Source: an uncultured Chloroflexia bacterium (GTDB lineage: Bacteria; Chloroflexota; Limnocylindria; Limnocylindrales; CSP1-4). Taken from it: 64,000 bases of DNA. The stretch is from contig CAVTQU010000008.1 in assembly GCA_963736895.1 (NCBI GenBank), positions 7,679 to 71,678 of the forward strand. The letters are read 5' to 3'. The notes under the pieces were generated by a model that was given only the letters and a program-made list of their open reading frames with translations, had not been told where the DNA came from and did no database searches. Positions 1 to 64,000 of the stretch are shown piece after piece. The position numbers were made by a program, and so were the translations under genes. Numbering within the stretch: the first letter of the stretch is position 1; each line of letters begins with the position of its first letter.

Positions 1-560
1 CGATGCACATGTGCCTGCACCGAGGGCGTCGCGATGCGGTGCGGCCGGCTCGTGCACGAGCCGGAGTGGCTCGCGCACGATCGCCGGCGTGCCCGCCGCG
101 ACGGTCGACGACGCTCGCGCCGCGACTCGCGCGCCGCGCGCCGGGCGCAGCTGCTCGTCTTCGCCCGCTGGGTGCTCGTGATGACGCACTTCGAGCGCGG
201 CCTGTACGCCGACCCCGACGGCCGACCACGACGCACCGTGGTGGGATCTCGTCGAGCGGTTCCAGCTCGTGCACCGGCCCGACGGGCCGCAACGCGCCCG
301 ACTGGGCCGCGAAGATCCACCTCGCGGTCGCGCCCGTCTACTACCAGAACTACCTGTACGGCGAGCTGATCGCGTCGCAACTGTCCGCGACCCTCAACGA
401 GCGGTTCGGGGGAATCGTCGACCGCCCCGAGGCCGGAACGTTCCTGGCGCGAGAGATCTTCACCCCGGGCGCGCGGGCGCGCTGGGACCAGCTCATCGAA
501 CAAGCGACCGGCTCACCGTTCACGGCGGAGGTCCTGGCGCACGAGCTCGCGGCGCGGTAG
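1..560 (+). CDS. M3/M2-family metallopeptidase, C-terminal part (5' truncated, frameshifted)
   Basis: Pieces in different frames: WVLVMTHFERGLYADPD and PDWAAKIHLAVAPVYYQNYLYGELIASQL; stop at 558-560. Confidence 0.7.
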   Translation, partial: MHMCLHRGRRDAVRPARARAGVARARSPACPPRRSTTLAPRLARRAPGAAARLRPLGARDDALRARPVRRPRRPTTTHRGGISSSGSSSCTGPTGRNAPDWAAKIHLAVAPVYYQNYLYGELIASQLSATLNERFGGIVDRPEAGTFLAREIFTPGARARWDQLIEQATGSPFTAEVLAHELAAR

Positions 561-563
561 CGG

Positions 564-1150
564 TCAGGCCTCCCGCGGCGGGAGCGGCGCACAGTGCCAC
601 TTCCACCGGTCGCGGCGAGGTCGGTCGTCGAGCGCGATGCGACCGTTCGCCCACCGGAGCGTGTCCCAGGGGTCGGCGTCGGCGGGCGCTTCGGGAAAGA
701 GGCGCACCAACGTGCGCCCGCAAAGCGCCCGATCCGGACTGAACGCGAGACCGAGGCCAGCGCGCCGCGTCGTCGGTGTGTACGAGCAGCTCGTCGCAGG
801 CCATCGCCGCGAACCCGGACGGGTCGGCTTGACCGAACGGGTGGAAACCGCGTGCCTCGGGCGGCGCGGCGTCGATGACCGCGGCGAGCAGGCTCGCGGT
901 CGTACCGAGGGTTGCCATCAGGACGTCGGGAGTCGCGGTGGCCTCGATTGCCGGCTGGAAGGCCGCCAGGTCGGCACCGCGCGCGGAGAGGTCGAACGCG
1001 TACCAGACGCATGCCTGCGCGGCATGGGCCACGGCCATCGCCACGGTCCACTCCATCTGCGGGATCGGGATCGACCAATCGCGGTCGACCGCCGGCGCGA
1101 GCACCCGTTCGCACTCGCGCTGCCGCGGCGCGGACGTCGTCGCCGTTCAC
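564..1150 (-). CDS. Mycothiol-dependent maleylpyruvate isomerase N-terminal/DinB-like protein (frameshifted)
   Basis: DWSIPIPQMEWTVAMAVAH...GFHPFGQADPSGFAAMACDELLVHTDD in ORF 520..1104; boundaries approximate. Confidence 0.65.
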
Positions 1151-1174
1151 CGTCCTGACGCTACCGTCACCGCC

Positions 1175-2380
<1,206 letters not shown>

Positions 2381-2454
2381 GACCCAGGGCGTTACCAGCC
2401 CACCAAATGGGTGGGCTGGTAACGCCCGATGCGCCGGTCGCTAGGGTCGGCGGG

Positions 2455-4509
<2,055 letters not shown>

Positions 4510-4542
4510 GCAGCGCGGCGGGGTCTACCGACGCACGGGCAG

Positions 4543-5237
4543 TCAGCGGCCGTCGACTGTAGGAGCCGGCCGCCAGCTCCTCGGCGATCGCCCAGCCGAA
4601 CGCGATCATCGCCTGGCCGCGCGTCGCGTCGAGGTCACCGACGAGCGACACGATCTTGGCGCCGCCCGATCGCCTTCACCGGGCTCGCGTCGAGCACCGG
4701 CACGCACGGGGGCTTGCGACCCTTGACGGCGACGCGTGAACGCACGGTCGTCGAAGTGCGGTTCGAACGCCGAAGCGCTTCGCGAGCCGGCGACCCCACG
4801 CGCGGTCCTCGCCGTTCGGCGTGTAGCCCGGGCCGCGGCACGACGTTCGCGTAGCTCTGCGAGCAGCGCGTAGCAGCTCGGCTGCGCAGAGCCGGGTCGC
4901 GACGAGCACGTCCTCGTCGGGGAACGAGATCGCGGCCCGGCGCGACAGCTCGCCGGTCATCGACCTTGAGCGTCGCGGCCGGCGCTGCTTGCCCTTGCGC
5001 GCGACGCCGAGCCCCCACAGGATCGACGGCGTGCCGCCGATGCGTTCGAGCGAGCCGAGCATGACGCCCTGGAGCTCGCCGTCGAGCATCGCGACGACGG
5101 CGAGCGGGAATGCTTCGACCTGGCGGTCGAGCTCCTCGTCGGCCGATCGGCGAGCCCGTTGCCGCGAGCAGGAGTTGACCGAACTCATCGAGCTCTGCGG
5201 GCTTCAGCGAGACGGAATCACGGGATTCGACGTTCAT
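4543..5237 (-). CDS. Conserved hypothetical protein (frameshifted; end approximate)
   Basis: Coherent protein-like pieces MNVESRDSVSLKPAELDEFGQLL, GSLERIGGTPSILWGLG, RRAAISFPDEDVLV, GEDRAWGRRLAKRF, AMIAFGWAIAEEL. Confidence 0.55.
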
Positions 5238-5289
5238 CGCCAATAGATTGTGGCCGAAGTGACCCCTCGAGCGAAAGTCGGGCTCGGGT

Positions 5290-6282
5290 GTTCTGTCCCT
5301 CGTCGGTGTCCTCTTTGCCCTGTCGATCGCCGTGTTTGCGATCCGCGCGGTCCTACCGGCCGACCCGATTCGGGCGATGGTCGGTGGCTCGGCACCGGCT
5401 GCCGTTGTTGAACGAGTGCGCCACGAGCTGGGATACGACCAACCGCTGCCGGTCCAGTACGTCACGTTCCTGCAGAAGGCAGTGACCGGGGATTTTGGTA
5501 CGTCGCTGCGGACGCGCCGTCCGGTGCAGCCAGGACATAGCCCAGTTCGGGCCGGCCACGCTGGAGCTGGCCCTCTGGACGGGGCTTCTGGTGTTCGGAT
5601 TGGCACTGGTCCTGGGCACATGGGCCGCATCGGGACGAGCTGGCTCAGGACCTCTTCGGGTCGTCATGAACGCGCTGGCGTCGGCGCCGACGTTCGCCGT
5701 CGCCCTTTTCCTGCTGATAGTGCTGTACAAGCAGCTCGGTCTCTTCCCGCCAGGTGCGCGACTGAGTGATGGGGTCAACCCAGCTGGCCCGACCGGCCTG
5801 TACGTATTAGATGGCATCATCCAGCTCGATTTTCAGAAGAGCCTTGACGGCTTTGGCACCTGGTCATTCCGTGCATATGTTTGGCGATCGTGCCGGCAGT
5901 GGCAATAGCGCGCGTGCTGCACGGCTCGCTCGAATTCGGTGATGCGAGAAGACTTCGTCAGAACCGCGCGTTCAAAGGGACTGACAGGCCGTGGAGTCGT
6001 CCTTAATCACGGACTGCGTAACGCCTCTGGACCCGCACTGTCCATGGCCGGCCTTCAGTTCGGAGCCCTCCTGACGGGCGTCGTGATCATCGAACAGATG
6101 CTGTCGTGGCCAGGTCTCGGCAGGTACGCGAGCCAGGCGATCGAGGTTGCCGATTTCCCGGCGATCACAGCCGTGGTTCTAGTCCTCGGCGTGGCCTATG
6201 TTCTGGTCAACTTCATCGTTGACTTTCTCCAGCTGGGTGCAGATCCGCGACTTCGGGCCCGCGAGCTGGAGTGCAATCTTGA
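5290..6282 (+). CDS. Peptide/nickel ABC transporter permease DppB/OppB-like (5' truncated, frameshifted)
   Basis: LPADPIRAMVG...LGYDQPLPVQY...GDFGTS, PATLEL, EDFVRTARSKGL...HGLRNA, DPRLR. Confidence 0.85.
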
Positions 6283-6283
6283 A

Positions 6284-8258
6284 ATGAGCAGCAACGCCGA
6301 GACATCTCCAGCGGGCGAGCCCGTCGCTTCAGTCCGCGACCTGCATATCTCGCTCCGCCGCCAGGATGGCACGCTGCGGGCTCTGCGCGGCGTGTCCCTC
6401 GACATTCAGCCTGGCGAGATCGTCGCCCTCGTCGGCGAGTCCGGCTCAGGAAAAAGCGTCCTCTCGCAGGCCATCCTGGGTTTCCTGCCCGACGCGCCCG
6501 ACGTCACCGTTTCCGGCCAAGTCAGCGTCACCGGCGTCGACATGCTTACCGCTCCTGATTCGCAGCGACGTGCTGTCCGACGCGAGCTCTTGGGGGCAGT
6601 CTTTCAGGATCCGTTGATGTCTCTGAATCCGTCGATGCCCATTGGACGGCAGCTGACCGAACGGGGCATCGAGCACGACCTCGCGGTGCAGCACATGGTC
6701 GAGGCGGGCGTTCCTGCGGCCGAACGCAGGAGCGGCCAGTTCCCGCACGAGCTGTCGGGAGGTCTCAGGCAAAGGGTCATGATCGCCATGGCGCGCGGCG
6801 GATCAGGCGTCATCGAAAAGGACAAAGTTCGCGGTGACGCCTTTGGAGCGCCGCGCCTTATCGTGGCTGACGAGCCGACGACGGCTCTAGACACGAGCGT
6901 GCAGGCGCAGATCCTGCTGCTGTTCGATCGACTCCGACGGGACCATGGAACGGCCGTTTTGTTCGTCACCCACGACCTGGCCGTTGCGGCATCGATTGCC
7001 GACCGCGTGGCCGTGCTCTACGCCGGACTGATATGCGAATTGGGCACGACAGAAGATGTCCTCTCACACCCCCGACACCCCTACGCCGCGGCATTGCTCG
7101 CGGCGAGCCGCGAGCTGCGCGGAGATGGACGCACAACGGAGGTGCCCGATAAGCCGCTTGACCCCATTGCTCTACCGCCAGGCTGCGCCTTCGCGCCCCG
7201 CTGCGCCCGACGAACAGCCGAGTGCGAGATCGAGCCACCGCCAGGTCTTGCCTTTGTGGGTCCGGAGCCAGACCACGTAGCCGCGTGTCTGCATCCTCTG
7301 CCGACGACGGGCTCGGCGCCCGCGACAGAGATCCCAATGGCGAACAGACCGCAGGACCAAATCGTTGATGCGCCGCCTGCTGCTGGAGCTTCGTAACGTC
7401 ACCAAGACGTTCGTCAGCGGCGACAAGGCAATCAGGGCTGTCGATGACGTCAGCATTTCCGTGCCGGAGGGTGGCTGCGTCGCGCTCGTCGGCGAGAGCG
7501 GCAGCGGCAAGACGACCGTCCTTCGTATGGCCGCCGGGTTGGTAAAGGCTGAAAGTGGTGACGTGCGCTGGGCCGGCCAGCGGCCACAGCTCGTCTACCA
7601 GGACGCGACGGCTTCGTTGACGCCCTGGATGAGCATCGGCGACCAGATCGAGGAGCGGTTGTCCCTGCGCGGCGTGCCAAAAACGTCTCGCGCCGGGCTG
7701 ATTGCCGAATACCTGGACCGCGTGCATCTGGACCACAACGTGGCTCATGCCCGTCCGCGCGAGCTCTCGGGGGGGCAACGCCAGCGCGCGGCGATTGCGC
7801 GAGCCCTGAGCTCGGCGCCGCGTGTTCTCCTGTGCGACGAGCCGGTGAGTGCCCTGGACGCAACGCTCACCGTTCGGATCCTGCGTCTACTGAGCGAGAT
7901 TCGAGTCTCGCTTGGCGTCGCACTGCTCGTGGTCACCCACGACCTAGATGCTGCGCGGGCAATCGCTCAGGACATCTACGTGATGTATCACGGTCGCGTC
8001 GTCGAACACTCTCCAACCGAGGATGTCTTCGCCCGGCCACGCCACCCCTACACCCAGGGCCTATTGGCGGCCAGTCCGGGTGCCTCGGCCGGACACCTCG
8101 CGCCCACGCTGGAGGGCGAGCCGCCCGACCCGTTTGAGCATCTGGAGGGCTGCGCATTCGCGCCCCGCTGTCCAATCGCCGTGGCGCGCTGTGCTGTCGA
8201 GATCCCGGCGCTCCGCAAGCTGGATGAGAAGACCGAAGCCGCCTGCCACCTCGCCTGA
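6284..8258 (+). CDS. Peptide ABC transporter ATP-binding DppD/DppF (two ABC domains; either two genes 6284-7396 and 7365-8258 or one fused gene with an indel)
   Basis: Two Walker A motifs GESGSGKS/GESGSGKT, LSGGLRQR/LSGGQRQR, ADEPT/CDEPV, HPY and C-terminal GCAFAPRC motifs. Confidence 0.9.
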
Positions 8259-8260
8259 GC

Positions 8261-8638
8261 TCAGGTGGGAGTCGCGATTACCTGATCACCGTCCAGGATC
8301 ACTGCGCGAACTCCACTTCGTTCGGCGACGGCCTGCGTGTATGCGTCCAGATAGGACGCGCGATTGAGGTCCACCAGCTCGAGCGCGCGCAGTAGCACGA
8401 CGTCGTCCACGACAGCCACTGTGGGATGGCCGACTATCGCGCGCCCGATCTCGCGCAGCTGACTCCCCTCGATTCCTTCCGCGCGCCGCTCGAGCGTAGT
8501 CATGACCTCCGCGAAGGCAACGTCGGTCAGCAGCAGCACCTCGTCGCGCGACAAGAGATCCGTCGCTGCGGCTGCAAGCTGTGGAGGCTGGCCAAGCAGG
8601 TGCTGCAACAGCACTCGCGCGCCAAGAAAGGCCGGCAA
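8261..8638 (-). CDS. PIN-domain (VapC-like) toxin, degenerate active site
   Basis: PIN-like pattern AFAEV...LLRALEL...YLDAY...AVAERSG, directly downstream of an AbrB-type gene; N-terminal DTN motif reads GAR. Confidence 0.65.
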   Translation of the reverse strand: MPAFLGARVLLQHLLGQPPQLAAAATDLLSRDEVLLLTDVAFAEVMTTLERRAEGIEGSQLREIGRAIVGHPTVAVVDDVVLLRALELVDLNRASYLDAYTQAVAERSGVRAVILDGDQVIATPT

Positions 8639-8640
8639 AT

Positions 8641-9021
8641 CTAGGAGCGAGGGCTGACTGCGTCGACGCTGCGGCTGCGTGCCCGCTTGGCACTCGATGT
8701 CGAGGGCGAGATCGCTTTGGCGTGGTCGGAGGCTGCCTTCGCGCCTGACGATCGGACACCGGCACGCAGATCGGCCGCGCCCGAACGAGTTCGGTTCGCG
8801 CGGGCACGAGCCACCACGTCATCCCAAGACGTGCCCCGTGTCGGTGCCGGGCCGGCTATTAGTCCTGCCATGTCGAGCAGATTGGGAGTCCGCGCGATGA
8901 TGGCCCGTTCTCCTTCGACGCGAAAGACGACGTGGTCGCCGTCCTCGACACCGAGCGCCTCGCGGATGATCTTCGGGATGGTGATCTGACCCTTGCATGT
9001 CACGCGCGCGGCAGCTTCCAT
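8641..9021 (-). CDS. AbrB/MazE/SpoVT-family antitoxin
   Basis: ARVTCKGQITIPKIIREALGVEDGDHVVFRVEG; GGAGG SD upstream. Confidence 0.85.
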   Translation of the reverse strand: MEAAARVTCKGQITIPKIIREALGVEDGDHVVFRVEGERAIIARTPNLLDMAGLIAGPAPTRGTSWDDVVARARANRTRSGAADLRAGVRSSGAKAASDHAKAISPSTSSAKRARSRSVDAVSPRS

Positions 9022-9145
9022 CCGTCCTCCTTACTTTTCAGCCAAGTGCCGACTACAGGATACGCGGAGGGATGGCACCTTCGGAAGCGAAACATGAGGG
9101 GTGCACTGGGCGCTACGGCTTATCGCAAGGCATCACGGCCCGAGC

Positions 9146-9194
9146 CGGACCAGCGAGCTTAGGTCAGGTACTCACCTTCTCGCGAGGCGCGGAA
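9146..9194. repeat. Imperfect direct repeat copy A (49 nt) of the Kelch gene 3' end
   Basis: cggaccagcgagcttaggtcaggtactcaccttctcgcgaggcgcggaa matches 11335-11382 at 42/49 positions with a 15-nt exact core taggtcaggtactca. Confidence 0.85.
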
Positions 9195-9361
9195 TTATGG
9201 TCGCGGCTGGCTGCGCACAATTGCTACTGATTCACAGCAGACCTTCACGCGGATGAAACCCTCTTCGAAGCTGCGTGGAATGCTTCGGCACGCGAACCAG
9301 GTCCATAGTGGCCAGACGGGCGTCTTTCCGTGCGCCCTGGGCAGACTTTCTGGAGCCTCTC

Positions 9362-10876
9362 ATGATCCGCTTCCGTCCAACCTCACTCTCGCGTCCACCC
9401 CTTCTGTTCACCTTGGGAGCCGCCGCGGTACTCCTGGCAGCCGCCTGCACTGGGCCAACGGCCTCACCGTCCCCCTCAGTCGGCGCGCCGGGAACACTAC
9501 GGCCAACACAGGCGGCAACGACCGCGCCGTCGGTGGCCCTTGAAACAGCTACTGCGCTCGCAACGTCGACTCCTCTGCCCGAAGCATGCACGGTCGTGGC
9601 GACCGCGCTGCTGAACCCTCGTGGCATCAGCGTGGCGGCGGACGGAACGCTCTACATTGCCGAGGCCGGCGATGCTGGTACGGAACCCGACTTCCCGAAT
9701 GCGCCGCCGCCCAGCCCCGGTGCAAGCTCATCAACATCAAGTCCCGCGCCCAGTGCGGCGGGGTCGCCGGCCCCCGTAACGACCCACGGCGAAACAGGTC
9801 GCGTATCAAAGGTCACACCGGATGGCACGCAGTCGGTGGTCGTTGACGGCCTGACCTCGTACGGCTTCGGCACCGAGATCGTTGGGCCGGCCGACGTGGT
9901 GGTCGCCGACGACGGCACCCTTTATGTGTCGAACGGCGGACCTGGCCCCGCCCTCGGACAGATCATCCCGGCCGGCACCGCCGGCAAGGTCGTGTCGGTC
10001 GACAGCACGGGCACGGTGACTGTTGTTGCCGATCTCGGTGAGGCCGAGCGTTCCCAGAACCCCGACCCGAACGCCATTGACAGCGATTTGGGCGGCCTGG
10101 CGATCGGTACCGATGGCCTGCTCTACGTGGCAATTCCGGCGGCAACGACATCTACACAGTCGATCCGGCCACCGGGGAGATCAACTTGCTGGCCGTGATA
10201 CCGGGTCTGCCGTCGGCCGACGGCGCGCCGAATCCAGCTCGCGGGGGAGCCGCCGAAGTCGATCCCGTACCAACTGATGTCGAGGCGGATCCCAATGGGG
10301 GCGTCTTCGTCGGTCTCTTGCCCGGTGCAGCCCTCTGGGGAACGCCTGGTTCTGCCAAGGTGATCCACGTCGATCCCGATGGCACGATCACCGACGCCGC
10401 GACCGGTCTGAACACCGTGGTCGGCGTGGCCGTGGCTGGCAGATTCGTCTCTGTACGCCAGTCAGCTGTCCGCAAACCTGCTGGCGCAACCGCCGGAGCC
10501 GGGCAGCGTGGCCCTCGCCACTGACGCGGCACCGGAGGATGTGGTGATCGGCCTGCCAGGCCCGTATGGCATTGCGTTTGGCCCAGACGGCAGTCTGTAC
10601 GTCGCCATAAACGCCTCGGCCCCTTCGGGCACGCCGGCGCAGGGTCAGGTCCTGAAGTGCGAAGTCCCGGGTGTCGTCGTGCCTACACCGGCAGCCACGA
10701 CCCCGCCGGCCTCGCCCAGCGCTGCTGCCACGACTGAGCCTTCGCCGACCGAGCCACCCGCAACCACCGAGCCATCACCGACGGAGCCAACGCCGACTGC
10801 GACCGAAGAGCCCTCTGCCAGCCCGATCTCGTCAACCGAGGCCACGAGCTCGCCAGCCGCGTCGTCGACTCCGTAA
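9362..10876 (+). CDS. ScyD/ScyE-family beta-propeller lipoprotein with Pro/Thr-rich tail (two frameshifts)
   Basis: Lipobox LAAAC; LLNPRGISVAADGTLYIAEAG, DPVPTDVEADPNG, PYGIAFGPDGSLYVA across ORFs 9275..10198, 10186..10524, 10508..10876. Confidence 0.75.
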
Positions 10877-10895
10877 GAAATTGCCCGCGCTGGGG

Positions 10896-10919
10896 TTGGG
10901 CGCACGCTGGCGCGCCCAA
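10896..10919 (+). terminator. GC-rich hairpin downstream of the ScyD/E-like gene
   Basis: ttgggcgc...gcgcccaa inverted repeat 20 nt after the stop; no U-tract. Confidence 0.35.
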
Positions 10920-11334
10920 TATCAGCGTGGCTGATACGCCGGGGCGTGGGGAGCGTTAAGGACCGTCCTGATCGCCGGCACCGGCTGGATTTGCAGTCAG
11001 TTGAGCGTGGACGCGTGCCGTGGTCGGGTGAATTTGGCCACACCGGTCTCGAGGCAAGCCCTGCCTCTGCTACATCAGCGTCGCTGATATCGACGCCGCC
11101 GACGAGCCTATTGGCCGGACGATGCCGATGCCATTGGCAAAATGGCAGCAAGTGGGCCCTAAGACTTCCGCCGAGGCGCAAGCCGTTCGGCCGATCGAGC
11201 GGACAAGCGTGAAACGGAGCGGCCCTGCGAGCCTTAAGCCTCGATTGAGTCGGATATGCCGATGTGGTCGGCATCCGCTCGCCCCAGCGTGAAAGTCCAA
11301 GCGTGGAAGGTGAGGGCGCGGAAGCGCGCAGGAA

Positions 11335-11382
11335 CGGACGAGCGACCTAGGTCAGGTACTCATCTTCTGGAGGGGCGCGGAA
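11335..11382. repeat. Imperfect direct repeat copy B, overlapping the Kelch gene stop codon
   Basis: cggacgagcgacctaggtcaggtactcatcttctggaggggcgcggaa; see copy A at 9146-9194. Confidence 0.85.
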
Positions 11383-12843
11383 GCGGCCCCGCGAGATCCA
11401 CTCGAAGAAGCGGAACGTCTCGCGCTTGTGCGAGTAGCACCAGCCGATGATCACAAGGATCACGAAGTTCCCGAGGGCTGCAGATCCGGCGACGATGTAG
11501 CCCAGCTGCTGCCCGATCTCGCCCTGGATCGATAGGGCCGGGATGGTCACCCCGAACAGCCCGAGCCTGAAGAATGGCAACCTTGGCGCGACGTCGGCGC
11601 GCAGGATGGTCGCGTCGAGCGTGTCGCCGCCGGACGAGCCACCGACGATGTAGACGAACTGGCCCAGAACGGCGGCCGTGGCCTCGGCTCGTGGAGCTGG
11701 AAGAGTGGTGGCATCGAGCTGATGCCAGCCAGTGATGGTGCCGTCGATCGGGCTCGGATTGGCCCACATATCGGTGTCCACAGCAGCGCCGTTGGCGTCA
11801 TAGCCGCCAACCACGTGAATCGCACCTGAGTTGGTGAACGTCGCGAAGTCGTAGCGCGGCTCGGGCAGTGCTGCGGCAGCCGACTGCTCGACCGAGACGC
11901 CCCAGCCAAACACTCGGCCGGTGTCCGTGTCGATCGCAGGCTGGCCGTGCGTATCGAACTGCAGGAAGAAGACCGAGTTGGCGGCGCCGCCAGGGCCCTG
12001 TCCGCCGACGATGTACACCGCGCCACCGGCGCCGATCGCGCCAGCAGATGCGCGCGCCTCAGGAAGCGGCAGCTCGGTGAGCTCGGTGAACGGCTTGAGG
12101 GTGGCAGCACCCGACGCCGTTGAAAGCACCGATTGGTATGTCTTGGCCGAGACCGCGTCGTCCGCCGTACGGCCTCCGAATACGTATAGGCCCGCGGTGG
12201 TGGATGTGCCACTCAAGTCGCTGAGTGGCTCGGGCAGCGTCACAGCGGCTGGCTGCCAACCGGTGAGGGCGCCGTTGGTGATGATTCCCTGGAAGACCGT
12301 GTCCGTGGGTGCCCCGGCAGCGTCTTTTCCGCCGATCACGAAGGGCAGGCCACCCAGGCTGACAACTGCCGCATCCGAGCGCGGCTCGGGCAGGGGCGGA
12401 GCTTCGGTCCACTGGGCGAGGTTGCCGTCGAATGTGGTCGTCGTGAGCACGCTGGCCGTCGTTCCCGCCGGAGTGCGGCCGCCGATGATGTAGATGTTCT
12501 CGCCGTTCGTAGTGGAGCCGGCGCCGGCCCTGCCGCCACCTGGAAGGGCGAGCTGCTCGGGACTCTGCTCGTAAGGGATGACCGCGCCAGCCGGCGCCGG
12601 GCAGGGCAGCGTCTTGTTGTTTGCCGGGCACAGGTTGATGGGGCTGATCGCGTTGTAGCCCAGGTCGACCGTCGGCGCGACGGTGAAGTAATAACCGCGG
12701 TCGGGCACGTAGCCCAGCAGGAAGATGATCAGCAGGAACCACCACGTGGCCTTGATCGTTGCCCAGCCCCAGCCGTCGGCATCGAGGAGACCGAACACGG
12801 CACGGCGTTTGACAGCGCCGGGCGGCAGCGCGTACTCAGCCAT
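11347..12843 (-). CDS. Membrane-anchored Kelch-repeat beta-propeller protein
   Basis: Six Kelch-type repeats (IYIIGG, PFVIGG, LYVFGG, VYIVGG, IHVVGG, VYIVGG with LPEPR spacers) between N- and C-terminal hydrophobic helices; ATG abuts the upstream stop. Confidence 0.8.
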   Translation of the reverse strand: MAEYALPPGAVKRRAVFGLLDADGWGWATIKATWWFLLIIFLLGYVPDRGYYFTVAPTVDLGYNAISPINLCPANNKTLPCPAPAGAVIPYEQSPEQLALPGGGRAGAGSTTNGENIYIIGGRTPAGTTASVLTTTTFDGNLAQWTEAPPLPEPRSDAAVVSLGGLPFVIGGKDAAGAPTDTVFQGIITNGALTGWQPAAVTLPEPLSDLSGTSTTAGLYVFGGRTADDAVSAKTYQSVLSTASGAATLKPFTELTELPLPEARASAGAIGAGGAVYIVGGQGPGGAANSVFFLQFDTHGQPAIDTDTGRVFGWGVSVEQSAAAALPEPRYDFATFTNSGAIHVVGGYDANGAAVDTDMWANPSPIDGTITGWHQLDATTLPAPRAEATAAVLGQFVYIVGGSSGGDTLDATILRADVAPRLPFFRLGLFGVTIPALSIQGEIGQQLGYIVAGSAALGNFVILVIIGWCYSHKRETFRFFEWISRGRFRAPPEDEYLT

Positions 12844-14125
12844 CTACGGCAACGCCGATGGTGCAGGAGACGCTGCAGCCGATGGTGCGGCAGCCGATGG
12901 AGCCGGCGACGTCGCGCCCGATGCCGGCGGCGAAGCAGCCCCGGATGCGGTTGGACCGCCTTGCTGGAGGACGATATCGACGTGCATTGTCGTGTAGTGG
13001 CCCGGCACCGTGCAGGCGAACTGCGGGCTGGCGGCCGCAAGCTGATTGACGGTCAGCGGGACGTCCTCCGTGGAGCCCGCGGGAAGGTCGACGCCGGGCA
13101 GTTCGTTCTCTTGAGGAGCAGCGGCCAGTTCGTCGCTCGATCCAAGGTGGAAGTTGTGGGCCAGCGTCGACGGGTTGGTTACGTGGAACTCGACGGTCTC
13201 GCCCTGGAGAACGGCAACTGCCGTAAGCGGCTGCTGGGTGGTTGGATCGACCCACTGCAGATTGGCGGTCGCCTCGATATTGATGACGCGCGGATTCTCG
13301 ACGGTGCCGGGGCTGGTGATGGGAGCCGGCGTGGCAACAGGTCCACTGGCGGCGGGTGCCCGCCAGCACGCTGGGACAGGAGTTGAGCCCGGCGGAGGCG
13401 TGAAGTTCGGGTCGCGCCAACCCTCGACGTCGACATTGGGCGCCTGCGTCGCGCCGCCTTCTGGATGCGGCGGCACGTAGGTGAAGTCGGTGTCCGACGA
13501 GGCCGTGATCCACGCGATCAGCTCCGCCACCTGGCGATAGTTGAGCGGCCCGGCTGGGTTGAGCCACGCGGGCATGACGCTGTTCGGATCGCCGCACACG
13601 TAGCGACCGCCGACTGAAAGGACATTGTTCAGGTAGTTCGGATTGAGGTGGCCGGTGCCGGGCAGACCCTGGGGAGTAAGCGCGTTGAACAGCTTCATCT
13701 GGTCGTTGAGCGGCGGTCCGACTCCGCCTTCGCCGTTGTTTCCATGGCAGCGCGCGCAGTTGGCAAGGAACAGCGCGTAGCCGCGCGACACATCGGTCAC
13801 GTACTGCTGGTCGGCCTCCTTCTGGAGTCGGCCCTCGATGCCGAGCACCGGCAGGCCGATGTCGTACAGCCAGTAGATGGGGATGAACAGGATGAAGATC
13901 AGCACGGCCAGGAACGCGACCATCCGGCCGTTGCTGCTCTGGCGAACGACCTGCGCGGCACGCTCCTCGGTCAGGCCGACGCTGTGCGTCTGCTCGCCGG
14001 ACGAGAAGCGCTCTGGAAACGATTCTGTCGCAGGTTCGGGTACGGGACGATTCGCGCGGGGCGACGGCGCCTTCCTGCTCTTCCGGACGCGGCGTCAGCT
14101 CGCGACCGGTTCGATCCTCTGTCAC
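12844..14125 (-). CDS. Membrane-anchored cytochrome c - cupredoxin fusion (one indel near 5' end)
   Basis: TM helix, CARCH heme motif with distal VMPAW Met, C-terminal HNFH...CTVPGHYTTM type-1 copper ligands; GTG at 14125 overlaps the Rieske stop. Confidence 0.85.
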
Positions 14126-14790
14126 ACGCAGCCCGTTGGTGATCGGGCGGGAATAAGGCCGGGCTGGCCGAGAGCCACCGGGAGCGGGCCAAGCGTCAGG
14201 CGCGACGTGTCGACCGTCAGGACGCCGGCTTCAATCGTGTGCGCAAATCGGTCGAGGCTGCGCGGCGCGGGACCGAGCTCCTGGACCTTCGTGCCCAAGC
14301 GGTCGTAACGCGACCCGTGGCACGGGCACTCGAACCAGTAGTTGGTCGTGCAGAAGTTGGGCTTGCAGCCCAGGTGCGGGCAGCGCTGATAGAGCGTCCG
14401 CACGTTGGTGTTCGCGCCGGATCCGTCGGCGCTCGTGCCGTCCACAAACCCGCGCGCGGGATCGATGAGCTGGACGTAGGTGCGGGCAACCGAGAAGTAG
14501 GACGGAGCCCCGTCGGAGAGCGTCACGCCCTGCACCGCGGGGTTGCCCGAAACAACGGCCATGTCACCCAGGGTGAGCGCGCCGCCAAAGCCGCGCGACA
14601 GGTTGGGCCACAGGAAGCCGAGGATGCCGCCGGTCAGCTCCAGCAGCCACAGCGAAACGCCGAAGCCGATCGAGCGGCGAATCAGCGTTCGTCGCGACAT
14701 GCCCGCAGGACGGCCCTGGCGCATCTCGCGCAGGACGTCCCTGGTCAGCGTCCGCGGCTCTTGCCAGCGAGCCAGCTTCCAATTACCCAT
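14122..14790 (-). CDS. Rieske [2Fe-2S] subunit of Rieske/cytochrome b complex
   Basis: Tat-like SRRTLIR plus TM helix; CPHLGC and CPCHGSRY boxes; GPAPRSLDRF. Confidence 0.95.
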   Translation of the reverse strand: MGNWKLARWQEPRTLTRDVLREMRQGRPAGMSRRTLIRRSIGFGVSLWLLELTGGILGFLWPNLSRGFGGALTLGDMAVVSGNPAVQGVTLSDGAPSYFSVARTYVQLIDPARGFVDGTSADGSGANTNVRTLYQRCPHLGCKPNFCTTNYWFECPCHGSRYDRLGTKVQELGPAPRSLDRFAHTIEAGVLTVDTSRLTLGPLPVALGQPGLIPARSPTGCV

Positions 14791-15444
14791 TTAGAGCGCG
14801 AACCACAGTCCGTTCTCCCACGGCACGGTGAAGGCGTAGCCGGGGCCACGGAAGAAGGCGCCAAGGAAGGTGATCACCAGTCCGGCGGCGCAGAACATAG
14901 TGAACAGGACTACGCCCAGCTTGCGATCGCGCGGATGAGACGAGCCACCATCGCCGCGTGGCCCGCGGTCGATGTACGGGATCACCATGATCGCCGCGAA
15001 GATCGTGACGATCGGGATGGCACCGGCGACCGTCGGGTGGAAGTAGGCCAGCAGCTCCTGGATGCCAACCAGGTACCACGGCGCCTTGGCCACGGCCGGG
15101 GTCACGTTCGGATTGGCCAGCTCCTCGAGTGGCGCGTTGACGAACACGCCCATCAGCAGCAGGAAGACGCTCATCACCGCCGCCGCGAAGAACTCGATCG
15201 ACAGAAGGTGCGGCCAGGTCATGACCGTGTCGTCCGGTTCCTTCTGAACGCGAACCACGGCGTCCTGCTTGACCAGCGCCAGCAGCCGGTATGGCTTGGC
15301 GGCCATCGGTACGCGCTGCTTGTCGATCTCGGTCGTTCGCCGCTCCGGCGGCGCGGCTGGAAGCGCTGTCCGGCGCGACGGCGCGGACGGCTCCTCCTTG
15401 GTAGTAGTCGGTAGTCGCTGCTCGGGCTTCTTCTCGTCAGTCAT
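14791..15444 (-). CDS. Cytochrome b6 subunit IV / cytochrome b C-terminal subunit (PetD-like)
   Basis: WPHLL, APLEELANPNVTP, KAPWY (PEWY position), three TM helices, PYIDR. Confidence 0.85.
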   Translation of the reverse strand: MTDEKKPEQRLPTTTKEEPSAPSRRTALPAAPPERRTTEIDKQRVPMAAKPYRLLALVKQDAVVRVQKEPDDTVMTWPHLLSIEFFAAAVMSVFLLLMGVFVNAPLEELANPNVTPAVAKAPWYLVGIQELLAYFHPTVAGAIPIVTIFAAIMVIPYIDRGPRGDGGSSHPRDRKLGVVLFTMFCAAGLVITFLGAFFRGPGYAFTVPWENGLWFAL

Positions 15445-15455
15445 CGATCACTCAC

Positions 15456-16184
15456 CTACAGCGGGCCGGAGATGCCGCCGTCCTTCCGGATCCTCCAGAA
15501 GTGGACGGCGAGGAACACAGCGACAGTCAGCGGTAAGAGGATCACGTGGAGCACGTAGAAGCGTAAGAGGGTGTTCTGGCTGACCTCGATGCCGCCGAAG
15601 ATCAGCAGCTGCGACGGCCGCGACAGCAGCGGCACGTACGAGGCGATGTTGTTGCCGATGGTGATCGCCCAGAACGCGATCTGGTCCCACGGCAGCAGGT
15701 AGCCGGTGAACGACAGCGCGATCGTGAAGAAGAGCAGCAGCGTGCCGATCACCCAGTTGAACTCGCGCGGCGGCTTGTAGGCCCCGTGGTAGAAGACCCG
15801 CATCATGTGCAGGAAGACGAAGAAGACCATCAGGTGGGCGCCCCAGCGATGGATGTTTCGCGTGAGCAGCCCGAATGGAACTTCGGCCTGGATGCGCAGG
15901 ATGTCGTCGTAGGCGGACGTCGACGATGGGACGTAGAAGAACATCAGGAAGACGCCCGTCACGGTCAGCACCAGGAAGAAGAAGAACGACAGGCCGCCGA
16001 GGCAGAACGTGTAGGCGAACTTGACCGCGTGCTGCCGCACCCGCACCGGGTGGATGTGCAGGAACACGTTGTTCATGACCGCGTAGGCACGCGATCGCTC
16101 GTCGGCGGGGTATGGCTGCCTGAAAAGCGACCGGAAAAGCGCGCTGCGCCGCAGTGCGGTGTCCACGCGCTCGAGGAAGCTCAA
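15456..16184 (-). CDS. Cytochrome b6-type N-terminal cytochrome b (PetB/QcrB-like)
   Basis: FCLGG (heme ci Cys), RNIHRWGAH...[34 protein letters not shown]-x14-H. Confidence 0.95.
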
Positions 16185-18034
16185 CGAACAAATCCTCCAG
16201 CCGTCTCGCGGTTACCGATGCCGAGCAGCCCAAGCTGGGTGTCGCGGTAGCTCTCCTTGTAGAGGCGACCGTCGCTGCTTATCTCCTGGAGCTCGAACCG
16301 CTCCATGGTAATGGCGTCATACGGGCATCGTTTCACGCACAGTGCGCAACGGATGCAGCGCTCCTCGTCGAGGACCATCGCGGCGCCGTCCGACCAGCCG
16401 TAGGCATCGACCAGCTCGGGCAGCGGCCCCTCCGATTTCATCTGGTTGATGTCGATCATGTGGATCACGCCTTCGGGGCACACGTCGGCGCACGCACCGC
16501 AGAGCACGCAGCGGAAACCGTCGAACCAGATGTTGTAGTTGCACATCAGACAGCGCGTGCTTTCGGTGACGGCCTGGCTGGTGGTGTAGCCCTTCTCCAC
16601 GGGAGTGGTGAAGTTGACATGCGGGTCAGTGGACGGCATCCGTGCCTGCACCTGGATCATGGGCACGTGGACGCGCGGCAGGACGTCGTAGAAATCGGGC
16701 ATCTCGTGGCGCCACGAGCTGACGATGCGGACGTTGGCGTCGACATCGACCTCGCGCCGGCCGGACAGGTAGCGGTCAACGGCATATGCGCACTTCTTGC
16801 CGTGGCCCGCGGCCTCGATCAGGGTCGTCGGTCCCGTGACGAAGTCGCCGCATGCGAACACGCCGCGTACGTTGGTGGCGTAGGTGCCCGGGTCGACGCG
16901 GACACGGCCGCGGTTGATCTCGAAGCTCGACTCGACGGGCAGGAAGGTGTTGTCGGCGGCCTGGCTGACAGCCGGGATGACCGTGTCGGCCTTGATCTCG
17001 AACTCGCTGCCCGGGATGGGCACCGGTGCACGGCGGCCGGTGGCATCGGGCTCGCCAAGGCGGTTGCGGATGAACTTCACGGCCGCGACGTTGCCGTCGT
17101 CGTCGCCGATGATCTCGACCGGGCTGACCAGGAACTCCATGTGAACGCCTTCGCGCTCGGTCTCGCCCAGCTCCTCCTCGTCCACGACCAGCTCTGATCG
17201 GGTGCGGCGGTAGGCGATGGTCACGTTCTCGGCGCCGTAGCGCAGGCTGGTGCGCGAGCAGTCCATCGCGGTGTAGCCGCCGCCGATGACCACCACGTCG
17301 TTGCCGACCGTCAGCGGCTCGCCCAGGTTGGCGATCTTCATGTAGTCGACGCCGTACTGGATGCCCTTCAGGTCGCCCCCGGGCACGTCCAGCGGAACGG
17401 CGTCCATCGCTCCGGCGCAGATGGCGATGGCGTCGTAGTCCTCCATCAGCTGCTCGAACGTGATGTCACGCCCGATGCGCACGCCATACCGGAAACGAAC
17501 GCCCAGCCGCTCCACCAGCTTGAGATCCATCTCGATGGCCTCGCGCGGAAGGCGGAAGGCGGGGACGCCGATGAGCATCGTGCCGCCGCCATAGGGCAGC
17601 TCGTCGAAGACCGTGACCTGGTGTCCGGCAGTGGCCAGCTCCCGCGCCACGGCGACGCCAGCAGGGCCGGCGCCCACCACGGCCACGGTCGTGTCGCGGG
17701 GCGTGATCTGTGGCATGTCGTCGGGGATGCCGCTCGCCTGGTGCCACTCCACGAGGAAACGCTTCATGGCGCGGATCGCCAGCGGCCGATCGATGTCGCC
17801 GCGGCGGCAGGCGCGCTCACAGGGCGCGGAACAGACGTAGGCACACATCGCGGCGACCGGATTCGGCTCGCGCGACAGGATGTAGCCCTCTTCGAATTGG
17901 CCTTCGGCCGCAAGGTTCAGGTAACCGCGGCAGTTGGTCCCGACTGGGCACGCTTCCTGGCACTCAATATTGCACTGGAGCCAGGAGGCGTCGACAGGCT
18001 GAACCAGGAATTCCTGGTTGGGGTCGATTGCCAA
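16181..18034 (-). CDS. NAD(P)H-dependent FAD/Fe-S oxidoreductase, GltD/NfnB/DsrL-like, with C-terminal 2x[4Fe-4S] ferredoxin
   Basis: CQEACP...[28 protein letters not shown]...[43 protein letters not shown]. Confidence 0.9.
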
Positions 18035-18222
18035 GTGGTCTGACCTCTCAGAAGCGCAGGCTGGGCACGATTTTGGGGCAATTTCAGCGCGATTTGGAGC
18101 TTGCGAGGCGCGTTTTTACGGCGCTTTTCGCGAGCACGATCGTATCACCGCAAGCGTCAAGGCCGCAGGCCTGTGGAGGTTGCTGCCGCGTTCTCAGATG
18201 CCACTCCATGTAACGCTAGGTC

Positions 18223-19692
18223 GTGATGCGGGCTCAGTCACGAGCAGATAGGCCGTCGCCCACGCTCAGCCCCATCGAGGAAGTCGGCTTCTGGGTCGAT
18301 TTCGGGTCGGAAACTCGACTTACCGTTGCGTCCATTGGAATTCGAGAAGAGGCGACCCTCGACGGTCAAGGATTCGAGCCTGGCCCGTGGTACCAGCCGT
18401 ATGGACGAGGGTCACGTAGACGCGCCATGGGAGCGGACGTAGGCTCGCCTCCCATGTCAAGCGCCGATTTCGAGGTGCCGGACGCTCGACCGAGCGCTGC
18501 GCCGGCAGTCAACACGCCCGTGGCGGCGAGCATCGGTGGGCCGTGCGCGCCGGCTCGTGCGGAGGTCGATTCGCGCTGTGCCGCTGCCGATCGCCTTCTC
18601 GCAGCCGCCCAGACGCATCAGGTAACGCTGCGCGAGGCGCGACGTCAGCTTTCCGACGCGACGCGCCAGCGCGAGGCCGACTCGTACCTGCGCGACAACA
18701 GACGCCAGCGTGACGAAAAGCTCGCCGCGCAGGGCGACTACCACGTTGCCGTCGCAAGAGCCAGCGACGAAGCCGATCTGCGTGACGCGGCGGCGACCTG
18801 GATGCACAGGCTCGACCAGTTGAACAGGCAGGCCCGCGACGCGAACAGACGCGCCGAGGGCTTGGCCCAGCGAGTCTCCGAGATCGAGCGGACCCTGCCT
18901 GGCCTCGAGCTGGCCGCCGACGCGGCGCGCATCTCGGCCGAGACAGCGGAGGAAGCGTGCCTGACAGCGCGCCGGACCCTCGCGGCATGCGAGGAACAGA
19001 CGAGCCCACGGCCCGTCGCGGCAACCAACGGATCGCCGGCAACTGCGGCCGCGTACACCGACACGGTCAGCGCGACGCCGACGAGCGATATCGAGGCACG
19101 AGCCCGCGCCTGGGCCGAAGCGGACGGTGTGAAGGCGGCGGCTCACGCCCTCATGAGCGGCGACCGTCAGGCCTTGCTCGGTCTTGCGTTGCGTGCCGCC
19201 GAGGAAACTGGCATCGAGGCCGGGCGACTTCAACTCCTGCTGATCGAGCTTCGCGAACAGATAAGAACGCGCGCGTTGGAGGACTCGGCGCTGGAGCTGC
19301 CGTCCGACCACCCGTTCTGGAGCCAGTTCTCGCCCGCGGCAGTCGGTGAGATCGTCCGCAGCCTGGCATCGATGGGCTATCGCTTCGACGGTGCAGGCGG
19401 CTGGGCCGACCACCACGCCCCGCAGACTCGGGACCTCGCGCTTGCCCTGTCGTACTGCGGCTACGACCCGCGCGGGCTGCGGCGTCCTGCCGGCCAGGCG
19501 GCGATCGATGCCCTGTGGCAGGGTGCGTCCGTACGGACGGAGGACTACCTCGTGTCGCACGCTCCTGATCTTTCGCTCGAGCAGCTGGTCGAGCTGCTGG
19601 GACCCAGCTCGAGTCGCCTATCGGAGCTGTGGGACATCTGGGGACGCTTGCGCCCCCTGTTGATGAAAGCCGGAAACCCGACTTCCTTGTAG
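18223..19692 (+). CDS. Hypothetical protein with long coiled-coil region (true start possibly ATG 18427)
   Basis: 489-aa open frame with protein-like composition, helical Ala/Arg/Glu-rich middle and globular C-terminus. Confidence 0.65.
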   Translation: MMRAQSRADRPSPTLSPIEEVGFWVDFGSETRLTVASIGIREEATLDGQGFEPGPWYQPYGRGSRRRAMGADVGSPPMSSADFEVPDARPSAAPAVNTPVAASIGGPCAPARAEVDSRCAAADRLLAAAQTHQVTLREARRQLSDATRQREADSYLRDNRRQRDEKLAAQGDYHVAVARASDEADLRDAAATWMHRLDQLNRQARDANRRAEGLAQRVSEIERTLPGLELAADAARISAETAEEACLTARRTLAACEEQTSPRPVAATNGSPATAAAYTDTVSATPTSDIEARARAWAEADGVKAAAHALMSGDRQALLGLALRAAEETGIEAGRLQLLLIELREQIRTRALEDSALELPSDHPFWSQFSPAAVGEIVRSLASMGYRFDGAGGWADHHAPQTRDLALALSYCGYDPRGLRRPAGQAAIDALWQGASVRTEDYLVSHAPDLSLEQLVELLGPSSSRLSELWDIWGRLRPLLMKAGNPTSL

Positions 19693-19696
19693 CCAG

Positions 19697-19731
19697 CTTC
19701 GCAGCTCGCCTGCGGGCGGCTGCTACGCGTC
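19697..19731 (-). repeat. GTAG-type REP-like palindromic repeat, copy 1
   Basis: Reverse complement of 19707-19731 is identical to 40238-40262 (gacgcgtagcagccgcccgcaggcg); intergenic; GTAG followed by an imperfect hairpin. Confidence 0.7.
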
Positions 19732-19778
19732 GACTCGCGACCACGCGAAACGCGGTTGCCGCTTCGTCTCCTTGTTAG

Positions 19779-20534
19779 CTAGCCGACTTCTAGGTAGCGG
19801 AACACCTCAGCCGCGCCGACACCGATCTCCTTGCCGGCCTCGGCCGACCAACCGCGCAGCATCCCCTCGAGCTCCTCGGGCTTGCGCAGCTGGCTGACGT
19901 GCTGCTGGAGCGCCTCGATCTTGGTATCGATCGTGTCGGTCACATCCACGAAGGTGTTGGGCACCTCGCAAAAGAAGAGGAAGAGCTGCTTCACCGTGTG
20001 GGGTTCGAGGCCCTCGTCGATTACCAGGTGAGGAAACGCCATCGCGTTCCTCGACGCCGGGTAGACCGCGTCGACAGCCGCCATGGCGGCCTGGCGATGG
20101 TCGACATGCTGGATGGAGCCGCGTGAATGGACGATCACGCTCGGGTCCATGCACAGGACTGCATCGGGCTTGAACTGACGGATGATCCGAACGAGCTGCT
20201 CGCGGAGCGCCAGATCGTTCTCCAACGCCCCGTCCGGTCGATGCAGGAAGTCGACGCCCTCGTAGCCGACCACACGGGCCGCTCCCCGTTGCTCATCCTC
20301 ACGGCGGCGGGCCAGCTCGAGCGGATCCGTTCGGGCGTCGTCGGCACCGGCGTCGCCGCTGGTGCAGCAGACCATGCGACCGACCGTGCCCTCTCGTATC
20401 CACTTGGCCATCGTGCCGGCGACGCCGAAATCGGCGTCATCGGGGTGGGCGACGATCACCAGCGCTCGGTCTGGCCTGTCGGTGTAGGGAGTCTTCTTTT
20501 CGGTTGTCTCGGTGGTCGCGTCTTCGTCGGTCAT
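19779..20534 (-). CDS. PIG-L/LmbE-family deacetylase
   Basis: VIVAHPDDADFG, TSGDAG, RRREDEQ, HVDHR, KIEALQQHVSQ. Confidence 0.9.
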   Translation of the reverse strand: MTDEDATTETTEKKTPYTDRPDRALVIVAHPDDADFGVAGTMAKWIREGTVGRMVCCTSGDAGADDARTDPLELARRREDEQRGAARVVGYEGVDFLHRPDGALENDLALREQLVRIIRQFKPDAVLCMDPSVIVHSRGSIQHVDHRQAAMAAVDAVYPASRNAMAFPHLVIDEGLEPHTVKQLFLFFCEVPNTFVDVTDTIDTKIEALQQHVSQLRKPEELEGMLRGWSAEAGKEIGVGAAEVFRYLEVG

Positions 20535-20667
20535 CTCATTGCCATTTCGCGGTTAACAGAGGACACATTTCGGGGCTGAAATACGCATGTAATGTTGCCT
20601 TGCACGCACGTAACGAATGTGTATGCTTCGGCCGAGACATCGCTCGTCTCCCCCCACGGGCGATGTC

Positions 20668-21180
20668 TCAATTTGTGCTCACCGGAACGCGCTCCGAACG
20701 CTCCTCATCGAGTGCGGCCAGAACCTCCGCAGCATGCCCTTCGGGCTTCACCTTTGGCCACGCGCGCGCGATCTTTCCATCCGGGTCAATCAGGAAAGTC
20801 GAGCGCTTCACGCCCCAGTAAGTGCGGCCATAGTTCTGCTTCTCGACCCACGTCCCGTAACGCTCCGCGACCTCGTGATTCTCGTCGGCGAGGAGCGTGA
20901 ACGGCAGCCCGAACTTCGCTTTGAACGCAGCCTTGCTGCCCGAGCCCAGGATGCTCACGCCCCACACCTCTGCGTCGCGATCGGCCATGTCCGAGTCACG
21001 GTCACGGAACTCGCAAGCTTCAATGGTGCAGCCGGTCGTGTCGTCCTTTGGATAGAAATACAGGACGACCCATTTTCCACGCTCGTCGGCCAGGCGCCGT
21101 TCGGTGCCCGTGTCGTCGGGCAGCACCACGTCCGGCGCTGGATCACCCACCTTGGGCATGCCGGGCAATTGTTCGTCCAT
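20668..21180 (-). CDS. bcp: Thioredoxin-dependent thiol peroxidase (BCP/PrxQ)
   Basis: LYFYPKDDTTGCTIEACEFRD, RSTFLIDPDG, VKPEGHA. Confidence 0.92.
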   Translation of the reverse strand: MDEQLPGMPKVGDPAPDVVLPDDTGTERRLADERGKWVVLYFYPKDDTTGCTIEACEFRDRDSDMADRDAEVWGVSILGSGSKAAFKAKFGLPFTLLADENHEVAERYGTWVEKQNYGRTYWGVKRSTFLIDPDGKIARAWPKVKPEGHAAEVLAALDEERSERVPVSTN

Positions 21181-21203
21181 CGCGCCTCCCATTCACGCTC
21201 ACT

Positions 21204-22284
21204 CTACGTCAATGGCAGGAGAACGACGCCCGACGGGTCGACCAACAGACGCACCCGATCACCCACCTTCGGCACGGGCCAGTCGGTGTGGACTTCCAGC
21301 GTGGTGGCCGTGTCAGCGGAGGCAGCGGCTTCGTCTGATCCAGCGACGGCGACGCGCATCAGCGTGTAGTCGCCACGAAAGGCGGTCGACATGACCACGG
21401 CCTCGACGGCACCGACGTCTTCGTCGGCAGCCGGCCGGAAGGCGTCGGGTCGAATGAGGAGGCGGTGCCGTCCGTCTGTGGCTGGCGGGGGGTTCGTGGC
21501 GTCAGCCCCAATAAACGCGAAAGTGCCCAGGGCGGTCTTCGCTCGGCCGTCGACAACGTCCGCATCGAGGATGTTGTTGAGACCCAGGAAACGCGCCACG
21601 AATTCGTTGGGCGGCCGCCGCCAAAGCTCCTGCGGCGGCAGGACGGCCTCGACACGTCCGGCATGCATGACGGCCACCCGGTCGCCGATCGCCAGCGCCT
21701 CCTCGTGATCGTGCGTGACGTAGACGATCGGCAGGCTGAGCTGCTCGAACAGCCCGTGGAGCTCGTCGAGCAGGCTTCGCCGCAGGGCGCGGTCGAGTGC
21801 CCCCAGCGGCTCGTCGAGCATCAGCAGGCGCGGCCGTGGCGCCAGCGCTCGTGCCAAAGCCACGCGCTGCTGCTCGCCACCGGAGAGCTGGCCCGTCAGT
21901 CGCGACTCGAAGCCGCGCAGCCCAACGAGTGTTAGGACCTCGGCCACACGCGTGCGACGTTCCGCGTCCGCTTGCGCCCGTCGTGGCCAAGCCGAATCCC
22001 ACGTTGCCGGCAACGTCGAGATGCGGAAACAGCACGTAGTCCTGGAACATCAGGCCGAACCCGCGGCGGTGGACGGGCACGTCGGCAAGGTCCTGACCGT
22101 CCCACGAGATGACGCCGGTGGCGAGTGGCTCCAGGCCGCTGATCGCGCGCAAGAGCGTGGACTTCCCCGAGCCGCTTGGGCCGAGCACGCTGAGCCGCTC
22201 GCCGTCGCGAACCTCGAGAGTGACGTCATCCACGGCCGTCGCCGCGCCGAAGCGGACGGTGACGTTGTCGATCCGGAGCGTCAC
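21204..22284 (-). CDS. thiQ: Thiamine ABC transporter ATP-binding subunit (frameshifted)
   Basis: GPSGSGKS, LFPHLDV, LSGGEQQRVALARAL, LDEP; last gene of the TPP-riboswitch operon. Confidence 0.8.
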
Positions 22285-23855
22285 AGCGTTCCCTGCGACG
22301 GCAGCCGCACGCGGTCGATGAGGATGGTCGCGACCGCCACGACGAGCATCAACAGAGTGGCCATGGCCATTGCCTGACCAAAGGCCAGGGCACCGGGCTG
22401 GCCGAGCAGCCGGAAGATCGCGATGGGCATCGTCGGCGTGTCGGGACGAACGATGAACAGCGTGGCACCGAACTCACCCAGGGAGATGGCGAACGAGAAG
22501 CCGGCACCGATCAACACGGCGCGCGAGATGACCGGCAGGTCGAGCGCACGCCACGTGCGGGCGGGCGAGGCGCCCAGGACGGCGGCGGCTTCGTGCATCC
22601 GGTGGTCGAGTGAGCGGATGACGGGCAGGACGGCACGGACTACGAACGGCAGGGCGATCAGGGCGTGGGCGATGGGGATGATCCAGGGCGAGACGCGCAG
22701 GTCGATGGGCAGCGCGCCGAGCGACACGAGAAGCCCGAAGCCCAGGATCACCGCCGACGTCCCGAGCGGCAGGGTCAGCAGCGTGTCGAAGGCGCGCGCC
22801 AGCGGACCACGTCCAGAGGCGATGGCCTGGGCAGCTAGCAGTCCCAGGACAGTGCTGATGGTGGTCGCGATGGTGGCGTAGAGGAGCGAGTTGGCAATCG
22901 CCTCCAGTGGCGGCACGAACAGCGCGCTGTTGGGGTCGCTGCGCAGCAACGCGGCGTAGTAGTCGAGGCCAAAACCACTGGGAGTCGTTAGGGATCGCAC
23001 GATGAGCAGCGCCAACGGCAGCCCGAGCAGCACGGCCATGAAGGCAAGGTTGGCGATTACGACGCCCCGCTCCGTCCGCGTCCTCGGTGCACGCAGTACC
23101 AGCCGTGGGGAGACCGGGCGCGTCCGCACCGCACCGCGCTCCTGGAACCGCGAGTAGACGAAGAGCAGAGCCGCCAGCGCGGCCAGCTGTAGCAGCGCCA
23201 GGGTGGCCGCCACTTGGAGGTTGAGCAGCTGCGACGCCTGCCGGTAGATCTCCACCTCGAGCGTTGAGTACTGCGGCCCGCCCAAAATCAGGATCACGCC
23301 GAACGACGTGAAGGTGAAGAGGAAGACGATCGACGATGCGGACGCGATGGCGGGCCGCAGAAGTGGCAGCGTGACTCCACGGAACGCCTGCCAGCGAGTG
23401 GCACCCAGGACGCGCGCGCCGTCCTCGAGCCGCGGGTCGAGCTGGGCCCACACGCCGCCGACGACGCGCAGCACGACCGCGTAGTTGTAGAAAACGTGGG
23501 CGATCAGGATGGCCCAGATCGTGTTCTCAAGCCGCAGGCCGAAAGGGCTGCGCGGACCCAGCAACGCCACAAAGGCAGCCGCCACGACGACCGTGGGCAG
23601 CACGAACGGGACGAGCGCGACCGCGTTCAACACTCTGCGCCCCGGGAAATCGAACCGCGCAAACACGTACGCCCCGGGGAGTGCCGCGAGCACCGTCAGC
23701 ACGGTCGAGACGACAGCCAGCCAGATCGTGAACCATGCCACCTTGATGACGAACGGCGTGGTGAGCGTCTCGACGAACCCGGCAAGGTCGAACTCGCCGT
23801 TCGGGGCCAGTCCGCGGACGATGATCGTGACGACGGGGTAGACAAAGAACAGCAA
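22281..23855 (-). CDS. thiP: Thiamine ABC transporter permease (start may lie ~60 nt upstream)
   Basis: Double permease domain with two EAA-type loops (LEDGARVLGA, HEAAAVLGA), PFVLPTVV, SLGEFGAT. Confidence 0.85.
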   Translation of the reverse strand: MLFFVYPVVTIIVRGLAPNGEFDLAGFVETLTTPFVIKVAWFTIWLAVVSTVLTVLAALPGAYVFARFDFPGRRVLNAVALVPFVLPTVVVAAAFVALLGPRSPFGLRLENTIWAILIAHVFYNYAVVLRVVGGVWAQLDPRLEDGARVLGATRWQAFRGVTLPLLRPAIASASSIVFLFTFTSFGVILILGGPQYSTLEVEIYRQASQLLNLQVAATLALLQLAALAALLFVYSRFQERGAVRTRPVSPRLVLRAPRTRTERGVVIANLAFMAVLLGLPLALLIVRSLTTPSGFGLDYYAALLRSDPNSALFVPPLEAIANSLLYATIATTISTVLGLLAAQAIASGRGPLARAFDTLLTLPLGTSAVILGFGLLVSLGALPIDLRVSPWIIPIAHALIALPFVVRAVLPVIRSLDHRMHEAAAVLGASPARTWRALDLPVISRAVLIGAGFSFAISLGEFGATLFIVRPDTPTMPIAIFRLLGQPGALAFGQAMAMATLLMLVVAVATILIDRVRLPSQGTL

Positions 23856-23916
23856 AAGGAACGCGAGCGGCGGTGCCGCCAGAAGCAGGAGGCGGACGTT
23901 CGTCCGCGGGCGCGGC

Positions 23917-24982
23917 CTAGTGGAGGACGACGTCAGTCCACTCCTGTACCCAGCGGTCGCGGTTGGCCGCGATCGAGGACCGGATCCATCTGGATCGGAT
24001 CGGAAACGGTGACCGCGTGCTTGACGAAGACCTCGGGCGCCACCGCCTGGCTGTTCGCTGGGAAGACGTACATGTTCAGCGGGATGTCCTGCTGAAAGTC
24101 GACCGAGAGCATGTAGTCGACGAACTCGCGCGCCTTATCGGGCGCCTTGGCACCGTGAAGCACACCCGCGTACTCGACCTGGCGGAAGCAGCCGTCGGTC
24201 AGGACACCGGTCGGGGCGTCGGTCACCGGCGGATCGGCGAAGACGACCTCCGCGGCTGGGCTGGTCGCGTATGAGACGACGATCGGTCGGTCGCCCTCCC
24301 CTGCGCCACCCGAGAAGGACGTGTAGTAGGCGGTATCCCAGTCGTTGACGACCAGGACGTCGTTGTCTCTGAGGCTCTGCCAGTAGTTCTGCCAGGCGCT
24401 GTCCGTCTCACCGAAGCGGTCGATGGTCGCCAGCAGGAAGGCCAGACCGGGGGAAGACGTCGCTGGGTTCTCGACGACGAGCTTGCCCTTGAAGGCCGGG
24501 TCGGTCAGGCTCTCAAGAGTTGCGGGTGGGGCGTCACCGGTGAATGCCGACTTGTCGTAATTCAGGCAGACATCGCCATAGTCGATGGGCGTGACCGCAC
24601 CGTTGGTGCCGGCCTCCAGAGCGTCCGGAACCGAGGCCAGCGCCGGAGACGAATAGGCGTCGAAGATGCCGGCATCCAGGGCTCGCGACAGGAATGTGTT
24701 GTCGATGCCGTAGAGCACGTCCGCCAGCGGCGCGTCCTTGGTCAGGATCGCCTTGTTGACCATGACCCCCGCGTCACCGCCCTTGAGTATCTGCACGTCA
24801 ACGCCGTGTGCTGCTTCGAACTGGGCGAGGACGTCGTCCGAGATGGCGAAGGCGTCGTGCGTCAGAACAATGAGCTGCGTCGGCGGCGTCGGCGGCGCTG
24901 GCGAGGGACCGGCACCACCTGAGCAGGCGCCAATCGCCAGCAGCGTTGAAACGATCGTCGCTCCAATTCGGGGCTTATTCAT
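23917..24982 (-). CDS. thiB: Thiamine ABC transporter substrate-binding lipoprotein (indel near 3' end)
   Basis: Lipobox IGAC, LTHDAF, GDAG, ADVLYGIDNTFL, PIDYGDVCLNYD, NPATSSPGLAFL, VVSYATSP, CFRQVEYAG. Confidence 0.88.
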
Positions 24983-25670
24983 GGGGCACCACTTCCGTTC
25001 TTGCCGTGTGAATGACCGCCAGCCGACCGGCGCTGGTGCGAACTCACAGCGCGGGGCGAGCATCTCGTTCGACAGTCCGCGAGTGCCGCCCTGCGGCAGG
25101 GTGGCGTCGGTCAGTGGGAAGCGCAGGTCCGTGGTCGTCACGCCGCGCACCTCTTCGGTCAGCGGCAGCAGCGAGACGTAGTCGCCCGGAGCGCCGTCCA
25201 GCTGCATGACGTCGGGCCAGGTCAGGCCCATCGCCCGGATGGTGCTCGGCCCGTCGACGAGAGCCGCGTCGACGCCCGCGAGAGCAGGCAGCGTCAGCAG
25301 CAACAGGTTGGCGACGCTGTGCTCCGCTCGCGCCCCGCCCAGCGCGCCGAGGATCACCAGGTGGGTTGCCCCGCGGGCCAGCGCCTCGCGGACGGCAAGC
25401 TCGGTGTCGCTCTCGTCCTTGTCGACCGGGTAGACGATGACCTCGGCGCCGGCGCTGCGAAGCCTCTCGGCAACCTGCGGATCGAGCGAATCGCCATCGC
25501 CCACAACCACATCTGGCGTGAGGCCAACTTGCTCGGCTTTCAACGCTCCAGCCGTCCGCGGCGATGATGAGCACCGGCTCGGCCGAACCGGCGTTGGTCG
25601 CCCGGCGCAGCGCTTGTTGCACGGCTGCACCGCTTCGGATATCGCCGTCGGCAACGATGATCGCCAGCAA
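24975..25670 (-). CDS. thiN: Thiamine pyrophosphokinase (frameshifted)
   Basis: IIAADG, PDVVVGDGDS, DKDESDTELA, GALGGARAEH, LRFPL...RGLSNE. Confidence 0.85.
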
Positions 25671-25716
25671 AAGAAAAGCGCCTCCAATGGTCTCGGGACG
25701 GAGGCGCGTCGCTCGT

Positions 25717-25806
25717 GGACTCCCTTCGCTGGTACGAACCAGATCAGGTTCCTAGGGTCTGCGGTCCTGCCGCACTCTCAGCGCCTTCAGTGGCGCTCCC
25801 CTGTCC
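25717..25806 (-). promoter_or_regulatory. TPP riboswitch
   Basis: Minus strand reads ggacaggggagcgcc...ggcgctgagag...gaccctaggaacctgatctggttcgtaccagcgaagggagtcc with the conserved GCTGAGA and ACCTGAT...AGCGAAGGGA core, upstream of thiamine genes. Confidence 0.95.
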
Positions 25807-25882
25807 CGGGTATGAATTTGAACCACATTGTAACGGTCGATGCTCTACGGCCCGATCGAGGCCGATGCTATCTTGCGCACCA

Positions 25883-26425
25883 ATGGACGAGATTCCTGCA
25901 GGAACCCAGCGCGTACTCGACGCCGCCGAGCGGAAGGGCGTCAAGCTCGAGGTCGTGTACTTCGAGCACTCGACGCATACGGCCGAGGATGCAGCGCGGG
26001 CCGTGGGCGCCGATGTCGGACAGATCGTGAAGAGTCTCGTCTTCGTCTCGGACGACGTCGACGGCCTGCAGCCCTACATGGTTCTGGCGAGTGGCGCCAA
26101 CCAGGTGGACGTCTCGCTGCTCAGCGCCATCCTGACCAACCCGCGGATTCGGCGCGCGACCGCGGACGAGGCACGCGAGCTGACCGGCTTCTCGATCGGC
26201 GGCATCCCGCCCTTCGGCCACTCCCAGATGATCAAGACGGTCATGGATCCCGACCTCACCCGGTACGACACGATCTGGGCCGCCGCAGGCACGGCGAACG
26301 CGGTGTTCCCGCTGGCGCCCAACACGCTGCGCATCCTTACCGGCGCGGTGGTGACGCCGATCTCCGCCAATCAGTCGGCGCAAGTGGAGCAGGAGCAGCC
26401 GGCCAGCGCGTCCACGAACGCGTGA
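25883..26425 (+). CDS. YbaK/EbsC-family aminoacyl-tRNA deacylase/editing protein
   Basis: THTAEDAARAVG, QIVKSLVF, TGFSIGGIPPFGH, IWAAAGT; TATCTT -10 box 8 nt before ATG. Confidence 0.9.
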   Translation: MDEIPAGTQRVLDAAERKGVKLEVVYFEHSTHTAEDAARAVGADVGQIVKSLVFVSDDVDGLQPYMVLASGANQVDVSLLSAILTNPRIRRATADEARELTGFSIGGIPPFGHSQMIKTVMDPDLTRYDTIWAAAGTANAVFPLAPNTLRILTGAVVTPISANQSAQVEQEQPASASTNA

Positions 26426-26456
26426 CGAACGCCTCGCCCGCCAGTGGCGCGGGACG

Positions 26457-27107
26457 GTGAGCGCGAATATGGCCGACCCACCTTCCGACCCGCCTTCAGA
26501 CCCGCCATCGAACCAGCCAGCCAAACCCATTTCCAACTCGCCGGCTGAAGTCGGCCGACTCTCGGTTCAGTACCCCGGCGGTCTCGCGGCTCGTTACCGC
26601 TGGGCGGGGAGCGGCCGCGCCGACGAGGTGTTCGCCATCTCCGAGAGCATCGGCACGCTCACCGACTACGGGCCGCTTGGCGGCGAGCCTTACGAGAACC
26701 TGTGCCGCGCGGAGCTGCGCGTCGAAGGCCCCGGTGGGTCGTGGACAGCGCGGTTTGCATCGGTCGTGTTCGACGAGCCACAAGGCGTTCTGTGGGATAC
26801 GCACGGCCTGCTGTTGGTCAAGTACGGATTCAGGGTGCATGCGCTGAACGGGCGGAGCGGCGAGCTCGCCTGGTCCTACGCGTCCGGCACGCCGGCGCTA
26901 GCGGTCCTGGCATCTTCGCGACTGGATCACGTGGTGCTCCAAACCGAGCTCGAGACATTTGCGCTGAGGCCCGACGGCGAGGTCGCATGGCGCGCCGCCC
27001 ATGACGACGTGATCACCGATGCCCAGCTGATCGCCGGACAGCTTGACCTGACCACGTACTCGGGCCAGCACCTCGTCCTCGACGCACGCAGCGGCCAGGC
27101 TGCCTGA
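26457..27107 (+). CDS. Hypothetical protein with PQQ-like beta-propeller repeats
   Basis: VHALNGRSGELAWSY, FALRPDGEVAWR, LVLDARSGQ; N-terminal DPPS repeats. Confidence 0.6.
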   Translation: MSANMADPPSDPPSDPPSNQPAKPISNSPAEVGRLSVQYPGGLAARYRWAGSGRADEVFAISESIGTLTDYGPLGGEPYENLCRAELRVEGPGGSWTARFASVVFDEPQGVLWDTHGLLLVKYGFRVHALNGRSGELAWSYASGTPALAVLASSRLDHVVLQTELETFALRPDGEVAWRAAHDDVITDAQLIAGQLDLTTYSGQHLVLDARSGQAA

Positions 27108-27109
27108 TG

Positions 27110-27131
27110 CGCCGGCCGGTCGCGGCCGGCG
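27110..27131 (+). terminator. GC-rich hairpin after 26457..27107
   Basis: cgccggccg-gtcg-cggccggcg perfect 9-bp stem immediately after the stop. Confidence 0.45.
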
Positions 27132-27225
27132 ACGCGATGTGGACGTCGTCACAAATTTCCCTTGCAGATGTGGATCAGTGGTGGACATACGCACCGTTGA
27201 TTACTCGGATTGTGGAAAACCATCC

Positions 27226-27255
27226 TTGACCGGGTGGTCGGGCCGCCGTTACCGT
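27226..27255 (+). promoter_or_regulatory. Putative sigma70-type promoter
   Basis: TTGACC (27226-27231), 18-nt spacer, TACCGT (27250-27255). Confidence 0.55.
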
Positions 27256-27263
27256 TCGTCTCA

Positions 27264-27366
27264 GCCCGGAGGGGCCAGAAGCGAAGCTAGTGACTGCGAT
27301 CACATCAAGGTCCACGCCTCGTGAAGGTTCCTTCGGGTCTTTGCTTGTCTTGAACCAGGCGGTCCC
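27264..27366 (+). ncRNA. Candidate structured RNA (multi-stem with pseudoknot), family not recognised
   Basis: 13-bp helix 27264-27276/27326-27338, two inner hairpins, and an 8-bp pairing aagcgaag (27279-27286)/ctttgctt (27339-27346). Confidence 0.5.
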
Positions 27367-28092
27367 ATGAACCTTGCGGCCGTCTTGGTGGTCGCGGCGG
27401 TCGTGCTGCTGTTGGGAGGCGCACTCGTGCTTCGCTCGGTCGGCTCGGGCATGCGCTTCGGCCGGCTTCTCAGCGGCACCCGCCTAGTGCCCATCGAAGA
27501 AGCCCTCGAGATCGCAACTTCCGGAGAGGAACGCTACGTCCGCGTGTCCGGCCGAATGAGCAGCGACGAGGAATTTCCTGACGACCAGAACAGGCCGCTG
27601 GTATTCCGCCGCACCCGCATCGAGATCGGCGCGCCTGCGGGCCAGTGGACGGCGATCCTGGACGAACGCGAAGCCGTCGCTTTTGGAGTCGAGACACGTT
27701 CGGCGTTCATCGGCATCGACGATGTCGCCCTGGGCGAGGGCGTGGTGGTCATACCGCGGGTATCGGCCGGCGTGGTCGGCGAGCTGCCAGCCAACTTCGC
27801 CACCGACATTCCCGCTGGCACCGATCCGCAGACGCCGGCCCGCCTGACGATTGACCAGCTCTCGGCCGTCGAGCACGCCACGGTCGTCGGACGGCCGACG
27901 CTGCAGGGTGGCAGGGCCGTCATGACCGCCGGCAAGGGGAAGCCGCTGATCGTCACCACGCTCGATCAACCAGCCGCGATGCGCGTCCTGGCGTCCGGCC
28001 GGAGAGGCCGGGTGGTCGTGGGAGCCGTGATGCTCAGCGTCGGAATTGGACTACTCGCTGGGGCGCTGATCGCATTTCTCACCGGTGCCTGA
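27367..28092 (+). CDS. Hypothetical membrane protein (N- and C-terminal TM helices, soluble middle domain)
   Basis: 241-aa ORF with hydrophobic termini and a beta-rich middle. Confidence 0.7.
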   Translation: MNLAAVLVVAAVVLLLGGALVLRSVGSGMRFGRLLSGTRLVPIEEALEIATSGEERYVRVSGRMSSDEEFPDDQNRPLVFRRTRIEIGAPAGQWTAILDEREAVAFGVETRSAFIGIDDVALGEGVVVIPRVSAGVVGELPANFATDIPAGTDPQTPARLTIDQLSAVEHATVVGRPTLQGGRAVMTAGKGKPLIVTTLDQPAAMRVLASGRRGRVVVGAVMLSVGIGLLAGALIAFLTGA

Positions 28093-28133
28093 TCTCACAT
28101 GCCGCGCGAGCGGTCGGTCGACAGGGCCGTCCG

Positions 28134-28412
28134 GTGCTAGGCTCGCCGTGGGTGTTCTCGTTACGTGCCGTGACCGTCGCGCTGGCACTCGCGATGTTGT
28201 GCCTGGCACTGCTGACCGTCACAGCCTTGGCCGCTGACCCGACTCCTGCCGCATCCGGAGCGTTGATCGATCCGCTCGATCCGCGTGCTGGCGCTGGCGT
28301 CAACCGGGTCGGTGCGCCTCTCGTTGCCCTGTTCGCGGTCGTCGGCATCGGCATGGCCACGGCGCTCGTGACCGCGATCTACGTGCGCTTGGCCCGGGCG
28401 CGATCGAGATGA
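28134..28412 (+). CDS. Small membrane protein (signal peptide + C-terminal TM)
   Basis: ALA-ADPTP signal-like segment, DPLDPRAG, C-terminal hydrophobic helix; stop overlaps the next ATG (ATGA). Confidence 0.6.
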   Translation: MLGSPWVFSLRAVTVALALAMLCLALLTVTALAADPTPAASGALIDPLDPRAGAGVNRVGAPLVALFAVVGIGMATALVTAIYVRLARARSR

Positions 28413-29383
28413 GGTTCCAGGCTGGAAAACAGCCCAAGCCGCGCATGATGGCGCGTCCGATCGAGCCGCCACGACGTTCGGATCAGCCTCGTGGACGCGA
28501 TATCGCGATGCTCGCCGCGGTGGTGGTCGCGATCGCGGTCGCTGGACTCGTGGCGTTCACTGGAATGCTCGCCGGCGGCGCATCGCCCGCCAGCGTGCCG
28601 CCCACCCAGCTCGTCGCCGCAGTGGCGACGCCAACGGCGCGGACCGGCGGATCGGCTGGGGCTGGGGCTGGTGGCAGCGCGACACAGACGGCGCGTCCAC
28701 GGGATTCACGGGTGCCGGATCAGACACCACCTGACGACCAGAGTCCGCAGCCGGCATCGGCGAGCCCCACCCCGACCGACGAACCACCACCAAGCGGACG
28801 CTCCGGCGCCCCGACCAGCCCTACTGGCTTCAACCTGGCGGCGCAGGCCATCGACTTCGCGTTTCCGCTGCGCCCCGACACGCGATACCACTACCGCGAC
28901 AACTTCCTGGATCCGCGTGAGGGTCCGCCCGACGATTACAACCACGTCAGGGTCAACGCGGACGGCACCGTTCATCGACTGCACGACGGCATCGACATCT
29001 ATGCGGCCGTGGGCGAGCCGCTGGTCGCGACGTTCAGCGGCACGGTCATCAACCCGCGCACCCGATGGCCACCGTGGGAGGCCGACCGCTACGGAAATAC
29101 GGTCGCCATCGTCAGTGACGAGCCAGCAACAAATGGCTACACCTCGATCTACGTCCACGCCGATCGCGTGTGGGTGCAACCGGGCGATCACGTGACACGC
29201 GGGCAGGTCGTGGGCACAGTAGGGCGCACGGGAAACGCCGAAACGCAGAGCGTCCACTCCCATCTGCATTTCGAGATTCGGGCCCCATTCCTGCTCGATT
29301 GGTCGGCCGTTGGCGAGGACCGCGTGGTCGACGCGTTCAACCCGTACCCCTCACTGATCGCAGCCGATCCGAAGCGCACATAA
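28409..29383 (+). CDS. Membrane-anchored M23-family metallopeptidase
   Basis: HDGIDI, YGN, YVHAD, VTRGQVVGTVGRTGNA, HLHFE; TM helix and Pro-rich linker. Confidence 0.9.
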   Translation: MRFQAGKQPKPRMMARPIEPPRRSDQPRGRDIAMLAAVVVAIAVAGLVAFTGMLAGGASPASVPPTQLVAAVATPTARTGGSAGAGAGGSATQTARPRDSRVPDQTPPDDQSPQPASASPTPTDEPPPSGRSGAPTSPTGFNLAAQAIDFAFPLRPDTRYHYRDNFLDPREGPPDDYNHVRVNADGTVHRLHDGIDIYAAVGEPLVATFSGTVINPRTRWPPWEADRYGNTVAIVSDEPATNGYTSIYVHADRVWVQPGDHVTRGQVVGTVGRTGNAETQSVHSHLHFEIRAPFLLDWSAVGEDRVVDAFNPYPSLIAADPKRT

Positions 29384-29545
29384 CCCCTCTCAGCAGGTCG
29401 GCAGCGGTCCTAGGGACCTTTGAGTCAGTGGCAGGTGGGGTGCGGTTTTCTAACCTCGCAGTCGTTCGATTTGTGAACAGACACCTACCATTTCCCACCA
29501 CGGAGGCCGGCCACGAGCGCACTCGCCACAGGCTCTCTCCTAACT

Positions 29546-32335
29546 GTGAGTGGCGCCGCGGAACTCCTGGGAGTCCACGCCAACACCGTTAGAGCCTGGA
29601 CAGACCAAGGCCTGCTCACCTGCCTGCGCATCAACACGCGCGGCGATCGCCGCTATCGACGGCAGGACATCGACCGTTTCCTCGGCCAGGCCAACCGCCC
29701 CGCGCTGTCTCTCTCGAAGCAGGGACGTGCCCGGGTTGCCGTCGACCGCCCACGCCCCGCCAACGTTGAGCAGTCGCGCCGCACCAACGCGGTGCTCGAC
29801 GAGGTCGCCCGCATCTCGGCCGACGCCGACGACTTCGACCGATTGGTCACAGATGTTGCCTCTGCGCTGTGCACGGTCGCCGGATACGCAAGCGCCGGAC
29901 TGGCGGGCAGCAATGGTCGGCTGACTCAGCTCGTCGGTCGAACCAGGGCCGACAGTCGCGTTGTCGATCAAGTCATGCGCACCCGGCTGCCCACGATCAC
30001 CGCGGTGAGGCGCAGCGACGGCACCTACCGCGCCGGTCTACCCGTGTCGGGCCCCGACGGTTCAATCCAGGTCATGCTTCTGGCCGGCTCGCCCGACACC
30101 AGGACTCAAGACGAGGAAGCACTTCTGCGAACAGTCGCGGCACAGCTGGCCACGGCGGCCAAGATGCGCGGCCGGATGGTCAAGGCCGCCGAAGGCTGGC
30201 GCCGCGCCGAGCTGCTGATGGCGATCAGCAACGACATCGGCTCGCAGCTCGACATGCCACGCATCCTGCGACAGCTCGTGGAACGCGCGACTGAGCTGTT
30301 CAAGGCGGACCACGGCGGCGTCTTCAGCCGGCTGCCGACCGGTCAATATCGGGCCGAGGCGACTCTCAACCTGTCCGCCGAGTTCTGCGACTTCGTGGAG
30401 CACGCAACGACGCTCCCCATTGTTGCCGCGGCGCTCGAACGTGGCGGCGTCCAGTGGGCATCCGACGTGCCCAACGACCCGCGGACGTCGGAGCTGCGCC
30501 ACGCGCTGGTTCGCGAGGGCATCAACACGATCGCTGTCGCGCCATTGCTGTCCGATGGCGAGGCTCTCGGCGCGCTGGCCATCTCGCACGACCGATCCTT
30601 CGAGTGGACGCCATCCGATCTCGAGCTGTTCGATCAGCTCGCCAGCCAGGCCTCGATGATGCTGCGCAACGCTCAGAACTACAGCCAGATGGCGACATGG
30701 GCGGCGCAGCTCCAATCGATCCAGCAGCTTGGCGCCCGACTCACCCGCCTACGCACTGTGGGCGAGATCGGACACGCCATCTGCACCGAGCTCGACCAGC
30801 TGATCGATTTCCACAACGTCCGCGTCTACCGGATCGCCGGCGAGGACTGCATTCCGGTCGCGTGGCGCGGCCAGATCGGCGAGTACGAAGGCGAGGACAT
30901 GGAGCAGCTCAAGCTCGTTGTCGGTCAAGGCGTGACCGGCTGGGTTGCTCGCTACGGTCTGGCACAAAACGTGGGCGACGCCGCGAACGATCGCCGCGCA
31001 CAGACCATTCCGGGGACGGAGGACGACCTCGACGAGTCCCTGCTGCTCGCGCCCATGCTGTACGAGGACGAGGTCATCGGCGTCATCGTGCTGGCCAAGC
31101 TCGGCTTGAACCAGTTCAGCTCGGACGACCTGCGCCTCCTCGAGATCTATGCCGCGATCGCGGCCCAGGCCATGGCCAACGCCGATGCCTCCGAGCAGCT
31201 CCACGCGCAGTCAGAGGCACTCACACGCCAGCTCAACAACCAGCGCGAGCTGCTGCGCGTCACCGAGTCGATCCTCTCGACCCTCGACACCCAGGCGCTG
31301 CTCGAGGAGATTGCCGAGCGGCTCAAGGCGCTGCTGACGGTTGACAACATCTACGTCGACGTGCACGACAAGCGCGCCGGTTTGCTGCGGCCGATCTTCG
31401 CCCGCGGCGTCCAGGCGCCCGAGTACCTGGCCGCAACCGCGCCCGACGACATGGGTGTCAGCGGGGAGGTCATTCGCACCGGCGAGGCTCAGCTCGTCCA
31501 GGATGAGCTCGCCGACGAGCGCGTCTACTTCGGCGACCTCGCACACCAGGCGGGCGCGCTCATCGTCGCCCCGTTGCGCAGCGCCGATCGGGTGCAGGGC
31601 GTGCTGACCATCGAACGACTGGGCGCCGAGGCACGCTTCGCGGAGGAGGAGTTCGAGCTCGTCAAGCTGTTCGCGGCGCATGTCTCGATCGCCCTCCAGA
31701 ACGCCGAGGCCCACCGCGCAGTCGAGCTGCGCGCAGAGACCGACACGCTGACCGGGCTGTGGAACCACGGCGCACTGATCGAGCACATCGATGCCCTCGT
31801 CGCCTCGCAGACGAAGTTCTCGATGCTGATGGTCGACCTGGACTTCTTCAAGAAATACAACGACCGTTTCGGCCACCAGGCGGGCAACGTGATGCTCCGC
31901 CAGATCGGCGAGGTCTTGCGCGCTTCGTGCCGCGAGTCGGACCAGGTCTTCCGTTATGGCGGCGACGAGTTCGCCTTGCTGCTGCCGAATACGGGCCGCA
32001 CCGGTGCGCGAACGGTTGCCGAGAAGATCCAGGAGGCCGTCCTGTCGGTCAAGGGCGACCGGCCCGCGCCGGCACCGCTGACATGCTCGATCGGGATCGC
32101 CGCTTTCCCCAGGGATGGGGAGGATGGCCAGGCCATCATTCTCGCCGCGGACCGCGCCTGTTATGCCGGCAAGCGGGCCGGTCGAGCCCGGATCGCAACC
32201 GCGCTCGAGGGCCTGGCACTGGCCGACGAGTTCCAGCCGACCGCGCCGACGCCCAGCGAGCCATCGCCGCACCAGCAGCCCGCTTCCGAGCCCGTCGAGC
32301 GAGCCGAGCTGGCTCCTTCCTACTCTCCGGCCTGA
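29546..32335 (+). CDS. MerR/BldC-like HTH + 4x GAF + GGDEF diguanylate cyclase (true start probably slightly upstream, GTG 29473 with an indel)
   Basis: AAELLGVHANTVRAWTDQG...RGDRRY; four GAF-like repeats; DTLTGLWN, DLDFFKKYNDRFGHQAGN, RESD I-site, RYGGDEF. Confidence 0.9.
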   Translation: MSGAAELLGVHANTVRAWTDQGLLTCLRINTRGDRRYRRQDIDRFLGQANRPALSLSKQGRARVAVDRPRPANVEQSRRTNAVLDEVARISADADDFDRLVTDVASALCTVAGYASAGLAGSNGRLTQLVGRTRADSRVVDQVMRTRLPTITAVRRSDGTYRAGLPVSGPDGSIQVMLLAGSPDTRTQDEEALLRTVAAQLATAAKMRGRMVKAAEGWRRAELLMAISNDIGSQLDMPRILRQLVERATELFKADHGGVFSRLPTGQYRAEATLNLSAEFCDFVEHATTLPIVAAALERGGVQWASDVPNDPRTSELRHALVREGINTIAVAPLLSDGEALGALAISHDRSFEWTPSDLELFDQLASQASMMLRNAQNYSQMATWAAQLQSIQQLGARLTRLRTVGEIGHAICTELDQLIDFHNVRVYRIAGEDCIPVAWRGQIGEYEGEDMEQLKLVVGQGVTGWVARYGLAQNVGDAANDRRAQTIPGTEDDLDESLLLAPMLYEDEVIGVIVLAKLGLNQFSSDDLRLLEIYAAIAAQAMANADASEQLHAQSEALTRQLNNQRELLRVTESILSTLDTQALLEEIAERLKALLTVDNIYVDVHDKRAGLLRPIFARGVQAPEYLAATAPDDMGVSGEVIRTGEAQLVQDELADERVYFGDLAHQAGALIVAPLRSADRVQGVLTIERLGAEARFAEEEFELVKLFAAHVSIALQNAEAHRAVELRAETDTLTGLWNHGALIEHIDALVASQTKFSMLMVDLDFFKKYNDRFGHQAGNVMLRQIGEVLRASCRESDQVFRYGGDEFALLLPNTGRTGARTVAEKIQEAVLSVKGDRPAPAPLTCSIGIAAFPRDGEDGQAIILAADRACYAGKRAGRARIATALEGLALADEFQPTAPTPSEPSPHQQPASEPVERAELAPSYSPA

Positions 32336-33237
32336 CGAGCCTTCCTGGGGGTTCGTCCCGCCCCTGCGCCTGATCGTCGGCGCGAGATCTTCACAACGCT
32401 TCCTTCGTCGAGTCCCAGTGTCTGTGCGGCATTGCCCTGGTTCTGGGCGATGCACAGCCGGCCATACGAATCCTCGTAGAGCAGACATTCGGCGGCCGCG
32501 ACGTCTCCAAAGGTCTGCGCCCACGTCATCTCGGTCTTGTCGACCACCACCCGGTCTCCGTGGCTCAGGGTGGCGAGCGCGGTGTTCAGATCGGCCGTGA
32601 GACCGGCAAGTTTCAGGTTGCCGAACGTGTCGCGGTAGATGACGGAGGTCTCGAGCTCGCCGTCGCGCACGACGACACTTGGCCAGTCGAGCGCCACCAG
32701 CTCCCCCGGGTCGACTGGCGGACCGAATTCCTGGATTGGCACGCCGAGCGCCAGGTGGGCCGCGGCCGGCGTAAAGAGGTCGCGGCCGTGGAAGGTGGAG
32801 CTCAGGACTGGAAGTCGGTACTGCGGGTTATCGAGCTCGTGGACGCGGACGATGCCGCCCACCCTTTCCGCGCCGGGCAGCAGCGAGCCGTTGTCGGGAC
32901 CGACGAGGAAGTCACCGCGACCCGTCTCGATGGCGATTGGCCGGCGCGCCGTACCGACCCCCGGATCCACCACGCACACGTGCGCGCCGACTGGCAGGAA
33001 CGGGAGGGCGCACCAAAGCATCAGCGCGCCGTGGCGGATGTTGTACTTGTCGATCTCGTGAGTGATGTCGACGATCAGCGCGTCCGGCGCGATGCCCAGC
33101 ACCACGCCACGGCAGATTGCCGGTGATGGATCGCGAACGCCCCAGTCCGAGGTGAGACTGACGAACGGACGGCTGGCGTCGCGCCTCGATCTGGCGGCGG
33201 CGGGCGTGGTCAGGACGTGAGTGAAGCTTCGGGCCAT
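32320..33237 (-). CDS. SAM hydroxide adenosyltransferase / SAM-dependent halogenase family (DUF62)
   Basis: SLTSDWG, VDITH, VVDPGVGTARR, LVGPDNG, SSTFHGRDLF, YRDTFGN. Confidence 0.92.
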   Translation of the reverse strand: MARSFTHVLTTPAAARSRRDASRPFVSLTSDWGVRDPSPAICRGVVLGIAPDALIVDITHEIDKYNIRHGALMLWCALPFLPVGAHVCVVDPGVGTARRPIAIETGRGDFLVGPDNGSLLPGAERVGGIVRVHELDNPQYRLPVLSSTFHGRDLFTPAAAHLALGVPIQEFGPPVDPGELVALDWPSVVVRDGELETSVIYRDTFGNLKLAGLTADLNTALATLSHGDRVVVDKTEMTWAQTFGDVAAAECLLYEDSYGRLCIAQNQGNAAQTLGLDEGSVVKISRRRSGAGAGRTPRKARQAGE

Positions 33238-33308
33238 GATCGACCGATGGTATGCGGAATGCGTTCGGCGTCGTACGCAGGCAGCAGGCACGCTAACTTG
33301 ATCGCCAC

Positions 33309-34310
33309 ATGACCGATGCAAGTGACCGCGGCGGCGCCAAGTGGGACCGCGCGGCGCGTTACCTCAAGATCGCGATGTTGTTGCGCGACCATCCCGACGG
33401 CATGACCGCGCAGGGACTGGCCGATCGCATCGGCGTGGCCAAGCGAACGATCTATCGCGACCTGGACGCGATGGACCTCGACGCCGGCCTGCCCATCTGG
33501 AACGACAAGGGAAAGTTCGGGCTGGAGGGCGAGGCTTTCCTCCCGCCACTCGCATTGACTTTGCACGAGGCTACGACCCTGTTCCTCGCGGCACGGATGC
33601 TGGCCAAGGCAAGCGACGAGCACGACACCGAGCTGATCGGCGCCTTCGTCAAGCTGGCCCAGATCCTGCCGCCGGTGCTTGCCCAGCACATCGAGGAGAC
33701 GGTTGACGCGTTCGCCACGACGCCGGCGAATGAGCGATTCACGCGGGTTTTCCGGGTGCTCGCCGAGGCTTGGGCACAGCGGCGCGTGGTCGAGATCGAA
33801 TACGACGCCGGCGTCTACGACCCATCCAAGGGTCCCCGACGAACGCGGGTGCAGCCACTGGCAATCGAGCCGTCAGCGCTGACCCACGCGCTGTACCTGA
33901 TGGGCTGGGATGAGTCGCGCAAGGCGCGGCGGACATTCAAGGTCGAGCGCATCATCTCCGCGTCCCTGACTCCGGACACGTTCGAGCCACCGCCCGGTGC
34001 GGCTACTGCCAAGGACCTGCTCCGCGCCTGGGACGTCATCGCCGACGAGGACCCGGTAAGCGTCGTCATCCGCTTCTCCCCGTCCGTTGCGAAACGGGCG
34101 GCCGAGACACGCTGGCATCCCAGCCAGGAGCTGGAGCAACAGGCGGACGGCAGCCTCATCTGGCGCGGCCAGGTCGCGGGAATGCGCGAGATCAAGATCT
34201 GGATCCTCGGCTGGGGCGCCGACGCAGAAGTCCTCGAGCCACACGACCTGCGGGCGGACATCGCAGAGGAGCTGGCCAAGGCCGCCGCCCTTTATGCAGC
34301 GGGTGACTGA
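33309..34310 (+). CDS. WYL-domain transcriptional regulator (HTH-WYL-WCX; PafBC/YafY-like)
   Basis: LADRIGVAKRTIYRDLDAM, RVQPLAI...LYLMGWD...RTFKVERI, WILGWGADAEVLEPHDLR. Confidence 0.93.
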   Translation: MTDASDRGGAKWDRAARYLKIAMLLRDHPDGMTAQGLADRIGVAKRTIYRDLDAMDLDAGLPIWNDKGKFGLEGEAFLPPLALTLHEATTLFLAARMLAKASDEHDTELIGAFVKLAQILPPVLAQHIEETVDAFATTPANERFTRVFRVLAEAWAQRRVVEIEYDAGVYDPSKGPRRTRVQPLAIEPSALTHALYLMGWDESRKARRTFKVERIISASLTPDTFEPPPGAATAKDLLRAWDVIADEDPVSVVIRFSPSVAKRAAETRWHPSQELEQQADGSLIWRGQVAGMREIKIWILGWGADAEVLEPHDLRADIAEELAKAAALYAAGD

Positions 34311-34505
34311 ACGGACGGCTCAACCACCCCGGCACGTCCGAAACCGCCCCCACGCCCCCGAATCCGACCTTCGTAAAGGTCTTCAACCGACTTTTCAGTC
34401 AGGCCGCGCATGGAATGACGCCCGGACAGCCCTTGGGCGCCTCAGTCGATGCGTCCGTGCGTCAGTTCAGTCACCCGACGCATGACCACAGCGCAATCAG
34501 ACGTT

Positions 34506-34702
34506 TCTGGCACGCCATGCGTGTCAACGGATGGCCGAAGCCGCGCCAGATGGGTGATGAGGCCTGTTTGGCGGTCATCTGGCACGCAACTGGTGCCAAT
34601 CAACGGCTGAAGCCCCGCGGATTGGGGTCGGTGACCCTATTTTTGGGTTTGGGGCAGCCGTTCGTTGCAGTTCGTTCGCCCGTTGGCACGCGGAGAGTGC
34701 CA
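34506..34702. repeat. Cluster of three TGGCAC-N7-GTG(C/T)CA palindromic repeats
   Basis: 34508-34526, 34580-34598, 34684-34702; copies 1 and 2 align at 29/40 nt, copy 3 is inverted. Confidence 0.7.
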
Positions 34703-34714
34703 GCGACGGGCGAC

Positions 34715-35134
34715 CTACGCGTGGGCCGGCTGCTTCGCCCTGGCCGCTGCGTGAGCAGCAGCTCGGAAGCGCCGCAGCCAGTAGCGCCACATCTCCTGGT
34801 GGAGCTCGACCTGGTCGGGGCGCAGCCCGACCTGCCGGATCGTGACGTGAGTGCGGGACCCGTGATCAATCGCGTCGAACGCGACGACTGACGGCCGTCC
34901 CAGCGGCTCCGTCTGCCAGTCCCAGGTGAACGAGATGTGCTGCGGCTCGTCGACCGCAAGAACCTTGCCGGTGGCCACGCCGTCACGTAGCCGGAGCCGC
35001 ACCGGCGCGCCCACCTTGGCCTCCAGCTCGGCCGAATCCAGCCACGTTGCGAGTCCTTCGGCCGTGCCCAGAAGCGGGTAGATCAGCTCGCGCGGCGCAT
35101 CGACCTCCGTCTGCAGCTCGACTCGGTCGTTCAT
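34715..35134 (-). CDS. SRPBCC/AHSA1-domain protein
   Basis: VDAPRELIY...GLATW, GKVLAVDEPQHISFTWDW, THVTIRQ, H...W..WL. Confidence 0.85.
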   Translation of the reverse strand: MNDRVELQTEVDAPRELIYPLLGTAEGLATWLDSAELEAKVGAPVRLRLRDGVATGKVLAVDEPQHISFTWDWQTEPLGRPSVVAFDAIDHGSRTHVTIRQVGLRPDQVELHQEMWRYWLRRFRAAAHAAARAKQPAHA

Positions 35135-37149
35135 GCAGCGTCGGGGTGGGGCCGCGCCGGCCTGAATCGGAAGTACGCCCAGAACAGCACCGAGGCGAGC
35201 CCGAACCCGACCAGCAGCACGATCAGCGTGATGAACGACGTCCGAGTCGTGTCGGCGAGGTAGCCGGCGCTGGGGTTGAGCAGCACGTGGGCGAAACCGA
35301 ACAGGCCAATCGCGATGAGGACCAGCCACACGCGCCGGTTCCAGTTGTAGACCGCCTCGCCCGGCAGGAACCGAAGCGGCAGCATCGCGAACACGGCATT
35401 CTCCAGACCGGCGACGACGATCGTGACCGTGGCCGACTGCAGAATCGCGGAGCCCAGGTCGAATTCCCCGTTCTGGCCTCCGCGCAGGAAGCTCAGCGTC
35501 ACCCAGGCGACGAGCGCCACGACCAGCGACGAGCCGGCGGCAATCGCCTCGGTGCGGCCCTCCTGTTCGCGCGACAGCGCCGAGGCAAAGAAGAAGCCGA
35601 TCACCAGTCCGTACAGGTATCCCGGCTGGAAGTTGGCGAACCGGCTGACCAGCACGCAGATCAGACCCACGACCAGCGTGATCGGCAGAGCTCTCGTCAC
35701 GAGTTGGAACTTGGCCGAGCGCGAGAAGACGAACAGCGGCACGCCGTAGGCAAGGAGGACGACGACCAGCCCAATCGCGAGGCCAAGGAACGTCGCCACC
35801 GAGCCGATGTTGATACCGAACGTCGGATCGAGGAAGCAGTACAGAAGCGCGCTCAAACCGATGAAGCCGAGTATCCCGAGCGGCGTCCGCCAGACGTCTC
35901 GTTGCGTGACGGCGTCACCGCCGAGCTCGGCGCCCAACGGTCGAGCAAGGATTGGCTCCGTGGCCTGGGCCTCGGCTTCGGTCGCCGGCCCGGCGGGCAT
36001 CAGAACTGGCTCTGGCAGTGGCGGAGCGATCGGTCCACCCGCATCGGTAGTGGACGCACCCGGAGGCTGGGCTGCAGGATCGACCGGCGCAGGCTGGGCT
36101 GCACTTTGTGATCGGGCCCGTCGCTCATCTCGTTTTCGCCCGACCCATGCCCGGAAGGCGGCAAACTGCCGCGCCAGCCAGAGGCGGAGTCGGTGCACGC
36201 CAGCCATGACCTCGTCGTAGTTCTCCTCGAGCGTGCTGTTGAAGAGCGCCGAGGGGAACGGGACGAGCACGATCACGCCGGCCGTGACCGCGACGCTCTG
36301 TGCGATTACCACGGGGTCCAGCGAGATCTGGGTGGGGTCGGGAACGGAATCCTTGAATGGCTCCTGGACGGGGCCGCGGCCCTGTGGCGAGAAGAACGTG
36401 TCGTGCGAGATAGTGGTCGTCTGGCCCGGCGCAACACTCACCGGCCAGCTGAGGCCGGCGCCGTTGTCGACCGCCTCGGTGCACAGGCAGGTATCGGGGA
36501 ATGGTTGCTGAGACTGGATGGCCGCCCAGACCGAGCCGTATTCGCCTTCCATGTAGCGACTGCCGCCGGTGATCGGCGTCCACTGCTCGATGCGCTGGCC
36601 AAGCGTTGGATCGACGATGCACGCCGGCGCACCGTTGTCCACGCGGCCGAAGCCGACGTCACTCTCCTGCAGGTAGCAGTCGCCCGCCCGATAGAGGATG
36701 CCCGCTATCGCTTGCGCACCGTTGTTGGTGATCGTGACGTCCGTTCGATAGGACTGGGAGCCAGCCGCATAGCTGTCGACCTGCTGGATCTGGATCCCGG
36801 TGGCGCCTGCCCCTACAACGGTGGTGATCTGGCCTGACCCAGCCACCTGGCTCACCTGTGTCCAGGGAGTCTGGCCAAAGTCGCCGGAAGGGATGTCGCT
36901 GGGCCCATATACGGTGCCGCCGACGGCCAGAAACGTGCCGCAGGCTCCAATCTCGCTTCCGAACAGCTCGAGCTCGGTGTCGTCTCGATGAGCGACCTGG
37001 CAGTTCAGGTCGTCGGTGACGATGATCCGTGTCAGCGGCCCCTGCGCTGACGCCATCTCCTCCTGCGCGGCGAGGATCGGCGACGCCACGAGGGCGAGCA
37101 GTGCGCCACCACACACCAGGGCTGCAGCAAGCCGGATCTTCCGATGCAC
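35131..37149 (-). CDS. Secreted-domain multi-pass membrane protein (FGLLP-motif family-like)
   Basis: Signal peptide, Cys-containing extracellular domain, FPSALFNSTLEENYDE, QPGYLYG, VFAMLPLRFLPG. Confidence 0.65.
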   Translation of the reverse strand: MHRKIRLAAALVCGGALLALVASPILAAQEEMASAQGPLTRIIVTDDLNCQVAHRDDTELELFGSEIGACGTFLAVGGTVYGPSDIPSGDFGQTPWTQVSQVAGSGQITTVVGAGATGIQIQQVDSYAAGSQSYRTDVTITNNGAQAIAGILYRAGDCYLQESDVGFGRVDNGAPACIVDPTLGQRIEQWTPITGGSRYMEGEYGSVWAAIQSQQPFPDTCLCTEAVDNGAGLSWPVSVAPGQTTTISHDTFFSPQGRGPVQEPFKDSVPDPTQISLDPVVIAQSVAVTAGVIVLVPFPSALFNSTLEENYDEVMAGVHRLRLWLARQFAAFRAWVGRKRDERRARSQSAAQPAPVDPAAQPPGASTTDAGGPIAPPLPEPVLMPAGPATEAEAQATEPILARPLGAELGGDAVTQRDVWRTPLGILGFIGLSALLYCFLDPTFGINIGSVATFLGLAIGLVVVLLAYGVPLFVFSRSAKFQLVTRALPITLVVGLICVLVSRFANFQPGYLYGLVIGFFFASALSREQEGRTEAIAAGSSLVVALVAWVTLSFLRGGQNGEFDLGSAILQSATVTIVVAGLENAVFAMLPLRFLPGEAVYNWNRRVWLVLIAIGLFGFAHVLLNPSAGYLADTTRTSFITLIVLLVGFGLASVLFWAYFRFRPARPHPDAA

Positions 37150-37195
37150 GGCGACAGAGTACGTGCGGATCAGGCGCTCGGCTGAGAGATTTGGG

Positions 37196-38652
37196 TTAGA
37201 CCTGCTTGACGGCCGCCACGAGCTGGGTCAGGCCCTCGCGCGCGTCGGCGAAGAGCATTCCCGTCTTTGGATTGAGGTACAGCTCGTTATCGATGCCCGC
37301 GTAACCCGGCCGCATCGAGCGCTTCATCACGATGATGCTGCGCGCGTGATCCACGTTGAGGATGGGCATCCCGTAGATCGGGCTCTGCGGGTTGGTGCGC
37401 GCCGCTGGGTTGGTCACGTCGTTCGCGCCGACCACGAGCGCTACATCGGCTCTGTCGAACTCGGGGTTGATCTCGTCCATCTCCTTGAGCTGCGGGTAGG
37501 GCACGTTGGCCTCGGCCAGCAGCACGTTCATGTGGCCGGGCATTCGTCCGGCGACGGGATGGATTGCGTACGAGACCTCGACACCGCGGCCCTCCAGCAG
37601 CTCGGCCAGCTCGCGGACGGCGTGCTGCGCCTGGGCAACGGCAAGGCCGTAGCCGGGCACGATGATCACTTTCTGGGCATAGGCGAGCTGGATGGCCGCG
37701 TCGTCGAGGCTGACCTCGCGGACGTTGCCGCCCTCGCCGTCGGGACCGGCTGCGCCTGCGGTGGCGTCTCCGCCTCCGAAGCCACCGACCATGATGCTGG
37801 CGATCGACCGATTCATGGCGTCGGCCATGAGCTTGGTCAGGATCGCGCCCGAGGCTCCGACCAGGGCGCCGGCGATGATCAGCACCGGGTTGCCGATGAC
37901 GAAGCCGGCCATCGCCGCGGCCGTGCCGGTGAACGAGTTGAGCAGCGAGATGACGACGGGCATGTCGGCGCCGCCGATCGGCAGCACCATCGTGATGCCG
38001 AACACAGCGCGGCAACGACGATCAAGCCGAGGACGATGATCGCGATCTCCGAGGTCAGGGTGACAACCCCGGCGGCGCCGAGGACGAGCAGGACGAAACC
38101 GGCCACGGTGCCCAGGGCGAGGACGACAGTCAGCAGACGCGACCCGGGGAAGAAGATGGGCTTGCCGGGGACGATGCCCTGCAGCTTGCCCGAGGCGATC
38201 AGCGAACCGCTGAACGTAACCGAGCCAATCACGGCGCCGAGGACCACGAAGATCGCGGTCGAGACTTCCATCTCACCAAGCTGGACGCCGCGGATGTAGT
38301 CGTCGATGGCCACCAGCGCGGCTGCGCCGCCGCCGACCGCGTTGAACAGCGAGACGAGCTGGGGCATGGCCGTCATCTGGACCTTGCGGGCGAGGTATAG
38401 GCCGATGCCACCGCCGATGATGAAGCCGCCAACGATGATGATCAGCGGCATCGGGCTGTTGCCGAGGCCGCCCGGGCGAAGGATCAGCCATACGAGCGTG
38501 GCCAGGACTGCCAGCGTCATGCCACCAGCCGACAGGCGGTTGCCGCCGCGCGCCGTAGCCGGCGAGTTCATCTGGTGCAGGCCAAGCACGAAGGCGGCCG
38601 CTCCCGCCAGCCAGGCCAGGAAAACGAAGGTGTAGATCCACTCCTGGCTCAT
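37196..38652 (-). CDS. pntB: NAD(P) transhydrogenase subunit beta (frameshifted)
   Basis: MTAMPQLVSLFNAVGG, GSVTFSGS, IGGADMPVVISLLNS, PGYGLAVAQAQH, HPVAGRMPGHMNVLLAEA, GANDVTNPAA. Confidence 0.96.
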
Positions 38653-38991
38653 CAGGGCTTGGCCTCTGTCGCGCTCTCGGCCGATTCATCGACCTTGGGC
38701 GCCGGGGTCTCGCGCTTGCGGAACATCTGGAGCATCCGGTCGGTGACCACGTAGCCGCCAACGACGTTCGCGGCACCAAAGACGACCGCGACGAACGCGA
38801 GCAGGTAGCTCAGCGGGTTGTCGGCCGTGGCCGCGATCAGCATCGCGCCAACCAAGAACAATGCCGTGGATGGAGTTGGCGCCGGACATCAACGGGGTGT
38901 GCAGCGTTGCCGGGACCTTCGAGATGACCTCGAAACCGACCAGGATGGCCAGCACGAAGATGGCGATCGAGTTGAGCAGCTCGGGGCTCAC
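38652..38991 (-). CDS. pntAB: NAD(P) transhydrogenase subunit alpha part 2 (frameshifted)
   Basis: VISKVPATLHTPLMSGANSIHG, NVVGGYVVTDRMLQMF. Confidence 0.93.
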
Positions 38992-40146
38992 TTGGGGGCC
39001 TCCTGCTTGTCGGGATCGAGGAGCTTCTTGGTCGCTTCCTGGACCACGGCGCCGTCCTTGGTGATCACGGTCGCAGCGGTGATCTCATCGCTCATGTCGA
39101 GGTTCAGCTCACCGTCCTTCAGCAGATGGGCCAGGAAAGTCGAGAGGTTGCGCGCGTAGAACTGGCTTGCCCCGGCGGGCATTGTGGCCGGCAGGTTGGT
39201 CGGCGCGAGGACCGTGACGCCGTTGTCGGTGACGACCGTCTCCTCGGGCTTGGACAGCTCCACGTTGCCACCCAGCGCACTGGCCGCCATGTCGACGATC
39301 ACCGAGCCCGGCTTCATGCCACTGACTGCCTTCGCGGTTACGAGCAGCGGCGGCCGGCGACCGGGCACCTGTGCGGTGGTGATGACGACGTCCATGCGAG
39401 CCGATGTGGTCGTTGAGCTCGTTCTGCTGCGCCTCGCGCTCCTCCGCTGTTAGCTCCCGGGCATAGCCGCCGGTGCCACTCGCGTCGGCGACCGACTTCA
39501 GAACGATGAACTGGGCGCCCAGCGACTCTGCCTGTTCCCGCGTCTCCGAGCGCACGTCGTAGGCCTTCACGATCGCACCCAATCGGCGTGCCGTGGCGAT
39601 GGCCTGCAGGCCGGCAACGCCGATCCCCAGTACGAGCACGTTGGCGGGACGAGCCGTGCCCGCGGCGGTGGTCAGAAGCGGGAAGTAGCGGCCGTACGCC
39701 TCAGCGGCCATCAGCACGGCGCGGTAGCCGCCGACGTTGGCCTGCGACGAGAGGACGTCCATCGATTGTGCCCGGCTCAGCGTGCGCGGGATCGCGTCAA
39801 GGCTGATCGCCGTCACGCCCTTCTTGGCGAGCGTCGCCATGAGCTGCGGATCGATGAGCGGCTGCAGCAACCCGACGACAACCTGGCCCTGGCGCAGCGA
39901 GTCGACGTCCGCGTCGTCGGGCTTCTGGACGCGGACGATCGCGTCGGCCTGGCTGTACACCTCGTCGCGCGAAGCCAGCTTGGCGCCGGCATCGGCAAAC
40001 GCCTGATCCGGAATGGACGCGCCGTCGCCAGCACCGCGCTCGACCAGGACTTCCGCCCCTGCGGCGAGAAGTGGTTTCAGCGCATCCGGCACGAGCGCGA
40101 CGCGCCGCTCATTGGGCGCGCGCTCTTTTACGAGACCGATTTTCAT
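38988..40146 (-). CDS. pntAA: NAD(P) transhydrogenase subunit alpha part 1 (frameshifted)
   Basis: ERRVALVP, PRTLSRAQSMDVLSSQAN, GIGVAGLQAIATARRLGA, GGYA, DVVITTAQVPGR. Confidence 0.95.
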
Positions 40147-40237
40147 GAGAGACCCTTGGGCAAATGCTGGGGAAGTGGTCGGAAGAATAGCCTCCCACAA
40201 GGAAGCGCGAGCAATCGCTTGAGCGAGGGTTTGCGCT

Positions 40238-40272
40238 GACGCGTAGCAGCCGCCCGCAGGCGGACTGCGGAG
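40238..40272 (+). repeat. GTAG-type REP-like palindromic repeat, copy 2
   Basis: gacgcGTAGcagccgcccgcaggcggactgc; 25-nt identity to the reverse complement of 19707-19731. Confidence 0.7.
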
Positions 40273-40304
40273 GCCAGCTAAATTCGACTCGGAACGAATC
40301 AGGA

Positions 40305-41527
40305 TCAGAGCTGCGCGGCCTCCGCGACCTCGGCATCCGCGCCCATGTGCTGTCGGGCACGCTGCCCATGTCCCGATCGCAGAACAGTGATGAGCGCCGC
40401 GCCCGCGAGAGCGACCATTGCCGATACCAGGATCGTCTCGTACCCGAGCTTGTCGATCAGCGGCGAAGTCCCGATGGAGCCAAGCGCGATCGCTCCCGCG
40501 AAGCTGGCCGAGAACAGCGCGAATGCGCTGCCGCGATCTTCCTCGTTGCTCCGTCGCGAGAGAACGAGCGTTACCGGGACGGTGATCAGTGCCGCCCCGG
40601 CGCCGGTGAGCGCGCCGGCCAGGACGAGAATCGGTGTCGTTGGTGCGGGCAGGACGAGCAGCACACCGGCCGCTGTCAGTGCCAGACCAAGCAGGATCTG
40701 CCAGGAGGCCGCGACCCGATCGGCCATCCATCCGGCGGGCAGTCGGAGCGCAAGGACCAGCAGACCGTCGGCGACGAAGAACAGCCCGATGTCCGCTCCG
40801 GCCGCTTCCGCGCGTTGGGGCAGGTAGGCGATGATCACGCCCCAGTGGATTACCCACAGAGCGATGATCGACAGCGGCGCGATCCATGACCTGCGGAACG
40901 CGAAACCCAGCACGCGTCGCGCCGTGCGAAGGCCGTTCGCTCGTCTGCCGAACGGAATTTGAGCGGCCTCGCGTAGAGCACGGTGAGCGCCGAGATCACG
41001 AAAGCGGCGACCAATAACGACACGCCATCCAGGCCTGCGGCGTCGAGAGCGATGATCGAGATCGGCGGCAACAGGACAAGCGTCAGGTTGTGCGAGGCGC
41101 TGGCGCTGCCGAGGGCAAAGCCGCGTCGAGCGATCGGAACGAGCAAGGGAGCAATCGATAGCGCGGCCGGCATGACTATGCCGAAACCGAAGCCCTGCAG
41201 AACGCGTGCAGCCACGAAAGGGCAGCGCAGAGGTTGCCGGATCCACGCCAGGAAGGACCAGGATCGCGGTCGAGGCGAGATAAGCCAGACCACCAACGGC
41301 GATCAACCGCAGGCCACCGAATCGATCGATGAGCACTCCGCCCAGCAAGCGCAGCCGGGATCTGGACGAGCGGCGCGATGCCGACAATGCGCCGATCTCT
41401 GCGTTGGTGCGGCCGGCGCGCGACAGGGCCAACGGGATCGAGACGGTGAAGCCGTGGTAAGCCGGCCTGGATCAGGAAGATGACGACCGAGAGGCGCAGC
41501 ACGCCGCGGATGATCGCGGATGTTCAA
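40305..41527 (-). CDS. MFS transporter (frameshifted; start approximate)
   Basis: GVLIDRFG motif A, RVLQGFG, GWMADRV, DRGSAFALFSA; multiple TM segments. Confidence 0.8.
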
Positions 41528-41551
41528 GCGATGGGCGTTACGCTGCCCGCG

Positions 41552-42951
41552 ATGGCTGAAATCACGACCACCACCAGCGGCCCGCATCACAAAGTTTGCG
41601 AGCGAAGTGCCGGACATGCGCGTCCTGACTGACGCGACCGACGTCGAGTCGTACCGCTTCGACGAGACCGCCTACCTGAAGCGCCGGGCACCCGCTCGCC
41701 GTGTGCTTCCCGCGCTCAACGTCGGATGTCCAGGCGATCGTGCGCCTCTGCGGCGAGCACGGCGAACCCGATCGTCGCCCGCGGTGCCGGAACGGGCCTC
41801 TCGGGCGGCGCGGTCGCGATCGATGGCGCGGTGACCGTGTCCTTCACCCAGATGAACACGATCCTCGAGATCGACGCGGCGAACCTGACCGTGACCACGC
41901 AGCCGGGGATCATCAACGCCGAGCTCAACCGCGCCGTAAGCGAGCACGGCCTGTTCTACCCGCCCGATCCGGCCAGCTTCGAGATGTGCACGATCGGCGG
42001 CAATCTCGCCGAGAACTCGGGCGGCCTGCGCTGCGTCAAGTACGGCGTGACACGCGACTGGGTTCTCGGTCTGGAGGTCGTGCTCGCCGACGGCTCGGTC
42101 ATCCGCACCGGCGGCAAGAACGTCAAGGACGTCGCGGGCTACGACCTGACAGGCATGTTCGTCGGCTCGGAGGGGACGCTCGGCCTGGTCACCGAGGCGA
42201 CGTTGCGGCTGCTGCCACTGCCGCCGGCCGAAGCTGACGCTGATCGCGTTCTTCCCGACGGTTCGCGGCGGCTGGCGAGGCGGTGTCGCGCATCACCGCG
42301 GCGGGCGTGATCCCGGTGACGCTCGAGCTCATGGACGCGTTCACGATCGCGGCGGTCGACGACGTTCACCAGCTTGGACTGGACCGGACGGCCGGGGCGA
42401 TGCTGATGGTCGAGTCCGATCTTGGCGGCGAGGCTGCCGAGCGGGAGCTGGCGACCGTCGAGGCCGCGTGCGACGCCGGCGGGCGCGACGTCGGTCGTCA
42501 GCGCGGCTGACGCACAGGAAGCCGACTGGCTACGCCAGGCGCGGCGCGCGCGCGCATGGCTCGCTCGAGAAGGCCGGGGTGGCGCGCATGGACGACGTCG
42601 GCGTGCCGCGCAGCCGCATCCCCGAGATGCTCGACGCGATCGAGCGCATCGCCGCGGCGCATGAGCTGCGAGTCGGCGTCTTCGGCCACGCCGGCGACGG
42701 CAATCTCCACCCGACGTACATCCTGGACCGCGACGACCCAAACGCAGAGGAGCGTATCGACGACGACGCGCGACGAGATCTATCGCGCCGCGCTGGAGAT
42801 GGGCGGCACGGTGACCGGCGAACACGGCACCGGGCTGGCCAAGAAACCGTGGCTGGAGCTGCAGCGCGGCGCGCGTGCCGTGGAGGTGATGCGCTCGATT
42901 AAAGCGGCGCTCGATCCGAACGGCCTGCTCAACCCGGGCAAGGTGCTCTAG
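41552..42951 (+). CDS. glcD: FAD-linked oxidase, glycolate oxidase GlcD/D-lactate dehydrogenase family (frameshifted)
   Basis: ARGAGTGLSGGA, FYPPDPAS, TIGGNLAENSGG...KYGVT, GSEGTLG, GHAGDGNLHP, GEHG, LDPNGLLNPGKV. Confidence 0.82.
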
Positions 42952-42962
42952 GCGGAGCCGTT

Positions 42963-44616
42963 CTAGTTCGTGATCCCGTACTCGATCGTTGCCGAGTACG
43001 TCCCCGCGTCCGAGCCGTTGGTCACCGGTGAAGGTGAAGTGCCCTCCCTGGACATCCAGCTCGAAGTCGACCGTAGTCGTCCTCGACGTGCTTGAACATG
43101 CTGCCGTTGGGATGAACCACGTAGACGGCGAGCTTTTCGTCGCCCGACCAGTTGACGCGCACGTGGACGTGGCCTCGGATGTAGTACGTCTCGCGATCCC
43201 ATTGATCGTCGGCGCCCAGCGTTCCACGCCATTCGTAACGTGCCGTGGCTTGGCGTTGGGTCGGGGGTCGGCGTCGGTGTCGGACTCGGCGTTGGGCTCG
43301 GTTTCGGAGTCGGTGTCGGCGTTGAAGTCGGCCGCGGCGTCGCCGTGGGGCTTGGTTGCGGCGAAGCCGGGTGGCTTGGGAACCGCAGCGAGAACGGACC
43401 TCAGGGCGCGCGCCGCGTCCAGCCGGCCATTTGCCAGGCTGCTGATGCGCACTCGTTGCGTGTTGCAGTCAGCATGGCGGATCAGTCGCGCGCGGCCGAG
43501 TCGTGGCGCCGGCTCTTCATCAAGGCGACTGTCCCGGCAACGATCGGCGATGCCAGCGATGTACCGCACAGCCAGGCCCAACGTGGCCGTGGGGACGACC
43601 GCTGTACGAACAACCAGGCGCGGCGATGGTCACCCAGCTGCCGCGGTTGGACCAGCTGTACAGGCGATCGGATTGGTTCGTCGCAGCGACGCTGATCACG
43701 CCCGGGTATGCCGCCGGGAAGGTTCGATGCGACTGACCCGTCGTTGCCGGCCGCAGCGACGACGACGACGCCCTTGCGAATGGCGTAGGCGACGGCGTCG
43801 CGCGAGCACGTTGGTCGGCTCATGCCCGGCGATGCTCATGTTGATCACGTCCGCGCCGTGTTCGGTGGCCCAGACCACGCCCGCGGCGATGTTCGATTGT
43901 GTGCCGTGGCCCTGTCCGTTGAGGACCTTGACCGGCATGATCTTGCAGCGCCAGCAGCATGCCGGCGATGCCTACGCGGTCGTTGCCCGGCAGCGAGCCG
44001 CGGTGGTGGCGACGGCCGTGCCGTGGCCGTCGTCGTCGTACGGATTCGTGTCGTTGTTGTGGAAGTCCCAGCCCTGACCATGCGGCCGCGCAGGTCGGGA
44101 TGGTTCGCGTCGACGCCCGTGTCGATGATGGCGATGACCGTGATCCGGCACTCGCCGCGAGTGTGCGTTCCACGCTTCGGGGCACGGATGCCTGGCGCAC
44201 ATTCCACTCCTGGGCCCAGTGCGGATCATCGGCGTGACGGAGGCCGCGACGACCGCGTCGTCCTCGACGGACTGCGACGCGCGGGTCGGACAAGCAACGC
44301 TGGCGGGCCATGCCGCGCAGCAGCCACGGCACGCTGACGAGGCGGACGCGGCGTTCTCGCCGACGCTGCCGACCTCCCGGCCATCGACGCGGGACAGGAT
44401 CTGCGGCAGCGTCCTGCGGCGAGACGTTCCCGAACGACATCGTGACCAGCAGGCATCGTCGACCGTGCCGCTGCCCTTGAAGCGCGGGGTGCGGAAGTGG
44501 CGGACGTAGGCCGGATCGGTTGGACGAACGGCAATGCCACGCATGCGGCAGCAATAACGCAGGCCAGGCGAGCCTTGCTGCAGTCGCTCCTGGCGACGGG
44601 TACGGCTATACGGCAT
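42963..44616 (-). CDS. S8 subtilisin-like serine peptidase with Pro/Thr linker (heavily frameshifted; start approximate)
   Basis: [49 protein letters not shown]. Confidence 0.85.
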
Positions 44617-44834
44617 GGACGTGACGGTTCCCACTCGAATAGTCCGGTGCGACCGATGAAGCGAGCGACTAGAAGGGGCGATGACGACCTATGTCGCGGC
44701 GATGATTCCGAGCCGTCATCGTCGAAGCCGACGCCCGTCCGAGGTAAGCGGACAGGCGTCTCATTCGACCGTGACGATGGTCCGGGTCGTGTGCGGCGCG
44801 TCAGCATCGGCCGAGTGAGGCAGAATCGTGGATA

Positions 44835-45918
44835 ATGAGCCCAACGAACAAGACCGCAGCGAAGTCCACCGCAAAACCAGTCGAAAGGCCGGCGGCAGGC
44901 GGCACCGTCCACGACCCCGGACCCGAAATCTCGGGCGACCGCGGGCCAAGGCGCTGGATGCGGCCGCGCAACCCGATCGACCTACCCGGTGGTGGCGCGA
45001 CGGTACGGCTCGGAACTGCGTCCTGGACCGACCCGACGATGATCGGCGGGCAACCGTCTTCTACCCACCGGCGCCGACAGCGGCCGAGGAGCGCCTCCAG
45101 TACTACGCGAGCGCAGTTCCCGCTGGTCGAGGTCGACTCGACCTACTACGCGCTGCCCTTCCCGCGCATGGCCGAGCTGTGGCGCGATCGAACTCCACCC
45201 GATTTCGTCTTCGACGTGAAGGCCCACGCTCTCGATGACCGGCCAGCCGACCGAGGTCAAGCGGCTGCCGAAGTTCAGCTGCGCGAGGAGCTGCCGGCGG
45301 AGATCGGCGGACAAGTCACGGATCTACGCGCGCGATCTACCGGCCGAGCTGCGTGACGCGGTTTGGCAGATCGTTCCTGGACGGCCTGGCACCGCTGCGC
45401 GAGTCTGGACAGCTGGGCTCGATCCTGCTGCAGTACCCGCGCTGGTTCTTCCCGATCAGCGAGAGTCGCGACGAGATCCTGGAGGCGCAAGCGAGCGGCT
45501 GGGCGACACGCTGTTCGCGGTCGAGCTGCGCAACGCGTCGTGGTTCAACGAGAAGAACGTGGAGCGGACGCTGCGCTTCCTGACCGACAACGAGCTGCCG
45601 TTCGTGATGGTCGACGAGCCGCAGGGGTACAAGAGCAGCGTGCCGCCGCTCGTGGCGGTTACGTCACCCGAGCCTGGCGATCATGCGCTTCCACGGCCGA
45701 CGGACCGAGACGTGGGAGGCGAAGAACATCACACCCGCCGAACGGTTTCCGCTACCTGTACGACCGCGACGAGCTGTCACGATTGGGCGCCGCGCTTGCG
45801 CGACGCGGGCAAGCAGACGCGCGACCTGCACGTGCTCATGAACAACTGCTACGCCAACTACGGCTCGACGAACGCACGCGAGCTGGCCCGGATCCTGGCC
45901 GACCTGAAACCGGACTGA
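44835..45918 (+). CDS. DUF72-domain protein (frameshifted)
   Basis: RLGTASWTD, VEVDSTYYALP, FVFDVKA, LLQYPRWF, AVELRN, MVDEPQ, HVLMNN. Confidence 0.88.
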
Positions 45919-45920
45919 TC

Positions 45921-46921
45921 TCAGGCCGGAGGGGGACGACCGCCTCCGCGACGTCCGTGCCCGTGGCCGGCGTTGCCTCGATCGCGGGCGCGGCCGCGTG
46001 CGGCTGCTGAGACTCGGTCCTCACGACAACCGCCACGGCGACCACGATCATGGCCGCGCCGATGACCATCGTCACGTTGATCTCCTCGTTGAGCAGCAAC
46101 GATCCGAGGATGATCGCCACGACCGGGTTGACGAACGCGTAGGTCGCCACGCGTGACACAGGCGCGTGCTGGAGCAGCCACGTGTATGCCGTGTAGGCGA
46201 TGACGCTGCCGAAGACGATCAGGTACGCCAGCGCGAGCAGCGAGTCGGTGCTGAAGTTCTCGGGCTTGACCAGTCCATGCTTCGCCGACGAGCAGCCCGA
46301 CGAGCAGCAATCGCGACACCGCCGACCAAGCATCTGCGCGCCGGTCGAGATCAGGTAGTCGCCGGGCAGGTCGACTCGCTTCGAGTAGAACGTGCCGATC
46401 GACCAGCTGAGCGGCGCCAGCAGCAGTAGGACCATGCCACCGATCGCAACGCTGCCGTCGATTCCGCGCGGGATGATGAGAACCGCTACGCCCGACGAAG
46501 CCGATCAGCACGCCGAGCACCGTGGCCATGGCGACGCGTTCGCGGAAGATGAACCGCAGCAGGACGACGTAGAGCGGGATCACGGCCACGATCAGAGCCG
46601 CTAGGCCACTCGGAACGTCACGCTCACCGAGCATGACCAGGCCGTTGCCGCCAAGCAGCAGCGCCAGGCCGACGAATACCGACGCCGAGCCACTCGCTTG
46701 CGCGACAGCTTCAGCGACGAGATGCCGTGCCTGAGCGCGACGTAGCCGAACAGGATGGCCGCGGCGATGACGAAGCGGACCCCGGCCGACAGAAGCGGCG
46801 GCATCGTGCCGACGACGACGCGGATGGCGAGGTAGGTCGAGCCCCAGACGATGTAGACGATCAGCAGCGCCAGCCCATATCTGCCACTCGGGTGCTGCCT
46901 GTCTGGACGTGCCTGTCTCAT
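45921..46921 (-). CDS. EamA/DMT-family transporter (frameshifted)
   Basis: VYIVWGSTYLAIR, PSGLAAL, YLIVFGSVIAYTAY, VATYAFVNPVVAIILG; GGAGG SD. Confidence 0.9.
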
Positions 46922-47222
46922 GGCTACCTCCTGCTCAGACCATTCCAAGACTGGAACAACGGCGATCGGCGCCTGGTTGCACCCGAGTACGTACTTCGTG
47001 CTCCGTACTCGTTTCCGTACGTCCTCGGATACCCGTCCGACCGCGCCGGAGCGCATCGTATGCGCAACAGAACAGTCGAGCTTTGTCGCCACCCTTACAC
47101 GGCGGGGTGTGCGGACGGAGCGAATTGACAGGAGCCGGATCGGCGCTGGGGCGCGGTCCGGCTCTAGTCTTGTCTGCGGGATGTCATGGATCTGGGAGTC
47201 CAAAATTGAGCGACATCGCGAG

Positions 47223-48851
47223 ATGGCAGACGTACCATCGACAGGTGGAACGCCTGCGGGAGAGGCGGGATCGGATCGCGATCCGGCAGCCTCGACCTCG
47301 TCCTGCTGGCGACGGCCGCTCGTTCTCATCCTGCTGACGGCCGCGTTCCTGTTCGATCCGTCGTTCAGCTTCGCTCTCGATCGGACCCGCTCGCGACGTC
47401 GCGATCAATCGCCTGACCGTGCTCGCCGCCGGCAGTCTCGCCGCCCTGGCTCTTGGCGCGCTATCGCGAATCCGGCCGCCTGTCCGGACTGTTCCAGAGC
47501 AGCGCCTTCCTGCTCCTGGCGTGGATGGCTCTGTTCTCGGTCGTGGCCGTGAGCATCTTGCGCAAGGCAAGGCGACGTCGGTCTTTCGGTCGGGCAGCCC
47601 AGAGCAGTTGCCGATCTACGTCCTGTCGATCTCTCGACTGGTCGCTGGCGCCATCCTGTTGGTCGGCGGCGCAGCCGCGATCGGCCTGATCAATCGCCAA
47701 CCGCGTGTTCGTCGGACACTTCTGTCGCCAATTGTTGCCGTCACCGTCGTGACGATCGTGCTGTACGTGCTCCGGGAGCTCTTCAGCCGCGCTGGAAGCA
47801 CCACGGCATTTAACGATCTCATCCCGCCCTTCATCGGCCCGCTGGGTATCGCCGAGATCCTGAAGGACGACCTGATGCCCGGGGCCGCTGCCGGATGTCA
47901 GCGGCTTTGCGCTGGTCATCCAAGCGGCAGCGGCGGCGATCTTCCTGGTCGGGCATGTTTCTGTATCGCCGCTCGTACCTGCGCAATGGCCCGGTCCTCG
48001 ACGGCTACCTCGCTGTCGGGACTGCTCATCGCCGCCGCTTCGCTGAGATCACCTTCTACCTCTACCCGGCGGATCTATGGCAGCCTCCGTGACGCTCGCC
48101 GAGGCGCTGCGGCTCGCGTTTCTTCGTCGTACTGCTGCTGGGGATCAACGCGGAGGCGCGCTCGGACATGCGCGCGCTGCGCAGCGCCTACGCCGCGCTC
48201 GATCGCCTGCGCCTCTCCGAAGCCGAACGAGCCACGCTCGAAGAGCGGACACGCGTCGCGCGCGAGCTGCACGACGGCCTGGCGCAGGACCTGTGGTTCG
48301 CCAAGCTGAAGCACGAACGTCTGGTGCCATACGTGCCCGGATGAGCAGAAGCCGCTGGCCATCGAGGTCACCGCAGGCGATCGACGCCGCAATCTGCGGA
48401 GGCGAAACAGGCAGTGGCGACGATGCGCTCGTCCGAGGAACGGGAGCGAACGCTCGAGGAGCTGATCTCCAGGATCGTCGACGACTTCGCAGGTCGATCG
48501 GGTGTTCGGGCAGATCTGTCGGTGGCCGATCTTCCCGATGGCCTCGAGGCACGGACCCAGGTCGAGGTGTTGCGCATCCTGCAGGAGGCGCTCACCAACG
48601 TGCGCAAGCACGCCGACGCGACGGTCGTTCGCGTAAACGCTGAGGTCTCCGACAGAACCTTCCGATTGACGATCATCGACAACGGCCGCGGATTCCGGCC
48701 GGAGGAGACGAGCGGCGACGGTCTGGGCGTCGTCGGCATGAAGGAACGAGCGCGGCTGATGGGTGGCGATCTCTTCGTTTCGTCTGAGCCCAGCGGTGGC
48801 ACGGCGGTCCAATTGGACGTTCCCACAACGGCTAACGTGGCAACGTCGTGA
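47223..48851 (+). CDS. Membrane sensor histidine kinase, HisKA_3 (NarX/DesK-type; frameshifted; start approximate)
   Basis: EERTRVARELHDGLAQDL, RILQEALTNVRKHA, IDNGRGF, GLGVVGMKERA; TM-rich N-terminus. Confidence 0.85.
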
Positions 48852-49510
48852 GCGAGATCGACGGCAAGCTGCGGGTCATGCTGGTCGACGACCATGCCCT
48901 GGTCAGGTCGGCCGTGCGTCAGGCGTTGACCGCTCCGGACGTCGAGTTCGTGGGCGAGGCTGCCAACGCGCAAGAGGCCATGGCTCTCGCGCCTGTGCTG
49001 CGACCGGACGTTTTGCTGCTCGACATCGACCTGCCTGGCATGAACGGAATCCAGCTCGTCCAGGAGTTGGCGCCACGCCTTCCCCAGACGAAGATCGTGA
49101 TGCTCACCGTCTCAGGCTCCGAGCGCGACCTTCTCGAGGCCGTTGCCCGGGGAGCGTCCGGGTATCTGACCAAGGACCTCAGCCCCGAGGCGCTGCTGCG
49201 TTCCCTCCGTGGAACGCAGCGCGGCGAGCTGGCCATGTCACGGCGCTTCGCCGCCCGCGCACTGCGATATTTCGCCGATGCGGCGCGGCGCGGGCGATCC
49301 GTCTCGGGCACCGAGGGCGAGCTCATGGGCCTCAGCCCGCGCGAGAACGACGTGCTGGCGATGCTGGCCGACGGCCTGACCGACAGAGAGATCGCGAACG
49401 CCCTGACGATCTCACCACGCACCGTTGAGACGCACGTCAGCAACATCCTGCACAAGCTCGGCGTCAGGAACCGCGCGGAGGCTGCCCAGCGCTATCGCCA
49501 GAGCGCGTAG
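48848..49510 (+). CDS. NarL/FixJ-family response regulator
   Basis: LVDDHALVR, PDVLLLDIDLPG, GASGYLTK, LSPRE...ISPRTVETHVSNILHKLG. Confidence 0.95.
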   Translation: MSEIDGKLRVMLVDDHALVRSAVRQALTAPDVEFVGEAANAQEAMALAPVLRPDVLLLDIDLPGMNGIQLVQELAPRLPQTKIVMLTVSGSERDLLEAVARGASGYLTKDLSPEALLRSLRGTQRGELAMSRRFAARALRYFADAARRGRSVSGTEGELMGLSPRENDVLAMLADGLTDREIANALTISPRTVETHVSNILHKLGVRNRAEAAQRYRQSA

Positions 49511-49707
49511 GACCGTTGGCTGACCACAAGTCATACCCAACGACTTGACGCGTCGGCGATCATGCCCGTTGTGGACGTCGGGCTGAGGTAGCGCCCCAGC
49601 CGAGAGCCGCCGCGGCTCCAGATGACCCGCCCGCCTGGCGTCCACCATCTCGATTTGAGGCAAGGACCTGAGTTCGTGCCGCCGCGACCGGCCGCGGACG
49701 AACTAAC

Positions 49708-50383
49708 TCATGCGGTGGCGGTTTCCGTGGCTGGCCGGTCGACTGCGCTGAGGAAGTTCCACCAGGCCTCGAGCGCGCGGCCGGTGGCTGTCTCGATGGC
49801 GGCATCGTCGACATCCTGTGCCAGCTCGCCGAGCATCTCGCGCTCCGCGCCCGAATGCTCGACATCGAGCACGCCGTGCACCGCGAAGAACGACGTGGTG
49901 CGCTTGTCGTGCACGTCGTAGTGCTTGCGGAGGCCATCGATCTTGGAGCCGGATGTCTGCGGGACCTGGCGCTCATAGGCGTAGAGCGCGGCGACACCTT
50001 CGGCGGGCGTGGCGTCGAACGCGATCTCGGCGTAGGTGTCGACAAGGGCTTGCGTGGCGGGGTTGTGCTCGGCGGACATCACGTCGTCGCGCGACACGCC
50101 GATGCCCTCGGCAAACCGAAGCCACAGCTCAGCGTGATTGCTTCCTGCCGTGCTCCTCGTCCCAAAGATTGTCGAGCAGCTGCTGGCGAGCCTCGGCGCT
50201 CTCGGTGCGCGAGTGGATCGCCGACAGGAGCCGCGGCATCGCCGACTCGAACGCGAAGTACTGGCGCGCATACTCCTGCATCGCTTCCTTCGGCAAGGTG
50301 CCGGCCGTCCACTTGGTGTAGAACGGGTGCTTGAGCAAGTGGCGCTCGTCGATCATTGCGTCAATGCGATCCAGCAGATCCAT
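49708..50383 (-). CDS. CADD-family (TenA/PqqC-like) heme-oxygenase-like dimetal oxidase (one indel)
   Basis: HLLKHPFYTKW, EYARQY, NLWDEEHG..NHAELW, ALYAYERQVP, SKIDGL, FFAVHGVLDVEH. Confidence 0.85.
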
Positions 50384-50473
50384 GCCTTCAACTCCTCTAC
50401 GCCCGCTTGATGTCGGCCGAGTCTAACCGGGACGCCCTCAGCAAGCCCACAGCGCGGACGTGAGAGTCGTCGC

Positions 50474-51568
50474 TTGACAGTCGACGTTGCGATCATCGGG
50501 GGCGGCATCATCGGCACGGCGTCGGCGGCGTACCTGGCCGAGGCGGGGCGGTCGGTGGCCCTGTTCGAGCGTTCAGAGATGGCAGCGGGAGCATCTGGCC
50601 GGAACTCCGGCGCCATCCAGCATCCCTTCGACGAACACTTCGTGGAGCTGCACTGTCGGTCGCTGGAGCTGTATCGCGACATTACTCTCGAAACGGACGG
50701 TTTCGAGCTGACGGAGCGACCGTCGGGCCTGATGCTCGTTTCGTTCGACGAGTCGGCAGTTAGGGCGACGTGGGAAGGACTCACCCGTGACTGGCCGGAC
50801 TTGTCGCCGACGCTCCTGCCCGCCGGATCGGCCGCATCCGTCGAGCCGTCGCTCCACCCGATGCTCGCCGCGTGCCGCGTGGAGACGGGCTACCCGGTCG
50901 CGCCGGCCGCCGCGACGCTCGCGTTCGCTCGTCGTGCGGAGCGGGCCGGCGCGTCGCTCCACACTGGTTCTGCCGCGAACGTGATCTTGCGCGGAGGCCG
51001 AGTTTCAGGAGTCGTGCTGGCCGAGGGTGAGATGGTCGAGGCATCGCAGGTGCTCGTCGCGGCCGGCCCATGGACACCGTTCGTGATCCCGGGCTGGGAA
51101 ACGTCGCCGCCCATCCGCCCTGTCTGGGGAGTAGTGGCGTCGGTGACCCTCGAGACGCCGCCGACCCACGTCCTCGAGGAGATCGGCATCGACCGTCCCG
51201 GCGGTCCGCCGGATCGCATGTTCAGCATGGTCGCCTTAGGGAGCGGCACGAGCGTGGGCTCGACCTTCCTGCCCGACGAGCCGGACGCGCGAGCTCTTGC
51301 GATCGAGGTCGTGAAACACGGCAAGGACTTTGTCCCAGGGCTCGCCGACAGCGATATCGGCGCGGTCCGGGCGTGCGCCAGACCGGCGGCGTTCGACGGC
51401 CGACCGATCATCGGCGCCGTGCCCGGAATCGAGGGGTTGTTCGTGTGCTCCGGCCACGGCCCGTGGGGCATCTCGACCGGACCCGCGTCGGCACGTTTGA
51501 TCGCCGATCAGATCCTCGGTTTCTCCGAAGAGCTAGAGGAGTTCACTCCCCGGCGAGTGAGGCTGTGA
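50474..51568 (+). CDS. FAD-dependent oxidoreductase, D-amino acid/glycine oxidase family
   Basis: IIGGGIIG, GASGRNSG, VAAGPW, ACARP..FDGRPIIG, GHGPWGISTGP. Confidence 0.88.
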   Translation: MTVDVAIIGGGIIGTASAAYLAEAGRSVALFERSEMAAGASGRNSGAIQHPFDEHFVELHCRSLELYRDITLETDGFELTERPSGLMLVSFDESAVRATWEGLTRDWPDLSPTLLPAGSAASVEPSLHPMLAACRVETGYPVAPAAATLAFARRAERAGASLHTGSAANVILRGGRVSGVVLAEGEMVEASQVLVAAGPWTPFVIPGWETSPPIRPVWGVVASVTLETPPTHVLEEIGIDRPGGPPDRMFSMVALGSGTSVGSTFLPDEPDARALAIEVVKHGKDFVPGLADSDIGAVRACARPAAFDGRPIIGAVPGIEGLFVCSGHGPWGISTGPASARLIADQILGFSEELEEFTPRRVRL

Positions 51569-51580
51569 CGCAGAGGGTCC

Positions 51581-52417
51581 TCAGGAGGTAGCTCGGCGGC
51601 CTCGGCTCCAGAGACCATCGAGCACCGGATTGCTCGTCGACCAGGGCGATGCGACCGGCTGAGGCTGCGCAGGCTGCCGCTGCTGCGTCTGCACAAACGG
51701 CTGAGCTTGCGGCTGCGGCTGCGGCTGCGGCTGCGAAGTTTGTTGTGGCGGGCCCACCCTGTACGCCATGGCCACGCGACCCCGTGGGATCGGCTGCGCA
51801 CGAATGTCGGCCAGCGGCCAGCCGCGGAGGTCCTGCTCGGGCCAGCCGTCGACGCGCGGCGAACGCGACTGCGCGACGAACGCAGGCTCGGCTGACAGTG
51901 CCTCGACTGGCACGGATGCTGCGGGCAGTGGCTCGAGCGGCAATGGCTCTACAGGCAGCGGCCGGAGCGGTGTCAGAGTTGGTGCATCGACCAGGCCGCC
52001 GACCGCCTCGGACTTCGCTAGGGGTAGGTAGTAGGAGGGCTCGGCCGGGATGTCGGCCGGTGGAATCGGAGCCAGAACCAGGCTGGCGACCATCTCGGGT
52101 TCATGGGCAGCGGTCGTCGACGTCGTCTGGATGGTCACTTCGGTGGCCGAAATCGCCACCGGAGTGCGGTTGAAGCGACGGCCGAGCGGGCCGACGAAAA
52201 GCACGCCACCGGTCACTGACCCCACGAAGAGGATCAGCACGGTGAATACCACCGCTGTGTTGCGCTGCGTTTCCACGCCGCTGTCGGCCGCCATAACGGC
52301 CGTTGGCCAGAACACCACGGCCAGGAAGAGAATCAGCAGGCCGAACAATCGGCTGGCGATGCTCACCCGGCTGCGGCGGGCTTTAACGGTTACGTCGTAT
52401 GAGGTCCAGTACTTCAT
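51581..52417 (-). CDS. Hypothetical membrane protein with Pro/Gln-rich tail
   Basis: Signal-like N-terminus plus TM helix, low-complexity C-terminus including QPQPQPQP. Confidence 0.5.
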   Translation of the reverse strand: MKYWTSYDVTVKARRSRVSIASRLFGLLILFLAVVFWPTAVMAADSGVETQRNTAVVFTVLILFVGSVTGGVLFVGPLGRRFNRTPVAISATEVTIQTTSTTAAHEPEMVASLVLAPIPPADIPAEPSYYLPLAKSEAVGGLVDAPTLTPLRPLPVEPLPLEPLPAASVPVEALSAEPAFVAQSRSPRVDGWPEQDLRGWPLADIRAQPIPRGRVAMAYRVGPPQQTSQPQPQPQPQAQPFVQTQQRQPAQPQPVASPWSTSNPVLDGLWSRGRRATS

Positions 52418-52555
52418 GGCAGGACCAGTTTCTAGGCCTTAGCGCTAGGTACCAGACGCGCTTTCGGGTACCTGGACCGTACCCGAAGGTACTAGACCAC
52501 TCTCGAGTGGCCCCGACCGCACTTGCGAGGTCGCCACCGCACCTAACATCACCAC

Positions 52556-53932
52556 GTGCCACCTGAGGTTGGGATTTCCAGCTCGCCGGCCGATCTTGCT
52601 GCGCTGCTGCCCGCGCCACCGTTCGCGATTGGGCGCGAATCCTGACCCCGCTGGGGGATGGTGGCACGGCGTTCCATGCCGACGGCTTGATGGTCGTCGA
52701 CAAGAGCGGCCGAATCTCGTCTGTCGGCCCGTGGCCGGACCGAGACCAAAACCAGCCGAGCACGAATAACGCCATCGACCTGCGGCCGCTCCTGCTCCTG
52801 CCGGGCATGGTCGACATGCACGCCCACCTCCCGCAGCTCCCCAATGCCGGGCTGGGCGGCGGGCTTGACCTCCTCACCTGGCTTGATCGCTACATCTTTC
52901 CGCTGGAGCGTGGCTTCGACGAAGCGGCGGCCAATGTCCTCGCGCCGCAGGCGTTCGCCGCGTTCGCCGCGGCCGGCACGACCACCGCCGTGATGTACGG
53001 CGCCGTTTACGAATTCGAGCCTGGATGCCTGTTTCGCGGCCGCCGAAGTCCACGGGATCCGAGTGGTGCTCGGCAAGGTGATGATGGATCGGCTGCGCTA
53101 CGACCGCAGCATCGGCGACGGGGAGGTGCTCGCTGCATCGCTGCGGCAGTCGCAGAACCTGATCGAGAAATGGCACGGCCGCGATGACGGACGGCTCCAA
53201 TACGCGGTCACGCCGCGGTTCGCAGTCAGCTGCTCAGCAGAGATGCTGCGCGAGTCGGCTGCTCTCGCCAAGGCCAGCGGGGCGTATTGGCAGACGCACA
53301 TTGCCGAGGATCACCACGAGATCGACGAGGTCCTGGAGCTCTTTCCCGATGCCGCCGACTACACCGATGTCTACGACCGCGCCGGCGGGCTGGGACCAAA
53401 GTCGATCCTCGCCCATGCCATCTACCTGTCGGAGCGCGAGATCGAACGACTCGCCGAGACCGGTTCGCGGATCGCTCACTGCCCGTCGGCCAACCTCTTC
53501 CTGGCAAGCGGGTTCATGCCGCTGGCGCGCTACCTCGAGGCGGGCCTCAGCGTCGGGCTGGGCTCAGACGTCGCCGGTGGACCCGATCTGAGCCTCTTCT
53601 CGGTGATGTGCGCGGGCGCCTACACGCAGAGCGGGTTGCGCACGATGCTCGGCGAGATCCGACCTTCTCTGGCACCGCTCGACTGGCTGCGCATGGGCAG
53701 CCTCGAAGGCGCCCGCGCTCTCGGGATGGACGATCGCATCGGCTCGCTGGAAGCGGGCAAGGAAGCAGACTTCATCTGTGTCGATGCGCACGCGACGTCG
53801 CCGCTTTCCGGCCAGTACACCGACGATCCCGCCGAGCTGATGAGCAGACTCATCTACCGTCAGAGACCGGACATGATCCGCGGCGCGTGGGTCCGCGGTC
53901 GCATGCTCCCCACGGGAGGAACGAGCCAATGA
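52556..53932 (+). CDS. guaD: Guanine deaminase (frameshifted)
   Basis: PGMVDMHAHLPQ, LLTWLDRYIFPLE, VTPRFAVSC, QTHIAE, LAHAIY, HCPSAN, GLGSDVAGG. Confidence 0.88.
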
Positions 53933-54384
53933 ATGCCCGATTCGGCCACGTCAACGTGATCGCCGACGACTGGCGCGCCCTGGCCGATTTCTACATCGAG
54001 AACTTCGGCTGCGTCCTCATACCGCCCGAGCGCGACTACTCCGGTGCCGACCTGTCAGCCGGAACCGCCGTGGAAAACGCTGCCCTGCGCGGCGCGCACC
54101 TGCGCCTGCCCGGCCTGGGTCCGGATGGCCCGACGCTCGAGATCTACCAGTACGCCCACAACGAGCCGCGCGCAGCGGCAGCAGCGGCCAATCGAGTTGG
54201 CTTCGGGCACATCGCGTTCGTGGTCGACGATGTCCCAGTAGCGCGCGAACGCGTCATCAGCGCGGGCGGCGCGTCGGTTGGCGAGGTCGTGACGCTACAG
54301 ACGGCCGACGGCCGGCGCGTCACCTGGTGCTACGTCTCCGATCCCGAAGGCAACTTTGTCGAGCTGCAGGCCTGGAGCGGCTAG
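53929..54384 (+). CDS. VOC/glyoxalase-family protein
   Basis: FGHVNVIADDW..LADFY, TLEIYQY, GFGHIAFVVDD, YVSDPEGNFVELQ; ATGA overlap with guaD. Confidence 0.88.
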   Translation: MNARFGHVNVIADDWRALADFYIENFGCVLIPPERDYSGADLSAGTAVENAALRGAHLRLPGLGPDGPTLEIYQYAHNEPRAAAAAANRVGFGHIAFVVDDVPVARERVISAGGASVGEVVTLQTADGRRVTWCYVSDPEGNFVELQAWSG

Positions 54385-54406
54385 GCAACTCAATCGGCCC
54401 GTCCTC

Positions 54407-55114
54407 TCAGCGGTGCGCGTCGGCGCAGATCATCTGGCCCTCGATCGAAACGCCGTCCCACGTCCTGCCCTGGAAGCTGAAGATCACCGAGTCGCCCACG
54501 CGGGTAACGTCGATGGTGCCCGATCCACCGTGCTCCGGATCGCTGTTGTCGTTGTCGTACTGCGTCCCGAAGCCGGTCTCGGAAATGAAATCGAGGCTGA
54601 CTCGGCCGTCGGTGATGTCGGTCACCGCGCCGTCCTCCGTGAGGACATCCTCGAGCGGGACGGTGATGCTGAATCGGTGGATCTTGCCGTCGGGCGCATC
54701 GTCATACCAGGCAAGCGCCGTGTAGGTGGGGTCGCTGAAATCGGACGAGCAATAGCTGCCGTCATCGGACAGACCAATGATGTCGTGCGTGCCGTCGCGG
54801 TCGCCGCGCGTGTCGTTGGTGATGGTCACGCGCGCAACGACACCGGCGTCGCTCGCTGACGCATCGAGGCTGGAACCCGGCTCAACCGTGGGTACCTCGG
54901 TCGCCGATTCGGTAGCTGTGGCGGTCGCGGGAGGTGCCGTCACGGTGGGCGTGGTTGGCTGGACCGAGGCGACCGGGGTCGCGGCCGCTGGCGTAGCCGC
55001 CGCCGGCGTTGCTGGTGCACGAGTGGCGGGTGCAAGAGTCGCCGCTCCACCGCCACCGCACGCGAAAACGAGGAGTGCAGTGGTGAGCAGGCCGAATGAG
55101 CGCAGGTAGTTCAC
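54407..55114 (-). CDS. Hypothetical lipoprotein
   Basis: Lipobox LVFAC, Ala/Thr/Pro linker, acidic beta-rich C-terminal domain with two Cys. Confidence 0.7.
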   Translation of the reverse strand: MNYLRSFGLLTTALLVFACGGGGAATLAPATRAPATPAAATPAAATPVASVQPTTPTVTAPPATATATESATEVPTVEPGSSLDASASDAGVVARVTITNDTRGDRDGTHDIIGLSDDGSYCSSDFSDPTYTALAWYDDAPDGKIHRFSITVPLEDVLTEDGAVTDITDGRVSLDFISETGFGTQYDNDNSDPEHGGSGTIDVTRVGDSVIFSFQGRTWDGVSIEGQMICADAHR

Positions 55115-55249
55115 GTGGTTCCCCTTGGACTTCATGGAAACGCGACCCGATCCCGGGTCGCGAGTTGGTGACAATCAGAGCGGCAGCGAACGCGGAGTTC
55201 GGGTTGCCAGCCGGCCGGATTGTATTTCGGATCGCTAGGCTTGCCCGCG

Positions 55250-56842
55250 ATGGAGTCTTGTGACCTTCTGATCGAGGGCGGGACGCTCGTCGACGGCACC
55301 GGGGCAGCCGGTCTGGCGGGCTCTATCGCCACCGTCGGGGATCGTCTGCATGTTCTCGCGCCAGGTGATCAGGATCGTCCGTCGCAGGTCGGTCGGGTGA
55401 TCGATGCCCACGGCAAGGTCGTCGCACCAGGGTTTATCGACCTGCATTCGCACGCCGGGCTGATGGTCCTCGCCGACCCGCGCCACGAACCCAAGGTCCG
55501 CCAGGGCGTCACCACCGAGGTGATCGGCGTAGACGGGCTGTCATATGCGCCACTTCCCGGACAGGACGACCTTGATGCCCTGATCGAGATGAACGCCGGC
55601 CTCGACGGATCGCCCGACATCCAGCGGGACTGGCAGTCGGTTGCCGGTTACCTGGATCGTTTTGACGGCAAGGTGGCCGTGAATATCGGGTTGTTGATCG
55701 GCAACAGCGCGCTACGGATCAGCCGGCTCGGCTGGGACGACGTTCCTGCCGACGAGCCAGCCATCGCCGACATGCGGGCCATGCTTCGCGAGGCGATGGA
55801 AGCTGGCGCGCTGGGTGTTTCGAGCGGCCTCGACTACCCGCCGGGCGCCTTTGCCACGACCGCGGAGCTGGCCGCGCTAACGGCGGAGGCAGCCAAGCAC
55901 GGCGGCTTCTACCACACCCATGTCCGCTATCCGCTTGGCGACCGCTACCTGGATCCGTTCCGTGAGGCAGTCGAGATCGGCCGACAGGGCGACGGTCCGG
56001 TTCACATAACCCACTTCTATCACCGCCAGATGCACCCCGGCCCGCCCGAGCGGCTGCTGGCGCTCATCGACGATGCGCGCGCCGAAGGGCTGGACGTCAC
56101 CTTCGACACATATCCCTACGAGTGGGCGTCGACGCGGCTGCTGATCCAGCTCCCGCAATGGATCCAGGCAGGCGGACCGGCGCCGCTCAAGGAACGTCTG
56201 GCGGACACGGCGGCTCGGGAGAAGGTGCGCGTCGAGCTCCGCGAGCGCGGCGCGGCCTACACCTCTCGTGCCGGGTGGGCCGATGTCCGGCTGGGGTACT
56301 TCGCCAACCCCGACAATCTCCGCTGGGAGGGACAGACCCTCGCCGAGGTGATGAGCGAGCGCGGCACGGACGCCGTCGACACGATGTGCGACCTGCTCGT
56401 CGCCGAGGACCTGCGCGTCAACCAGGTCACCTCAGGCCCGTGGTCCGAGACCCTCCACCATTTCGTGGTTCATCCGGTGGGCATGTTCGGCACGGACTCG
56501 ACGTTCATTGGCGACAAGCCGTCGCCGCGCACCTACGGGTCGTTCCCGCGCGTCCTGGGCGAGTTCGTCCGCGACCGCGCTCTCCTGGGCCTGGAAGAAG
56601 CCGTCCGCAAGATGACGTCAGCGCCCGCGGCGCGACTCGGGCTGACGGATCGCGGACTGCTGCGGGACGGCCTCAATGCCGACATCGTGGTGTTCGACCC
56701 AGAGACGGTCCGTACCAACGCGACTTACGAAGAACCGCGCCGCTTCCCGGATGGGATAGATCACGTGATCGTCAACGGCACGCTCGTGGTTGATGGCGGG
56801 CAGCACACAGGGGCGCTTCCCGGCCGGGTAGTGCGCCGTTAA
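55250..56842 (+). CDS. N-acyl-D-amino-acid deacylase (D-aminoacylase) family amidohydrolase
   Basis: APGFIDLHSH, QGVTTEV, GLDYPPG, YHTHVR, DTYPY, PRTYGSFPRVLG, ADIVVFDP, HVIVNG. Confidence 0.9.
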   Translation: MESCDLLIEGGTLVDGTGAAGLAGSIATVGDRLHVLAPGDQDRPSQVGRVIDAHGKVVAPGFIDLHSHAGLMVLADPRHEPKVRQGVTTEVIGVDGLSYAPLPGQDDLDALIEMNAGLDGSPDIQRDWQSVAGYLDRFDGKVAVNIGLLIGNSALRISRLGWDDVPADEPAIADMRAMLREAMEAGALGVSSGLDYPPGAFATTAELAALTAEAAKHGGFYHTHVRYPLGDRYLDPFREAVEIGRQGDGPVHITHFYHRQMHPGPPERLLALIDDARAEGLDVTFDTYPYEWASTRLLIQLPQWIQAGGPAPLKERLADTAAREKVRVELRERGAAYTSRAGWADVRLGYFANPDNLRWEGQTLAEVMSERGTDAVDTMCDLLVAEDLRVNQVTSGPWSETLHHFVVHPVGMFGTDSTFIGDKPSPRTYGSFPRVLGEFVRDRALLGLEEAVRKMTSAPAARLGLTDRGLLRDGLNADIVVFDPETVRTNATYEEPRRFPDGIDHVIVNGTLVVDGGQHTGALPGRVVRR

Positions 56843-56860
56843 AGCGCCGCCTGCGGCCGC

Positions 56861-57352
56861 CTAGAAGGGCTTCGTCACCATCAGGAAGACGATGACCACG
56901 ATCAACGCTGCGTTGAACATGCCTGCCATGCGCGCTCGCCGCACCAAGGCCGCGATGTGGGGCGGCGGCCCGGATGGCGGCGGAGCGCCTGGCGCAGGCG
57001 GAGGAGGTGGCGTCGAGGTTGCCTCGACCAGCTTGGCAGTAGTCGGGATGAGCACCAGGAATGCGGTGGCGAGCGCAATCAGGTAGAGGACGATCCCAAC
57101 AAGGAGCCATCCAGTGGCAAAGAGGTTGATGTTGACTTTCCAGATGAGCAGCACACCGGTAACACCCTGGAAGATCGCCAGAGGCAGGATCAGCCGCTTC
57201 GAAGTGGCCTCCTGGAAACGCAGGGCGAAGTTCGCGTGAGCGGGTTCACGACCTGTCATCGGGCCGAGGATGATGAACGCGTAAGTCGGCCCGAACGCGA
57301 TGATCGCCCCCATCACGTGCAGAAACAGAATGAAAAGAAAAACCCAGTCCAT
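56861..57352 (-). CDS. DUF2269-family integral membrane protein
   Basis: LFLHVMGAIIAFGP N-terminus, four TM helices, LMVTKPF C-terminus. Confidence 0.75.
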   Translation of the reverse strand: MDWVFLFILFLHVMGAIIAFGPTYAFIILGPMTGREPAHANFALRFQEATSKRLILPLAIFQGVTGVLLIWKVNINLFATGWLLVGIVLYLIALATAFLVLIPTTAKLVEATSTPPPPPAPGAPPPSGPPPHIAALVRRARMAGMFNAALIVVIVFLMVTKPF

Positions 57353-57467
57353 GGCCTCCGCCCTCTCTCTGCCGTCGACGCGTGACGTTGCGGGACCGGC
57401 CTGCCCACGTTAGCACCGGCACGCCTGTGGTTTCGGCCCTCCGTTCGCGGGTACCATCACTGACCAG

Positions 57468-59924
57468 ATGAGCGTGACTTCTCGGCCGCCGCGCCTGGCC
57501 CCGCGCCCCGAGGCGCCGATCGCGCCGGTGCAGGCGCCGCCACCGGGAGATCTGGGCGTCGGCAGCGCGCGCGCATATCCGCTTCGGCGCGAAGGCCCGG
57601 CCAAGCTGACCGGAACTGCGCTGTACACCGATGACATGGTTTTTCCCGGAGCCTGGTACGGGCACACGGTCCGCTCGACCGTCCCGCACGCTCGGCTCCT
57701 CGGAGTGGAGCTCGACCCCGCCTTCGACTGGTCGAAGGTTGTCGTGATCACTGCCAAAGATCTGACCGGCGACAACGTGGTCAGCCTGATCAAGGACGAC
57801 CAGCCGATCCTGGTCTCTGACACCATCCGGCATCAGGCCGAGCCTGTGGCACTGCTCGCCGCCCCGGACCGCGACACGCTCCGCGAGGCCAAGCACCGCA
57901 TCACCCTCAAGACCGAGCTGTTGCCGCCGGTCTTCGATCCGCTCGAGGCGATCCAGGAGTTTGCCCATTTCGCTCTCGCCAAGGGAGACATCGAGGCGGG
58001 CTTCGCCGAGGCCGAGCTGGTCATCGAAGGCACGTATCGCGTCGGCCACCAGGAGCAGCTGTACATCGAGAACAACGCGATGATCGCCGTGCCGCGGCCA
58101 GACGGCGGCATCACGATCCACGGCTCGATGCAATGCCCGTACTACATCCACAAGGCGATGAAGCGCGCCCTGAAGCTGACCGACGATCAGGCGGTGATCA
58201 TCCAGGCCGAGACCGGCGGGGGCTTCGGTGGCAAGGAGGAGTACCCGTCGATCATCGCCCTCCACGCTGCCCTTCTCGCGCAGCGCGTCGGCAAGCCCGT
58301 GCGGATGATCTACGACCGGCACGAGGACCTGGCGGCGACGACGAAGCGGCACCCGGCCATCGTGACCCACCGCACCGGCGTCACGCGCGACGGCCGTCTC
58401 GTGGCACAGGACATAGATGTCGTGATGGACGGTGGCGCCTACTGCACGCTATCGCCGGTCGTGCTGTCGCGCGGCACCCTCCACGCGGGCGGTCCCTATG
58501 TCGTGTCCGAACGTGCGCATCACGGGACGTGCCATGGCAACGAACACGCCGCCCAACGGCGCATTCCGCGGGTTCGGCGCGCCGCAAACCGAGTTCGCGG
58601 CCGAGATGCAGGTCAATCGCGTCGCCGAGGCGCTGGGCACGTCGCCGCTGGAGCTGCGGCGCCAGTGGGTGTATCGCCTCGGCGACGAGACGCCCAGCGG
58701 CCAGATCCTGCGCGAAAGTGTCGCCGGCGAGGAGGTGCTGGAACGGGCAGCCGAGGCGTCCGAGTTCGAGCGCATATACGCCCAGACGAGCCTCGCCCGC
58801 CGCGAGCGCAAGTCCGGAGAACGTGTCCGCCCCAGTGTTTCGCAGCTCACCTCGACATCCGACCAAACGGCTCACGGAATTGGCATGGCGCTGGCCTGGC
58901 ATGGCGCTGGCTTCACGGGCAGCGGCGAGGTCAAGCTGGCCAGCGTCGCCAGCCTGGAGCTCACCGCCGACGGCCGTATCCGGGTACTGACCGCATCGAC
59001 GGAGATGGGCCAGGGCACCAAGACGATCTTTCCGCAGCTCGCGGCGGAGCATCTTGGCGTCGACGAAAGCGACGTGGAGATGGCTCCCCAGGACACATCG
59101 ATCGTGCCTGACAGTGGCCCGACGGTTGCGTCGCGCACGGCGATGGTCGTCGGCGGTCTGGTCATCCAGGCCGCGGCGCGGATGCGCGCCCAGGTCGAAG
59201 AGGCGACCGGCAAGCCATTCGCTGTTGCCTATGTCGAATACGCGCGCCAGAGCGGCGGCCTGCGTATCGACCAGCAGTTCGAGCCCTATCCCAACGTCGA
59301 CTTCGACGACGAGACCTACCGCGGCGACGCCTACCCGGCCTATGGCTGGGCGAGTGCCGTTGCCGAAGTAGACGTGGACCTGGACACCGGCGAGACCCAC
59401 GTGCGCAGCATCGTGTCGGCCGACGACATCGGCCATGCCATCCACCCCGTGCTGGCCGAGGGCCAAGTCGAGGGTGGCACGCTCCAGGGAGTCGGCTACG
59501 CCACCATCGAGGAGATCAAGCTCGTCGACGGCCGCTACCTGAACGATCGACTCGCCACGTACCTGATCCCCACGTCGCTCGATGCGCCGCGGATCGAGTC
59601 GATCCTTGTCGAGAACCCGTACTCCGGTGCGCCGCATGGCGCCAAGGGAGTCGGGGAGCTGCCCATGGACGTGCCTGCCGCGGCCGTCGTCGCGGCGATC
59701 CACGATGCCACTGGTGTGTGGATCCACGATCTGCCAGCGTCGCCCGAGCGGGTGATCGCAGCGATCCACGGCATCGCGCCGCCGCCGCTGCCTGGGATCA
59801 GCACGGTGAGCGACCGTTCGACTACGCCTCAGCCATCGGCCGAGGACGCGGGCGCACCGGAGGAAGGCCTTGATCCCCGACCTGACGCGCCCACCGACCC
59901 GCAACCCCTACGCGGACCGCATCC

Positions 59925-59928
<4 letters not shown>
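57468..59928 (+). CDS. Xanthine dehydrogenase-family molybdopterin-binding subunit (one frameshift near 58500)
   Basis: KLTGTALYTDD, EQLYIE, QCPY, GGGFGGKE, AFRGFGAPQ, EMGQG, TVASR, GQVEGG, AKGVGELP. Confidence 0.93.
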
Positions 59929-60398
<470 letters not shown>

Positions 60399-60405
60399 CG
60401 ATTTC

Positions 60406-61260
60406 ATGCCGGTCGAGCCACCGCTCGAGTCGCCTACCAGCCTGGCGGAGGCCTATGGCTTGCTGTCGTCGAGCGATGGCTGGCGACCGATCGCCGGAGG
60501 CACCGACCTCATGGTCCAGATCACCGGTGAGCTGGCTGCGCCACCCGAGCGCGTCCTCGACCTGTGGCGGTTGGACGAGCTGCGCGGGATAACTATCCAC
60601 GACGGCGACCTGGTGCTCGGAGCTCTGACCACCTACACCGACATTCGGCGCTCCGACCTGTGCCAGGAGCATCTGCCGGCCTTGCTCGAGGCTGCGGCGA
60701 CGATCGGCGCGGCGCAGATCCAGAACCGCGGCACGATCGGCGGCAACATCGTCAATGCGTCCCCAGCGGGCGACACTCTGCCCGTGCTATTGGCAACCGA
60801 TGCGCAGATCGTGCTTGGGAGCGCCGCCGGCGAACGAACAGTCGCCGCGGCCGACTTCTGGCCGGGTTATCGTCAGACCGCGCGGCGCGACGACGAGCTC
60901 GTTCTCCGTGCGCGCATTCCGCTGCCCCAGGGCCGCCAGGTCCGTTTCAGGAAGGTCGGCACGCGCCGCGCCCAGGCAATCTCGAAGGTCGTGGTGTGCC
61001 TGTCCTGGCGTCCCGATGGCGGCGTATGGCGGGACGTCCGCCTGGCGTTCGGCTCCGTTGCCGCCACTCCCATCCGCGCCACCGAGACCGAACGGGTCCT
61101 TGATGGCGCGGCGCCGCGCTCCGAGACTGCTGATCACGCCTCCTCGACGCTGGCCGCTGAGATCCATCCGATCGACGACGTGCGATCGACCGCCGAATAC
61201 CGACGCGTAGTTGCCGCGCGAGTGCTGCACCGACTGCTGCGCGAGGCTGGCGGCTGGTAG
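60406..61260 (+). CDS. Xanthine dehydrogenase-family FAD-binding subunit
   Basis: IAGGTDL, IGAAQIQNRGTIGGNIVNASPAGD, FRKVGTRRAQAISK, PIDDVRSTAEYR. Confidence 0.93.
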   Translation: MPVEPPLESPTSLAEAYGLLSSSDGWRPIAGGTDLMVQITGELAAPPERVLDLWRLDELRGITIHDGDLVLGALTTYTDIRRSDLCQEHLPALLEAAATIGAAQIQNRGTIGGNIVNASPAGDTLPVLLATDAQIVLGSAAGERTVAAADFWPGYRQTARRDDELVLRARIPLPQGRQVRFRKVGTRRAQAISKVVVCLSWRPDGGVWRDVRLAFGSVAATPIRATETERVLDGAAPRSETADHASSTLAAEIHPIDDVRSTAEYRRVVAARVLHRLLREAGGW

Positions 61261-61262
61261 AC

Positions 61263-64000
61263 ATGGATCGCTCGGCGCCTGATCGGTCGAGCGGGGCACC
61301 CACGGCTTGCCCCACGTGCGGCGCGGCGGTAGCGGCCGACGCCCGCTTCTGCGCGAACTGCGGGACGTCGCTGAACTCGTCGACCACAAATCCCGCTGAA
61401 GAAAGGAAGATCGCGACCATCCTGTTCGCCGACGTGATCGGGTCGACAGACCTCGGCGAGCAGCTCGATCCCGAACGTCTCCGCGCCCTGCTCCAGGATT
61501 ACTTCGCAGCGATGGCGCGAGTCATCGAGGGCTGGGCAGGCACTGTCGAGAAGTACATCGGCGACGCGATCCTCGCCGTGTTCGGGGTGCCGGTCGCGCG
61601 CGAGGACGACCCCATCCGCGCCCTGAGCGCGGCGACCGAGATGCTCACCGAGATCGAGCGTCTGAACGACGAGTTCGAAGCCCGCCATGGAGTCCGGCTG
61701 AGCGTTCGAATAGGCGTCAACACGGGCGAGGTCCTGGCGCCGGTTGGTGCCCGGGCCGGCGGTCAGTTCCTCGTCTCGGGCGATCCCGTGAACGTCGCCT
61801 CGCGCCTGCAGGTTGCGGCCGAGCCGGACACGATCCTGGTGGGCGATAGGACATGGGCGGCAGCGCGAAACGTCTTTGCCTTTGAGGATCCGGTCGAACT
61901 TGTCGTCAAGGGCAAGCGTGAACCGGTCACAGCTCGGCGACTGGGTTCCCAAACCGCGTACGACTCGCGCGGCGTTCGTTTCCAGGCGCCCATGGTCGGC
62001 CGCGAGCGGGAGCTCGAGACGCTGCTGGGCCTCCTGGATCAATCCATCGAGACAGGTCAGCCGCGCCTGGTGGTCCTGAGCGGCTCGGCCGGCATCGGCA
62101 AGAGCCGGATGCTGCGCGAGGTCATCGCCGCGGCTGCCGGCCGCCACGAGGATGTGCTTGTGCTGCGCGGCAGATGCCTCGCAGCCGGCCAGGGCGTCAC
62201 CTTCTGGGCGCTCGGCGAGATCCTTCGGGCGGCCTGTGGAATCTCGCTCGATGAGCCGGTCGACAACGCCGTCGAGAAGCTCAGACAAACCGTCGAGCTG
62301 GCGCTCCAGCCGATCGGAATCGGCGCCGGCGAACGCGAGGCCACCTTCTTCGCGCTGGCTACCAGCGCCAACCTGCCGGTGCCGAACAACCCGCTCGACC
62401 AGATCGAGCCTGAGGGAGTGGGCGAGGAGATGGCGCGTGCCTGGCCACGTTTCTTGTCCGCGCTTGCGGCCCGCCAGCCTGCGGTAATCGTGCTCGAGGA
62501 TCTGCACTGGGCGGACGAACGGCTGGTCGGGATGATCGAGTCGATGGCCACCAGGTCGACCGGGCCGCTGATGATGATCGGCACCGCGCGGCCGGAATTT
62601 CTCGAGAGACATGCCGGCTTCGGATCAGGCGGAGAGGTCACTGTCATCGGCTTGCGGCCACTTACCGAGGCGCAGAGCGAGCGGCTGGTCACAGAGCTGC
62701 TGGGCGACAGCGATCCTCTGCGGGCGCTGCTTATCGATGTACGCCAGAAAGCGGAGGGCAATCCCTTCTTCCTTGAAGAGATCCTCCAGCGGCTGATCGA
62801 CGAGGGCGCCATCGTGCGTGAGGGCGGCCGCTGGGTCGCCACCGAGCGTGCCCAGACGGTGCAGCTACCCGACACGATTCACGCCCTCCTTGCCGCGCGG
62901 ATCGACGCGCTTCCTGCGGGCGAGAAGGGACTGCTCCAGCAGGCCGCGGTGGTGGGTCGCATCTTCTGGCCGGGCTCCTTGGCGGCCGCCTCCGAGGGCA
63001 ATGACCCTGCGGAGCTGCTCCGCTCCCTGGAACGGCGCGGCCTCGTCTCGGCGCGGACCAGCTCAACCATCGAGGGTCAGCCCGAGTTCATCTTCCGCCA
63101 TGTTCTGATTCGCGACGTCGCGTACGCCAGTGTCCCCAAGGCTCGCCGAGCCCGCGCGCACGCCGAGACCGCCGAGTGGATCGAAGCCCTGGCAGCGGAT
63201 CGTGTCGAGGAATTCGGCGAGCTGCTCGCCTACCACTACGCAGCGGCAGCAGCGGGCGAGGACGCGGACCTGGCCTGGGCGGCTGAGCCTCAACGACACG
63301 CCGAGCTGCGTGCAACTGCGGTCAGGGCGCTCGTCAACGCCGGCAACGCCGCTCGACGCCGGTTTGCGGTCGACAAGGCAATTGAGCTTCACGAACAGGC
63401 ACTGGCGATCGCAAACAGTGACGCCGAACGTGCGGTGGCGCAGGAGGGACTCGGCGATGACCAGGAGTCGCTCTTCCACATGGACGAGGCGCTGGTCGCG
63501 TATCTCGCGGCAATCGACGGCTATCGGCTGAGTGGCGATGACGCCGAGACGGTCGGGCACGTGGTTTCGAAGGTCGCGACGCTGGCTCGCCGGTGGGGCG
63601 CCTTCCGCCAGGTCCCCGACCACGCCCTTATCTACAACCTCGTACACGACAGTTTGGACCGCGAGATCAGCGACGAGTTGCGCGCCGAGCTGCTGATCGG
63701 ATCGGGGCTGGTGGCGAAGTCGGGCACGCAGACGACCAGTCGGACGCCCCTGGCCAGCGAGGACAAGGCCGAGCTCCCGCGTCACATCGCGGACGTCGAG
63801 GGCGGCCTAAAGCTAGCCCTTGAGATCGACGATCCGACGCTGCTGCACCGCGCCTACGGAGTACTGACGCTCCTGTACTGGCACGCCGGTCAGATCGACA
63901 AGTACCGCGAGGCGAATGAACGGGACGTCGAGCTGCTCGACCGACTGCCGTCACGCCGCGACCGCGTCGACCTCCTGACCGGATACGCGGCAGTCCGCAT
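61263..64000 (+). CDS. Zinc-ribbon + class III adenylate/guanylate cyclase + AAA (STAND) ATPase + TPR-like protein (3' truncated by window)
   Basis: Absent from the ORF track (no stop in window); translated by eye: CPTCG...FCANCG, ERKIATILFADVIGST, EKYIGDA, RIGVNTGEV, GDPVNVASRLQ, GRERE, GSAGIGKS, LEDLHWAD, EGNPFF. Confidence 0.92.
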   Translation, partial: MDRSAPDRSSGAPTACPTCGAAVAADARFCANCGTSLNSSTTNPAEERKIATILFADVIGSTDLGEQLDPERLRALLQDYFAAMARVIEGWAGTVEKYIGDAILAVFGVPVAREDDPIRALSAATEMLTEIERLNDEFEARHGVRLSVRIGVNTGEVLAPVGARAGGQFLVSGDPVNVASRLQVAAEPDTILVGDRTWAAARNVFAFEDPVELVVKGKREPVTARRLGSQTAYDSRGVRFQAPMVGRERELETLLGLLDQSIETGQPRLVVLSGSAGIGKSRMLREVIAAAAGRHEDVLVLRGRCLAAGQGVTFWALGEILRAACGISLDEPVDNAVEKLRQTVELALQPIGIGAGEREATFFALATSANLPVPNNPLDQIEPEGVGEEMARAWPRFLSALAARQPAVIVLEDLHWADERLVGMIESMATRSTGPLMMIGTARPEFLERHAGFGSGGEVTVIGLRPLTEAQSERLVTELLGDSDPLRALLIDVRQKAEGNPFFLEEILQRLIDEGAIVREGGRWVATERAQTVQLPDTIHALLAARIDALPAGEKGLLQQAAVVGRIFWPGSLAAASEGNDPAELLRSLERRGLVSARTSSTIEGQPEFIFRHVLIRDVAYASVPKARRARAHAETAEWIEALAADRVEEFGELLAYHYAAAAAGEDADLAWAAEPQRHAELRATAVRALVNAGNAARRRFAVDKAIELHEQALAIANSDAERAVAQEGLGDDQESLFHMDEALVAYLAAIDGYRLSGDDAETVGHVVSKVATLARRWGAFRQVPDHALIYNLVHDSLDREISDELRAELLIGSGLVAKSGTQTTSRTPLASEDKAELPRHIADVEGGLKLALEIDDPTLLHRAYGVLTLLYWHAGQIDKYREANERDVELLDRLPSRRDRVDLLTGYAAVR

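Follow-up and report, generated by a model that had tools for sequence, protein, structure and literature searches.

Among soil and lake Limnocylindrales (Chloroflexota), a conserved six-gene operon encodes the sole recognisable complex III. To the usual Rieske/cytochrome b6 core it adds an NADP(H)-type FeS flavoprotein, a cytochrome c–blue-copper fusion, and a membrane-anchored Kelch propeller. The fusion and the Kelch protein are restricted to the order Limnocylindrales and, as far as our literature searches reach, are new as fixed operon members. Synteny, tight gene junctions, and joint loss support treating the six genes as one unit, and we consider it probable that their products assemble into one complex. 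That this single operon provides the lineage's sole Rieske/cytochrome b complex, working by the branched scheme proposed below, we regard as an evenly balanced proposition.

Layout and conservation of the operon

We analysed a window of 64,000 nt (the whole stretch of DNA under study). Its list of open reading frames (ORFs) bears out the six minus-strand genes and the order given by the first-pass annotation (flavoprotein, b6, subunit IV, Rieske, cytochrome c–cupredoxin, Kelch), and all five of its junction coordinates are correct. The flavoprotein and b6 genes overlap by 4 nt (16181/16184), 11 nt separate b6 from subunit IV (15445-15455), and the subunit IV/Rieske (14791/14790) and cytochrome c/Kelch (12844/12843) pairs abut. 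Pfam and NCBIfam likewise uphold the identities proposed for five products (a GltD-like FeS flavoprotein, cytochrome b6, subunit IV, Rieske, and Kelch). For the fifth gene they recover the c-type heme domain, while its cupredoxin emerges only from profile and fold searches. The features are as follows.

18035..18222, no strand: intergenic region, 188 nt; presumed operon promoter region, by position only
16181..18034, minus strand: FeS flavoprotein, 617 aa (Pfam, NCBIfam, PDB matches)
15456..16184, minus strand: cytochrome b6-type four-helix cytochrome b, 242 aa, TTG start (Pfam, PDB)
14791..15444, minus strand: subunit IV (PetD-like), 217 aa (Pfam, alignment)
14122..14790, minus strand: Rieske [2Fe-2S] protein, 222 aa (Pfam, PDB)
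12844..14125, minus strand: membrane-anchored monoheme cytochrome c with an auracyanin/azurin-like type-1 copper domain (profile, fold, alignment)
11347..12843, minus strand: Kelch membrane protein, 498 aa (Pfam, model, fold neighbours)

The presumed promoter region separates the flavoprotein start from a divergent gene (18223-19692) that is without a match in the Pfam scan and whose location is conserved in family f1. No promoter-like site was seen in this region by a scan whose promoter set excludes those of the host phylum.

The proposed co-occurrence of the six genes holds across the order: gene order is kept in all 53 Limnocylindrales loci with enough flanking sequence. The flavoprotein and Kelch genes are syntenic with the cytochrome b genes in these 53 loci and in 17/17 fetched genome-wise; the two sets partly overlap and, since the genomes are kin, such counts overstate independent support. 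Junctions are also conserved, with a 4-nt stop-start overlap between flavoprotein and b6 in 50/71 loci, a Rieske/cytochrome c overlap in 55/76, and a cytochrome c-to-Kelch distance of ≤30 nt in 53/58. Operon-bearing genomes measure 1.0-1.4 Mb.

Operon genes are missing jointly in two genera of family f1. Among 23 sampled genomes of this family, 16 have a flavoprotein orthologue, and 14 of these have a whole Kelch gene; in the other two, the contig ends before it. The seven genomes that lack the flavoprotein (six from genus g6, one from g7) also lack a Kelch-TM orthologue, and a real b6 is missing in all five of them that were tested.

The host was correctly placed by the first-pass annotation in a non-anammox lineage, here the order Limnocylindrales of the Chloroflexota. 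In five host genomes, the only PF00033 match is the operon's own b6 (one match per genome), and none has a match to ActD. All five encode COX1 of an aa3-type oxidase, complex I (NuoD), and the transhydrogenase PntB. CuA subunit II is present in the single oxidase operon examined.

Composition of the predicted complex

By its sequence features, the core of the complex is b6-type, with a split cytochrome b, a heme-cn Cys, an APWY Qo motif, and a Ser/Tyr Rieske protein. The b6 protein (Pfam Cytochrome_B, 9.3e-48) carries four His residues as heme ligands, and its CLGG motif, which serves covalent attachment of heme cn, is kept in 72/72 relatives. Its top solved match is cytochrome b6 (6rqf_I, 5.2e-49), to which the four His and the heme cn Cys align; the alignment starts at residue 59 against chain residue 33, and the N-terminus is ~26 residues longer than that of chloroplast b6. 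Subunit IV (Cytochrom_B_C, 3e-6) has a cytoplasmic N-terminal extension of ~45 residues. Aligned to the Chlamydomonas reinhardtii protein, it shows APWY in place of PEWY at Qo, and APWY is kept in 81/81 relatives.

The Rieske protein (Pfam Rieske, 6.3e-8) has an RR motif inside its N-terminal anchor and cluster-binding boxes CPHLGC and CPCHGSRY, in which the Ser and Tyr hydrogen-bond donors are both present. GSR directly follows CxCH in 83/83 relatives. The closest solved structures are the anammox proteins Kuste4569 (9rk4, 3.6e-11) and Kustd1480 (9rk3, 5.2e-11), with measured potentials of +303 mV and +335 mV; b6f PetC ranks behind (1.1e-7). From the Ser and Tyr residues, we infer that the operon's Rieske protein has high-potential features.

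The flavoprotein resembles NfnB/GltD, and four [4Fe-4S] motifs are recognisable in its sequence. An N-terminal 2x[4Fe-4S] domain (Fer4_20, 7.6e-18) precedes an FAD/NAD(P)-binding domain (Pyr_redox_2, 8.7e-31) and a C-terminal 2x[4Fe-4S] ferredoxin (Fer4, 3e-11). Matches in the PDB include NfnABC (9bov/9bp5, 8.7e-107), NfnB (4ylf, 9.2e-84), and GltD (2vdc, 8.5e-62), and residues 502-581 match FwdF (5t5i). The score against NCBIfam PRK12771 (429 bits) is under the cut-off of 516. Identity across the Limnocylindrales is 78-95%. We looked for a hydrophobic segment in the sequence and none was visible; the protein is therefore predicted to be cytoplasmic and peripheral.

The fifth gene had been described as a single open frame from 14125 to 12844. 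In the window this is not so, as the frame is broken near 14036-14055. A GTG at 14125 overlaps the Rieske TGA (GTGA) in a frame that differs from the cytochrome c/cupredoxin ORF, whose first start is an ATG at 13923 and which has an in-frame stop at 14097-14095. Between 13923 and 12844 the frame is unbroken (359 aa) and encodes the TM helix, CxxCH, and copper ligands. In 17/17 relatives checked, the gene is a single frame that starts on or adjoining the Rieske stop and encodes a conserved cytoplasmic extension of ~50-65 aa. Computed deletion of any one base within 14036-14055 restores a single 426-aa frame, and a low-depth soil contig from one relative has one base fewer at 14043. The same assembly also splits pntB, which lies in this window, and COX1, which lies on contig 4. 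Given the single frame in relatives, the single-base repair, and these other split genes, an assembly indel is the likeliest cause of the break, which may instead be a real mutation.

The C-terminus of the fusion is confirmed as an auracyanin/azurin-like type-1 copper domain. Pfam gives it no support. The top match of a profile search against the PDB is auracyanin A (2aan, E 3.1e-11), and the AlphaFold model (pLDDT 82.5) retrieves azurin in Foldseek (1.2e-7, TM(target) 0.65). Residues C56/C59/H60, M117, H256, C304, and M313 are invariant in 27 sequences, and each of 79 relatives' ORFs contains one CxxCH and one C-x(2-4)-H-x(2-5)-M. A low-complexity Pro/Ala/Ser tail ends the protein. In sister orders, a cytochrome c protein without the cupredoxin domain occupies the same place in the operon; of two that were scanned, one has two heme c domains and the other has one.

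The Kelch protein (Kelch families in Pfam, 4.7e-20 to 1e-7) consists of a basic N-terminus, a first TM helix, a conserved Cys-pair segment, a six-bladed propeller, a second TM helix, and a basic C-terminus. In its structural model (pLDDT 84, pTM 0.74), the helices span residues 25-55 and 442-471, and the propeller, predicted to lie outside the cytoplasm, spans residues ~100-427. The nearest folds are the six-bladed protein-binding Kelch domains of Keap1, LZTR1, and KLHDC. Full-length relatives occur in families f1 and f2 only.

For the Kelch protein, we put the chances of its being a stable subunit at about even. The flavoprotein, the Kelch protein, or both could be co-transcribed helpers or mere neighbours, for example a propeller serving as an assembly or copper-insertion factor for the cytochrome c–cupredoxin, or a soluble NADPH-dependent reductase co-regulated with respiration. 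An alignment of Kelch relatives reveals no invariant His and no cofactor motif, and the gene arose jointly with the cupredoxin fusion, which a maturation role would fit. Ycf48, a beta-propeller assembly factor of photosynthetic complexes, offers a precedent. However, the best conserved parts of the Kelch protein are both TM regions and the segment following the first, which suggests lasting contact inside the membrane. The genes are also overlapping or nearly abutting in most loci and are retained in genomes as small as those described above. Finally, anammox flavoproteins are reported to co-migrate with their complexes (cited in passages of PMC12954380 and PMC5600118). We consider a helper or bystander role improbable.

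Relation to described complexes

The likeness to anammox complexes noted in the first-pass annotation stands: Kuste4569 and Kustd1480 are the closest solved relatives of the Rieske protein, and the flavoprotein matches the templates of anammox subunits, with NfnABC 9bp5 and FwdF 5t5i common to both. Like the operon described here, the Kuste4569-4574 and Kustd1480-1485 operons of Kuenenia stuttgartiensis encode an NAD(P)-binding FeS flavoprotein and a b6-like four-helix cytochrome b with subunit IV and a heme cn Cys. The Ser beside the Rieske cluster is also shared, as is the Tyr in Kuste4569. The two systems differ on the outer side, where hexa-/octaheme cytochromes and an HAO-like protein in anammox bacteria contrast with one heme c, a type-1 copper domain, and a Kelch propeller in Limnocylindrales. 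Furthermore, the flavoprotein gene comes first in the Limnocylindrales operon, the host is a Chloroflexota aerobe with an aa3 oxidase rather than an anaerobe with an anammoxosome, and the genomes checked encode no second cytochrome b complex, where the anammox host has three.

Outside anammox bacteria, the co-occurrence of such flavoproteins with short cytochromes b is already in print. According to the relevant passages of Dibrova et al. 2017 (PMC5600118), NAD(P)-binding FeS oxidoreductases accompany the short cytochromes b of subfamily G "in many other cases", and Ktedonobacteria are named in this subfamily. The corresponding passages of Kao and Hunte 2014 (PMC4122944) define a clade marked by APWY, with Chloroflexi and Planctomycetes among its members; as of 2014, none of the clade's enzymes had been characterised. 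By features rather than by tree, the Limnocylindrales operon resembles subfamily G (Dibrova et al. 2013, 2017) and the APWY clade as these passages describe them: a short cytochrome b with CxGG, APWY, and, encoded next to it, a large Cys-rich protein that binds NAD(P). In the same passages of PMC5600118 and PMC4122944, there is no mention of a cupredoxin fusion or of a Kelch protein. The description of the complex as undescribed therefore applies to the cupredoxin fusion and the Kelch protein, and not to the flavoprotein/short cytochrome b pairing or the APWY clade.

In cytochrome b6f, too, subunit IV is a separate protein and the acceptor, plastocyanin, is a blue-copper protein; FNR is reported as a bound partner of the complex (passage in PMC5600118). 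The two differ in that the Limnocylindrales complex lacks cytochrome f and has APWY rather than PEWY, its copper protein forms one chain with the heme c subunit instead of being soluble, and its flavoprotein is NfnB/GltD-like with four FeS clusters rather than FNR. We saw no genes for PetG/L/M/N in the operon. We also considered membership in the Geobacter Ext cluster, which likewise includes a Rieske protein and a small membrane partner. The b6 protein scores 292.9 bits against ExtP (NCBIfam NF040969; cut-off 290), and the score for ExtQ (NF040970) is 58.6, under the cut-off of 150. The Ext cluster differs in content as well, with multiheme cytochromes, a porin, and a rhodanese and without a flavoprotein, cupredoxin, or Kelch protein. 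Membership was rejected on these two grounds, and the ExtP match reflects general b6 likeness.

Blue-copper and heme proteins link quinol oxidisers to oxidases in several systems: auracyanin with Alternative Complex III in Chloroflexus, sulfocyanin SoxE in the Sulfolobus SoxM supercomplex, and the diheme cytochrome cc of actinobacterial bcc-aa3. Auracyanin A is the most similar to the operon's copper domain. Unlike in these links, the heme c subunit of a Rieske/b6 complex here carries the copper domain on its own polypeptide, an arrangement for which we found no description in the literature.

Proposed electron path and alternatives

We propose that quinol would be oxidised at Qo and that the high-potential electron would pass from the Rieske cluster through heme c and the tethered type-1 copper domain to the aa3-type oxidase, the copper domain standing in for the second heme c domain of sister orders. 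The low-potential electron would cross the membrane via hemes bL, bH, and cn. It could then re-reduce quinone, or pass through the four [4Fe-4S] clusters to the flavoprotein FAD and reduce NADP+, as proposed for anammox complexes. The Kelch protein would be an order-specific extra subunit, anchored by its two conserved TM helices, with the protein-binding propeller on the outer side.

NADP+ reduction as the direction of the flavoprotein is a tentative assignment, with a probability somewhat short of even. With complex I and PntB present, an extra source of NADPH is not obviously needed. A true menB and menA pair was found in one of five genomes and the futalosine pathway had no match in the genomes checked, so an energetic argument from a low-potential quinone is not established.

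The same complex might run in reverse at the flavoprotein, with electrons from NAD(P)H passing via FAD, the FeS clusters, and heme cn/bH to quinone at the N-side site. The flavoprotein would then act as a non-pumping NAD(P)H:quinone reductase mounted on complex III, akin to the proposed input from FNR to b6f in cyclic electron flow. The solved relatives GltD and NfnB accept electrons from NADPH. A locus from another Chloroflexota class (L123) has a 614-aa flavoprotein with the same domains and a short cytochrome b with CLGG as a two-gene unit, without Rieske or subunit IV, which fits an NAD(P)H-oxidising role. In passages of Dibrova et al. 2017 (PMC5600118), a cytochrome b-anchored cytoplasmic oxidoreductase is the ancestral form, and FNR bound to b6f is cited. 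However, a non-pumping bypass would be energetically costly where complex I is present (5/5 genomes), and on the same energy ground the anammox authors rejected this direction (PMC12954380). It would also leave the high-potential Rieske features and the APWY site without explanation. We regard NAD(P)H oxidation as unlikely.

Reverse operation of the entire complex would have an outer-side high-potential donor feed copper, heme c, and Rieske and, together with low-potential electrons derived from NAD(P)H, reduce quinone at Qo. Passages of Kao and Hunte 2014 (PMC4122944) connect APWY with enzymes running in reverse and exemplify this by the Geobacter p-cresol cluster; APWY is invariant in this operon's relatives. 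Yet these aerobes with an aa3-type oxidase need the only cytochrome b complex found in them for quinol oxidation, the operon lacks a gene for a dedicated high-potential donor enzyme, and the propeller has no cofactor motif; this direction is very improbable. On the oxidase side, one relative's oxidase operon encodes a sulfocyanin-like protein and a subunit IV–cupredoxin fusion.

Operon layout, cytochrome b core and flavoprotein

The operon comprises six minus-strand genes, listed here from the flavoprotein to the Kelch gene with their window coordinates (assignments by Pfam/NCBIfam):

16181-18034, minus: FeS flavoprotein, 617 aa; Fer4_20, Pyr_redox_2 and two Fer4 domains, GltD-like
15456-16184, minus: cytochrome b6, 242 aa, TTG start
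14791-15444, minus: subunit IV, 217 aa
14122-14790, minus: Rieske protein, 222 aa
12844-13923, minus: cytochrome c ORF, 359 aa; c-type heme domain
11347-12843, minus: Kelch-repeat protein, 498 aa

The ORF listing bears out the genes, their order and the junctions described in the first-pass annotation (a 4-nt overlap, an 11-nt gap and two abutting pairs), and Pfam/NCBIfam name five of the proteins together with the heme c domain. A promoter scan, which does not cover the promoters of this phylum, returned 0 promoter-like sites. A terminator scan returned 3 terminator-like sites against 3.5 expected, every one inside a gene.

We find that the cytochrome b is of the four-helix type (Pfam Cytochrome_B, 9.3e-48), with chloroplast b6 as its closest solved match (spinach, 6rqf_I; 5.2e-49). 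All four His residues, the two pairs for hemes bL and bH, are kept in the alignment to 6rqf_I. A CLGG motif aligns to the Cys35 region of b6, the predicted site of covalent heme cn, and recurs in 72/72 relatives. Subunit IV is encoded separately (Pfam Cytochrom_B_C, 3e-6), and its Qo motif reads APWY as opposed to the PEWY of b6f, as it does in 81/81 relatives. In the Rieske protein, the boxes CPHLGC and CPCHGS, including the disulfide Cys pair, align to 9rk4 and 9rk3, and Ser and Tyr donors follow CPCHG. These two structures are also its nearest solved relatives (3.6e-11 and 5.2e-11, respectively; PetC, 1.1e-7). The entries represent the Rieske subunits Kuste4569 and Kustd1480 from the two flavoprotein-bearing complexes of the anammox bacterium Kuenenia stuttgartiensis, with potentials given in PMC12954380 as +303 and +335 mV. 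By its sequence features, the core of the operon is that of a predicted Rieske/cytochrome b complex of the b6 (split cytochrome b) type.

The flavoprotein belongs to the NfnB/GltD family, having a Fer4_20 2x[4Fe-4S] domain followed by an FAD/NADPH domain. Its matches in the PDB are NfnABC (9bov/9bp5, 8.7e-107), NfnB and GltD, and, for the C-terminal part, FwdF (5t5i). That C-terminal part is a further 2x[4Fe-4S] domain that NfnB and GltD lack, and the sequence contains four Cys-cluster motifs in total. The same templates (NfnABC and FwdF 5t5i) were used to place four FeS clusters in the anammox models described in PMC12954380.

The cytochrome c-cupredoxin and Kelch proteins

The first-pass annotation started the cytochrome c gene at 14125. 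A GTG there does overlap the Rieske stop codon as GTGA, but its frame differs from that of the cytochrome c ORF, whose first start lies at 13923 and which has an in-frame upstream stop at 14097-14095. The gene reads through without a break in 17/17 relatives, where it starts on or beside the Rieske stop, and the protein has a conserved cytoplasmic N-terminal extension of ~50-65 residues. Dropping any single base in 14036-14055 of the window restores one 426-aa cytochrome c frame. A relative's soil contig (single, low-depth) lacks one base at 14043; four soil read runs gave only short contigs of relatives. The source assembly spans 3.0 Mb in 11 contigs, yet is 59% complete by markers. Elsewhere in the window, pntB (PF02233, transhydrogenase beta; 37214-38616, minus) falls into two overlapping pieces in different frames (contig positions 44892-45686 and 45680-46294), and COX1 on contig 4 of the same assembly is split, with two internal TGA codons. 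The two split genes and the low completeness suggest that this assembly is probably rich in indels. An assembly indel, rather than a real mutation, is thus the likeliest cause of the frame break.

The cytochrome c protein has one CxxCH and one conserved Met. In its C-terminal region, H256, C304 and M313 do not vary across 27 sequences, all of which also have the loop His, and the copper-loop motif is found in 79/79 ORFs. A profile search gives auracyanin A as the top match (3.1e-11), and the structural model (pLDDT 82.5) matches the azurin fold (E 1.2e-7). The cupredoxin fusion noticed in the first-pass annotation is therefore upheld by invariant ligands, profile and fold alike, and we assign the protein a predicted type-1 (blue) copper domain of the auracyanin/azurin kind.

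Some relatives encode a longer form of this protein. In seven loci (L082, L086, L088, L090, L093, L095 and L096), the gene, which precedes the Kelch gene at 8001, is ~1.5 kb long instead of ~1.2 kb, and the three parsed ORFs (L086, L090 and L095) encode ~550 aa. A second cupredoxin-like domain could account for the extra length, as could a long insert; a Pfam search with the long protein of L086 finds the heme c domain and nothing else. Seven loci seemed at first to encode the cytochrome c-cupredoxin and Kelch proteins as one chain of 880-911 aa; this was rejected, since a stop codon separates the two genes.

The Kelch protein is a six-bladed propeller by its Pfam Kelch families, its model (pLDDT 84, pTM 0.74) and Foldseek, which retrieves six-bladed Kelch domains (E ~1e-19, TM(target) ~0.8). 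In the model, helices at 25-55 and 442-471 flank the propeller. Conservation is strongest in the two transmembrane (TM) regions and in a segment with a Cys pair after the first of them. Under the positive-inside rule, basic termini are cytoplasmic. Both termini of the Kelch protein carry basic residues, which places the propeller outside. A catalytic propeller like that of galactose oxidase, NosZ or the dehydrogenases was considered and rejected: there is no invariant His or metal-ligand column, and by fold the propeller comes closest to protein-binding Kelch domains. The best reading is a structural subunit or docking platform; the alternative is an assembly factor. A complex prediction of the Kelch and cytochrome c-cupredoxin proteins gave no answer (score 0.00) and weighs neither way.

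Conservation, distribution and genomic surroundings

The gene-neighbourhood comparison proposed with the first-pass annotation came out in favor of a single operon. All six genes occur together, in the same order, in 17/17 loci taken by genome (tblastn), an 18th locus stopping within b6, and in 53/53 loci whose flank on the upstream side of the Kelch gene reaches 5.4 kb or more, drawn from the best 80 of 525 stretches that encode a Kelch relative. The two sets partly overlap, and the genomes are kin. Tight junctions are common as well: the flavoprotein and b6 genes overlap by 4 nt in 50/71 loci, the Rieske and cytochrome c genes overlap in 55/76, and the cytochrome c and Kelch genes lie at most 30 nt apart in 53/58.

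We surveyed 401 Chloroflexota genomes with completeness of at least 80%. A full-length Kelch-TM orthologue occurs in 14 of the 23 genomes of the window's own family, in one more where it is cut by a contig end, and in all four sampled genomes of the sister family in the same order, the Limnocylindrales, a family whose genomes measure 1.0-1.4 Mb. It is absent from the 373 genomes of other families, where the best match (4.8e-22) covers the repeats only. The flavoprotein orthologue (at least 78% identity) is present in 16/23 and 4/4 genomes of these two families, respectively. Two genomes of the window's family have the flavoprotein and no whole Kelch match, and in both the contig ends there. 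Conversely, the Kelch protein is absent from all seven genomes of this family that lack the flavoprotein (six of one genus, g6, and one of another, g7), and the five of these that were searched have no real b6 (best E 2.4e-6). This joint presence and absence suggests that the six genes are gained or lost as a set. Unpublished genomes enter the tallies only (G078 and G207 for Kelch; G078, G207, G242 and G302 for the flavoprotein; G004 for the genome table).

Outside the order, we find a simpler arrangement. In the remaining two families of the class (f3 and f4, in sister orders), 6/6 loci run flavoprotein, b6, subunit IV, Rieske and then a membrane-anchored cytochrome c (273-373 aa). Of two such cytochromes scanned with Pfam, one has two heme c domains and the other has one. 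The operon loci of these families contain no cupredoxin domain and no Kelch gene. Other Chloroflexota families yielded 14 loci with a ~40%-identical flavoprotein; b6 is nearby in none of 13. The exception (L123; G387, contig 6, 57000-73000), from another class, encodes at 6184-8860 (minus) a flavoprotein of 614 aa whose domains come in the same order, and then, in an overlapping gene, a short cytochrome b (283-aa ORF) that has CLGG. No subunit IV or Rieske gene follows, making this a stand-alone flavoprotein-cytochrome b unit. Together, these loci indicate that the link between flavoprotein and cytochrome b is older and wider than the order, while the comparison with the sister orders marks the cupredoxin fusion, the N-terminal tail of the cytochrome c protein and the Kelch gene as innovations of the order.

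Several neighboring genes were also recorded. In f3 and f4 (L111-L116 and L129), a conserved membrane protein of ~195 aa with no Pfam family occupies the place of the Kelch gene, downstream of the cytochrome c gene (e.g., L115, 2835-3416). In the window, three successive plus-strand ORFs in different frames (9275-10198, 10186-10524 and 10508-10876) are convergent with the end of the Kelch gene. By sequence, they look like one frameshift-broken gene, in which DGTLYV/DGSLYVA-like stretches recur and the tail is rich in Pro, Thr and Ser; Pfam assigns no family to the two pieces scanned. Divergent from the operon, a plus-strand gene (18223-19692) encodes a 489-aa protein with no Pfam family, kept there in the window's family (30-66% identity) and not found beside the operon of the sister family. 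It adjoins a minus-strand gene (19779-20534) for a PIG-L family deacetylase, which is also near the operon in f3.

Respiratory role and relation to known complexes

We examined respiratory genes in five genomes (the window's own, one other of its family, two of the sister family and one of f3). Exactly one protein per genome matches the Pfam cytochrome b model, and in 5/5 it is the one encoded by this operon. ActD, a marker of Alternative Complex III, has no match in any of the five, and all five encode COX1, NuoD and PntB. The single cytochrome b, the absence of ActD and the presence of COX1 make this operon the only recognizable route from quinol to the oxidase. For quinone synthesis, a true menB and menA pair was found in 1/5 genomes, and the futalosine pathway had no match in the genomes checked.

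Quinol oxidation must fall to this complex, as no other candidate to supply the oxidase was found. The high-potential electron would then pass from the Rieske protein to heme c and on to the tethered copper domain, which would occupy the place of the second heme c domain in the sister orders. The low-potential electron would pass from bL to bH and cn, and then to quinone or to the FeS wire of the flavoprotein. By analogy with the proposal published for anammox complexes (PMC12954380, which also presents the models), this electron could reduce NADP+. The Rieske features, the APWY site and the architecture shared with anammox favor NADP+ as acceptor; complex I and PntAB are nonetheless present, and a stand-alone flavoprotein-cytochrome b unit exists elsewhere. 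We therefore hold NADP+ reduction tentatively, at somewhat below an even chance. The main rival has the opposite direction, with NAD(P)H feeding electrons into the N side. The complete scheme, in which the sole complex III of this widespread aerobic lineage of soils and fresh water bifurcates quinol, sending one electron to O2 via heme c and blue copper and the other to NADP+ via the NfnB-like flavoprotein, is less probable again and, taken as a whole, rather unlikely. If it were true, making NADPH from quinol would be an ordinary part of aerobic respiration, beyond anammox, and the Kelch propeller would represent a new type of subunit in respiratory complexes, organizing the copper exit or an oxidase supercomplex.

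Like the anammox complexes, the operon encodes an NAD(P)-binding FeS flavoprotein together with cytochrome b genes. Unlike them, it has one CxxCH and a type-1 copper domain, and no multiheme gene. By its Qo motif, it also resembles the APWY clade, which includes Chloroflexi and Planctomycetes and of which, according to Kao and Hunte (2014; PMC4122944), no member had been characterised at that time. Membership in the Geobacter Ext group was rejected: the ExtP score (292.9) passes the cut-off of 290, but that of ExtQ (58.6) falls short of 150. The Ext cluster also differs in gene content, with multiheme cytochromes and a porin.

The first-pass annotation had called the complex undescribed, and this holds in part. 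Dibrova et al. (PMC5600118) already report that short cytochromes b co-occur with NAD(P)-binding FeS oxidoreductases elsewhere too, and Kao and Hunte (2014) have the APWY clade in print, so a flavoprotein link outside anammox is not a new idea. In contrast, neither the cupredoxin fusion nor the Kelch protein turned up in literature on Kelch/Rieske/cytochrome b/cupredoxin combinations, APWY and Limnocylindria; the trees and tables of Dibrova et al. and of Kao and Hunte may already list Limnocylindria-like sequences. Two papers on Limnocylindria genomes contain, in their main texts, none of the respiratory terms sought; their supplements might mention the operon. We regard the operon as a variant of a known, uncharacterised Rieske/cytochrome b type, and the interpretation first offered is partly supported. 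What sets it apart is its standing as the sole complex III found in the checked aerobes, its tethered blue-copper exit and its Kelch membrane protein.

Rieske/cytochrome b complexes with an NAD(P) oxidoreductase have been debated for more than 10 years, their function being without experimental proof. The best-studied cases are slow-growing anammox bacteria with three such complexes each. Here, the flavoprotein module belongs to the sole cytochrome b complex found in 5/5 checked aerobes, among them lake bacteria whose genomes measure 1.0-1.4 Mb. There is thus no redundancy, and the flavoprotein is tied to ordinary O2 respiration. This would be a cleaner system for testing whether NADPH formation draws on the low-potential branch of the Q cycle, or NADPH instead feeds that branch. 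One practical limit is that nearly all knowledge of the order comes from metagenome bins.

The order also changed the exit side of the complex, where a tethered blue copper in place of a second heme c domain and a two-helix Kelch protein appear at once, suggesting how complex III can be remodelled on its exit side. At complex IV, an oxidase operon of the sister family (L134; G028, contig 3, 15000-27000; 3138-8504) encodes a CuA subunit II and subunits I and III of the aa3 type, together with a 328-aa fusion of subunit IV and a cupredoxin-like domain. Beside this operon, a divergent gene encodes a 424-aa sulfocyanin (SoxE)-like protein. Predicted copper domains in this order are thus found on complex III and complex IV alike.
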